From Octopus sinensis (taxonomy: Eukaryota), in contig NC_042997.1 in the NCBI RefSeq assembly GCF_006345805.1, positions 22,320,001-22,384,000 of the forward strand: DNA of 64,000 nt. The letters are read 5' to 3'. Under the pieces are notes generated by a model, which worked only from the letters and a program-made list of their open reading frames with translations, was not told the DNA's origin and did no database searches. Every line of letters starts with the position of its first letter. Within the stretch, counting starts at the first letter, position 1. Shown here one piece after another: positions 1 through 64,000 of the stretch. The translations under genes and the position numbers were made by a program.

Positions 1-153
1 GTGGTATTGGGCAGAATATTTGCTGTAGCCCATCTTTTATACCAAGACAAAACAATGTACATGATAACACTTCCAATCAGTTAAGATTAGAAGCCATGAG
101 AGCCACTGTCTGGTACTCCATCAGGGCATTTATCATTATTATTATTATTATTA

Positions 154-195
<42 letters not shown>

Positions 196-2849
196 TATTA
201 TTATTATTATTATCATTGGTGTTGTTATTACCAATAAAAAATAAATACAACCATCTACTCAGAGTAAAATAATTGACCCTTCCATTCCTGTCCCTCCCAA
301 ATGCTGTCCATATAACTGATTCTTCCATTCCACTTCAGTGTCTATCTTTGTGTTTGTTTAGAAATCAATACTTTTGGTATGCAATATTAATGTTGCAAAA
401 AGCTCATCAATTAATCAAAATTCTACAGTATTACCCTCTGGCAGCATATGAACTACATTATTGTAGCTTCAATAATATTTAATATTCTTCTTCTAGAATT
501 GTGTTAGCGTTAAATAGTCTCTTATATAAGGAAACAAATGCTTTACACATGCGCACATACATACAAATACACTTAGATTGAGGTACTTCTCATTAAAGAC
601 ATATATTCATTACATTTATCTGAGCACAGACATACACAAAGCATTTACATATGTGCATACAAGCTTCCATTCACACACAAACATACAAGTTATTGGAGAT
701 AGTCATTCATAAGCAGTATGATGCTAGGTGCCTATATGTGGGACACTTGGTATGCTCCCTCAAATTGGATCCTACCATCTTAAAGCAGGTAAAGCAAATT
801 AGATAAAACATGTAATAATAAATCTCTGAACGAGGTATAAACAGTAGCTGCACGACAATGTGAGGTATATTTGCCACTTAAATGTGGCTAACCACTAAGG
901 GTCGATGCTACTATAGCTTGTAGCCTCAGGAGAACATCTCCAGCTGGCTATTGACACACTTTCTGTGCCCTATAGGTACAAAGTCTAAATTTAGTGGAGA
1001 AGAGTAAATCAATTACTGCAATCCCAGTGCTTGCCTGGATAAATTACTTAGCAGCATTTTTTCCAGCATGCTAACAAACAATTTTGCCAACTTGTTGCTT
1101 TGCATAATAATAACAATAATAATAATTATTAATAATAATAATAATAATATAATAATTAATAATAATCCTTTCTACTAAAGGCACAAGGCCTGTAATTTGG
1201 AGGAAGGAACAGTCAATTTCATCAACCCCAGTGCATAACTGGTACTTATTTCATCGACCCTGAAAGGATGAAAGGCAAAGTCAACCTCGGTGAAATTTGA
1301 ACTCAGAGTGTAAGGGTGGACGAAATGCTGCTAAGTATTTTGTCTAGCAGTCTTAACAATTTTGCCAGCTCAATACCTTAAAATAATAATGATGATGATC
1401 TCTTTAATTTACCACCATGGTGAAGGATGAGAGCAATACAAAAATAGGCATCAAGTTTACAAATAATGAAGTGAGAGAATATATATATATATATATATCA
1501 AAAGTGAGCTTGAATCTTGCTTGCCTGCTTGCAATGTTACCCAGCCAAGCTGGTGCATAATTGGAAAAATACTATGAATTAAGTTTCCCCTGAAATGTGA
1601 ATACAAATGGAATAAAACAAGTTTTGCATAAATCAGACCACTGGTTATTGAGATATTAAGGGTTTTCAGGGTATAAATAACCAAAACAGTGCATAATGGG
1701 AAAATTATCCAAAAATAACTTAACCCTGAAAAGGAAGAAACTCTTACCTTTTGATTAGGCACAGTGACTTGACAACAAGAAAATACAATTTGTTTTTTAC
1801 AGTAAATGTTTCTATTTTCACTTTTGTTAAATGCAATATTTTAATCATTTAGAAATATTTCTAAGTGAATGTGATTTCAAAAATGTAAGTTGTTTGTACA
1901 GTATTTATATTTTAGCTTTCTTTAAACAGACAATATTTTAGTGTTTTTTTAAATTATTTTCAAGTGAATACCAATTACAAAAATTTTTTTGGCATATCTA
2001 AAAAATATTTTAAAGTGAAAATGACTTTAAAAAATATGATAAATATTTTGTAGAAAATCTGTTCATAACCTCACTGTGAAATAATTTTTTTCCATAGGTT
2101 TTTTTAAGTGCATTCAATATATCTCACCTCCAAAGATTTGGTTGCTATTTCTAGCACGCCCTGCTACCACATAACAGCTATTTGTAATGAAGAACCCAAA
2201 ATACTTGTTACGAGGTAGCAGGGCATGCAAGAAATAACAGCCAAATATTTTCCTTTTCTGTGGAAAAGAACAGTTTACACGTAATTTCAATGTCACATTA
2301 GTTGAAAGCATGTAAAATAACCTGGAAAAGGAAAAAAACCTATGAAACAAAATTCTGTTGCTACGAAACTCAGACTTTCCTGGTGACCCAATGGGTCACA
2401 GGTAGTCTAGTAAATATATATAAATGTACAGAAAGTACACACAGTATACAATAAGACATGGAAGGAGAGTATATACAGTATACAATAGTAAAACTAAAAT
2501 TAATTGTTTCTAATTTTGGCCTAAGAACAGCAATTTTGAGGGCGAAGCCAAGTAGATTGACCCTATTACTTGATTGGTACTTTATTTCATTTCCCACAAA
2601 AGGGTGAAAACCAGAGTTGATTTGGGCAGGATTTGAACTCAGACTATAATGAGCCAGATGAAATGCTTCTAAGCATTTTGTGAGTTGGATATGTCAATTG
2701 CAAACTTCACTACTTGACTGGTACTTTATTTTATCAATCCCAAAAAGACAAAAGGCAAGTTGACTTCCGTGGCATTTGAACACAGAACACAAAGAAATGC
2801 CACAAGCCTTTTGCCCAGCATGCTAACGATTCTGCCAGCTCACTGCTTT

Positions 2850-3215
2850 CATGAGGATAATACCCGTCCCGTCTAACACCCGTGGACATATTTACAAAGT
2901 CAGAAAACAGCACAGCTCCCATGACTTTAGGAAACACTTTTTCATGCTGAGAATTGCTGAAGCATGGAACAAACTGCCGGCATCAGTTGTTAGTTGTCGG
3001 AGCACTGCATCCTTCAAAACTTCCATGCTTTCTGAGATTCGCCAACACTACACCTGATTTTCTCCCCTCCATACACACACAAGCATGTATCTGACTCATA
3101 CACTGTTCACTTTCCAAACATTTGTACATTACTGCATATACTTTATATGCACTTTTGACAAGTTGTGGTTCACCTGAGCACTGTATACAATAATTTCATT
3201 ATTATTATTATAATA
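2850..3215 (+). mobile_element. CR1-clade LINE 3' end (5'-truncated) with (ATT)n tail
   Basis: Translates TRGHIYKVRKQHSSHDFRKHFFMLRIAEAWNKLP (CR1-type TRGH...WNxLP), followed by a 3' UTR; a near-identical inverted copy lies at about 23612-23937. Confidence 0.8.
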
Positions 3216-3333
3216 ATAATGATAAACCAACTGAAACAGAAGTAAAAGCTACCACAGACAATAAAATATGATGCAATTTTTTTTTGAAAAAGTGTTCTAA
3301 GCATGTTTCTAAACATAGTGATTTCTCTTGCAG

Positions 3334-3432
3334 GTATCATGGCTGGTTCAAATCGTTCCGGAGATTTAGCTGATGCACAAAAATCAATCCCAACAGGAAC
3401 TGTGGCTGCTATTATGACCACATCATTAGTCT
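3334..3432 (+). CDS. kcc: KCC (SLC12A4-7-like) coding exon 1 in window, TM6-TM7
   Basis: Acceptor ttgcag| then (G)[32 protein letters not shown](Y), a cation-chloride cotransporter signature; ends at donor GTATCCTT; phase 1-1, 99 nt. Confidence 0.97.
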
Positions 3433-3462
3433 GTATCCTTTTTTTAAAATTAATGGATTTTG

Positions 3463-3499
<37 letters not shown>

Positions 3500-4199
3500 T
3501 ACTTGCCAGCCCCACTTGTAATAGTACCATGTAAGAAGCACCTGTGCTGGTGCAGTGTAAAATGAATCTGTACTGGTTCCAGATAAAAAAAAAACATCCA
3601 TGCCAGTGCCATAAAAAATGTACCCATACCTGTACCACATAAAAAGCACCTGTATAAAAAGCATCCAGTACACTCTGTAAAGTTGTTGGTATTAGGAGGG
3701 GCATTCAACCACAGAAACCATGCAAAAACAGACAATTGGAGCCTGATGCAGTTCTCTGGCTTGCCAGCTCCTGTCAAACCATCCACCCATACCAGTATGG
3801 AAAACAGGTGTTAAATGATGATGATGATGATTTACTAGTATCTTATGTAAAGGCAGTTCTTTAGCTGAAATGTTATAACATCAGCATATAGGTGTTTGAT
3901 CCTGTTTCTTCTAAATTCACATAAGAATCAACTTTCATCTCTGAAACATATGAACTGGGTACTTTGGCTGAGTATAGCTAAGAAGTTCTCATCCAAACCA
4001 TGTGGATTCAGGTTCGATCCCACAGCACAGGACTGGAGACAAGGATATATTCCTAGAGCTCCAGACCAACTAAATCCTTGAGATGGGATGTTCTTTGGAT
4101 GGGAACTAAAATAAGCCCATCATATGCACGTGTTTACATTTTCACTTTACCAAATGTCACAAACTAAAGGCAGTGATAATGTCATTTCCCTGTCAATGT

Positions 4200-4373
4200 A
4201 GGAGTGGCTGTGTGGTAAGTAGCTTGCTTACCAACCACATGGCTCTGGGTTCAGTCCCACTGCGTGGCACCTTGGGCAAGTGTCTTCTACTTTAGCCTCA
4301 GGTCGACCAAAGCCTTGTAAGTGAATTTGGTAGACAGAAACTGAAAGAAGCCCATCGTATATATGTGTATGTA

Positions 4374-4412
<39 letters not shown>

Positions 4413-4617
4413 TTGTTTTATTTGTGTTTGTCCCCCCCCCAACATCACTTGACAACCGATGCTGGTGTGTTTACGTCCCCATAACTTAGCGGTTCAGCAA
4501 AAGAGACCGATAGAATAAGTACTAGGCTTACAAAAAATAAGTTTTGGGGTTGATTTGCTCAACTAAAGGCGGTGCTCCAGCATGGCCACAGTCAAATGAC
4601 TGAAACAAGTAAAAGAA
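4200..4617 (+). mobile_element. tRNA-headed SINE family B (representative)
   Basis: Head GGAGTGGCTGTGTGGTAAG...GGTTCAGTCCC, central (TG)n; other copies at about 16160-16500(-), 40075-40225(-), 46605-46790(-), 56712-56870(+), 60705-61040(+), 61255-62300(-, split) and 63510-63835(-). Confidence 0.85.
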
Positions 4618-5639
4618 TACTTTTCCACCTTTGAAGGCACATAATATAAAAGATCACTTATTGAAAAACATCTAAAGATTAGCAATAGGAAGTGTGTCTA
4701 GCAGTAAAACAATGTCTCACCAATACATTCATCTAACCCATGCTAGCATAGAAAAACAAACTTTATTGCAGCTGATTGAGTTAATTATATTTGATTCTGT
4801 GTAAAAATTTCCCTTGTCAATGTAAAATTTAATAATCTGCATAAAAATCACAAGGTTTAATAGAATGTTAATTAAAACATTTAGAGTAATACTTTCAGAA
4901 GTGTGAAGGCTTTGTAAAAATGAATTTGCCATAACATCCAATCAACTTTTTTTTATAGTTCCTCTGAGAAATTTATTTGAACTAACAGTTCATTATTATA
5001 AATGGCTCATTATATGAGATTTTAACAGCTTTTCCAGAGAAATTTTACAGTAACAATTTCAGAAGGAAGAAGAAATAAAAATATGTTTACTGCTTTACTG
5101 TGAATGAGATATACGTTCAGATAATTTCCAAAATAAATACTTATGTTGAAACCCAGAGCTGAATTTTTGCCAAGCATTTTATAGGCAACATTTTACTTTC
5201 ATTTAGAAAATAAAATGTTCAGTTCAACAAAAAAGTAATAAACAAAAATTTGCCTGCTGTGAAAACAAACCACTGTCAACTCTCTTAACTGCTTAGGTTT
5301 CATCAACCACATAATCTTCCAAATTAAAGTCATGTTTATATGTACTGCTCCTAGCTGGCTTCTTGTCTGGCCAAAATTTTATTCAATATTTCACTTCTTT
5401 TTCTTTTTTTTTTTTTGTTTCCTGGATTAAGTAGTTGTACTGTAACCATGTTGGGCCATAGCCTTTATGAGTCTTAGTTGGTTATATTAACCAAAGTACT
5501 GTTACTTTACTGAGTCCAGATGAAAAAGGACATGAAAGTAAGCTGCGCATAAAATGGCTCTAACCAATATGGGTTGAAATGCCAAAAAGTATTTTCATAC
5601 AATGCAAAGATTTTCTATCCTACACTGACATACAACTGA

Positions 5640-7785
5640 GTTGTGAAGTAGAGGATTGACTTCTTCACAGCTTCATATCAAATTCTGCTCAGACCTTCAA
5701 GCCATGGTGGAGTTGCTATGTATATCTGTGAAGATGTCACACCTCTTGTATTATTGTCACATTCAAACTCAGTTTGCAACACCTTAATAATACATATCAA
5801 GCAAGCTGCACAATATATTGTCTACCAAATACCACAAAATATGATGGAAAATTTGAGGATAGCCTCAAACACATTGAAGAGGTATTAACAAACCTAGATC
5901 AGAACATCAACATACTCTTCTTGGGTGATTTCAACCTCCCACATGTCAAATGGCCAGAAGACCACATCCTCTCTGGGATGTCACTGCATGAACAAAAGCA
6001 TGTAGCGTCATTATTTGAACTTACTAATAAGCTGTTCATGGAACAAGTGATACTCAGGCCAATCAAGAGGAAAACATATTGGACATATGCTTCACAAATA
6101 ATGTGGACCTTTTCCATGTGAAGATGACACCAATGACACTCTCAGACAACAAAATTGTTGAACTAACTATGTATGGTCCTGTACATATTGTTGGTATTTA
6201 CTCTATCAGGAGGACTAGAGCTTTATCCAATCTGAATTTCCATAAGGCAAAATGGGAATCAATCCACAGAGATTTACAAACGAAACTGGTCCAACATTCT
6301 GTGAATGCAAGACATTGATCTGAAACTCAGCCAGTTTATGTCAACAGTGCAAGCTATATGCACTAAATATATCCCAGAAAGAAAGGCCAGCACACTGTCA
6401 AACCAGATTCCCAGGGACAGAAAATCCTCATGAGATGCAAATCAAAGACCTCAAAGCGGCTGAATAGACAACTGAAAGATAGAGAGAAGTCTCTTAACAT
6501 GGACCCTCCTAGGAACTGAAAGCAAGATCAAACTCTCTCATGAAAGGAAAAAAACAAAGAGCAAATGGCTGTGGAAAGCATAAAAACAAATCCCAAAGTT
6601 TTCTATAAATTCGCAAAGGAAACAGCTACAATACAATATAAAATAGAACTTTTGTTCCAAGGGAATGGCTCACTGATGGCAGACCCACGAAGGATAATTG
6701 AGATAATTAGTGAACAATTTAAAAGTGTCTTCATTTCCCCACTTGGACACATGCAGATAAAAAAATACAGCTGAATTCTTTGATATTGCAGCTCTAAAAA
6801 AAGGAGACACCAGCCATCAATTACATCAACATTGAGGAAACAGATGTAACAGTGTCTATAGATGAAATGAGCTCATGCTCTGCTACTGATCCTGATGGCT
6901 TCCCAGCTATTCTCCTAAAGTCATGTAAGCAGGCTTTAGCAAAACCACTTCAGATACTTTTCCGAAGTTTCCTTGCATGTGGTATACTTCCTAAAAAGCT
7001 GAAAAAAGGTATTATATGTCCTATCCACAAAGGTGGAAGCATAGCAGAGGCCAAAAACTACTGGCCAATCTCTCTGACTTTGCATATCAGTAAAGTCACG
7101 GAGTGAATCATCAGAAGTTGGTAATGTTCCTAGAAGAAAATGACCTACTGAATAATACTCAGCATTATTGCCAATTATTATTCTTTTATCCAGGAAGAAG
7201 CTGACTCACACAGCTCCTACAATACTGTGACTAGGTTTTGAAACAGCTACTTGACCATTCAGATGTCACTGTGATATACATTGACTTTGCAAAGGTATTT
7301 GATGAAGTAGATCATGGCATGATAAGTCATAAGCTATGAGACTTTGGCATCGCTGGTAAACTAGGAGAGTGACTGCATGACTTCCTGAAAAACAGAAGTC
7401 AGGTAGTTGCAGCCAATGGTGCCTTTCTGAGGAAACTCAAATCCTAAGTGGTGTCCCCCAGGGAACTGTTCTAGGGCCATTACAGTTCATAACAGCCCTC
7501 TTAGATATGCCCACAGTCACTCAGACAGCCACTGTCGCTAGTTATGCCAATGATACAAAATTATCATAGGCAATAAAAAACCAAGAGGATGTCACAAGTT
7601 TACAGTGGAACTTAAACTCAATATACAAGTGGACTGAAATAAAAAATATGCAGTTTAATGCTGGAAAATTACAAGCACTGCTCTATCAACTCACAAATAC
7701 AGTACAATCTACATTTACAGGACCCAAAAGCACTACAATCCCAGAGTCACAGGCAGTGAAAGACTTGGGGATCAATATATGCATA
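5640..7785 (+). mobile_element. Degraded CR1/L2-group LINE ORF2 (APE endonuclease + RT)
   Basis: Motifs across frameshifts: HGGVAMY, FLGDFNLPHVKW, PDGFPAILLKSC, PIHKGGS..KNYWPISLT, YIDFAKVFDEVDH, SGVPQGTVLGP, YANDTKL; many stops. Confidence 0.85.
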
Positions 7786-7965
7786 AGCTTCCCCTCGCTG
7801 GGTTGACATCCACTGATTAGTTTTGGGCTAGTTGCCCCTTATCAATGTGGAGTAGCCAAACCCAGCAGGCGTTGCTGCTGACTGTCTGTTTGAAGGATTA
7901 TTTACCTAAATTCAGTGGAATACATCCACTGGTTTTCAAAATTAGAAATATTAACATTTCTATAT

Positions 7966-8006
<41 letters not shown>

Positions 8007-8388
8007 CTTTAAGCTGATGTCCCAGCATGGCTGCAGTCCAATGAATGAAACAAGCAAAAGATAAATAGTAATAATAATTTTTAAACATTAAACGTACGTC
8101 CGTAGGTAACTTAATACAGAATGATTTCCGTCATTTCTTTCTCTTTTGCCTGCGTCGTTTGTTTTTTAAGTGCTTTGGTTTTACTGGGATCGCCCTTTTA
8201 AGTAGAAAGAATAGCCAAAACTTTTTGACTGCTATTTCTAAATTCGGAATGTGGTGAGGCAAATCGTTGCTGAACCCTTAATTAATTAGTATTACTTAAA
8301 CCTTCCTTGAATGGGTCTTTTACATGCCGAACTCTACTTGGTGAAATTAATGATTATTTCTAAATTAATTAATTTCACCCTATATTAT

Positions 8389-8440
<52 letters not shown>

Positions 8441-10894
8441 TTTTCGCTCAGAGATTTAAATTTAAAATTATTTGTTTTTCTTCTTACAAGATCAGTGACT
8501 CAGTGTCGCTTTAAAAGTATATACTATGAGCAGGAGCAAGTGGCTGCTATCTCTAGCCAGCAGCTGTCCTATACCGATGGAAGGGAATTACCCAGAACCA
8601 TTGGTCTACAGGTATTGCTATGGCTAGAAAGGAAGCAGTAGGCTCCCTTGCTCATAGCATACAGACATAGATCATGTGTCGGTAGCCAGCTGGAAAAGAT
8701 GTTTTTCGGGGGCTAAAAAGTAGTAACATCATCCCACGTAGGACTGCCACTTCACATTGGCAAATCTCTCTCTATATATAGATAGATATAGATATATATA
8801 CATACATACATATATATATTGTATGAGTTTTTCTTTCTTCCATCATTTGGCAATCAATGTTGGTTTGTTTTTATTGCACTAACTTAGTAGTTCAGTGAAG
8901 AGAAACAGACCAATAGAATAATTTCCAGACTTTAAAAATAAGAAATGGAGTTGATTTATTTGACTAAACTCTTAAGCTGATGTCCCAGTATGGCTGCAGT
9001 CCAATGAATGAAACAAGCAAAAGATAAATAGTAATAATAATTTTTAAACATTAAAATTTACAAAGTAGGTAGTAAGCACTCCAGAACTGAATCTTTCTAC
9101 ATCATGCAAAACATTTTAAAAGGAATGTAGGGTAGGGGAAACCCCTCCTATTATTCAGACTATAAATATGCTATAAATAATATTCATTGTAATCTGTTAT
9201 ATAAAGCAACAGTTTGTTCAATTTGAGATCATTTCAAAATAGTCTGACTAATTTTTAGATGAATTATCATATAATATTGCATAGAAAATGTTGGCTAATA
9301 ATTCATCTCTGTGTTTCATAATACATAAGAATTCATTTTCGAAATTTATTTTGCATACATCACATTCACAGTAAACTATAAATCATGTATTCTGAAGTTG
9401 TTGCAGTAAAAGTTTTGGAAAAGCTGTTAAATAGGATAATTATCGTAAGTTACAGATGTGGCTGAGTGGTTAACAAGTTTGTTTTGCAGCCATGTGGTTT
9501 CAGTTTCAGTCCCACTGTGCTGCAGATCAAAGATGATCAAAGCCTCATGAGTCAATTTGGTAGAGGAAAACTGAAATAAAAGCCTTTTCCATGCTTGCAT
9601 GGGTCAGACAATTTGTTGAGGCAGATTTTCTTTGGGTAGATGCCCTTCTTGGCATCCAAGCAAGGTAATATTTCTTCATGGCCAGACAAATTTTTCACAG
9701 AAGACTGGAAACAAACAACATTGTTTGTATGGAGGTGACACTCATTTGCAAACCATTTTTCATAACCTTTCCACTACATATATATATATATTTATATATA
9801 TACATCGGCAAGTAACAAATGCCATTTGAAGGTGGCCATTGCCAGTACTGCTTGACTGGCCCTTGTGCCAGTGGCACGTAAAAGCACCCACTACACTCTC
9901 AGAGTGGTTGGCGTTGGGAAGAGCATCCAGCTGTAGATTCTCTGCCAGATCAGATTGGAGCCTGATGCAGCCTTCTGGTTTGCCAGTCCTCAGTCAAATC
10001 GTCCAACTCATGCTAGCATGGAAAGTGGATGTTAAACGATGCTGATGATGATGATCATCATCATTATCATCATCATCATTTAACATCCATTGTCCATACT
10101 GGCATGGGTTGGATGGTGTGACCAAAGCTGGCAAGCTGATTGGGCTGCACCAGACTCCTGTCTGATCTGATATAATTTCTACAGCTAGAAGACCTTCCTA
10201 ACACTTTCCACTTTATAGAGTGTACTGGATGCTTTTACATAGCTCTTCATGGTGCTTTTACATGATGCTGCACAGGTGCTTTTACGTGTTACCATGTGGG
10301 TGCATTTACATGTCACCACAAGGGTGCTTTTATGTTTCACCACATGTATATGTATAGTGCAAAGATTATGCAAGATGTAATACAGAAACAAGGTAAAAAT
10401 AGAGAGAGTTGGTATTAGTTTAATGCTCGGGAAATGGAGAAAAAATTTAAGAAATATCTTTAATGTTTCACCCTTGTCTTGAAATCACATCATGGTTATA
10501 AATGTGCATCATCATCATAATCATACAAGCAATGTTGTTTGTTTCTAATCTTCTGTGAAAAATACAAGAACAAATTACCTTGCTTGGGGAAACAGGTGAG
10601 TGTTGGGGACAGAAAAGCATTTGACCTTGGAAAGATTTGCCTTGACAAATTCCATCGGATCTCTGAAAACATGGAAAAGTGAATGCTTAGATAATGGCTG
10701 GATGACTTATAAAATCATTTTACAGATTGAAATTTGTGAAATATGGATGCCTTTTTCTTTTTGGTTTTTAGTTATTTGACTTGATATCAAGAAGAGCATC
10801 CAGCTACAAAAAATTCTCACGCAATAATGTTTCATCTAACCCAGCCAACCAGAGGAAAGAGAAAGTAGATGTTAAAGCAGTGCTATGCATACAT

Positions 10895-10908
10895 ATATTA
10901 TGTGTGTG

Positions 10909-10940
<32 letters not shown>

Positions 10941-10967
10941 GAAAGATAAATATAGATAGATATAATA

Positions 10968-11051
<84 letters not shown>

Positions 11052-11465
11052 AATATAAAGAGAGAGAGAGAGAGCTTGTTTTATTCCAACTTTTCTATGC
11101 TTTTATGCCCAACCTCTCAACTGTTAAGTTAAAGTACAATCTGCTTTTTATGTGAACTACAATCTGCTCAACTTTCATAAAAGCAGAATTATGTGCTTTG
11201 CTCAGGTGCACATGATGGCAATTAGGTCATGTTTGTGTGTGTATATATACGTATATGTGTGTATTCATATGTACATATGTGTGTGTATATATATATATAC
11301 ATCCATATGTATATATATCTATATGCATGTATGTATATATGTATATACATATGTATATATATGTGTGTGTGCATATATATGTATATATATATATATGTAT
11401 GTACATGTATTTCTATATATATACATGTATATATATATATTTGTATATACATGTATATATATCTA

Positions 11466-11508
<43 letters not shown>

Positions 11509-11520
11509 TATATACACATA
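10895..11520. repeat. Compound (TA)n/(TG)n/(AG)n microsatellite field
   Basis: Visible dinucleotide arrays; source of the Y/I/C/V-rich artefact ORFs. Similar arrays at about 7970-8000, 8395-8435, 13980-14110, 15425-15575, 20395-20450, 20690-20865, 28455-28585 and 39605-39655. Confidence 0.95.
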
Positions 11521-11521
11521 C

Positions 11522-13572
11522 ACTAGCTTAAGGTGACCTGCTCTACACGCGGGTAAGAGTGTGGTTGTTACTTTCTGTTGCTTCCTTCCAGCACATAAAA
11601 AGCACCATCCGAACGTGGCCGATTGCTGCGCTGCCCTGACTGGCTTCTGTTCCAGTGGCACGTAAAAAGCACCAACCAATTGTGGCCGCTGCCAGCCCCC
11701 CTGGCACCTGTGCCGGCGGCACGAAAAAAGCAGCCACTACACTCACAGAGTGGTTGGCATTAGGAAGGGCATCCACCTGTAGAAACACTGCCAGATCAGA
11801 CTGGAACCTGGTGCAGCCTCCTGGCTTCCCAGACCCCGGTCAAACTGTCCAACCCGTGCTAGCACGGAAAACGGACGTTAAACGATGATGATGATGATTC
11901 TCCCTCTTTGTTTCTCTCTCACTTTCCCACTCTCTTACTTTTCTTTTCTCTCGGACTCTCCTTAACTTTCTCTTACTCTCTATCTTTATCTATCTCTCTC
12001 CCATTTATAAACAACAAAAGATCTTGAGTAAGTTGAGAAATAAAATATTTTGAAAGATCAATCATAAATATCAGGCAGTGACAACAGAAAGGTCTGCTTC
12101 AAGGCAGAGAGCAAAACACTAACATTTAAAAGGGACAGATGAACTTGCGAGCTGAATAAGAATAATAAAATATTGGAAACCAAAGTTTGAAGGGATAGAA
12201 TCTGAGGATAGTAGAGTCACCATGGCTGGCATTTCTTAACGACGGACAGCAACGTATTGACAGTTTAACGGCTGGTGTAAAATTTTGAACTTGATGTAAA
12301 AGAAAATTCCTAAACACCAAGTTTTGAAGTGATTCTTTCTCACGACAGTAGACTCACCATGGCAAGCATTCAAAACTTCTTCATCATGGACGGCAACACA
12401 TTGACGATTAAAAGGCTGGCGCAAATTTTTTAGCTTGATGTAACAGAGAATTCCTAAACACCCGCTCCTTTAAATTTTAATCCCCTTCCAGCCCTATTTA
12501 GACCCCTTTTCACATTTTGGTTAATATAACCCGATTTCATTCGGGTCTACTGGGGCCACATTTTATAAGATGAGGAATTTTGTCCTAGAGGTCATACCTT
12601 TCATTTGAGGAAAAAAATAGTTGTCATGCAAACTTGCCAGCACTTTTAACATAGGTGTGCATATTTTCAGCTCAACCGACCACATAATGCACACATTACA
12701 TATATAAATATATATATATATATATATCTATGTATATATATGTGTGTGTGTGTGTGTGCATGCATTATATATACAAATGTATACAAATTATATATATATA
12801 TGTATAAATTAAATTAGAGATAAAACCACTAATAGGCAAATCAAACAGTGAAAAACATAAACCAAAACATAAAAATAAAAATATAATATATAAAATATAA
12901 AATTGAAAAATTTAAATTATTTAAATTTAAAATTAAAATTATTAATTTATACTTATAATTTTTGTTTAAATATACATAACTATCAAAACGTATTAAAAAG
13001 TTTAATATACATAAATACAGATATATACACTTTGTATATATACATTATATATACATATTTATATATAGAACACACACACACACACGCACATATATAAATT
13101 AACCCAATAAATATCTGATTCATAATATTTGTTCTCATAATTGTGTGGTGGTTGTGGCGATTATAATTCTCTCTATGAATGCAGACAGACGTAGAGAGAG
13201 AGAGAGAGTGTGAAAGCACTGTCGAAGTTGGGGAGAGGGGAGATATAGAATGCCGTGACACAACGTTATAAAGAGAAAGTGAAGGTAAGGGAGTTAGACG
13301 CCGTGAAATGACGTTATATATAGAAAGTGATGGGAAGGGAGGAAAGAGAGTGAGTGACGGAGGAAGACAGATACCTAAAAGAATGAGAGTAGACGTGTCA
13401 AAGTGAGTTTTTGGCCCTAGCAACGACACCTTTTAAGATGGAGATTTCCTTTTACATGTCCCTGTAAATTTTGGAGTTGGTCCGACTGGATCTAGTGGCC
13501 TTTAACCCATTCTCAATGCCAAAACCAGACAAACAAACAAACTTCGCATTTCAGATTTATAATATAGAGATA
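11522..13572 (+). mobile_element. Helentron-associated (HINE/DINE-1-like) element with nested repeat
   Basis: Starts ACTAGC...GACCTGCTCTACACGCGGG, ends CAGACAAACAAAC...TTTATAATATAGAGAT within (TA)n; two diverged tandem units of about 140 bp at 12180-12460. Confidence 0.5.
11590..11898 (+). mobile_element. Repeat family C (RTE 3' UTR-derived; representative)
   Basis: GGCACGTAAAAAGCACC subrepeats, TTAGGAAGGGCATCCA core, (GAT)n tail; about 18 copies on both strands, e.g. 3560-3830, 9830-10060, 19945-20305, 24790-25120, 31410-31800, 37660-38000, 53363-53620(-). Confidence 0.85.
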
Positions 13573-14036
13573 TACAGTGTTTCTATATATATATACATGT
13601 ATATATATGTATATACATATATGTAGATCAGCCATCTTTCTTTTCCTAACTTGAATATCTTTCTTTCCTTGTGATCAACTGCAGGGATCAGATGCATTCT
13701 TGTCTGTCTCTTGTCAATGCCTGTCCCACCATTGGTCAACACCTCACTTTGTTTAGGCTTGGCAGCCTTTCCTGTTTGTTTTCACTATCCTGTTTTTGTT
13801 ACCAACTTTGGTCCTCCGCAAAATCCCAGAGTAGAAAAACAGCCGACAACTGATGAAGGATCGTTCTTTATGTTGCTTGTCTTGTTTTAAATCTCTTTCT
13901 TTCATTGTTCACAAAAAATGTTCGTGTTCCATGTTTTCATATTTTGTATTTCATGTTGTTTACATTCTGTGATGTACTGTGCCCATATATTCACATGTAT
14001 ATACATATATATGTAAGTATGTACATATATGTATGG

Positions 14037-14069
<33 letters not shown>

Positions 14070-14070
14070 C

Positions 14071-14113
<43 letters not shown>

Positions 14114-14114
14114 T

Positions 14115-14985
14115 ATGTTCTGCAACATGAGGACCAAAGACTTGAAGTGTTTCATGTTGCAAGACAGTGTGTGAGAGACAATCGTGATGTCATAGGAGAG
14201 AAATGTGTCCGCATGGATGATAGCTCACTTGCATTTAATGAGACTGCAAAGAAAGAGACTTGGAGACGTTACTATGAATGGTTGAGAAATGAAGAGGATG
14301 AATGAAGGAAAGAGAGTCTGCCGAATGTCAACCCAGCAGAGGGACCAGCTATCCGAATTGACAGTACCTTGGTAGATAAAGCAATTAATGATATAAAGAC
14401 AGGGAAAAACCCCTCCCCAGCCCATCAGGAATCACCGCAGAGATGCTTAAAATATCTGGCAGTGTCGGCTATAGTCTAGTCACCTATATTGTCAATCAGG
14501 TGAACCATGACGGAGTCATGCCCAATGACTGGTATAACAGCACCATAGTCAACTGCTATGAAGGTAAAGGTGATGCATTAGATGCAAACAATTACAGAGG
14601 TATCAAGTTGTTGGATCAGGTAATGAAAGTCACAGAGAGGGTCATAGCCCAACTAATTAGGGGGAGAGTCAGTCTAGACGAGATGCACTACTGATGCTAT
14701 ATTTCTGGTAAGACAGCTGCAGGAGAAACACCTAGCCAAAGATAAACCTCTGTACCTGACTTTCATTGACATGGAGAAAGCCTCTCACATTGTCCCCTGA
14801 TCCCTTATCTGGTGATCAGTGCAGAATCTAGGGATAGATGAGTGGTTAGTGAGAGCTGTACAAGCCATGTACAGGGATGCTGTCAGTAAGGTGAGGGCTG
14901 CAACAAGTACAGTGAATAATTCCGGGTTGGAGTAGGTGTCCACTAAGGATCAGTCCTCAGCCTCCTCTTATACATCATATATATA
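14115..14985 (+). mobile_element. RTE-clade LINE RT fragment
   Basis: KGDALDANNYRGIKLLDQVMKVTERV, KDKPLYLTFIDMEKA, GVHxGSVLS motifs; frameshifted. Confidence 0.8.
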
Positions 14986-15541
14986 TGTATGAGAAGTATT
15001 GGTGTCAAGAAGACTCAAAGGTGTCAGATAATGCTGAGTACATGCTATGGACAGACCATAGTTAAGCCCAGGTTCAATAATGATACAAATGAGGAGTATA
15101 ACATAGGTCGTGTATTAGCATGCATATATATATAAAAAATTAACAGACTGAGATAAAAAAAACCCAAGGCTGTGAATATTTTTCAGAACAACTATTCACA
15201 ACCTTGGATTTTTATAGTAAATCCTAAAAAAGAAGAACAACAAACATAAAAAAAAACACAAGGGGACATGGTACATGTAAAGTATTAGCAGACGCTCAAG
15301 GAAGGAAAGAAAGATGGCTTAACGTTTTGAGCAACTTCTCTTCTTTGGAAACAGAGGAAAGTCCAATAGAAAGGAAGACGCAGGAAGAAAATCACCAACG
15401 ATTCACGTGGTTACATTTTGAAATATATATATATATATGTATGTATGTGTATATGTACATATGTGTGTGTATATATATATATATATACATTTGTGTGTAT
15501 ATATATTTGTATGTATGTATGTATGTATGTATATATATATA

Positions 15542-15576
<35 letters not shown>

Positions 15577-16900
15577 ATTACATTAGAAGTCTAGGTTTAA
15601 AAAGTACAAATACATGTATTGAAAATCTCAGCCATTTCTTTTTAATTGTTTAGTTTAGTGTGCTACCAGCTACACTGAGGTCATAGAATTTGACCTGTGA
15701 TGGAAGAAATACAGAAGTCAGAGAAGAAAGAGATATTCATGGAATGTATGTCATTGATTCAATAAAAGAACTGTGAATGAATGTTTTGATAAATGAGCAA
15801 CTAAAGATTATGAATTAATCATAAACAACAACAAAAAATTAATTTGAATAGGAATATTATACAAATAAATTAGTTATTAGGGACAACACCAGTGTTTGTA
15901 ATGAATAATAATAGGCATATCCAAATATGCTAATTATTATAGAAATAGATGCCAATGAATGAAATGTTTGATAACCAAATACGGAAATGCATCTACAAAC
16001 CTATTTAAGCTTGAGCCAATGAAGTTTCCTCTAGATCATTGTTCTACCCAATAGAATTAGCAGCCAAATCTACCTCAACCCTCATGAATTCAATGTACCT
16101 AAAACTGCTCCTGGTTTTATGACACAAACTTCCTGTTTTAAAATTGATGAGTTAAATCCTTCTCTTTTACTTGTTTCAGTCATTTGACTGTGGCCATGCT
16201 GGAGCACCACCTTTAGTCGAGGAAATCGACCCCAGGACTTATTCTTTGTAACCCTAGTACTCATTCTATCGGTCTCTTTTGCCGAACTGCTAATGTTACG
16301 GGGACGTAAACATGCCAGCATCGGTTGTCAAGCAATGTTGGGGTACAAACACAAACACACAAACATACACACACACACACACATATATATATACATATAC
16401 ACAACCGGCTTCTTTCAGTTTCCAAGCTGTCACACGATGGGACTGAACCAGGAACCATGTGGTTGGTAAGCAAGCTATATACCACACAGCCACTCCTGCG
16501 CCTTCTAAAATTTCATGCTTTATGTTTTAACAGCTTAATTATGACAACGTTATTTTAGTAAATTTTTCATTATTTAAAAGAATTATTGAAACAAAGACAG
16601 TGTATTTTAACAGAATATGGTAACAAAAAGATTAAATGTTACTCTACATGCATATTTTTAAACAAAATTGGATAACAGAGTTCTAAGCGCACTTGTCCCT
16701 TGTGGAAATATAAATAGTCATGGCTAGAATTACTTTGATCTATTTGATCAATGCTGACCTAAGGCTAAATAATAGCAACCAACTTCGATTTTACCAGAAC
16801 TGTGAAAAGAGCTCTCAACAATTGTAGCGATTTATTTCAAATGAGCTGACAGTTATTTTACTTCTACTGAATTTTTAATAGAGTAAAATTTTTTCTCTAG

Positions 16901-17197
16901 TGGAGGCGCAATGGCCCAGTGGTTAGGGCAGCAGACTTGTGGTCGGAGGATCGCGGTTTCAATTCCCAGACCGGGAATTGTGTGTGTTTATTGAGCGAAA
17001 ACACCTAAAAGCTCCACAAGGCTCCGGCAGGGAGTGGTGGCGACCCCTGTTGTACACTTTCACCACAATTACTCTCTCTTCCTGTTTCTTGAGTAATGCT
17101 GTGATGGACTGGCGTCCCGTCCAGCTGGGGGGAACACATATGCCACAGAAACCAGGAAACCGAGCCCATGAGCCTGGTTAGGATTGAAAAGGGCGAT
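16901..17197 (+). mobile_element. tRNA-headed SINE family D
   Basis: A box TGGCCCAGTGG and B-box-like GGTTTCAATTCC; internal GATGGACTGGCGTCCCGTCCAG resembles a V-SINE-type conserved segment (from memory, unverified). Confidence 0.7.
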
Positions 17198-17831
17198 GAA
17201 AATTTTTACATGACTTTAAAAACATGAGTAAAAGTATAATTTTAAGTTGCAAAGGAATATCAATACTAAAGACCTTTATAAATATATTGGACAAATGCAG
17301 ACAGTAGGATAGCTGAACAATCATGAGACAAAATTAAGAGCTTAAAAGATAGTTCATCTCCAGCATTATTTACTCTTTTGTTCCCTTATTTCTATTGAAT
17401 TACACTAACTTACTTGATATTTATCTGGTAATTGAAACATAAAATTAACATGAAATTTTGATGAAAGGTTTCGTTTTATCTCACATCAAAAAAGAAAGTT
17501 TGTGTCTTAGAGCCAAGAGTAGTCTCAGGCAGGTTGGTATCAAAAGGGTTAAGAAAAGCTTCCAATAAAGGAGACTAATTAATTATAGGATAAAGAAAGT
17601 ACTTAGCTGAAGACCTGTGATGGAAATTGAGTGAGCAACTGTTAAACTGGAAACTAATCTTCTGACATCAATAAAGAACTTGCTTGGCAATGGTTTCCAA
17701 AAGTCATTAAGATAAATTCAACCTTGGCAGGATAATGCAAAAGTGCATGAAAGATTATCAATATTAGCGATATTATGATAACAATTATAGCTTTTTATAT
17801 CTTTGTACTTGTTATCTTTAACTATATTTAG

Positions 17832-17889
17832 ATATAACATCGGTCTTCTTTTTTGCTGCCTGTGTTGAAGGTCCTTTATTAAGGGATAA
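17832..17889 (+). CDS. kcc: KCC coding exon 2 in window
   Basis: (Y)ITSVFFFAACVEGPLLRD(K), matching KCC ...GACIEGxxLRDK; atttag| acceptor, |gtaagt donor; phase 1-2, 58 nt. Too short for the ORF track. Confidence 0.93.
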
Positions 17890-18499
17890 GTAAGTATCAA
17901 ATATTTCTATTTTAATCATATATATTTTCTTGATTCTCTTCTTTTCCTTTAAAGATTTCTAATGTTTTATTAAGAATTGTTTCTAATTTTTTTTTTGGGG
18001 GGGGGGGGATAAATTTGTTCAGCAAAACTGATAACATTTACATATTAGTTACAAGACTCTTTAAGTATTTCCAAAGAATATTCTCGTATTTTTATGAATG
18101 AATTGATTTCTAAGATTTTCAGCATAAAGTGATAAGCAGCAATTTAAGACGGAAAGGAATTCTAATAAATTGATTAAGAATGTTTGTTAGTTTATAAAAT
18201 ACATAATATCTGCTAACTAGAAATTTTGATGTAAAATATGAGATTAGTATAACTAGTATGATGCCAAATTGTTAAGCCTGAAACTCTTCAGAAAAAAAAT
18301 TAAACAACTGCAGTTGTAATCAACTGATGGCTGTGGATGATTTGGAGGTGTATTGAGATCTATAGAGTAAGTTACCAACAAGCAAAAGTGCAACCCAGTT
18401 GGTGACCACATCACTTCAATTACATTTCTTATGTTTATTTTTTTTTTATGGCATGGATACAGTTCTCCTCTTATAGTTTTTGTTTATATGTAAGACATT

Positions 18500-18920
18500 A
18501 GTTACTTAAAATTAGATTTTACTTTTGTTAGTCAGTTAGTAAAGGAGAGACATAGCCCAAGACATTTTCAAGTTCTTCCAGATGTGGTTGGTGTTTAGTT
18601 TGAAGATCTACAGATTGATACATGTTGAAAAAGAAACTGTTCAGGAAAAGATTGCCAGAGAAAGGCATTGAGGAAATTTGGATAAGTTTGGGATGGAGGA
18701 TATGTGATGCAGTAGCAAAGATGGCAAACTGACCGGTGCGATGATGGGTGTATACACAGATCTTTATAAATAGATAACAAATGGGTTTGTGTGAAGATTA
18801 TTAATTGATATTAGCAGATGTTGCCATAGCAGCAATAAAAGAGACAGAGCAGTGTATCTTTGGAGTAGTGGTTGGTGAGTGAGACTTTACCAATCATCTG
18901 CATAGCTTTCTTTTTTATAT
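18500..18920 (-). mobile_element. Degraded LINE ORF2 C-terminus (CR1/L2 group)
   Basis: Minus-strand fragments KKAMQMIGKVSLTNH and LCLFYCCYGN resemble the C-terminus of CR1/Crack-type ORF2. Confidence 0.5.
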
Positions 18921-19276
18921 GACTTGGATGTATGTGTGTGTGTATGTATGCAGCTACAGCACCTACCAGAAAAAAACAGTTATGTGAATGTATAATTTTA
19001 TTCAATAACTATGTTGTTGCTCTTCACTACGTGTACCCTTCACTCTTTCTCATAGCTTGATGAGTTCACATTAGCAAGAAACTCTGAGTAGTGACAGAAT
19101 AGACATTAGCTTCAAGCAAATTAATAAACTCTACTACATATATTGAGTGTTCATCCTTATATATATATAAGCACAGACATAGAGTTTACTGTTTCGTTAA
19201 GGTAAGATCAGCAAGAAAAGTATTCCATCCAGTGGGAGATAAATATCATTTAATGTACACAGTATAAAAACACTAG

Positions 19277-19464
19277 CTACTAATATTTTTTTTTGCACTG
19301 GAGAAATGGGTCTAGGTAGGTTTTAATAACATGCTTTGTGCCTCCAAGAGACACAAGGCATATCATAAAAACTGGCTTAAAGAGCCTGAAGATTGCTTGG
19401 AAATATAAAGTATATTATAAAAACCTGCCTAGACCCATAGCTCCTATGCAAAAAATATTAGCAG
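19277..19464. mobile_element. MITE-like element with imperfect TIRs of about 50 bp
   Basis: Left CTACTAATATTTTTTTTTGCACTGGAGAAATGGGTCTAGGTAGG versus the reverse complement of right CCTGCCTAGACCCATAGCTCCTATGCAAAAAATATTAGCAG. Confidence 0.6.
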
Positions 19465-20404
19465 TTCATATCTTGATACTGTGCACATTAAATGATATAT
19501 ATACACACATACAATAGATAAGAATACATAGAAAAGCGTACAATAGATATGGACAGATTACTGCTCAAACCAGATTGAAAGTCTCAGAGCCAACATCAAA
19601 TCATGGGTGACATAAATCCAGGTAAACAAGATGTGATTGTAGGAAACAAACCAGTGGAGCTAATGAAAATAAAGATAGAGTATAAGATGGTATCAAAGCA
19701 TTTATAAATAAGTTATACAAATATACATATAAATGTATTTTAGCCTATAGCGGGAAGATAGTCCATAGTAGTCATAGTCTTTCATAAATAGATAAATATC
19801 CAGAGATTTCATGTGCAAAAATCATTGAGAAGAAAGAAGAAATTTCAAGGTCATACTTTACAGCTGTTTCAGGGACTCGATCATAGATTCATGCAGTACT
19901 GTGCATTATGCATACATACATACATACATGTGTGTGTGTGAAGTCATTGTCGTGGTCGATGCCAGTGCCGCCTGACTGGTTCCGTGCCAGTGACACATAA
20001 AAAGCATCATTTGATTGTGATCATTGCCAGTGCTGCCTGACTGGTTCCTTTGCCGATGGTAAGTCAAAAGCACCATTCAAGCATGATCGATGCCAGTACT
20101 ACCTGACTAGCCCTCATGCTGGTGGCACATAAAAAGCACCCACTACACTCTCAGAGTGGTTGGCATTAGGAAGGGCAAAGAAACTTTGCCAGATCAGATT
20201 GAGCCTGATGCAGCCTTCTGGCTTGCCAGCTTTCACTCAAACTGTCCAACCCATGCCAGCATGGAAAGCAGACATTAAACAGTGATTATGAGGATGATGA
20301 TGATGTACTAAATTGTGTTATGCCATATTTGGATATATGATGTTATAACTTAAATTGTGTTACCCTATAATTATTTGTTAACACAAGCATAGTACATATA
20401 TACA

Positions 20405-20451
<47 letters not shown>

Positions 20452-20718
20452 TATTTATTTATATGCACAATGCACATTACTGCATCTATCTGTTACCAAT
20501 CCCTGAAATAGCTGTAAATATTACTTTGATTTTTCTCTTCACTGATTTATGTATATGAAATTTTTGGATGTCTATTATTTATGAACTATCTTCTTCCTTT
20601 TTGCTTTATTATTTTTATATGCATATGTGTATCACTTATTTATAAATGTTGTGATACTGCAAATAACTTCTTTATTTATCCTTATATGTATGTATGTATG
20701 TATATATAGATAGATAAG

Positions 20719-20757
<39 letters not shown>

Positions 20758-20818
20758 GTAGATAGATGTGCTAGATAGATACAATAACTAATGAATAACA
20801 TTTCTTTTCATATATATG

Positions 20819-20849
<31 letters not shown>

Positions 20850-21056
20850 GTATATATATACATATTCTTTACAATTTAGATTTAGCAGAAAGTTATATTT
20901 TTAGACAAACACAGTTCATAGATAACACTTTTCAGACTATTTCTATTCATTCTGCTGATTCAATATTCAAATGTTTAATAATTTTTTAAGGATGGCATGG
21001 TGATGATAATATATGCGGATGAAAACAAATAATACTTTCTTCCATTATTTTAATAG

Positions 21057-21175
21057 ATTTGGTGAAAGTATAAATGGTGGCCTTGTGGTAGCTAATCTAG
21101 CCTGGCCCAATGAATGGGTTATTCTTATTGGCTCCTTCTTATCAACTCTTGGTGCTGGATTGCAGAGTTTAACAG
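21057..21175 (+). CDS. kcc: KCC coding exon 3 in window, TM8
   Basis: (K)[39 protein letters not shown](G); taatag| and |gtttga; phase 2-1, 119 nt. Confidence 0.97.
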
Positions 21176-21559
21176 GTTTGATATTGTTCATCAACATCAT
21201 CATCATCATAATCTATCATCATCATTATCATCATCAACATTGCATATCAACAGCATCTTTTATCTCCATTTCGCCTTGGGTTAAATGGGTCTTCTTGCTT
21301 GATTGGCTCTCTTTGAAACAAGCCAGTGAGGGAGCCTCTATGTAGTTGGTGACGTGCTAAGAATTGCAGCCAAATCTCCTTCAAAATTATATTCTACTAT
21401 TTAAGAAAACAAATGATTGAATAATGTCATTCTAGATACTCTACGACAGAAAGAAAAGTGAGGGTGGTTATGTTTGGGATACCTTTCATTGATCATTAAT
21501 CTATACAATTAGGGGTGACGTGGGGCTTAACAATATCTCTCTCCAACTTGTCATATCTC

Positions 21560-21930
21560 AGTTCTTGTGATTTATGAACATACCATCACAGACAAACCCT
21601 CTTTATCTGTTTTTACTAACTTCATTGGCTCTAAGTTAATCAGCTACAGAGTATACATGTGCAGTATGGGCTCGATCTTCAAATGCATTTCTGGACCCTG
21701 TTCTCAAGTGAGTAATTCCACTATATTAGACTGGTTGTCCCAGGCCTACTAACATTAATGTTTTTTATAAGGTGGTTTGCATTGCTCCACCTACAATCAG
21801 GAGAGATGTTGCTAGCAAAGCTGAAAAACAAGATTAGATGTTTGATGAAAGATATTTATAACACGGATATCAACAAATATGAAGAAGGTTAAATAGAGGA
21901 AGAAAATATTTTCATAATATCCACAGTTTT
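21560..21930 (+). mobile_element. Vingi/Ingi-like LINE remnant
   Basis: Translates SATEYTCAVWARSS...TGCPRPTNINVFYKVVCIAPPTIRR, matching the EYxxPVW / TGCLRPT / GIxPxxxRR pattern; stops present. Confidence 0.55.
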
Positions 21931-22795
21931 TCTCCGTTTCCAAAGAATTTACCTGCATACATTTGAGGAAAGAAAAACTGGTAAATTTTCTACCAGTGCC
22001 ATATGTAGAAAGTTTGCTAAAATGATCCACAGAACAATTGAAAATATCATAAATGATTCCACATTTCATTTCGGATTCCATACACACCAAAGTAAATGGG
22101 GACATATGTGGAATCTTTCTTCTGTGACTGTGAAACTGTCCAAACTATGAGTTACAAGCTGGTTTTCCCATTAGTGAATTACCCTTGTTGTTTAGCTGAT
22201 TTGAGAAATAACACAAAAAATTGCATGAAAAAAGGTGACAAAATTTGATCTCAACAGGAAATAATAATCATCTACCTCTGCTCCAGTTGCCATTTATCAT
22301 TGACCATTTATCACTTAAATTCACATTTTCTACCATTAACACTAACCATTGTCCTTACCAGTTTTCTTTACACAACCCTTTGCCTGTGTATTGTGCACAG
22401 TTCAGAGCAACGCCACAACACCAGACTGGTATGGACATGCACTTTGTAAAATATTAATCACACTATGTTTGCAGTATGTTTAATAATTCTTTATGTTCAT
22501 ATGCTAACATCCCTCTAGCTTTGTAGATCACACTGTAATTCTTTCTCTCTCTATGTCTCCCCCAATTTGCTTTGTAGGTGTTGTTTCTCTCTCTCTCTCT
22601 CTCGTTTTGTAGACATTATTTCTCTTTTTCTTCTCTTCCTTTCTAGTTTTGTAGTAACCACCCACTTTTTCTGGCTTTGTGAACAGCTATCACTCCCTAT
22701 ATTACTTTTTCAACAACTCTCTCTCTCTCTCTCCCCCTCTTTCTCTTTTCCTCTCTCTTTTAGGCTTTGTAGGTGGCTGTATCTCTTTATTGTTA

Positions 22796-22826
<31 letters not shown>

Positions 22827-22967
22827 ACTTTGCAGATAGCTCTACATTTCCCTGTCTCTTGCTCAACATATCTTTTTTTTCTTTCCCTCACCCTCTCTCT
22901 CATTGTTGACAGCTGTTTAATTAACGATTCTTCCTAAGGCTGAACTGTTTTAACTAATTTATCTAAT

Positions 22968-23017
<50 letters not shown>

Positions 23018-23122
23018 CATACATATTTTAAATATTTTGTAACTGAAATCCATTTTGCTTTTAAATTAAATTAAATATTATCTTCTCTTTTTTTATTTCC
23101 CCTTTTACACTCAATAATCCAG

Positions 23123-23297
23123 GAGCTCCTCGTGTCCTGCAAGCAATTGCAAAAGATAGTGTCATACCTCTTCTAGATATCTTCAGTGTGACCACAAAGA
23201 AAGGAGAGCCATTTCGAGCATTGCTGTTGACAGCTGCAATATCTGAAATTGGAATTATTATTGCCAGTCTTGACTATGTGGCACCCATCATTACAAT
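23123..23297 (+). CDS. kcc: KCC coding exon 4 in window, TM9
   Basis: (G)[57 protein letters not shown](M); tccag| and |gtaagt; phase 1-2, 175 nt. Confidence 0.97.
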
Positions 23298-23611
23298 GTA
23301 AGTAAGCTTTCAAATTAGCAAAAATGCCAATTTCTAACATTGGCACAAATAACTTTTCTTATCATTTTTTTTTCTTTTTTTTTTTAGGGTAGAGAGTGGA
23401 AGTATTAGTTAATTACTTTCTATATTTCAGATCGAATTCATTACCTTTGTTGCAAATAATTTTGAATTTAGCAAAATAACTTTGTCTTTTTTGGAACATA
23501 ATTTAAAATGAAATTTTAATAATAGACTGTAATTCAGCTTAGTTTAAAACAGGAAACTTGTAGCCTAGATTCAGGGCAGTTTCTGACTGTTGGTATTAAA
23601 AGGGGCAGATC

Positions 23612-23937
23612 AAATAATAATATATAATAATGAAATTATTGTATACAGTGCTCAGGTGCACCACAACTTGTCAAAAGTGCACATAAAGTATATGCAATAA
23701 TGTACAAATGTCTGGAAAGTGAACAGTGTATGAGCCAGATACATGCTTGCGTGTGTGTGGAGGGGAGAAAATCAAGTGTAGTGTTGGTGAATCTCAGGAA
23801 GCATGGAAGTTTTGAAGGATGCAGTGCTCTGACAACTAACAACTGATGCCAGCAGTTTGTTCCATGCTTCAGCAACTCCTGGCGTGAAAAAATGTTTCCG
23901 AAAGTCATGGGAGCTGTGCTGTTTTCTGACTTTGAAA
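23612..23937 (-). mobile_element. CR1-clade LINE 3' end, antisense copy
   Basis: Reverse complement aligns by eye with about 2893-3210, mostly single-base differences. Confidence 0.8.
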
Positions 23938-24217
23938 ATCTAGTTCTTTCTGATACTTTATTTTATTGACCATCGGAAACTCCATCCAGTTAACAAAGTT
24001 GGTCTTTGTTGTAAGTAAATACAAGATAATGATACTGTCCAAGGACTATAATTGTTTTGAATTACATTTCTCCTCTACTAATTAAAATGTAGTTTTATTC
24101 AAATTAAAATAAAATTCCTGATCATTTCTAAAAGTTTGTTTTATGAATTTGTTAAATTAATCAAAACAAGATTTGTTTGGCTGTTTTCAGTATGTTTTTA
24201 TATATTTTTTCTACAAG

Positions 24218-24316
24218 GTTCTTTTTGCTATGTTATGGATTTGTTAACATGGCCTGTGCCCTTCAAACCTTGCTACGAACACCAAACTGGCGACCACGTT
24301 TTAGATTTTATCATTG
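24218..24316 (+). CDS. kcc: KCC coding exon 5 in window, TM10
   Basis: (M)[32 protein letters not shown](W); ctacaag| and |gtaagt; phase 2-2, 99 nt. Confidence 0.97.
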
Positions 24317-26140
24317 GTAAGTTTTTAACATTCTTTTTTTCAATGTCCAAGAGAATAGTCTTTCTTAGATAATCATATTAAAAAATTAACAGATTTGTTA
24401 TCTATAATGCTAGGAAGCATAATAACTAAGAGCTCAACTCATAATTACATTGTTATATGCTTTTGAGTTGAAAATTTTGATATTATAGTATTCTTAAATA
24501 AATTACATTGCATTGTTTATTCATTTTCCTGATGACAAAAAATCTTTCATCTATTTGATGTGGAAGTGGTTGTCATTGGATGAATGTCTAGGGATATTGA
24601 ATGATAAGCTACAGCCATCACTTGCAATCAAAGATGACTCTGTATCAGCTGGCACCACATTTTTACTAATGGTTTAGATGTCCATGTAGTTGCAAGTGGA
24701 TACAAACACCTTCTCAACCCTCCAACACTTCACCCCAGCAGAACATCTTAGACAGTGGTTCTCAACTACTTTTTGCCTATGGACTCCTTTGAGCGTGATC
24801 GTTGCCAGAGCAGCCAACTGGCTTCCATGCCAGTGGCACATAGAAGGGCACTGTTCGAGCGTGATCATTACCAACGTTGCCTTACTGGCACCTGTGTCGG
24901 TGGCATGTGTAAAAAGATTCGAGCGAGATCATTACCAGTACCGCCTGACTGGCACGTAAAAAGCACCCACTACACTCCCGGAGTGGTTCGCGTTGTAGTA
25001 ACTCTGCCAGATCAAGATTGGAGCCTGGTGCAGCCATCCTGTTCGCCAGCCCTTAGTCAAAATCGTCCAACCCATGTTAGCATGGAAAGCGGACATTAAA
25101 CGATGATGATGATGATGAGCCCTCACAACCATTGAATGTTTATACTTTTGTGATTAAATATTATCAGGTATTGCATTAAAAAATGGTTATTTTGTGTATT
25201 AAAGAAATACAACCAATTCATTGCACATACATTTTAACAGCAAAATCTTATTTGGACCCTGGTTGAGAACAAATGATCTAGGATGTGAGAGCTGGAGGGA
25301 GAGAGGGCTATTTGAGCACTAGGCAGGTTGTTGGGTTAGTTCTCTGTTTATCAGCCCTTAAACGACGAAAGGCAAAACTGACATCAGCAAAATTTATGCA
25401 AATATACAAATATATAAAAATCTGCTCTCTTCATGATTGTGCAAATATATGGATATTAATAGTTAAAGGCTAAAATATTCAAATAAAAATTATATTAGCC
25501 TAATTTATGGTGATACTGATGGCTAAATGAACAGAGCTCTAATGTCTATGACAACCAGAAAAGTGGAAGTTGATTCATTCATATCTTATTAACAAGGTAT
25601 ATAACTCTGAATGGCTAATTTCAGCTAACTGTAGTAAGTTCAGCTTAACTGGTGTGTTTGAAAATTACAAAATGCTTCATTATACACCAAATTGTTTTAC
25701 ATTTATAAATTATCTGCATTGCCTGTGTTATATACTATTAAAATAGGAACATTGCCTCAGTGCAATTTAGGTATGTTACAAGTCTTTCAAATAGAATTGT
25801 TTCTTGAAATACTTGGTATATTGCAGACTAATTCCCTGCAACATAAAAAATATTCTAGTCTTTCAGGTGTGTGTCTCATGTATAGGTAAATACATAAAAG
25901 TGAAAAAAAAAACCCACTAAAACTTAAATAATTTCTTAAATAAAGGACAGCATTATGCGATGAATGTGCCACAGTTGCAACAAACAAAATACATTTAGAA
26001 AAAAAAATTAACAGAGATTTTAATTTATTTATTTTAAAATTCCTTTTTTACATATTTCTTTTTATTTGGAAAAGATATGATGACTTTATTTATACTGGTA
26101 AATATACTGGTAAATTATTAATGATTTCTTCTCTTTCTAG

Positions 26141-26260
26141 GACTCTTTCTTTACTTGGTCTTGGTCTTTGTATATCCCTTATGTTCATATCAAGCTGGTA
26201 TTATGCTTTGGCAGCCCTTTTCCTTGCATTATGTATTTACAAATACATTGAATATAAAGG
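26141..26260 (+). CDS. kcc: KCC coding exon 6 in window, TM11-12
   Basis: (W)[39 protein letters not shown](G); ttctag| and |gtaaga; phase 2-2, 120 nt. Confidence 0.96.
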
Positions 26261-26532
26261 GTAAGATTTTTCTGTTTTCTTTTCTAATAACATGTTTACT
26301 CATACTCTTGAAAAAGTAAATATTCATTGACCAAAATAATTTTTCATAATGCTGCTCTACAAAACCTACAAGATGTCTATACACATGGGTACTCTTTCAC
26401 ATGTTCTATACTTCATCAGTAACACAAATCATCCTGTTGCCGAACAATTCAAGCCTCTTCATTCATGAGTGAGATTCTGATCCTTAAAAACAAGAACCAG
26501 TTGGTTTAAGAACAGTCTTTGCCCAAGTTCTT

Positions 26533-26760
26533 CTTTCTTTATTGCCCACAAGGGGCTAAACATAGAGGGGACAAACAAGGACAGACAAAGGGACTAAGTT
26601 GATTACATCGACCCCAGTGCGTAACTGGTACTTAATTTATCGAGCCCGAAAGGATGAAAGGCAAAGTCGGCCTTGGCGGAATTTGAACTCTGAATGCAGC
26701 AGCAGACAAAGTACCACAAAGCATTTCACCCGGTGTGCTAACGTTTCTGCCAGCTCACCT
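26533..26760 (-). mobile_element. SINE family A (representative)
   Basis: GGTGAGCTGGCAGAAACGTTAGCA...GAGTTCAAATTCCGCC...; other copies at about 1160-1380(-), 2530-2845(-), 35628-35850(+), 46375-46603(-), 50968-51180(+) and 51215-51430(+). Confidence 0.85.
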
Positions 26761-27377
26761 TTGTCCAAGATCTGTACACATCTTGAACAGACAATTATCT
26801 AGAAAGCAGCTTCAATGTATTTAGTAAGCTCTGTCTTGTTGCTCCTTTTTTTTTATATCATTAAGTTTTATTAATTGTATTAATATCTGTATCTTACCTC
26901 TATCAAGTATGCATATAATATGCATGACATGCACAAGGCATGCATATGACAATAAAGACATCTTACTTTATGTAGTCTTTTCAATATATAACAGTGTGAT
27001 TTTTAATATAAGTTTATTGATTTTGCATCTCAAAGACTATCAAAAATTTTTATTGCATTTAAAATTATTATACAAGCTTGTGAAACAATGCATAGAATTT
27101 TCTCAACCATTCAGTTGTCCAGACAGGTCTGAGCGTATGCAAAAAGAGATATAAATAATTGACCTTTCAATAAATTTTATTCAATGAAATAATTTCCATT
27201 ATAATTAATGACCTTTGCCCATGTATCAGGTAATTTAAATATTTTACAAGCATAAAATTTGTCTGGTTTTAAAGAAAAAAGTTATCTTGATGCATTTTGA
27301 CTCTACCAAAATCATTTAATGTTAAGGAAGGATAGGAGAATATTAGATTTATAAGCCCTAAAATTCACTCCATAATT

Positions 27378-27637
27378 GCCCACATGGCATAAGTGCACGG
27401 GCTACTAACCCCAAGATTCCAAGTTCGATTCCAGGCAGTGACCTTAATAATAATAATAATAATAACAACAACTTCGAAAAATACCTTAGGAATGAGAACT
27501 TTCGAAATTTCCCCAAGACACCTGATGAAGACTTGGAGGGTATATCTGCTGAAACGTTGTGTTAACAACAAACAAGATGAGGACAAATATCCATCAGTTG
27601 TAAATAATGTATATAATTCCTCATCTCTCAAATATAA
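27378..27637 (+). mobile_element. tRNA-headed repeat family F with Penelope-type hammerhead tail
   Basis: A-box-like TGGCATAAGTG, B box GTTCGATTCC, (AAT)n, then CTGATGA...GAAACGTTGTGTT; two more copies form the palindrome at 43482-43957. Confidence 0.7.
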
Positions 27638-27975
27638 CAGACCAAATATATTTGTTAAGGCAGACATGTAAAGGTATATACCATCATAGAAATCAGCTGC
27701 ACTGTGGATTTTAATATCTCTTTGAAAATCAAAAAGAAAGAGAATAACTATAGAGAACTGTTTTGAAACCTACAGATTCTATATTCAGATTATAAATTCA
27801 CGTTTATATCAATAATGATTGTTGCACTTGGTTTTGTGATTACATGCCTAAATGACAATCTGGAAAAGCTAGGGGTTTCAGAAAAAGAAATCAATTGACT
27901 AACATGCACATCATTAATACACTCTGTAAGCAGAAAAGTAAAAATATGCAAGACTTTCCTCAAGTTCAACATGTG
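27634..27975 (+). mobile_element. R4/Dong-like (restriction-like endonuclease) LINE C-terminal fragment
   Basis: NRPNIFV...TIIEISCTVDFNISLKIKKKENNY...VALGFV...VKICKTFLKF across frameshifts. Confidence 0.55.
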
Positions 27976-28506
27976 ACAATGTTTTTGTTATTCCAATGAT
28001 AGAATGTTGTATCTTTGTTGAAAACTAGTTCCTTCATTACAGGAAGCATTCAAATAGTTAAAAATCAAAGAGTACATACATACATGCATACATACATCCA
28101 TACATCTGAGGAATTTCAACCATGTTTCGTGGTCTGCTACCACAGCAGCTCCTTTATAGGATCCAGTTAGCTCAAAACAATCATCAGGAGGAACCACGTC
28201 CAGTTTCGGCCCCTACTCCTCTACCGTTTGACGTGGCGGGGTCTCCCTTTCGGAGGTGTCTTCAGCTCTGGTGTTGGGTGCATGTCTTCTTTCTCCTTCT
28301 TTCTTCTGTTCCCTGGCCTCTTCGATGTAGCGTCAACAAGTGTCAGCGGTTGACTGACTGACTTGTCAAATTTCCCTTTAAATACCTGCTGCTAGTCTCC
28401 AGCAGGCAGCCCCAGCAAGTTGTCACGTGACACTGTCTCAACTTTAACTAACCAATACATACATATAAATGCACACATATACATACACATACATGCATGC
28501 ATGCAT

Positions 28507-28545
<39 letters not shown>

Positions 28546-28644
28546 CATACATACATACATACATACATACATACATACATACATGAAACTGTGACAAATG
28601 ATATTTAGAAAGTGAATATTATATAACTTTATGTAATTCAACAG

Positions 28645-28749
28645 TGCTGAAAAAGAATGGGGAGATGGAATTCGTGGACTTGCTATGTCTGCTGCAAGAT
28701 ATGCGTTGCTCAGATTACAAGAAGGACCACCTCATACCAAAAATTGGAG
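28645..28749 (+). CDS. kcc: KCC coding exon 7 in window
   Basis: (G)[34 protein letters not shown](R), the KCC-diagnostic AEKEWGDG motif; caacag| and |gtacgt; phase 2-2, 105 nt. Confidence 0.98.
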
Positions 28750-28957
28750 GTACGTTGTTTTTGTTCTCTTGAAATAAAAATTATGCAACTTTTGCTTTTT
28801 CTCTAACTCTAATTTGTCACAATTATCTGATTTGTTTTTTTTTATATATTTCAATTTTAAATGTTACTAGAAATCATTTGTTACAAATCAACTCTCTCTG
28901 TCTCTTTCAATTCCTAATTCTTAACCAGGAAAAAAAATCCACTTATCTACAATAAGT

Positions 28958-29325
28958 TATTACCTCCGCCTTAGCAAAAGCAGAGGTATCGTTTTCAGTT
29001 GTTTGTTTGTTTGTCCATGGACAAGATATCTCAAGAACCACTGGATGGATTCAGATGAAACTTTCAGAGATGTTTGGCCTCGTGACTGGCATGAACTGAT
29101 TAGATTTTGGAATCGATCTGGTACCAGACAAGGATTCTGGATTATTTTTCCTGTTTTTTTACTTAATTTTTTAGAGCAGTTGGGTTCATTTTTAGTAATC
29201 TCATTTGTGAGAGCAGTCTAGTTTATTTCAGGTATTCTCAGTTTTAAAAATCATCTCTGGCTAATCGTTGAAAGGACGTTGGTGTTGCCTTGGTGGAGGT
29301 TTGCACTCTCTGGGTGCTCTTGTTA
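28958..29325 (+). mobile_element. Helentron-associated HINE, second family
   Basis: TTATTACCTCCGCC start with inverted GGTGGAGGT subterminal repeat and a CACTCTCTGGGTGCT hairpin end; internal (TTTG)n. Confidence 0.6.
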
Positions 29326-29940
29326 TTAATGAGATCATAATTCTTCAGACTATTAACTTTCTCTTAATATTACATCCCATTATTTATATCTTAGTATTTA
29401 CATCTCAGAAACTTTTTTAGTAGTTTCAACTCTGATCATCAGCATCAGGAGTCTTATTCTTAAATATCTGCATAGACCCAAACTGGATTTGAACTAAGAA
29501 CTTTTATTTTTAATTGCTCTTATTCACAATGCCACTGGCACGTGTTCATTATAATTGTATTAATCTGGTTGCTTAGCAACTCAAAATGGTCAAGTGTATC
29601 ATTTTCTTTATGTGATTTTGATATTTTTTGTGTATTGAATAATGAAATATTAAATGTTCTGAATTAATTAATTCTGTATTGAAAGGTTACCTGTTATCCA
29701 TTTATATTATTAGCTCATTAATAAACTGTATCAGGAAGTTAGAGTTAGCTAAATCAACAGTATGGAAAACTCCTAACCAAAGGATCAACTGTCCATCTAC
29801 CTTATTTTAAATAGGTACCTCTCTTGTTTACTGTTGATGATAGCACTGTTTACTTTATAATTGTTATTGAACCTTGGCTCTGATCCTGCAGATTTATAAT
29901 CAAAAGTATTCCAATCATAACCACCCTGTTTGTTTTTTAA

Positions 29941-30159
29941 CCCTTTTGTTACCATATTTCTGTTGAGATGCTCTGTGTTTCTTTCAATTAATTTTGAATA
30001 TAACAAAGAATTTAGTAAAATAAATCAGTTATCATTAAGTTAGTATCAGGAACATAAATTGCAAATAAGGTTTGGTGGACGATTTTAATTCAGAAATTTG
30101 AAAACAAGACTTTTGTACTAGAGCCAGAGGTGGTTTCAGCCAGGTTGGTATCAAAAATG
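29941..30159. mobile_element. piggyBac-like MITE
   Basis: TTAA|CCCTTTTGTTACC ... GGTATCAAAAATG|TTAA; related copies at about 37435-37637, 17410-17548 and 16545-16635. Confidence 0.65.
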
Positions 30160-31830
30160 TTAAAGCGGGTATCATGTACCTAATACTACCTATGTATTGT
30201 GGAATATAATTTTTATTTCTTTTTTAAAATGGTAATGTGTGATTTGAATGAAAGTTGGTTGCTGTTTCCAGCAAATAGAGTGAGCATGTAGTGTTTTAAG
30301 TGTTGTTTGTGTTATTTACCCTCACAGCAGTGCTGACTAAGCAGACCCATGATCAGAAGTGTTCCAACTATGATCATCCCTACTTTTTCTTATTCAAATA
30401 TCATATTTCTAACTCTACATTCATTATCCAGTGTAATCTTCCATATCCTCTTGTTTTTTTAACATGAGTTTTCTTAGCTGACGGTGCTGAGTCATAAACT
30501 TTTAGAGATAAGAAATTTCAGAGTACTCTCCCTTTTGACTCGATACTTGATTGTGACTACAGATAACCGATAGAAAAACGATGTGAACAATAAGAAAATG
30601 ATTAATAACTAAAGATTTAGCAAACAGTAGTATATCAAAAGAACATTACTTATTAACATTTTAGATGTTTTACTCTACAATTAAACATGAACTTCTTTAT
30701 GAAGCTTCCTTATAAGAATTCAGATCAAGTATAATAGTGCCAAGCCTTTTGTCCTCTACTTGCATTAGTAACTCTCTTATCTTTCAGAGAAACTGTTTAA
30801 CCCATTCACGGATTATTCTTTCAAACTTAATACTTATTCATTCACATTGTTTTTAATTAATCATGCACGATTTTATTGCTTCGAAACTATAATTATGTAA
30901 TTGTAATTTTTATTTTAGCATAGAAGGGTAGATTTGATTTGCCTGGCTAGAAGATAAAACATAGCATATTTGGGTTGGATATGGCCGATTTAAATACTAA
31001 CAAATTAAATAAGTTATTTACTGTGTGTACTTCCTCAAACTGTTCAATACATCAACAGCTGAAATATTGATCCAATGTCTTTTTGTATGAGGTATCTCTG
31101 TGCAACTACTATACACATGTAGAGCTGATTAATGCTATTCATCTGCAAGGATATGAACAGCTATTTAGATAAAATTAAAATATCATTTTATAGTTGAACA
31201 ATTCAACTTCATACTGGTGGTTTTGATGTGTCAAACTTAATGACCTCAGTTTGAATCTTGTCTGAATTGATATTGCTTTAATTTGTCTGGGTTTGATAAA
31301 ATATATACCAGTAATATACTGGAACAGATTCAATCAACTCTACTCCTTCACACTTCACAAATATTGGCCATATTCATTGTCTAATGAAATCTATTTATAT
31401 CATATGTTCAGCTGTCTGGCTTCCATGCTGGAGGGACGTAAAGAGCGCCATTTGAGCGTGATCGTTACCAGCATCACCTAACTGGCACTTGTGCTGATGG
31501 CACGTGAACAAAACATTCGAGTGAAGTCATTGCCAGTGCCACTGACACCTGTGCAGATGGTACATAAAAACCACCATTTGAGCATGGCCGTTGCCAGTAC
31601 CACCAGACCGGCCCTCATGCCGGTGGCACGTAAAAGCACCCACTACACTCTCGGAGTGGTTGGCATTAGGAAGGGCATCCAGCTGAAGAAACTCTGCCAG
31701 ATCAGATTGGAGCCTGGTGCAGCCATCTGGTTCGCCAGTCCTTAGTCAAATCGTCCAACCCATGCTAGCATGGAAAGCAGACGTTAAATGATGATGATAT
31801 ATTTTTCTAATATTTGTTTCTCCTTTCCAG

Positions 31831-31919
31831 GCCCCAGTTACTTGTTCTTATGAAACCAGATGAAAATTTGAAACCAATGTATCCAAAACTAGCAACACTT
31901 GCAACTCAGTTAAAAGCTG
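31831..31919 (+). CDS. kcc: KCC coding exon 8 in window
   Basis: (R)PQLLVLMKPDENLKPMYPKLATLATQLKA(G); ttccag| and |gtaaat; phase 2-1, 89 nt. Confidence 0.95.
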
Positions 31920-32080
31920 GTAAATATATATATACACATATTTCACTATTTATCTTTGTTTTTCTTCACTTATACATATATTCACACACACACACTTTTC
32001 CCTTGTTATCAATTTAATTATCATCTTCTTTCTTCATGTTTACATGTGTTAACTATCCCATATTACCTATATCATCTATA

Positions 32081-32298
32081 CAAGGGAGTACTAAAAAGTT
32101 CCTGGCTTTGGGTAAAAGAAAATACAGGAGGATCAGTTAATTATGATTTTATTCAACATCATTCTCTCTCAGATTCACACACTTATTGCAGCAGTCCTTT
32201 AGTTTTTTTAAGCCCTGTAAAAAAAACTCAGAAGGTTGGACCTCCAAACAGGCCTTTCACAATACCCCTAAAGCAAGGAACTTTTCAGCATCTCTTTA
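32081..32298. mobile_element. Mariner-type MITE
   Basis: TA-flanked imperfect TIRs CAAGGGAGTACTAAAAAGTTCCTGGCTTT; an opposite-orientation copy lies at about 38125-38340. Confidence 0.7.
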
Positions 32299-32602
32299 TA
32301 TGTAATGTAATGGTATGCATTAACATACGAAGCACTAGAGCATAAATAAGTTATATGTTTAACAATTAAATACTCAGAGACACCATCCAACAATATCAGC
32401 CTAAGACTAATATTCTATTTATTTCATAAAGTATAATACACAACCTGGGATATGTTTCAGTCTTATTATGCCCTCATCAGTGAAACACAGACTTCATCCT
32501 AATTGCTGACATAATGGTGATAGAATCACTAAGTAAATGTATAAGACTGTGCATGGTTTCACATAGAAAACTAGAATAGTTTAAAGAATGATTTATTTAG
32601 AA

Positions 32603-34743
32603 CAGGAGTCACCAGCCTTTTTTCACAGCAGGCCAGATAGCCGAGAGAATGACAAGCGTGAGCTGCATAACCATTTTGTTTAATATAATACAGTGAATAC
32701 ACAAAAGAATAAAGACAACCAAAATATTTATTTACAAAAAATTTATCAAGGCAGGTGACATTAACAATAAGATAGTTATATCACACCCAGTGCACACGTA
32801 TCCAAATCTCACAAACTAAGTAGCAAAAATGGTTAGTGGGATTTGTGGAACTGTTGTTTAGATTTTAAGATATCAATACTTGCTTTGGAATTGCTGCATC
32901 CAACCAAGAGAATTCCTTTCAAATGTTCATCAGTCAACCTCATTCAATGTGCTGACTTCACAGACATAAGCTGTTCCAAATACTGATGCTATACCAGGGA
33001 CAAATTTCTTCAAATTTGAAAACTCATCTTCAAGTAAGAAACTATAAAATTCTACAAGTTTTCCTTCTCTGTTCTCTTTCAACAAGTCATTTGCTTCCAA
33101 ATCAATGAGCACCAACCATAGTTCGACTGGCATGCCATCAAGTTTACAATCAAATGGATTCTGGAACAGAAGAATGTCACTCTCAATTCTGTTGAGATCT
33201 GAAAACCTCTCCAAAAAATGCTTATTTAAATACAAATAATCTTTTTCAGAAATTTGAGGTTAACATCTGCTACAATTCTGGCACAGAGCTCTTTAAAACC
33301 CTTAAAATGAAAGAAGTTTCCTCCTTCCAGTTGTGCTTCAAACAATGATAGTTTTCTCTGAAATCCTTTGATGATTCTGTAGAGATCACAGATAATGTTA
33401 TCCTTTCCCTGAAGCTTCAAGTTCAATTCATTCATGTGGTGATGTCAACCAAAAATGACAACTTTGACAGCCAGGTAGGATCTGACAAAAGTGGATCAGC
33501 TCTATCCTTTCCAGTGAGAAAAATATCTATTTCTATTCAGGGCTTATAAAAACGAAAGAGGACTTTATCGCAGCTGAGCCACCTCAGTGTTGTGTGATAA
33601 GGCAAATCACAGAATTCAGAATCAATTTCTTCAAGAAAAACCTGGAATTGGTGGTGATTAAGGACATGACCCCGAGTGAAGTTAACTGCAGAAACAATTG
33701 GTTTCAGTACACAAAAAATATCTGTCTTTACCACTGAGTGCTTGCTGATGTATAATGCAGTGTATAAAAGAGCACCCAGAAGTTGAAGATCTTCCAACTT
33801 AGTCCTGATCTTCCCCACCAGACCCTTCCTCACTCCAGCCATCTTGTTTCCTCCATCAACTGTAATACATTGAAGCTGATTTCACTGAAGGTTATAGCTT
33901 TGCAAAGTTTTCTGCACTTCCATGAAAATGTTTTCTCCAGTTGTTCTGTACACGTGGCAAACAGATGCCAACTCTTCTGTGATCTGAAAGTTCAAATTAA
34001 CACCACAAATGAACACGAGAAGTTGTGACGTACTCAAGAGATCAGTAGACTTATCCAGCACCAGAGAATACCATAAGAAGTTCCTAGCTTTCTCATGAAT
34101 TTGTAGCACTATGTTCTCTCCAGGTTTTCTGTTCTCTGCACAGCTGAACTTACTGAAAGGGTGATACTTCCTAGCAAATCAGTTTTCTCAAGAAACAAGT
34201 CATTTATTGCTTCCATCATACACTCTTTGTTGAAGTTGCCATCAGTAAACTGTTTTCCTCACTCTGCCATCTTATACACTATATTGTAACTTGTATGAGT
34301 GACAAATTCGGTGGCACGTAAAAAGCACCATCCGAACGTGGACGATGCCAGTGGTATGTAAAAAGCACCAACCAATCATGACCGCTGCCAGCCTCCCCTG
34401 GCACCTGTGCCGGTGGCATGTAAAAAGCACCTGCTACACTCACGGAGTGGTTGGCGTTAGGAAGGGCATCAAGCTGTAGAAACACTGCCAGATCAGACTG
34501 GAGCTTGGTGCAGCCTCCTGGCTTCCCAGGCCCCGGTCGAACCATCCAACCTGTGCTACCACGGAAAACAGATGTTAAACGATGATGATGATTCTCATGA
34601 AGAGAATGTTTAAACATGGCAATGCAAGTTAAATCATGATCACTGCAGGAATGAACACTCATTACAGGTACACAAAAGATACAATGCAGCAGTGGACTGG
34701 ATGAACTGACCTCATGGGCTGGATCAAAGTCTGGTGACTCCTG
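32603..34743 (-). mobile_element. hAT (Buster/SPIN, GTF2IRD2-like) DNA transposon, complete but degraded
   Basis: Perfect 13-bp TIRs CAGGAGTCACCAG (32603-32615 and 34731-34743); 8-bp TSD ATTTAGAA/ATTTAGAG; transposase fragments SLVLDKSTD..SQLL, RWLSCDKVL, NELNLKLQGK, FGTAYVCE; nested repeat at about 34300-34595. Confidence 0.88.
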
Positions 34744-35079
34744 ATTTAGAGGATGCCAGCCAAATAAAAAAACGATAGTGTTAACCTATTTGCTACAAAA
34801 GATTATTTCTCTTTAACCCTTGGCTCCTGACTGCATTAAATGTTTACACAAACTTAACTAAATTGTTGTTTTATAGTTTGGTAGATATCTTTCTGTTGCT
34901 TAAAGCACTTAAAGGTTAATGCAAGTAGCTTAATATCACTTTATCTTCTCTTCCAAATTACAAAGCTAAATTGTAATTAATTGCATAATACTATTTAAAA
35001 TTATAATTTAGCCTTAAGTGACTCTTTACTTAATTAGTATATAATCTTAATACATACTAATTAATTTTGTCTTTATGCA

Positions 35080-35114
<35 letters not shown>

Positions 35115-35592
35115 TACTATTATTATTATTGTGAGGATGCATGGCCTAGTGGTTAGGGTGTTGCACTCACAATTGTGAGATTGTGGTCTCAATTCCTAGA
35201 CCAGGTGATCATTTGTGTTCTTAAGCAACACACTTCATCTCACATTGTTCTGCGATCACTTCGACACTTGATATGTGGTTCACTGTGCACCTGTTCAGGT
35301 AACATTGATTTGATGGAGGGAGTGAGCTAATGCACATACATTTGATTACTACATACAAAATCATTTGTGCAAGTCATTCTGCAAAAGCTTAACACTCATA
35401 CGTCATCTTCGACAGCAGAGTCCATCTTGATTATTATCATCATCATCATCATCATCATCATCCTCGTTATTAAGGTGGTGAGCTAGCAGAATCGTTAGCG
35501 CACCAGGTAAAATGTTCAAACACTGGGGTCAATGTAATTGATTTCTCCTCTCCCCTGCAACTGCTGGCCTTGTGCCTAAAATTTGTAATCAA

Positions 35593-35625
<33 letters not shown>

Positions 35626-36099
35626 CATGGCAGTGAGCTGGCAGAATAGTTAGCATGCTGGCAGAAATGCTTAGCAGTATTTCGCCTGTCACTACGTTCT
35701 GAGTTCAAATTCCGCTAAGGTCGACTTTGCCTTTCTTCCTTTCAAGGTTGATAGATTAAGTACCAGTGAAACACTGGGCTCAATGTAATCGACTAGTCCC
35801 CTCCCCACAAATATGAAGCCTTATGCCTCCAGTAGAAAGGATTATTATTAGCATTCTATAGAGGGCTAGTGGAGGGAAAGTGCAACGACATCCTCTGGGA
35901 AACTCTGGGCATCGATGAGGATCAACTAACTGGTCTTTCGGGCTTGGGCCTATGGATAACTTCCAGAAATCCCTTGCCTGGCAGTACTACCGAACAGCGC
36001 TGCCTGTTCAGGATAAACTTTACAAGCACAGAAGTGCTGCCAAACATTATAAGTTTGTCTTAAAATTTGGGATTACATAGACAGTATTTTACATAGAAT

Positions 36100-36570
36100 A
36101 TGGACAGTACCCACGAGCACTATGTTTTGAATTTCTGCCATTTTTGGATTTCCTGGTATCTAAGCTAAGTACCAATCAGCCCCTTTTGCTATCATTCCTA
36201 GGGCACCTATGACAACAGGTAGTGGTTTTGTCTTGAAGTGCCACATTTTGTCAATTTCTGTTTCAAGATTGTTATACTTACCCAGTTTTTGGTAGGTCTT
36301 GACAGATATATTTATGTTGATTGGGACAGCCATATCGATGAGACATAATTTTTGTCCTTCAGTATAATGTCTGTCCTATTCGCATCTATCTTTGTGTCAG
36401 TTTGAATGGTGAAGTTCCAGAGGAGTGAGATGTGGTCATCTTCAAGCACTTAAAGTGGTTTGTGTTCCCACTAGTCTTTATCATGGGGTAGGCCCAAGTC
36501 TTTGCAAATTACCAAGTGAATATACTGTGCTGCTCTATCATGTTTGTTGAGATATTCTGTATGCACAATA
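36100..36570 (-). mobile_element. R4/Dong-like LINE C-terminal fragment
   Basis: Minus strand VLEDDHISLLWNFTIQTDTKIDANRTDII...IDMAVP...KYNNLETEIDKMW...PVVIGALG. Confidence 0.75.
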
Positions 36571-37333
36571 GCAATCACATAACTGCTTATTCCACTTCCC
36601 TACTAATAAGTTAAAGGAGGGTGGACCATGTGAATTCTGTTATCAACTTCACTCTTAGATCACCCTGGGTAACAACTGGTTTGATTTCTCTGGGATATTT
36701 TTCATGGAAGCAACAGAATATCCACCACCCTAAATTATTAGTCATATACCATGCAAATACCATGTTGCTAGTAAAATATACAGTTTCCATCCAATCCATG
36801 TTTTGTTTTTTAACTATTAAGTTTGTCAATTATACCTATCTTGGAGGGCCTGCCAAAGGCAATGGGCAGAGTACTTTTTTCTGGACCAAAACCTAATAAA
36901 AATTAATAAGCATAAATGAATAAATCCCCACCTTAATGTTCTTTTCATCCCACTAGCATTGACACAGTATATATATACCTGAACTAGATATATTCTTGTA
37001 TTTGATTTAAACTTTTTAGACACCTGTTTGACTTGTACCACAGACAACACAGAATGTATGCCTTTGGTGAATAGGATCAAATAAAATGTACCCAATGTCA
37101 TACAACAGAACTCAATATATTCTAAACATCATTGATAATGAAAAGCATCTTCTTTGAGTATTCTTAATATGAAATGTTTTCTTGTGAATTATTACTTTTT
37201 ACACCACAATTTTTTTTTCTTTTAATCACTGCTAAAAAAAATAATATTTAAAATTTTAAAATTTCTATGTAATATCTAATGAACAAATTATTAAATTTGC
37301 TATATATATTCTACATTTTTAATTATCATTTAG

Positions 37334-37413
37334 GTAAAGGATTGATTCTAGTCTCCAGTGTACTTGAAGGAGATTTTAGAAAAACGTTTGCTAAATCTCA
37401 AGCTGCTAAACAA
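37334..37413 (+). CDS. kcc: KCC coding exon 9 in window
   Basis: (G)KGLILVSSVLEGDFRKTFAKSQAAKQ; catttag| and |gtaagt; phase 1-0, 80 nt. Confidence 0.94.
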
Positions 37414-38124
37414 GTAAGTTTATTTCAGTTCATCATTTTGATACCAACCTACCTGAGGCCATCCTTGGTTGAATGATACAAACTTCCTGCTTTTAAGACC
37501 TTCTATCAAAATTTTATGTCACTTTATGTTCCAAAAACTAATTCAGTAACAAAGTTATTTTACTAAATTATGCATTAATTTCAATATTAATTGAAATAAA
37601 AACAGTATTTTTCAACAGAAATATCGTAACAAAAGGGTTAAAGCAACTGCATTTGATATTAGACATTGGAGCATGATCGTTATCTGCATGGCCTTACTAG
37701 CACTTGTGCTGGTGGCACATGAAAAAACATTCAAGCAAGGTCGTTGCCAGTGCCGCTGGACTGGCTCCTGTGCAGGTGGCACATAACAAGCACCATTTGA
37801 GCATAGCCATTGCCAGTACTGCCTGAGTGACCCACGTGCCGGTGGCATGTAAAAGCACCCACTACACTCTCGGAGTGGTTGGCATTAGGATGGGCATCCA
37901 GCTGTAGATCAAATGGAATCTGGTTTGCCAGACCTCAGTCAAATCATCCAACCCATACTAGCATGGAAAGCGGACGTTTAACGATGATGATGATGATAAG
38001 TACCAATTTGAGATGGAAAAGTGCAGAAGTTCATAGATAAGACATGCATTATGTATCTATTGCTAATTGGGTACACACCGTTGATACACAGCTGGAATCC
38101 TGTCAGTAAGCTTGTTGCCCTTTA

Positions 38125-38340
38125 TGAGGGTGGAGGCTGAAAAGTTCCTGGCTTTAATGGTATTGCAAAAGGCCTGGCTGGAGGACCAACATTCCAATTT
38201 CTTTTACAGGGCTTAGAAAAACTGAAGGACCACTGCAATAAGTGTGTGAATCTGAGAGGGGAATATCTTGAATAAAACCATAATCAATTGATCCTTCTGC
38301 ATTTTCTTTTACCCAAAATCAGGAACTTTTCAGCACCCCA
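38125..38340. mobile_element. Mariner-type MITE, second copy
   Basis: Same TIR core AAAAGTTCCTGGCTTT; internal sequence is the reverse complement of 32081-32298. Confidence 0.65.
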
Positions 38341-39605
38341 GAAATATTTCAAATTGGTTGCAAAAATCTTATAAGTTAATTTATTCATAATTATATTTAA
38401 ATCTTTCAGTTATTTATTAATCTTTTGTATGCACCCTACTTAATAGGGTCATAGGGTAAAGACCCCCCCCCCCCAGTCATGAATGACCATGGGATCACAC
38501 CTAGAAAGCTACCCTCCTAGGCACAAGTCCAGGCAAAATTGGTTATGCAAGACCAGCAGTCGTCCATGCATACCAACCTCCCTTCTCCATGCCATCAATG
38601 TTACCCAAGGGAAAGGCAAATGCCGATACAGCTTGGCACCAGTGACATCACAACTCATTTCTACAGCTGAGTAAACTGGAGCAACATGAAATAAAGTACC
38701 TTGCTCAAGAACACAACAAATAGCCCGGTCCAAAAATCAAACACACTACTTCATGATTGTGAGCCTGGTACTCTAACTGTAGAACCATGCACCTAATGAA
38801 TGATTTTATTGCTGCTTTATGAAATTTCTGTCTCCAACTCAGTATTACTGCAACTAGAAAGACAGTAAAGGGGTTCTTAATTATGATCCCTAAAAAGGTT
38901 TTAAGACAATATAAAATAGAAGTAATGACATTCTTGATAAGAGTAGGTGTATGTGGGGGTTCAGTAGTTTACTTTTCAAACCTCTATGGTTCTAGGTGTA
39001 ATCTCACTCTTCACAGCTTCGAACATATGCAGTGTCACATAAAAGCACCTAAGCAGGGTATGTAAAAGCACCCATGTGACACCACATAAAAACAGCCATG
39101 TGGTACTACATAAAAGTGCCACTTTGGTGCCACATAAAAGCACCCAGCACACTTTGTAAAGTGGTTGGTGTTAGGAAGGGCATCCAGCCATAGAAATCAT
39201 GCCATATCAAACTGGAGTCTAGTGCAGCCACCCCCCACACACCGTCCAACCCATGCCAGCATGGACAACAGACGTTAAATGATGATGATGATGATATATA
39301 TATATATAGGGGTAAAATATGAAAAATCAACGAAAATGCACCTTGCAAATAGAAAAAGGTTATTTATGACAGGTAACGACAAATATATACATTTAGATTG
39401 ACTGAGGTAGTAATATGAGTCATAAATGTCATTAATATGAGATGATTATAAGATGATAATAAAGTAAGAGAACAAAACGAACGCAAAGCTATTCATCATT
39501 TGAACAACACCGGTTAATACATGGTGTCAGGTCTAATAGTTCCTGAGAAAAAAAATTATTTGTAAGGGAGGTAAGTAGTTCTGGATTATTTGTAAGGGAG
39601 GCTAC

Positions 39606-39656
<51 letters not shown>

Positions 39657-40034
39657 GGAAGGGCATCAAGATATAGAAACCATGCCAGAACAGACAATTG
39701 GAGCCTGGTGCAGTTCTCTAGCTGGCCAGCTCCTATTAATTCATCCAATCCATGCCAGCATGGAAAATAGACATTAAATGATGATGATACACACTCAGAA
39801 ACACACACACACAAACACATATGTATATCCTTCATTCATCATTATTTAATGTCCACAGCTGGCAACAGCCAATGCCCAATGCCTTCCTATCACCAACCCA
39901 CCCCTGTTTCAAACAAAGCAATGTTACACTTGGCTGGGTATGTTTTACAAGGGTGACTGGCTAGAAATAAACAACACTGTTTGTATGCTGGTGATCCATA
40001 ATATCAAGACAGGGATGTGTGTGTGTGCACTCAT

Positions 40035-40074
<40 letters not shown>

Positions 40075-40263
40075 ACATGAATATACAATGGGCCTCTTTC
40101 AGTTTCTGTTCACCAATTCTGCTCACAAGACTTTGCTTGGCCCATGGGTATAGAAGCAATGGGACTGAACCCAAGACCACATGATTGAAAAGCAAGCTCC
40201 TTAACCACACAACCACATCTGTGCCTTATATATATATATATATATATAATATATATATATATA

Positions 40264-40648
40264 TACTAGCAGTATCGCCCGGCATTGCTTGGGTTTGTAA
40301 GGGAAATAACTATATAAGCATTTTTAGAGAGTTATAGCAAAAAAATGCATTAAAAATGGGAAAAAAATGATGGTAAATTTTTGTTTAAATCGTTGACTCA
40401 TCGTAGACATTTTTAGAGAGTTACTTCCCTTATATAATAGCGAAAAAATGCATTAAAATGGAAAAAAATGATGGTAAATTTTTTTTAAATCGTAGACTCA
40501 TCGTAGACGCGCGCTAATTCCCAGAAGGGCTCGATATGAATCACGACTATAAGATATCCGGTTTTGGTTAAACTGCACCGCAAAATGTGGGAGTAGTTAG
40601 GAATCTAAATCGTAGGAGACAGACACACAACCTGTCTTTTATATAAAG

Positions 40649-40650
<2 letters not shown>
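40264..40650 (+). mobile_element. HINE/DINE-1-like element
   Basis: TACTAGCAGTATCGCCCGGC...TTGGG start, internal tandem duplication, CAGACACAC...TTTTATATAAAGAT end, inserted in (TA)n; related copy at 56089-56482. Confidence 0.6.
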
Positions 40651-40679
<29 letters not shown>

Positions 40680-41639
40680 TTTCATGCTCATATATGTATC
40701 TATGTGGAAGTTTATTTTTAGCTAAATATTTCTCCATAGAACAAAACCAAATTCTAACTCATTTTCTAACTCAAACTCTAATCATTTTCCTAAGTAGTTA
40801 CAAAATGAAGTGGTTAGGATAGAATGTGCTGGATACTCTTTTAGAGCAAAGAATGGCTTAAGTTTATCATTTCTCACTCATAAACCCCAGTCAGCTGGTG
40901 GGAGAATGGTGCAAGCTCTCCTATACAGTTGTTATCATCAGAGATTCAGGATATGAAGTAATGCAAGATCATAAGCTCTGAGAAGGAGATGTGAGATCTG
41001 ATTGGATGTGATCCAGGATGTCCTCATATGAAAAGTGAGAAGTGCAAGGATTGGTCACCAGTTTCAACATAATGGAAGGAATAATCCTTTTGTAACCTTA
41101 TTTGTATTGAAATATTCACATCATCATCATCAGTTATCATTTGTTTTCCATCTTGGCATGGGTTAAATGGTTTCATAAGATCTGACAAGGCCAGGAACCG
41201 CACCAGGATCCATAGTCTGTTTTGACTTGGGTTCTACAGTTGCATGCCCTTCCTAATGCCAACCACTTTATAGAGTGCACTGGGTGCTTTTTATGTAGCA
41301 CCAGTACCATTGCTTTTTACATGGCACCAGCACAAGTACTTTTAATGTGGCACCATCATCAGTGCTTTTTATGTGGCCAGTGTTTTCACTCAGACAGAGA
41401 GGACTTTGGTTGCCAATAGAGATAAAAGCTCTCTGAACTTATTCCATCCTATTCTTATTCCAGTAATAACACTTTCAGTACATCCTCCTCCACTACTAAC
41501 TAGGGCACCTAGGTAGCAGAAATTACCTACTACTTCCAGAGAATCTCCAGGACATTTGAGGAAATCAATTTCCTGTGTATCTGTAGTCTTTATGGCTCCT
41601 GTGTATCTTCAGCATACAAATACTACTTTCTCTGTTAAC

Positions 41640-41990
41640 CTTCTTACTATTTCACTACACCCCTTTTTGTCTAGAGCCTGCACTGGGTACACCGAATGGA
41701 ACTCCTACATACACTTTTCCTACATATCAAGCAGGGCCATTTAGCTGAAGTGGGTAGGGTCCTGTCTGTTTTCTTGTTTACTAGGATCTTGGTCTTTGCT
41801 AAGTTATCTGTATCTCTTGCCCACAAGCAGTCTAGCTGAGGCTCCCCTCCATTGTAGCTCTTGCACACAGCACATCTATTGCTCAAGCATTTCAACAATT
41901 TCATCAGACCTACCTTTCATTGCAACAATGTTGATTGTGGCAACTCTGAGCTTGTGAAAATGCTGAGAGGGGTGGTGGATGTTTTTTTCA
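41640..41990 (-). mobile_element. Internally deleted RTE-type LINE
   Basis: The endonuclease N-terminus (RVATINIVAMKGRSDEIVEMLE..CCVQELQWRGASAR) is joined directly to the post-RT region (NLAKTKILV...KWPCLICRKSVCRSSIRCTQC). Confidence 0.65.
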
Positions 41991-42648
41991 TTATTATCAA
42001 AGCAAGAATTAGTTTTCAGCAATGCAGAAGGAGCTGAGCACACTGCGATAATATATAATTCTAAATTATCATCATCGTCATAGTATACATATATATGCAT
42101 AAGCATACACATGTACACATAAGTGCACACATGAAAATGCATTACATGTAAAAACATGCATGTGGGTCCCACAGGATACTTATACACATACATGTACCAC
42201 ATACTCAAAAAAACAGTTCTCAGATTCTATTATCATCATTTGCAATATCTAATATATGTAAATACACACACACATACACACATATAACACACACACACTT
42301 GCATAATTAAGTGCACAAAAAAAATCATCTTGAAAGTAATGAAGAATTTTATGGCATTCAATAAATCAACTAACTTTTCATTATTGAGCTGGTATTTGGA
42401 ACATAATTTAACATTAGGCTTTTAAATAAATTATGGAAAGTTTTAATTTACAAATGAATATTTTAAAATGAGAGATGTGTCATAGTCCTGAAGGCAATTT
42501 CCAACATGTTATGAAAAGGTTTAAGTGGTCATTTGACCACAATCACAATGACTTTAACAAATCAGCCAATTTTTCCCATGTCTCATTTCTTTTTTTTGGG
42601 TTTTTTTTTTGTTAATTATTGTTCTTTTTATGTTTTCTTTCTTTATAG

Positions 42649-42737
42649 GCACTTGATCACTTGATGGATACAGAAAATATTAAAGGTTTTGCAGATGTAT
42701 TAGTGGCAAAAAGTGTGATTGAGGGGTTATGTCACCT
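42649..42737 (+). CDS. kcc: KCC coding exon 10 in window
   Basis: ALDHLMDTENIKGFADVLVAKSVIEGLCH(L); long T tract then tatag| and |gtgagt; phase 0-2, 89 nt. Confidence 0.94.
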
Positions 42738-42814
42738 GTGAGTACCCTTATAGACTTCAAATTAGAACATAAATTAATATTTTTTTATATCTTTATTTTA
42801 ATTTTTTTTTTCAT

Positions 42815-43325
42815 CACCATCATCAACATTTAACATCTATTTTCTATGCTGGCATGGGTTGGGTAGCTTGCCAGGAACTGGTAAGGCCAGGGGCCATGCC
42901 AGGTTCTATAGTCTGTTTTGGCTTACTTTCTACAGCTGGATGCTTTCTTAATGCCACAGAGTGTACTAGGTGCTTTTTATATGGCACCAGCACCACCACC
43001 AATGCTTTTTATGTGGCACCTTGGTTTTAGGATTTCAGTTCTGTTGTGGTTGGTGGGTCTTTTCAAGTACCGCAATGTGCCACATATCTCAGTCCTCTGT
43101 CATCTCCTTCATAAGACTCAATGTTTTGAGATTGGTCTTTAATACTTTGTCCCATGTCTTCCTGGGTCTCTGTCTTTCACGACTTCCCTCCACTTTATGT
43201 GAGTGGTGCTTCTTAATGCACCTTTCCTCATCCATCCATATCACATGACCATACCACTGCAGTCTTCTCTCTTGCACATTGCATATAGTTCTTCTTATGC
43301 CCAACTTCTCTCCTAATACACCATA
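42815..43325 (-). mobile_element. RTE LINE 3' end (ORF end + 3' UTR + (GAT)n tail)
   Basis: QERRLQWYGHVIWMDEERC...GSRERQRPRKTW, followed directly by the repeat-family C sequence. Confidence 0.8.
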
Positions 43326-43330
43326 CTTGT

Positions 43331-44160
43331 GAAGGTGCATGACTCAGTGGTTAGAGTATTAAGCTCACAAGCATGAGGTAGTGAGTTCAATTCCGAGACC
43401 AGACTATGTGTTGTGTTCTTGAGCAAGACACTTTATTTCACATTGCTCCAGTTCACTTACCTGTAAAAATTAGTTGTGATGTACATTATTTACATTCGAT
43501 GGATATTTGTCCTCATCTTGTTTATTGTTAACACATTTCAGCTGATATACCCTCCAGCCTTCTTCAGGTGTCTTGGGGAAATTTCGAACCTGGGTTCTCA
43601 TTCCTAAGGTATTTTTCAATGTTATTATTATTATTATTGTTATTGCTCAGGTCACTGCTTGGAATTGAACTCAGAATCTTAGGTTTAAGAGTGCGGACTA
43701 CTAACCCTAAGATTCTGAGTTCAATTCCAAGCATTGACCTGAACAATAACAATAATAATAATGATAATAATAACATCGAAAAATACTTTAGGAATGAGAA
43801 CCCAGGTTCGAAATTTCCCGAAGACACCTGAAGAAGGCTGGAGGGTATATCAGCCGAAACATTGTGTTAACAACAAACAAGATGAGGACAAATATCCGTC
43901 GAATATAAATAATGTAAATAATGTACATAATTCCTCATCTCTTAAATATAGAACTGTATTAGTTGTGATGTCACTAGTACCTAGCTGTATCGACATTTGC
44001 CTTTCCTTTGGATAACATCAGTGGTGTGGAGAAGGGAGGCTGGTATGCATGGGCAACTGCTGGTCTTCCATAACCAATCTTGCCCAGACATGTGCCTTGG
44101 AGATGAACTTTCTAGGTGCAATCCTATGGTCATTCGTGATTGAAGTGAGTCTTTACCCTT
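43331..44160 (+). mobile_element. tRNA-headed SINE family E, split by a fold-back insertion
   Basis: Head TGACTCAGTGGTTAGAG...GAGTTCAATTCC; resumes after the 13-bp duplication at 43958-43970; an uninterrupted antisense copy lies at about 38455-38790. Confidence 0.8.
43823..43868 (+). ncRNA. Minimal type I hammerhead ribozyme motif (stem III variant)
   Basis: GACAC-CTGAAGA-A-GGCTG-gagggtatat-CAGCC-GAAAC-ATT-GTGTT: intact core, perfect stem II, 5-bp stem I; the copy at 27517-27563 has the ACGT palindromic stem III. Confidence 0.6.
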
Positions 44161-44974
44161 GTTGCATACTGACATTGCACATCCAATGAAACATACTAGC
44201 TTCCTGAAAATAGACTCTGAACATAACTTGACACTTTAGCCACTATCGTCACTATCTGCAACCATACAAACATGCAGGCACTAAGCATCTCACTGAAATA
44301 TATCACACAATTATTGTTCTCTATTCACTGGCTATACTTATCAGAAACTTGACAAACGTAAATGGAGACATTGTGAGACCACACCCTTGAAGTCATAAAA
44401 GTATTTCCTCATAGCTGAGGTTTCTTCAACATCTGCTGATAGAGAAACTTTCTATTTTTTTTTTATAGAAAATGCAACTGTACCCAACACAAGAATATCA
44501 TCATCATCATCATCCTATAACGTCTGTTTTCCATGCTGGCATGGATTGGACTGTTTGACTGGAGCTGGCAAGATGGAGAGCTACTCCAGGTTCCAGTATG
44601 AGTTGGCTTGGACTTTATGGTTGGATGCCCTTCTTAATGCCAACCTCTTTACAGTGAGTGCTGGGTGCTTTTAATGTGGCACCACATGAGCACTTTTATG
44701 TGGCACTGGCATGAGTACTTTTTATATGGCACTGGCACAAGACACTTGCAGGCCAATCCTCCTCACTAAGGAGAGCAGCCTTATCACATTCCCTCCACAC
44801 TTTGTATGTAAACTCAGCAATGATATTAGATTTTAAATGTCATTTCAAAAGCTTTCATTAATATCATCATAATCATCATTTCATGTCCACTTTCCATACT
44901 GGCATATGCTGGATGGTTCAACAGGATCCAATCTTATAAGCCTCTTGTCCACTTCTGGCTTTCTCAATGTACTA

Positions 44975-45570
44975 CTTGTACTTGTGACAGCGTTCACCCA
45001 GGGCGGGTTGAGCCGGCTTCTTCTCTGGTCCTGACGGCATTACAAACCATGGTGGTCCTCACTCAACAGACCTGAGTGAGGTCACTGGAGATTGCAGATA
45101 TTCACGGTTCCATCTGCAGACCTGAGACTTTGGAGAGGTCCTCTTTTATTGTCATTGCCCAAGTCTTTAGCTGCCCGCCCGTGCGTTTGCGCCAGTTGGG
45201 AAGTGGAGGTGGGAGGAGAACATCGCAAATCAGCTCACCCTCTGAACACCAGGCTGCATGACCGAATCTCCTTAAGTGCCGTTGTACAAGCACCAAAGGG
45301 AGGGGCCGGAGATTCAGGTGATGACGAAGACCGGCTGTAGGAACCCGATCTATGCGTCGGCAACGAAGAAGGCAGCAGAGACATTCATTGTCGAACACCT
45401 CCAGCCTTCGCTAATCGACTACCCTCATAGGCTATGTTTCCCAACCATAGAGGAGGATAGCATGAATGACGGCCTGGTAGATTCGCCCTTTGGTCACTGA
45501 GGAGATCTCTCTTCTGTCCCACAGGCACCACTGGAGGCACACGAATGTAGATCTGGCAGCACCTATGCAC
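44975..45570 (-). mobile_element. GC-rich RTE LINE 3' fragment
   Basis: FDNECLCCLL...RHLRRFGHAA...PNWRKRTGGQLKTW, ending in a (CAAGTA)2 tail on the minus strand. Confidence 0.75.
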
Positions 45571-46317
45571 TTTCTAAATGATCACCAGATCACAGAACAA
45601 CAGACTTTCTAAATGTTGACAAATGCCAAGTACAGTGATTTACTCTAAGCTGAATACTTCTGCAGTAACCTCACTAAGAAGATGGCATCAGCAGTATTTC
45701 TTCCTGTATTTTTCCATAACTTTCATAACTGGGCACAGAAATTTGATACTCCTAAAATTACATCTTTCTCTACTCTTGTAGCAATTGATTATGATTCTGC
45801 TATGCCAGTCATTGGGTATGACATCTTACTGTATAACCTGAATGACTGACTGTACAATGACAATGTCATAATCTAGATATTTTTATTGTGCCTGGGGAGA
45901 GTCATTTTCTTTTTTTGTCTTATAATGTAACACACTCACCGGTAAAATTTCCACTTATTTCTTATTTTTATTTTCCTAAAGTTTTCGTTGCAACCTTTTC
46001 AATAGTTTTGAAAGGCAAAAAAAGAAAATGACTCTCCCCAGACACAACAGAATATGCTTCAACACACGAACTCATATAAAAAAATCTTGCAAACCAAATC
46101 CAAAAACGAAAAAAAAAAAGATATTTTTAAGTTTTCACTTGTATTTATGTTTTAGTCAGAAGAGGAAGACCATTCCTTTTTAGAGTTCCCAAGAACTGGT
46201 AGGAGGGAAGGAGAGAAGTTCTCAAACCAAAGACCTGGTTCAGATGTATGCAAAAGAGTACACTCTTCTAAAGGCACCTAAGAGCCAAGTGGTGGTGTTT
46301 AACTGGCCAACCATTTA

Positions 46318-47981
46318 TGAGGTGCATTCGAAAAGTATTTGACTTTATTTTGTCCTACCAAAACTAATGCCTATTTCTTTATTACCCACAAGGGGCTAAA
46401 CACAGAGGGGACAAACAAGGACAGACAAATGGATTAAGTCAATTACATCGACCCCAGTGCATAACTGGTACTTATTTAATCGACCCCGAAAGGATGAAAG
46501 GCAAAGTCGACCTCGGCGGAATTTGAACTCAGAATGTAGCGGCAGGCGAAATGCTTAGCGGTATTTCGCACAGCGTGCTAATGTTTCTGCCAGCTCACTG
46601 CCTTAAAAATTTCGCGGTCAGCCCAAGGCTATAGTAGAAGACACTTGCCCAAGGTGCCACACAGTGGGACTGAACCCGAAGCTATGTGGATGGTAAGCAA
46701 GCTACTTACCACTTAGCCACTCCTGCGCCTATGTGGACAAAATCTTACCACATAGCCACTTCTGCGCCCATGTGGGCAAAATCTTATGAGGGCAGTGACA
46801 CCACCCTTCCTGCAAATGCATGGAAATTTTTGCACTGGTAGGCCATGCCAGTTCTCAGCTGCTACTCCTAGTGTACAGACATGTAGTGTGTTCACTGGAT
46901 TTTCATTTTCATGCAAGATAACTGAACACATTGAGCAGAGGTATTGTATTAAGTTAGGTGATACTCAAGCTCAAACCATCCATAAGATTCATCAGGCTTT
47001 TGGTGATAATGCCATGATCAAGTAGTGATACGACCACTTCAAACATGGCTGCATCTTAGTGGAGAGTGAGGCATGCTCGGGTAGACCATCCATGAGCCAA
47101 AACAAGAAGCCGATTGAGAAGGTCCAGCAATTAGTTATGGAAGACCAACGTGTAACAATCCAGAAAATTGCTCACAAAGTGGGAATAAGCACAAGATCAG
47201 TGCATTCCATATTAATGGAGGATTTGTATATGTGGAGAGTGTCAGTGAAATTCATCTGCAAGGTGCTGCTGGTGGAGCACCTTGGGAAAATAGTTCAGGA
47301 CATGCTAGATTGTGCAAACCATGACCCAGGCTTCATGAAAACCATCATCATTGATGATGAAACATGGGTTTATGTTTATGACCTGGAAACCAAGTTCCAG
47401 TCCTCTTGATGGATGCATCCATCATCATCGAGGCCCAAAAAAGCATGACGGGTTTGCAGCAATGTGAAGATAATGTTTCTTTAACACATGTGGTATTGTG
47501 CATCAGGAATAGGCACCACAAAGCCAAACAATCAAGGAGGAAACCTATCTGGAGGTTATACATCACCTTCATGATGCTGTGTATTAAAAGTGGCTAGACA
47601 TGTGTGGAGAAGTATTGGCAACTTCACCATGACAATGCACCCATTCACTCCACCCACATAAACCAAGCTGTCCTCATCAAGAACACCATGCCAATTGTTC
47701 AAAAGGCTGCCTATTCTTCTGATTTAGCACCATGTGACTCCTAGCTCTTCCCCTATCTGAAAACCTCACTGAAAGCAGTTTGAATCACGAGAGGGAATTA
47801 TGAAAAAAGTAATATCAAAGCTCCATAGCATTCCAAAGGTATTACCAGCAGTGACAGAACTGCTGAGAAAAGTGTGTGAACTCCTAAAGGGAGTATTTTG
47901 AAGGTGATTAAATAAAATTTGTGAAATGTACAATTTCTGTTTTTTATACCCAAAGGTCAGATGCTTTTCGAACTCACTTCA
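46318..47981 (+). mobile_element. Mariner DNA transposon, degraded, with two nested SINEs
   Basis: TA-flanked imperfect TIRs of about 28 bp (TGAGGTGCATTCGAAAAGTATTTGAC / TGAAGTGAGTTCGAAAAGCATCTGAC); EQRYCIK, CSGRPS, DETWVY, HHDNAP, YSSDLAPCD motifs. Confidence 0.88.
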
Positions 47982-49819
47982 TACAACACTTCCAGTCTCT
48001 ACTACTATAGCTCCCTCATATTATACCCATTGAAAATCATTCTCTACTATTACCAGTCCTCTATCCATCTTCCCTGATGTATTTCATTTCCTACACAATG
48101 TTATAAGTAATGTAGTTAAGTACCATAGTACTTAATGTGGATCTATCAAGAAAACTTCAATTAACCATAATTGTAACCATATTAAGGGAAAACATTGTTG
48201 AACAATACTTAAGTACTTTACACAATTGTTTTTTCCTGAATTGCATCTCTTAAAATCTCCCTACTTATAATTTCCCTACAGCCAACTGTTGAAAATAAAT
48301 ATTAATGAGTCTACTCCACCCAAGTTATCCTTTTTCTGTATATAATGATTAGAGCCTTGAGTAGCTCAAGCTATTGTCCAGATACAGACAGAGACAGATA
48401 TATGACACACACCACAAGAAAGACAAAGCAGTCAGTTATAAAAAACTGCATAACTACTTTCTTGGTATATCATTGCTTTGACTTAGTATCCAGTTGACGA
48501 TGACTTAGTTTTTCAGCAAATTCATATGTGCTAATGTTTTTCAACAGTTGTACCAACTGTAATTTTTTCTCCTACAAAACTACCCATGCATGTAGCCAAA
48601 ACATATTAGATGCATGCTCACACGTATACATATACACTATCGTTCATTTGTTCATTTTATACCTGTTCTCCATGCTAGCATGGCTTCAATGAATAATATA
48701 TTACTACTGAGGCATTATTTTTGACCAAGACATTCTTCCAGTTACTGACTCTTACGTAGTTTACAAGTAAGGGATACCTTATTCACCGCATTTTGAGATG
48801 TGTTACGCCACTGGATGATCCAATGATAGGAGAAATAACAGTAACATCACAGTTCACAGCAGAACAATATTTGGAGAACCCCAATTATGCACATATGCAC
48901 CGTACACATGTATACACACACACATACACATACACACACACTGGGCTTCTTTGAGTTTTTGTCTGCCCCAAACCACATGATTGGGAAGCGAACTTCTTAA
49001 CTGCACACCCATACCGGCATCATATTATATATGTGTGAGTGTGCATGATAAAAAAGGCAGATATTAAAGTATTAATGGCTTGCATTAGGAAATGCATCCA
49101 ATCATAGAAACCATGACAAATCAGACTGGAGTCTGGTGCAGCTTGCCAGCCCTGGTCAAACCATCCAACCCATGCCAGCATGGACTACAGACGTTAAATG
49201 ATGATGATTATGAGTTACACTCTTCAAACACTAATAGATTGATACTCTGAGTTACTAAGTATCTAATCATAGTGTTTGCAACAGATCAGATTTATCAGAT
49301 TGGGCTACAAGTAATGAATTACTCTAATTTCCAGAACTGTACAGCCCCCTTTTTACCCCCCACTTTTCTCTTGTTGTAATTTTGTAAAAATCCAACTGAA
49401 TATGATATTAAACAATTGACTATGAAATTTGAACCAACCTACAGGCAACCGTTATGCATATATTTCTTTAAAATTTACCTGCAAACTTTTCATTTTTAAG
49501 TAACCCAATCTTTCATGCTACTTTTTATGAAATTGTTCTGGCAACTCTGTTACATAGGAAACTCATTCTTAAGATATTAAAAGTTCTTCTGCTTTTTGTT
49601 TTTCTCTTGCCTTTTTTAATACCAAACAGTATTTTTACATCTTATATTCAAATTTAGTGAACAATGCTGGAGTAATTTAAAAACTGAATGATAAAAAATA
49701 TTTTCACTGGTGTGTGTGTGTGTGTGTGTGTGTGTTATATTAAGTAAAAATGAAAGAAATCTAAGATAATTTGTTGCTGTTGAAATAACCCAAACATTTC
49801 AATGTTTACAATTTTACAG

Positions 49820-49926
49820 AACCCAAACAGCTGGCCTCGGTGGTTTGAAACATAACACAATTATGATCGGATGGCCCTATGGATGGAGACATAGTCCTGA
49901 GCAGAAGAGCTACAGGGTCTTTATAG
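49820..49926 (+). CDS. kcc: KCC coding exon 11 in window
   Basis: (L)TQTAGLGGLKHNTIMIGWPYGWRHSPEQKSYRVFI(D); ttacag| and |gtaaac; phase 2-1, 107 nt. Confidence 0.96.
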
Positions 49927-50167
49927 GTAAACCAATTAATTTCAAAATAATTACTACTGTGATGTCTTGGCACTTTTATTTTGAAAGCTTTATTACCTTG
50001 TTTCTCATGGCTGGCATCAGAAAGGATGATCAGTCTTAAAAATCATTGCCTCATCTGATCCATGCAAGCAGGGAAAAGTATACATGAAAATAATGGTGCT
50101 GATAGGCTTCCTCATATTTAAGAGGATTGCAAACATCTACTTTCTTGCCTTCTTAATTGTCTGTGGG

Positions 50168-50216
<49 letters not shown>

Positions 50217-50359
50217 TATTATTATTATTATTACCCCCACACTTTATGTCTGTCTTTGTATTGTCCCCCTCATCCTTTGCCCTTGTGGCAAATAAATGAA
50301 ATCATTCTTCTTCTTTTTCTTCTTCTTCTTCTTATTATTATTATTAAAGATATTACACA

Positions 50360-50942
50360 GTATACAATATCATGAGGTTGTTAATTGAAGATATTGTACT
50401 GCTTGTCAGGTCACAGCAAGGACCTCAGACAGACAGCACTTTGAGCAATATACGTGCAGTTCCAAGTAATGCCGACTTTTGCAATACACCTATATTGTGG
50501 GGTATTTCTGAAGTTTTCAGATGGTTTTTCAGATTGGGTGGTATTGAACCCAATGTTCCCATGACAACAGGGATAACCTTTATGTTTGACTCTCGTAGCT
50601 ACCACTTCTTAGCGATCTCAATTTGCAGGTCTCCATATCTATCAGCCTTTTCTCTTTCTTTCATGATGATATGTTGATCTCTTGGCACTGCCACGTCAAT
50701 TATTAGGCACTCTGGTTTGTAACTCCTAAAGGTTATTATATCTGGCTTTCAGTGCTCTAATACCTTGTCTGTCTGGAAGTCAAAGTCCCAGAGGATTTTT
50801 GTCTTCCCCTTTTCGTCCAATACCTTTTCCAGTGTATCTTGGTACCAAGCACCCATAGCCTCATATAGCCAGTGGAGGTTTTGGGCTACCTTGTCGTGTC
50901 TATGCTTGTACTCTTTCTGTGCAAGTCTTTCACAAGCACTAA
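50360..50942 (-). mobile_element. R4/Dong-like LINE C-terminal fragment between (TAA)n tracts
   Basis: SACERLAQKEYKHRHDKVA, ILWDFDFQTDK, KPDI, IIDVAVP, ALLGTA motifs; flanked by (ATT)n at about 50167-50232 and 50944-50968. Confidence 0.8.
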
Positions 50943-51179
50943 CCATTATTATTATTATTATTATTATTAAGGCAGTGAGCTGACAGAAACGTTAGCACTC
51001 CGGGTGAAATGCTTAGCTGTATTTATCTGCCGTTATGTTCTGAGTTCAAATTCCACCAAGGTCGACTTTACCTTTCATCCTTTCAAGGGTTATAAAATAA
51101 GTACTAGTTGAACACTGGGGTCAATGTAATCAACTCATCCCCTCCCCAAAAATTGTTGTTTTGTGGCAAAATCTGAAAC

Positions 51180-51213
<34 letters not shown>

Positions 51214-52285
51214 TAAGGCAGTGAGCTGGCAGAATTGTTAGCATGCCAGGCATAATGCTTAGCAGCATTTCATCCATCTTTATGTTCTGAGTTCAAATTC
51301 TGCTTAGGTCACCTTTGCCTTTCATCCTTTCAGGATTGATAAATTAAGTACTAGTGAAACACTGGGGTCAGTGTGATCAACTAGTTCCCTACTCCAAAAT
51401 TTCAGCCTTTGTGCCTATAGTGGAAAGGATAATTATTATTATTTATCAATCATATGTCATATGTTACTCTTATCTATCTGAATATATGATAATTTTAGTT
51501 ACATGTGTTAGTCTTGTATCTATTTTCAAACATAGACCTTTGCTAAACTTTTGGTCCATGGATGATATATTTATGTCTCATCCAAACTATTATCTTGTCC
51601 TAGTGACTTTAATATTTGTTACCACTCTCATAGTTAAGAATATAATTGATACTGTGTAACCATTACTTGCATGAGGAAACATAATAAAAATTTCTGCCAA
51701 ATAAAATTATAAATTCATACTCATCAACTCTCAATGATGTTGAAGTAGATATGTGACTTAATAGTCATGATACTAAGACAAGATTCTGACAACTGGATTA
51801 ACAAAGAGCCTTAATTGTGCATTTAAGGAATGTCTAATAAACAGTTATCAACTATACACTGTTTAATTTTTTTTTATTACCAATTTTCGTTATATGACTG
51901 TCGCAACATAACTGATGACTACATCAAACTAGAACTCTCCACACTTCAGAAAGTATCCTCTGCCATCTCATGTTATTCACTCCACAGTTTCTATCATCTG
52001 TGTTTCTCTCTTAACATATCCCACACATCTGGTTTTAGCAAGCCCATGCTATCTTTATTCCTGTTCGTATTATATTTGTCTTGATCTTTAAACATATGTT
52101 GATGACTATCATGTATGAAGAGATGATAAAAGTGTCCTTTTGAGTTGTGTCTTAAATGTGAATACTAATTTGATAAGACAAAAAAACGGTTATAAGCATA
52201 CATTCAGTTAACAACAAACATATTTCTTTTAAAATTTCTTTTTGGCTTAAATGTAATTATGTTTTTTTTTTATATCTCTTTATAG

Positions 52286-52402
52286 ACACCATCAGGAATG
52301 TTGCTGGTGCCCAGTTGGCATTAATGGCCGTAAAAGGCATTAACCAGTTCCCAGTTAACACGCAAAAACTAACCGGAACCATAGATGTCTGGTGGATTGT
52401 TC
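52286..52402 (+). CDS. kcc: KCC coding exon 12 in window
   Basis: (D)TIRNVAGAQLALMAVKGINQFPVNTQKLTGTIDVWWIV(H); ttatag| acceptor; ends at U12 donor ATATCCTT; phase 1-1, 117 nt. Confidence 0.95.
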
Positions 52403-53878
52403 ATATCCTTGAAATTAAAATTAATAATGTATAGAATTAATTGAGCTAACACCTTTATCAAAGTACAAAAATACATTCATATAAGTTAGAAATACTTTCA
52501 TCTTTCTTGAAATAGCTTAAATAATTATATCTAAAAACCTTAATTTTATTTTATCCAATTTTTTGTTTGTTTTTTAGCATGATTAGACAGATGTAAAAGG
52601 AAGTAAATTTTCCATTGTGTTAAAGCAATCAGTAAATATTTTTAACATCATAACTTATAGATATCCTTATCTATATAGCTTAGATCCTTCTAGAAGATTT
52701 ACATCTCCCTACTGACCGCTAGCATTCCAACATTTACAAGATAATAGCAATTAAAGCTGTTGATGTCTTGAGCTCAATGGAAGTTCAGTGATTACTTTGG
52801 GTAAAATAAACATGCATATGTGTTTATACATGTGCATGTTTAATCTCCCATTGATATAAGATGGCTGATAATGATTTTAATAAAAGGTCAGAATTTTCAA
52901 CATATAACTGGAATGTAAGAGAGATGAAAAACAAAAGTACCCAAGAATTCATTTAAGGTAAACAAGAGAAACATGATCTCAAATAACAGAATAATTATAA
53001 TACCGGTGAAGAGAAAGTGTCAGATATCTTGTCTTTATTTTAACATCTGTTTGGTACCATGGAGAAAGCACCTACACCAGTGCCATGTAAAAGCACCCAT
53101 GCCACTGCTGCATAAAAGCACCTAGTATACTCTATAAAGTGTTTTGTATTAGGAAGGGCATCCAGCCATTGAAACCATGCCAAAACAGACATGGATCCCA
53201 AGCAGCTCTTCAGCCAACATGGAAAATGGACATTAAATGATGATGATGATTTCCTGTTCTAGATTGGATGAGGAGTTTAAAAAATACTGATTTTACAGTA
53301 TGTGTATTATTGACAATATTTTATTAAGGTTTATTATGTGAGTATATGAATTTAACTGTCAGATCATCATCATCATCGTTTAACGTCCGCTTTCCATGCT
53401 AGCATGGGTTGGACGTACAGCTGGATGCCCTTCCTAACGGCAACCACTCCAAGAGTGTTGTTGGTTGCTTTTACATGCCACCAGCACAAGGGCCAGTCAG
53501 GTGGTACTGGCAACAGCCACAAAAAAATCGTGTTTTTTTTATGTGTCACCTGCACACCAGCACAAGTGCCAGTAAGGCGACGCTGGTAATGATCATGTTC
53601 AAATGGTGCTTTTTACATGCAATGGATATTTCTATAAAAAAAAAAGATAAAAGAAAAATCTTAATTAATAAGAAAAGTATGTTTAAGTAAATAAACTTGA
53701 ATAGTTATGATTAAGATGTTCGATAAAATGTATTTGTCAATTTTATTTTTAAGTATCAAACCATCGATATATATCAAGATCATTATATGAAAGTTTAAAA
53801 AATCAATTTTTTCTTTTAATATCATATTGTTTTGTATATTTGGCTTTTCCCACAATTATTTGCCTTAATTTTGATTAT
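52403..53878 (+). other. U12-type (minor) intron with AT-AT termini, 1476 nt
   Basis: 5' site ATATCCTT; branch-point-like GCCTTAAT at 53862-53869; the intron ends ...ttgattAT; the in-frame join gives GTT C|AT GAA GGA GGT. Confidence 0.82.
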
Positions 53879-53968
53879 ATGAAGGAGGTCTTTTGATGTT
53901 GTTGCCCTTCCTGCTTAGACAACACAAAGTCTGGAAAAACTGCAAACTACGGATCTTCACAGTAGCCC
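53879..53968 (+). CDS. kcc: KCC coding exon 13 in window, flanked by U12 introns on both sides
   Basis: (H)[29 protein letters not shown](Q); there is an in-frame TGA at 53872-53874 and no AG before the exon; ends at GTATCCTT; phase 1-1, 90 nt. Confidence 0.93.
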
Positions 53969-55861
53969 GTATCCTTTGAAAGACCAAAAGTTCAACATTT
54001 ACACCAAATATTTTTGATATCTAATTTTTCAGGGAATTTGTGTATATTCACAAATCTGAAGGAGGTTTTGTTGGGTGTTAGTAAGTATCACTTACTTTTT
54101 GAAGTGGATACAGCTTACATTTCAGGATATATGCCATTCAATATAGTGTAATGAATAAAGGGTGGCAAAAGTGAATATTTGCTAAGGACAGGAATTGGCA
54201 TTGGAGAGGAATTACTGTGAATGACAGATGTAAGAGTGAGGTGAAGGAGGAGAGCTAAGAAAGAGAGGGTTGGTGTGACAGCTGGCTGCCAAATGGCTGA
54301 TAGTGTATCTAGCTAGCAATGTGTTGTCTGAATTACTTAGTGAGTGTTACACAGAGAGATATGTCTAGACATTTAGTGAGGCACAACTAAATAGACAAGC
54401 ACACAAAATGTTAAGCACATGTAGTCAGTGAGTGTACAAATACAACGAAACATAATGTCTGAAAGGAGTGGAGAAGGATAGGAAGACAAAAGCTGTAAAA
54501 CCAAGGAGTAAAAAAGAAAAGAGTGAAGTGTTGAAACTAGAGGAAATGAAGGTAAATGTTCATACAAGTAAGAGCAAAGGTTCTCAGTTCAAAATTGACC
54601 TGTTGTGCTTTTCAATTATTAGATTGGTATATTCCAAACATGGGTTGACTAGATGTGAAGTGGTGATTGACAGCTTTCAGGATGCTTAGGATGGTATTAA
54701 GGACATTGAGCAGATGTCTAGGACTTGTTACTCACATACAAAGTCTTGCAGAACAGCATGTAATACAGTACATTAGATTAGCAAAAGTGCAATCAAAATG
54801 GTCAAAAACGGGTAGTTTACTCAAAGCCATATAGAGTAATGATGCTGGGGCTGAAGTGGGGAATATAGCATTAAGTGCAGGAGGAGCAGGCAAAGGTTCC
54901 AAGTTAGGTGTTAGGGACTTTGGAGTCAGAAATTTTACAGAGATTTTTATCACTTTTGAAGAGGAGTAGGTAAGACTTCGTAGAATATGGGAGCAGTAGT
55001 TAGGTCAAACTGTAAAAAAAATTTCAGAAATTATAAGGAAGTGAGTGAAAGATGAGGATGGAAGGGAATGTATGCCACAGGTTAGCAGTTCAAGACGTAG
55101 AAGAGCAGTGGCGCAGTTAATGGTGTGGGCGTAGCAATACCAGTGGAAGTTTGTGGCTACATTCAAAAGACTGTGTGACAATTCTTGAAATCAGAGGCTA
55201 TGGAAGAATAGATCTTTTAAAGCTAAATATTATCAGTCTAGTGCCATCAGGACTAGAGAGTTTGTCTACTGAAACCAAAGAATTTCCCTTTCCTTCTATT
55301 CTCTATGAGCTTTTATTTGGAATAACTGCTTTGCTGAAGGGGTTGCCCCTGCTACAACTTACTGTGTCCTCATCCTTGTTAGTAATTCTTGACATATCCC
55401 ATATAATAAATAATTGAAAGAAAACAAGTCTGAAAGTGGGAGTGAGCTCTAAGGATTCTTTACATGTGCACAGCATTATTATAAACAAATAGTTATATTT
55501 AGTGGCTGTTTGGCTGTTGCAACTTTTCCAGTCATGCTTTTTTTACACAGGATTTTTTTTAACACAGTAGATTTTTCTACAAAATAATAATTTGGTGGTA
55601 CTGAATTAACTGCCTTAAAATATTTTAAACGTGTGAGTGTGTGTGTTTGTTTGAGAGATTCAATAGAAAATCTAAAATAAATTAAATGGATTGCATTTTC
55701 TTTTGTTTGTATATTCTGAGATTAAATTCCTTTATGTTGACTTTACCTTTCATGTACACAAAATCAATAAAATAATACCAACAATTTGCTGGGATCAATA
55801 TACCATTCATTCAGTTTTTGGTATTCTGTATTTGTTATTTTCTTAATAATACACTTCTTAG
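53969..55861 (+). other. U12-type (minor) intron, GT-AG, 1893 nt
   Basis: 5' site GTATCCTTT; branch-point-like TTTCTTAAT at 55839-55847, about 15 nt from the AG; join C|AA = Gln. Confidence 0.9.
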
Positions 55862-55953
55862 AACTGGAAGATAACAGTATTCAAATGGAAAAGGATCTTA
55901 ACCAATACATGTATAACTTACGTATTGAAGCTGAAGTTAAAATTGTTGAGATG
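55862..55953 (+). CDS. kcc: KCC coding exon 14 in window
   Basis: (Q)[30 protein letters not shown]; cttag| and |gtaaga; phase 1-0, 92 nt. Confidence 0.96.
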
Positions 55954-56088
55954 GTAAGAAATTGTTATTGTTTCTTGATTTTAATGTTTTTCATCTATTT
56001 ATATTTTCCCCACCCTTTCAATAATGTACAGATTTTATATTTCATCACAGCTAACAGTTGTTGTCAAAAATAATATGTGTTTATAAAT

Positions 56089-56482
56089 AACTAGCACTAT
56101 CACCCGGCGTTGCTGGGTTTCTTTCGACCCTTTAGAATTGGAATTTTTGGAAAGTAAAAATTTTGCATTATGTAGCTTGTTATTCTCTTTAAGTGAACAT
56201 TTTTCTGGTTGAAATACACCGAAAAATGGCGACACAGCAGTCAAAAAAATCGTAAAAAATAGGATTTTCATAGAAAAAAAGCACCTTTTTGATGTAAATA
56301 ATTTTTGGTATTAACATGGTCCGATTTGAATTTTTTCTTCTACGGAATGAAGAGCAAGCCTTCTCCTATCATACTCTCAATTTTGGTCAACTTGCACCGC
56401 AGGGTCTCAGAGGAGATAGTGTTAGTTGAAGGCTACCAAACCTGCCATACACAGACAACTGCAGCTTTATATATACATAGAT
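56089..56482 (+). mobile_element. HINE/DINE-1-like element
   Basis: ACTAGCACTATCACCCGGCGTTGCTGGG start; CAGAC...CTTTATATATACATAGAT end. Confidence 0.6.
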
Positions 56483-58149
56483 GTATTTGAGTTGGCAATT
56501 TATATCAATAGGTCTCTTTAATAATATTTCGTATTGGTGTGAAGCGAATGTTTATTTGTCTTGTCATTAGTCTGTCCTTTGTTTTGATCAATTTGTATAT
56601 CATATTTGTCTATTTTGTCAACAGTCTGACATATAGGACATCCTCTTTTCTTTTTAAAATTGAATTTATTGACTTTACAAATATTCCTAAATCTCTTTTA
56701 AACATGCAAGCACAGGCATGTCTGTGTGGTAAGAAATTTGCTTCCCAACCACATGGTTCTGGATTCAGTCCCACTGCATAGCACTTTGGCAAATATCTTG
56801 TACTATAACCAGAGGCCAACCAAAGCCTTGTGAGTGGATTTGGTAGATGGAAACTGAAAAAGCCCCCATATATATATATATATATATTAAATTCAGACAC
56901 AGTAGGGTATTTAAATACCACTTGTTATAAAAGGAGCCATCACTCCTAAACCACCAATAATTCACTATTAAAATTCACACGGGCAATGCAACGAACATAT
57001 CAGAAAGAGGCTTACCTTCCTTGGAATACAGAAATAAGGTGTAAACTTACTAGCCACCTTATTATTATCATTATTATTATTAATAACGGTAATAATACTT
57101 CTTTGATTTATATATATATAAAATAAAATACAAAATGGGACAAGAACGCAAAACATCTGGACAACTAGGTGATACAAAAAGGGACAACAAAACATCCAGA
57201 TAAACAATACAAAAAAATCATGGACGGGTCATTCAAAGCCTTTTAGTTGCCATATTTCATTTATTAAAGAATTAGATGAAATCTGAAAACTATTGAGACA
57301 TCATAGTGGTGAGATACAAAGATATATGTTATAATACATTTAGCTCATATCAGCATGGAAAAAGTTTATAATGATGAATTGCTGAAAATTTACAGGCTGG
57401 CATAAGAACGGGCATCCAGCTGCAGAAACCGTGTCAAAGCAGACATTGGAGCTTGGAACAGTTCTCTAGTTTACATGCTCCTTTGAAATGTCCAACCCAA
57501 CATGGAAAACGGGTATTAAACAATGATGATAAGGAGGAGGAGGATTTTTAAGTATCATGATAAATTATATTCTCCTTCAACTTTCAAATCACTCTTTACT
57601 GACAATAGGTAGGAATTCTGCTGCTGAGAATATATGTTACAAGAAAACATTGAGTTAACCTTATATATATACAACATTCATATCTACAATTAAAAGACAA
57701 ACCATACCATAGACATTAACATATAACTAGAGACACAAGTATTGATGTCGGCAATGCCCAGAGAGCCTTATGTTGTAAGATAGCAAATGACTGACCTCCC
57801 GACCTTATACTTAAGAGAGAATTTTACAGAAGTTGATTCAGTGACAGTAATGACATCAGTTCTTGCTATTTTTACATGTTGGTATTGCATAACTGCTTTC
57901 TTTTGCAACTTTGGATTTGTGTATTATTAGAGTATTTTGCAATGGTAGATATAATGTTCCTTGACTAAGAAGACTTCACAATGCTTCAAGCAAGAATTCA
58001 TCTTAAAATCCTGTGTTCAGTTCTCTTGCATTGTAGCCTCTTATTTATTATAGTCCTTATGGAGAGGTGAGGCTGGTTTGCATATGGGTGACTGCTGGTC
58101 TTCCACAAATCAACCTTGCCCGGTCTTGTGCCTCAGAAGGATCTTCACC

Positions 58150-58745
58150 CCTTTTTCTCTGTAGCTAGACGGATACATGTGTTCTACATTTTGAGAAGTT
58201 ATGAACTGTTTCATGAGTCTTCGTCACACTGGTGTCCTTATTTTGACACCACTCTGACTAATTTTTCTTCTTTTCTTTATGCCTTTAACCCTCCAACACG
58301 GAGTATAGGCCACTTATAGTTGAATTCCATGTCGCATAATTTTTGGCTTCTGTACTAATACTCTGCCATGAATGTCCCCCCTTCTCTAGTTCCTTTTGTG
58401 TTGATCTCCGCCACGAGTTCTTAGGCCTACCTCTCCTTCTATATACATCCGGTTTCCACTGTAAAGCACTTTTCACTACATTTGGTATGTTTTTTCTAAT
58501 TATGCTACCAATCCACTTCCACTTTTTCTTAAATATTTGCTCCCTAATCGAAACTTCATTTGTTCTTTGCCATAGCTCTATATTGCTTATGTGTTCAGTC
58601 TAATTTTAAGTATCTGTTGATGAATGATTGTATTTGCTTATTTGACTTAACTGTTGTTCGCCATGTTTCAGCCCCATACAATAACACCGCTTTGAATAAT
58701 TCAAAACTTATAAAATTCCTCATCTCAGAAATACAGAAATGTGTT
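58150..58745 (-). mobile_element. RTE LINE C-terminal fragment
   Basis: FKAVLLYGAETW...WKWIGSI...ALQWKP...RRRGRPKNSWRRS. Confidence 0.75.
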
Positions 58746-58805
58746 TCTTGTGTTCTTTTGTCATAAATAATAATGTAAAAATTCTCCACCTCTTTATTTT
58801 CTCAG

Positions 58806-58901
58806 AGTAACTCTGACATATCTGCTTATACCTATGAACGAACCCTTATGATGGAACAAAGAACAGAACTGCTGAGTAATATGAGACTGCAGAAAGAAAC
58901 G
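58806..58901 (+). CDS. kcc: KCC coding exon 15 in window, WNK-SPAK site 1 motif
   Basis: [32 protein letters not shown]; ttctcag| and |gttagt; phase 0-0, 96 nt. Confidence 0.96.
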
Positions 58902-59511
58902 GTTAGTTTTCTTTCTTCTAATTTGCTAATTTGCCTCTAAATAAACTTAATCATCATTTATCTTTCTCTCATTATATTTTCTGATGCTGCTAGTTAGCAG
59001 AAGAAAGCATATTTAACCCATTATTATTCAGATTTCTCTGTCGAATGTAATGCTTATTTGTTCACATTGATAAAAAAATTAATCATACATTACATTGTAG
59101 CTTTGAGATTTCAGTGATGTGATTGCTTATTTTTAGAATAATATTCTAGGGTAAGTGTGAGAGGACAGCTCTGGTAGAATATTTGGACCAGATATGACTG
59201 GCTTAAATGCTAAAGGCTTAATTTCTGTATTGAAACAATTCTTAGTTGTAAGAATCATAATATAATGGATTTCAGCTAAATTTAAACAAAATGTCCACAC
59301 ATCATGTATTTATTAGAAAATATGCTTTTTGTTTCTAAAACCATTCATTTTGAAATTGACCATATCATCTAAAGAAGGTAATGAGAAATGGCTGCATACC
59401 TTACTGAAGCTAAAATATTCTACTGCTCTTTCTCTATTTTACCATATTTGTACTCAATTTTACTATATTTTTTTATGTGCAATGCACATTATTATTCTTC
59501 TTCTTCTTATT

Positions 59512-60080
59512 ATTATTGAGTGAGAGAGCAGTTCATGCCATCAAAGTGACACTGGGGTAAAATATATGAAGCCCAATATACCAATCATGACTCCCCGTCT
59601 GATAAGGGTACACCAGGCACATGCATCACAATCATATGTGCGCGACATGGTGATCTCATATCAAGATAAACAGCACATGACCTTGCAGGTGGGGCCCAGT
59701 TAGAATTTTCTTCAGGTTGAGTAGCCCATCCCACTCAAAAGGTCCCTGAATAAGGGTTGTTTAAGGATGTTGAAAGAACCACCCATGTTTCTAGAGGTGA
59801 ATTATTCAAACCCCAAAGAATCCCTCTCAACACATGGCTATGATGCTCCCCCACTACTTCTGCTCATGATCAGAGATGCACATATCATCAGCCACTAAGG
59901 GACATGCTCAACTGGTTAAGGTCAAACAACTGACAAGCAAATCTGTGGTATTGAGCAGAATATTTGCTGTAGCCCATCTTTTATACCAAGACAAAACAAT
60001 GTATATGATAACACTTCCAATCAGTTAAGATCAGAAGCTATGAGAGCCACTGCCTGGTACTGCAATAGGGCATTTTTTAT
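59512..60080. repeat. Interspersed repeat of about 570 bp flanked by (ATT)n
   Basis: Bases 59945-60080 are nearly identical to window bases 1-135, showing a second copy of the family. Confidence 0.75.
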
Positions 60081-60149
60081 TATTATTTATTATTATTATT
60101 ATTATTATTATTGTTATTAACATCATCATTATTATTATTATTATTATCA

Positions 60150-60195
<46 letters not shown>

Positions 60196-60202
60196 TACTA
60201 TT
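60076..60202. repeat. (ATT)n/(ATC)n trinucleotide microsatellite
   Basis: Visible array just upstream of exon 16; similar tracts at 130-215, 35080-35130 and 50167-50232. Confidence 0.95.
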
Positions 60203-60262
60203 AGGTGCAGACAATTATGTTTGTTCTAACTTCCTGGTGTTTGTTGTATTTTTGTTTTGTAG

Positions 60263-60465
60263 GCTCAGTCTATAATTGATCGTGCTCATAATCCTACTTC
60301 TCTGGAGTCAAAAGATGCGACATTGGAAACAGTTGTTGAAGAGGCCATTGAATTCAATGATGCTGCCAATTCACTAGAACTTGACCGAAGTCAATACACA
60401 TTTTCTCCATCAGAAGCAAAATCACTTGGAAAAGAATTAGGGAAAGAACTTTTCCAAATGAAACC
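60263..60465 (+). CDS. kcc: KCC coding exon 16 in window, variable C-terminal region
   Basis: AQSIIDRAHNPTSLESKDATLETVVEEAIEFNDAANSLELDRSQYTFSPSEAKSLGKELGKELFQMK(P); ttgtag| and |gttagt; open frame, phase 0-2, 203 nt; ends in the conserved F-x-x-K-P. Confidence 0.88.
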
Positions 60466-61039
60466 GTTAGTATTGAATTATTCTATTTGCTAACTGAAAA
60501 TTTTCAAGATTATTTCTTTTTTATAATTTTTGATGATTTCTCTTTAATGATAAACAAATTGTTTATTTTCTTTTGAACTTTAAAACTAATATAATTGAAC
60601 TTGTAAAGTGTCCTCTTTCTCTTTTTACTCATCCTGCTTAATATCAGTGCCAAATTTCCTATGTTGACATCTTTACTATCTTTAAAATGCAGACAACGAC
60701 AAGGTTTTCCAACCACATGGTTCCAGGTTCAATCTCACTGCGTGATACCTTAAGCAATTATTTTCTACTATAGTCTTAGGCCAACCAAAGTCCCGTGAAT
60801 GGATTTGGTAAACTGAAAGAAGTGTGTGTGTGTGTGTCTGTCTTTGTTCTTCACCACTGCTTGATTGCTGGTGTTGATATGTTTACATCCCCATAACTTA
60901 GCAGTTCAGCAAAGGAGACCAATTGAATAAGTTCCAGGCTTTAAAAAATAATAAGTGCTGGGGGTTGATTAATTCGATGAAAAGTTCTTCAAGGCAGTGC
61001 ACCAGCATGACCACAGTCTAATGACTGAAACAAGCAGAA

Positions 61040-61255
61040 GATTGAGTGTCAATATGAGGACAGAGTAGAAGATTCAGAAAGAGTTGGATGAGTCAGCTGA
61101 TGATTATGTAGGTACAGCAGCTCAGGAAACTCACTCTGATCAAACTCTTGAATTTGTTGGTGACATCCAGGCCATGATTGACAACAATCCTTCCAAGTCA
61201 ATTAGGCTCATTGTTCAGGACATGAGAGTGTCTGAGTCTCTTATCAGGCAGATAG
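61040..61255 (+). mobile_element. Tc1/mariner-type transposase fragment (HTH region)
   Basis: TLEFVGDIQAMIDNNPSKSIRLIVQDMRVSESLIRQIV resembles the second HTH of Tc1/mariner transposases. Confidence 0.5.
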
Positions 61256-61483
61256 TGCTCTCTTTTACTCTCTTTTACTTGTTTCAGTCATGTGACTGTA
61301 GCCATACTAGAGTACCGCCTTTTAGTCAAGCAAATCGACCCCAGGATTTATTCTTTGTAAGCCTAGTACTTATTCTATCGGTCTCTTTTGCCGAACGGCT
61401 AAGTTACGGGGATGTAAACACACCAGCATCGGTTGTCAAGCAATGTTGGGCGGACAAACACAGACATACAAACACCGAGACCT

Positions 61484-62136
61484 CTGGAAGTGTGCTGTGC
61501 GCGAGAAGACCCGGCAGGACAAGTGAGTCCATAACCCGTGGCCTTCTACATGGGATGGAGCCAGCCTACGTATGCATACCTTCCCTTCTTGGGACACAAA
61601 ACTCTACTTGTGAAGACGTGTTGAGGCAAGTGAGGATCAGAATCGAAATCGATCAATGGAAATTGCGGATGTGCTACCAGTGCCGGTGGCATGTCAAAAC
61701 TCTGCTTGTGAAGACCCGTTGAGGCAAGTGAGGATCAGAATCGAAATCGATCAATGGAAATCGATCAATGGAAATTGCAGATGTGTTACCAGTGCCGGTG
61801 GCATGTAAGAGAACTTTCCGTTTCGCGACCGTTGCCAGCACCGCCCCGTTTCGTGTCTGTTGCCAGCCTCGCCTGGCCCTCGTGCTGGTGGCACATAAAA
61901 AGCACCATCCGTTCGTGGCCGTTTGCCAGCTCTGTCTGGCACCAATGCGGGTGGCACGTAAAAAGCACCCACTACACTCACGGAGTGGTTGGCGTTAGGA
62001 AGGGCATCCAGCCGTAGAAACACTGCCAGATTTGACTGGGCCTGATGAAGCCTTCTGGCTTCACAGACCCCAGTAGAACCGTCCAACCCATGCTAGCATG
62101 GAAAACGGATGCTAAACGATGATGATGATGATGATG
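61484..62136 (+). mobile_element. Young RTE LINE 3' end inserted into a family-B SINE
   Basis: Begins RDLWKCAVREKTRQDK*, has a roughly 90-bp internal tandem duplication, is CpG-rich and ends in (GAT)n; splits an antisense SINE (about 61255-61480 and 62137-62300). Confidence 0.75.
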
Positions 62137-62664
62137 ACAAGCTTCTTTCAGTTTCTGTCTACCAAATCCACTCACAAGGCTTTGGTTGGCCCAAGGCTAT
62201 ATAGTAGAAGACACTTGCCCAAAGTGCCATGCAATGGGACTGAACTTGGAACCATGTGGTTGATAAGCAAGCTACTTATCACACTGCCACTCCTACGCCT
62301 ATGAAGTGCATAAAGACATTCGGTATTCCTCATACAAGATGAGAAAAGATCAATTTTTGTCCCAAACCAAGGACAAAAGGAAATAGGATTTTGTCTGGCA
62401 AAAGGACTCTACACCATGCCACCCATGCAGGAAAGCACAGTAATGGCTGTCAGTCAATTTCTGTGACCCCATCACCCCTAAAATCTGGCCACCTAACTCC
62501 CCAGACTGCAACCTCCTTGATTATTATGTGTAGAACATAGTGTTAAAATGAAATGTCAGTGTTATTTTCATTTTTGCATAATTTAGACAACAATATATAT
62601 ATATATATATGTATATTTTTTTTTTTTCTTTTTTTCTTTCTTTCCTTCCAACTTCATTTTTAAG

Positions 62665-62679
62665 ACAACAAAGAATTTG
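62665..62679 (+). CDS. Candidate 15-nt KCC microexon
   Basis: About 45-nt pyrimidine tract, then ttttaag|ACAACAAAGAATTTG|gtaagt; frame-preserving; lies directly after the MKP exon. Confidence 0.5.
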
Positions 62680-64000
62680 GTAAGTATTCCTTCCTTAATG
62701 GATTGGTAAGTGATTTGGTACCGTTAACCTTTACCTCAACTCCTTATTTATATTTTTCTTTGTTGTTGTTGTTTATTGGTTGTTTTCTTTTTTTTTTTAG
62801 TTTGCTGTTTGCTAAAAAAAATAATTGTTTTGATATGTCCCTCGAGTTAACATGTCAAATCAACAAATCTGTCTGTGGTCATTGCTGTCTTAAGTTAACA
62901 CCTGAAATAATAACTGCTACATAAATGTTTGATAAATTATGTAACAAGCCATATTGTAATTAATAATCATTAATTGGTACATCTGTTAATAATAATCTAG
63001 GTAAATGAGTTAGAGGAAAGAGACAGACACATATCAATAATTCATAAAAATTAGTAATAGTGTTTCAAAGTGGTTATGTTTTCTGAGGCAAAATGGAGGA
63101 ATTTGGCATACTGCCATAACCATTTCATTCAACTGTTCTTGTACAAGTGCTAATGAGGGAACATTTATACAGTTGCTTAGTCTATTAAAAATAGCAGTCA
63201 AATCCCTATTATTGCCTTCCTAAAAATTCAATAACATTGGATAATGTAGTTCTAGATATGAGAAGATTAAACAAAACAAAAAAAAAAAGACCAAGAGGGA
63301 ATGGTCATGATTGGAATGTCTTTGATCATAAGTGTGCTGAATCAAAGCTGACTCGGGGTTAAGCAACAACCATTTCTGTAAGTATCTAAATTTAAAAATC
63401 CAGCTAAGTATGCCATCTTAGATATATATATCAGGTTATATAGAAAGTTCTGTTCAACTTTTAGCATTTATTTAAAAGTAAAACCATATTTTATACTGCA
63501 AATTTAATCATATCTTTTATCTTTTACTTGTTCCAGTCATTAGACTGAGGCCATGCTGGGGCATCACCTTGAACTTTTAGTCAAATAAGTCAATGCCAGT
63601 ACTTATTTTTTAAGCCTGGTACTTATTCTATCATTCTCTTTTGCTGAACTGCTAAGTTACAGGGACGCAAACACAGATATATATATATACTTACACACAT
63701 ACATACAACAGGCTTCTTTTAGTTTCCATCTATCAAATCCTCTCACAAGGCTTTGGTTGGCCTGAGGCTATGGAAGAAGAGACTTGCCCAAGGTGACTGA
63801 ACCTGGAACCATGTGGTTGCAAAGCAAGCTTTTCACATCACTTCTCTTTATGTTTGTAAGTCTTTGAACGCCTGATTTCAAAAAATTACTTGAGTTTTGA
63901 ATGAAAATATTCATTTGATTAATTTTCTGTTTTCCCTGCTGGCCATACTTTGTCTAATTTGTTTTGCTCCAAATAAGTAGAAGTCTGATGGAGCAAGATC

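Follow-up and report, generated by a model that had tools for sequence, protein, structure and literature searches.

The window, by which we mean the whole 64,000-nt stretch of Octopus sinensis DNA analysed here, holds the 3' two-thirds of a KCC (SLC12A4-like) gene on its + strand, with 16 exons between positions 3334 and 60466. A human KCC1-like approximate probe served as a lead only, and all coordinates were then obtained from database proteins, by tblastn with XP_029645952.1 (P0241), whose annotated name is 'solute carrier family 12 member 4 isoform X2 [Octopus sinensis]'. Spliced together, the 16 exons give 580 codons without a stop, and the translation is 100% identical to residues 454-1032 of this protein, which upholds the assignment to a KCC gene in the original prediction for this locus, a reading made from the letters alone. 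A pseudogene was considered and rejected, all 16 exons being intact and identical to RefSeq. Over the part that it covers, the O. vulgaris model is likewise identical to the window exons, and the O. bimaculoides sequence differs (FPDNTQ vs FPVNTQ). Homologues were collected with protein queries of 68, 513 and 853 aa, a design that covers hits below 120 aa and above 384 aa; the 68-aa query matches only ORF fragments below 120 aa, and the 853-aa query, a chimera of the window exons padded with the N- and C-termini of Gigantopelta, reached the cephalopod proteins of about 1100 aa. In keeping with KCC membership, the homologue matches carry PF00324, PF13520 and PF03522 (AA_permease and SLC12 C-terminal domains).

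The exon borders were set by enumerating all donor/acceptor pairs that reproduce XP_029645952.1 between mid-exon anchors. For 14 of the 15 junctions this procedure returns exactly one GT-AG placement, and for junction 12 it returns none. Three placements are allowed at this junction, namely AT-AT (52402/53879), TA-TA, and a second AT-AT (52404/53881), all of which give the same mRNA, and the first was chosen because it agrees with the U12 donor consensus. No AT-AC, GT-AG or GC-AG placement at junction 12 reproduces the known protein. The predicted spliced join 52402/53879 reads ...ATTGTTCATGAAGGAGGT..., and the features that surround it are as follows.

52286..52402, + strand: KCC exon 12 (..DTIRNVAGAQ...TIDVWWIV and the first base of a His codon), ending in phase 1, from tblastn and junction enumeration against P0241
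52403..53878, + strand: intron 12, termini AT...AT, 1476 nt, phase 1, the sole junction of 15 without a GT-AG solution
52403..52410, + strand: U12-type AT-class 5' splice site ATATCCTT, by direct reading, an exact match to RTATCCTT
53861..53869, + strand: U12 branch-point motif TGCCTTAAT, 8/9 against TTCCTTRAY, with candidate branch A's at 53867 and 53868
53872..53874, + strand: TGA in frame with exon 13, which limits upstream extension of the exon (upstream translation ...F*LYEGG)
53877..53878, + strand: 3' terminal dinucleotide AT where the canonical one is AC, intron end ...gattAT, by direct reading
53879..53968, + strand: KCC exon 13 (AT GAA GGA GGT...), ending in phase 1, from the spliced translation
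53883-84 and 53886-87, + strand: two in-frame AG dinucleotides inside exon 13, formally possible as AT-AG acceptors, with the branch A 16 and 19 nt away

All that the original prediction had stated of the sequence at this intron is correct and can be read directly: the perfect U12 AT-type donor after GTT C (exon 12 closes with ...TGG ATT GTT C at 52402), the branch motif ahead of exon 13 with its A 10-11 nt from 53878, the stop just upstream of the exon, and the AT-AT termini without an AC, the last of which is borne out by the enumeration as well, since only AT-AT and TA-TA placements recover the RefSeq protein. An 8-mer, GCCTTAAT, lies at 53862-53869 within the branch motif, and A53867 and A53868 stand 11 and 10 nt before 53878. 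In U12 introns the distance from branch site to 3' splice site is typically about 10-20 nt. Direct reading finds no AC dinucleotide in the stretch that separates the branch site from exon 13, and the alternative in-frame AT that had been pointed out at 53874-53875 is indeed present, only 7 nt from the branch A. The two AGs within exon 13 had been passed over. The last 40 nt of the intron are T-rich but interrupted, and as the whole window is 64% A+T, a polypyrimidine feature is non-discriminating here. With a perfect donor and a near-consensus branch site, the intron deviates in its last base only, and its A at +1, U12 donor, penultimate A and variable last base fit the AT-AN (A-type) subclass. 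Its termini are AT-AT and not one of the canonical U12 pairs (AT-AC or GT-AG); such ends do not bar U12 membership, AT-AT being itself a listed U12 class.

Considered by count alone, the donor motif carries no information: with both strands of the window taken together there are 7 copies of RTATCCTT, against 6.7 expected by shuffling. Since this window-wide count is at chance level, the signal lies in position relative to exon ends, and here three of the five + strand copies fall exactly at exon ends defined by homology, all of them in phase 1. The chance of finding RTATCCTT at one fixed site is about 6e-5. The branch motif CCTTAAY has 10 copies on the + strand, and the chance of one falling in the 10-nt placement window is about 0.002. 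A second perfect copy of ATATCCTT occurs at 52661-52668, 258 nt into intron 12 and preceded by ...cttatag; its presence is compatible with chance, and we found no evidence of an exon or of use at this copy.

The other two donors at exon ends belong to further minor introns in the same gene.

3433..17831, + strand: intron 1, U12-type GT-AG, 14.4 kb, phase 1, donor GTATCCTT
17814-17822, + strand: intron 1 branch site ATCTTTAAC, 10 nt before the AG
53969..55861, + strand: intron 13, U12-type GT-AG, phase 1, donor GTATCCTT
55839-55847, + strand: intron 13 branch site TTTCTTAAT, 15 nt before the AG

The presence of these two additional U12 GT-AG introns marks the KCC gene as a host of minor introns. 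Exon 13 has a minor intron at either end, intron 13 starting 90 nt past the end of the AT-AT intron, and the 10-nt branch spacing of intron 12 is the same as that of intron 1. Both GT-AG introns have conserved donors elsewhere: the intron 1 donor reads GTC T|GTATCCTTA in Lottia and GTC T|GTATCCTTC in Takifugu, and the intron 13 donor recurs in Mytilus, Lottia and a set of sponge-like contigs, where read-through ORFs end ...RIFTVARIL (C|GTATCCT). The conserved Takifugu donor, which follows TTSLV, is the counterpart of the one in octopus intron 1 rather than of that in intron 12.

The product of the join, WWIVHEGG, is found in all four O. sinensis and all three O. bimaculoides current RefSeq isoforms (NCBI predicted proteins), in one superseded O. 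bimaculoides RefSeq model, and in six Logan RNA-seq-derived proteins of other cephalopods. At the nucleotide level, the mRNA contigs L004 (SRR29271472) and L009 (SRR24189495), which come from two other cephalopods with 87-88% protein identity to Octopus, read uninterrupted ...ATT GTA CAT GAA/GAG GG... across it. What these sequences show to be common to cephalopods is the H-E-G-G join, at the level of protein and mRNA rather than of intron ends.

These proteins also bear on the use of the downstream AGs. If the minor spliceosome mainly cut at 53883-84 or 53886-87, the intron would be of the AT-AG type and the protein would lack the conserved H-E-G, reading WWIVRGLL or WWIVRLL. Both sites are in frame, the branch A precedes them by 16 and 19 nt, and AT-AG is the commonest non-canonical class in the table of Sheth et al. 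2006 (11 introns in human, 8 in mouse; PMC1557818). The H-E-G deletion, however, is seen in none of the eight RefSeq Octopus models and in no RNA-derived cephalopod protein, H-(D/E)-G-G is invariant in all KCC homologues inspected, and it is the AT site whose 10-nt spacing equals that of intron 1; we give preferential use of these AGs very little chance, although some share of the transcripts may use them.

Of the five cephalopod annotation sets inspected, three go wrong at intron 12, by truncation, by exon skipping or by a displaced acceptor. The O. vulgaris model CAI9714863.1 (P0364) reads through the intron 12 donor and then stops; the 2015 O. bimaculoides UniProt model (P0259) skips exons 12-13 and carries junk at intron 1 (TTSLHGKRTLNDDDD...); and in Argonauta hians GAB1599326.1 (P0242), whose gene range is 189 kb, the acceptor is shifted by 9 nt, so that the protein reads WWIV-PCVY-EGG. 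The expectation that standard annotation would mis-model the intron was therefore right for these three, but too sweeping, since NCBI Gnomon has the join right in two species. The wrong models trace to a known and fixable blind spot for non-GT-AG minor introns, and automated pipelines have often been found to mis-map non-canonical U12 introns (PMC1557818).

The O. vulgaris model could also be taken at face value, in which case intron 12 would be poorly spliced or not spliced at all, and the protein would be truncated after WWIVH with a regulated or degenerate C-terminus. Its sequence ends ...WWIVHILEIKINNV*, an exact read-through of 52403-52435, and A-type minor introns do show higher basal retention in human cells (PMC8280824). 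Against this, the full-length RefSeq protein is matched with 100% identity by exons 13-16, all of them intact and in frame, two other cephalopods have full-length spliced mRNAs, and a pipeline unable to place non-GT-AG introns is a simple explanation of the truncated model. Retention as the normal fate of the intron seems to us highly improbable.

The Argonauta model is instructive with respect to the last base of the intron. Judged from the protein sequence, and provided that the modelled exon is contiguous, the Tyr codon (TAY) of this model calls for a T at the position homologous to 53878. The nine extra bases would begin directly behind the AC with which a CCTTAAC branch motif would end. 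That would be an impossible acceptor, probably picked by a pipeline for which AT-AC is the sole option. The inferred T matters for the possibility that octopus intron 12 is a canonical AT-AC minor intron, with T53878 due to a mistake in the assembly or to a rare allele. The observed AT-AT is a single base away from AT-AC, and comparisons between human and mouse reveal frequent one-base switches between the two (PMC1557818 Table 3). The independent Argonauta model, with the T that its Tyr codon would place at the homologous position, speaks against such an error, as does the fact that Gnomon built the AT-AT join on this very sequence, if the window is the NCBI-annotated assembly, and the window sequence contains no ambiguity code or N. 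An artefact or rare allele at 53878 is in our judgement very unlikely.

To place the intron in a wider context, we compared the same codon position in other animals. Among large ENA contigs, short ORF matches either run through an intron at exactly this codon or abut it. On three of these contigs (assemblies ERZ25070844, ERZ25069264 and ERZ25068685), which are more like the sponge Geodia than Octopus, four copies of the gene (one each on L001 and L008, two on L007) have a U12 GT-AG intron at this position, also in phase 1. In these sponge-like copies the intron follows WW(I/V)V and a C, begins with the donor GTATCCT(T/A/C), and carries the branch site TTCCTTAAC or TTCCTTGAC, from which 12-17 nt lead to AG|AT GAY GG. 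They resemble octopus intron 12 in position, phase, U12 donor and branch site, and in an acceptor followed by AT GAY GG, and differ from it in their termini (GT-AG rather than AT-AT), in their stronger branch matches (TTCCTTRAC, compared with 8/9 in octopus) and in length, which is 61 nt in L001 and about 330-620 nt in L007 and L008, against 1476 nt in octopus. No intron was found at the WWIV/H position in Mytilus (L003), Lottia (L006) or the Takifugu paralogue (L005), where WWIVHDGG is uninterrupted. The comparison of termini across taxa that the original prediction proposed has accordingly given a divided answer, with a U12 intron at the site in the sponge-like copies, of GT-AG type, and none in the two molluscs and the fish paralogue.

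A few details of these sequences deserve mention in their own right. L007 (ERZ25069264:ctg6746) contains two tandem KCC copies (97-801 and 7580-8228), about 7.5 kb apart, and both keep the U12 GT-AG intron at WWIV/H while lacking an intron after TVA. In the Takifugu paralogue an intron lies at RQHK|VW instead (L005, about 2984-3089). Its first bases are GC (AAG|gcagggg), which may reflect either a GC-AG intron or a misplaced border.

The orthologous introns bear on which spliceosome acts at the octopus site. U2-type AT-AC introns exist (PMC1557818, PMC2831892), and the sequence ahead of the acceptor, like the genome at large, is rich in T, so that removal by the major spliceosome, despite the ends of the intron, might be entertained. 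U2-type AT-AC introns, however, need a G at +5 (PMC2831892), whereas positions +3 to +8 of intron 12 read ATCCTT, with C at +5; a U12 branch motif lies at the right distance, and the orthologous introns are textbook U12. We regard removal by the U2 machinery as barely conceivable.

AT-AT minor introns have been described before, with six in human and six in mouse (Sheth et al. 2006, PMC1557818). Non-canonical ends are found in about 4-5% of U12 introns, AT-AT being among the listed classes (PMC1557818, PMC10639083, PMC8280824), and in animals AT-AT ranks second in frequency among non-canonical minor termini, according to a survey that took in Octopus sinensis (PMC10639083). The description of AT-AT as very rare, which accompanied the original prediction, is thus correct in that the ends are non-canonical, but it overstated the novelty of what is a catalogued class. 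Functionally, AT-AC, AT-AA, AT-AG and AT-AT introns have been grouped as A-type introns, which depend on CENATAC and have a lower average splicing efficiency (de Wolf et al. 2021, PMC8280824). For octopus intron 12, whose donor and branch site are strong, the natural weakening put forward in the original prediction is a putative one, suggested only by this general literature on A-type introns. The AT-AT introns of human ERCC5 and IK and of mouse Gpaa1 and Slc9a8 (PMC1557818) are built like that of octopus, with the ATATCCTT donor, a branch site near the 3' end and a T for the last C, although the introns in that catalogue lie in other genes and in another phylum. Within the gene family itself, the U12 introns of vertebrate KCC genes tolerate odd terminal bases: the U12 intron of SLC12A7 is GT-GG in human and GT-AG in mouse (PMC1557818), and that of SLC12A4 is GG-AG in macaque and cow (PMC2831892). 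The mouse Slc12a4 intron has been used as a model U12 intron, in a reporter with a consensus branch site (PMC8848931).

Taken together, the data favour, with a probability of roughly 85%, the reading that 52403-53878 is intron 12 of the Octopus KCC (SLC12A4-like) gene, an old U12-type intron with AT-AT ends that would be removed by the minor spliceosome. The strongest argument for its U12 identity is the occurrence of orthologous U12 GT-AG introns at the same position in distant animals. That a U12-type intron joins ...GTT C to AT GAA GGA, as predicted, is supported from three sides, by the RefSeq proteins, the cephalopod mRNA contigs and the sponge-like U12 introns. The sequence motifs, their spacing, the exon-exon join in annotated and RNA-derived proteins and the orthologous U12 introns are shown; we infer that the intron depends on the minor spliceosome, which nucleotide serves as the branch, and when and in which direction the terminal bases changed.

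In the mechanism that we propose, U11 and U6atac would recognise the perfect ATATCCTT donor, and U12 would pair with TGCCTTAAT, bulging either A53867 or A53868. The 3' splice site would be set by distance, 10-11 nt downstream, and not by a fixed dinucleotide, with cleavage after T53878. Removal by the minor (U11/U12-U4atac/U6atac-U5) spliceosome would yield ...ATT GTT C|AT GAA GGA GGT..., which encodes WWIV-H-EGG. With regard to history, Octopus would have retained an old U12 intron that several molluscs and one fish paralogue no longer have, and on the lineage leading to Octopus the ends of this intron would have become A at +1 and T at -1, the known AT-AN (A-type) variant. A single old U12 intron whose ends differ between lineages appears to be the simplest reading, the alternative being parallel gain at the same site. 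One could also speculate that the AT-AT ending and an Asp-to-Glu change in the cephalopod proteins have been fixed throughout the cephalopods for hundreds of millions of years, as parts of a slow, rate-limiting intron that sets neuronal KCC levels beside a second U12 intron, a scenario that we consider improbable.

The octopus KCC AT-AT intron is real but ordinary. Its ends are of a catalogued kind, the RefSeq models already contain it implicitly, and it leaves the understanding of minor splicing unchanged. Where the gene models are erroneous, their users obtain a wrong C-terminal domain, so that the intron matters mainly for annotation quality. In evolutionary terms it adds a single clean example, in which Octopus retains an ancient U12 intron that the bivalve Mytilus, the gastropod Lottia and the Takifugu paralogue have lost, and in which the subtype differs between distant animals, GT-AG in some and AT-AT in others.

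Two further observations may be added. The cephalopod KCCs (P0241, P0242, P0243, P0373) have H-E-G-G where all other homologues inspected, from molluscs, arthropods, vertebrates and sponges, have H-D-G-G, and the changed Asp-to-Glu codon (GAA, 53881-53883) is the first full codon past the AT-AT acceptor. The long introns of the gene are full of reverse-transcriptase-like ORFs (window positions about 5700-7800 and 14000-14700 on the + strand, with many other long ORFs on both strands), of recurring ORF families such as ...WLALGRA...KADVKR, and of TA/TG microsatellites that translate as YIYIYI or CVCVCV, a content that fits a repeat-rich cephalopod genome.
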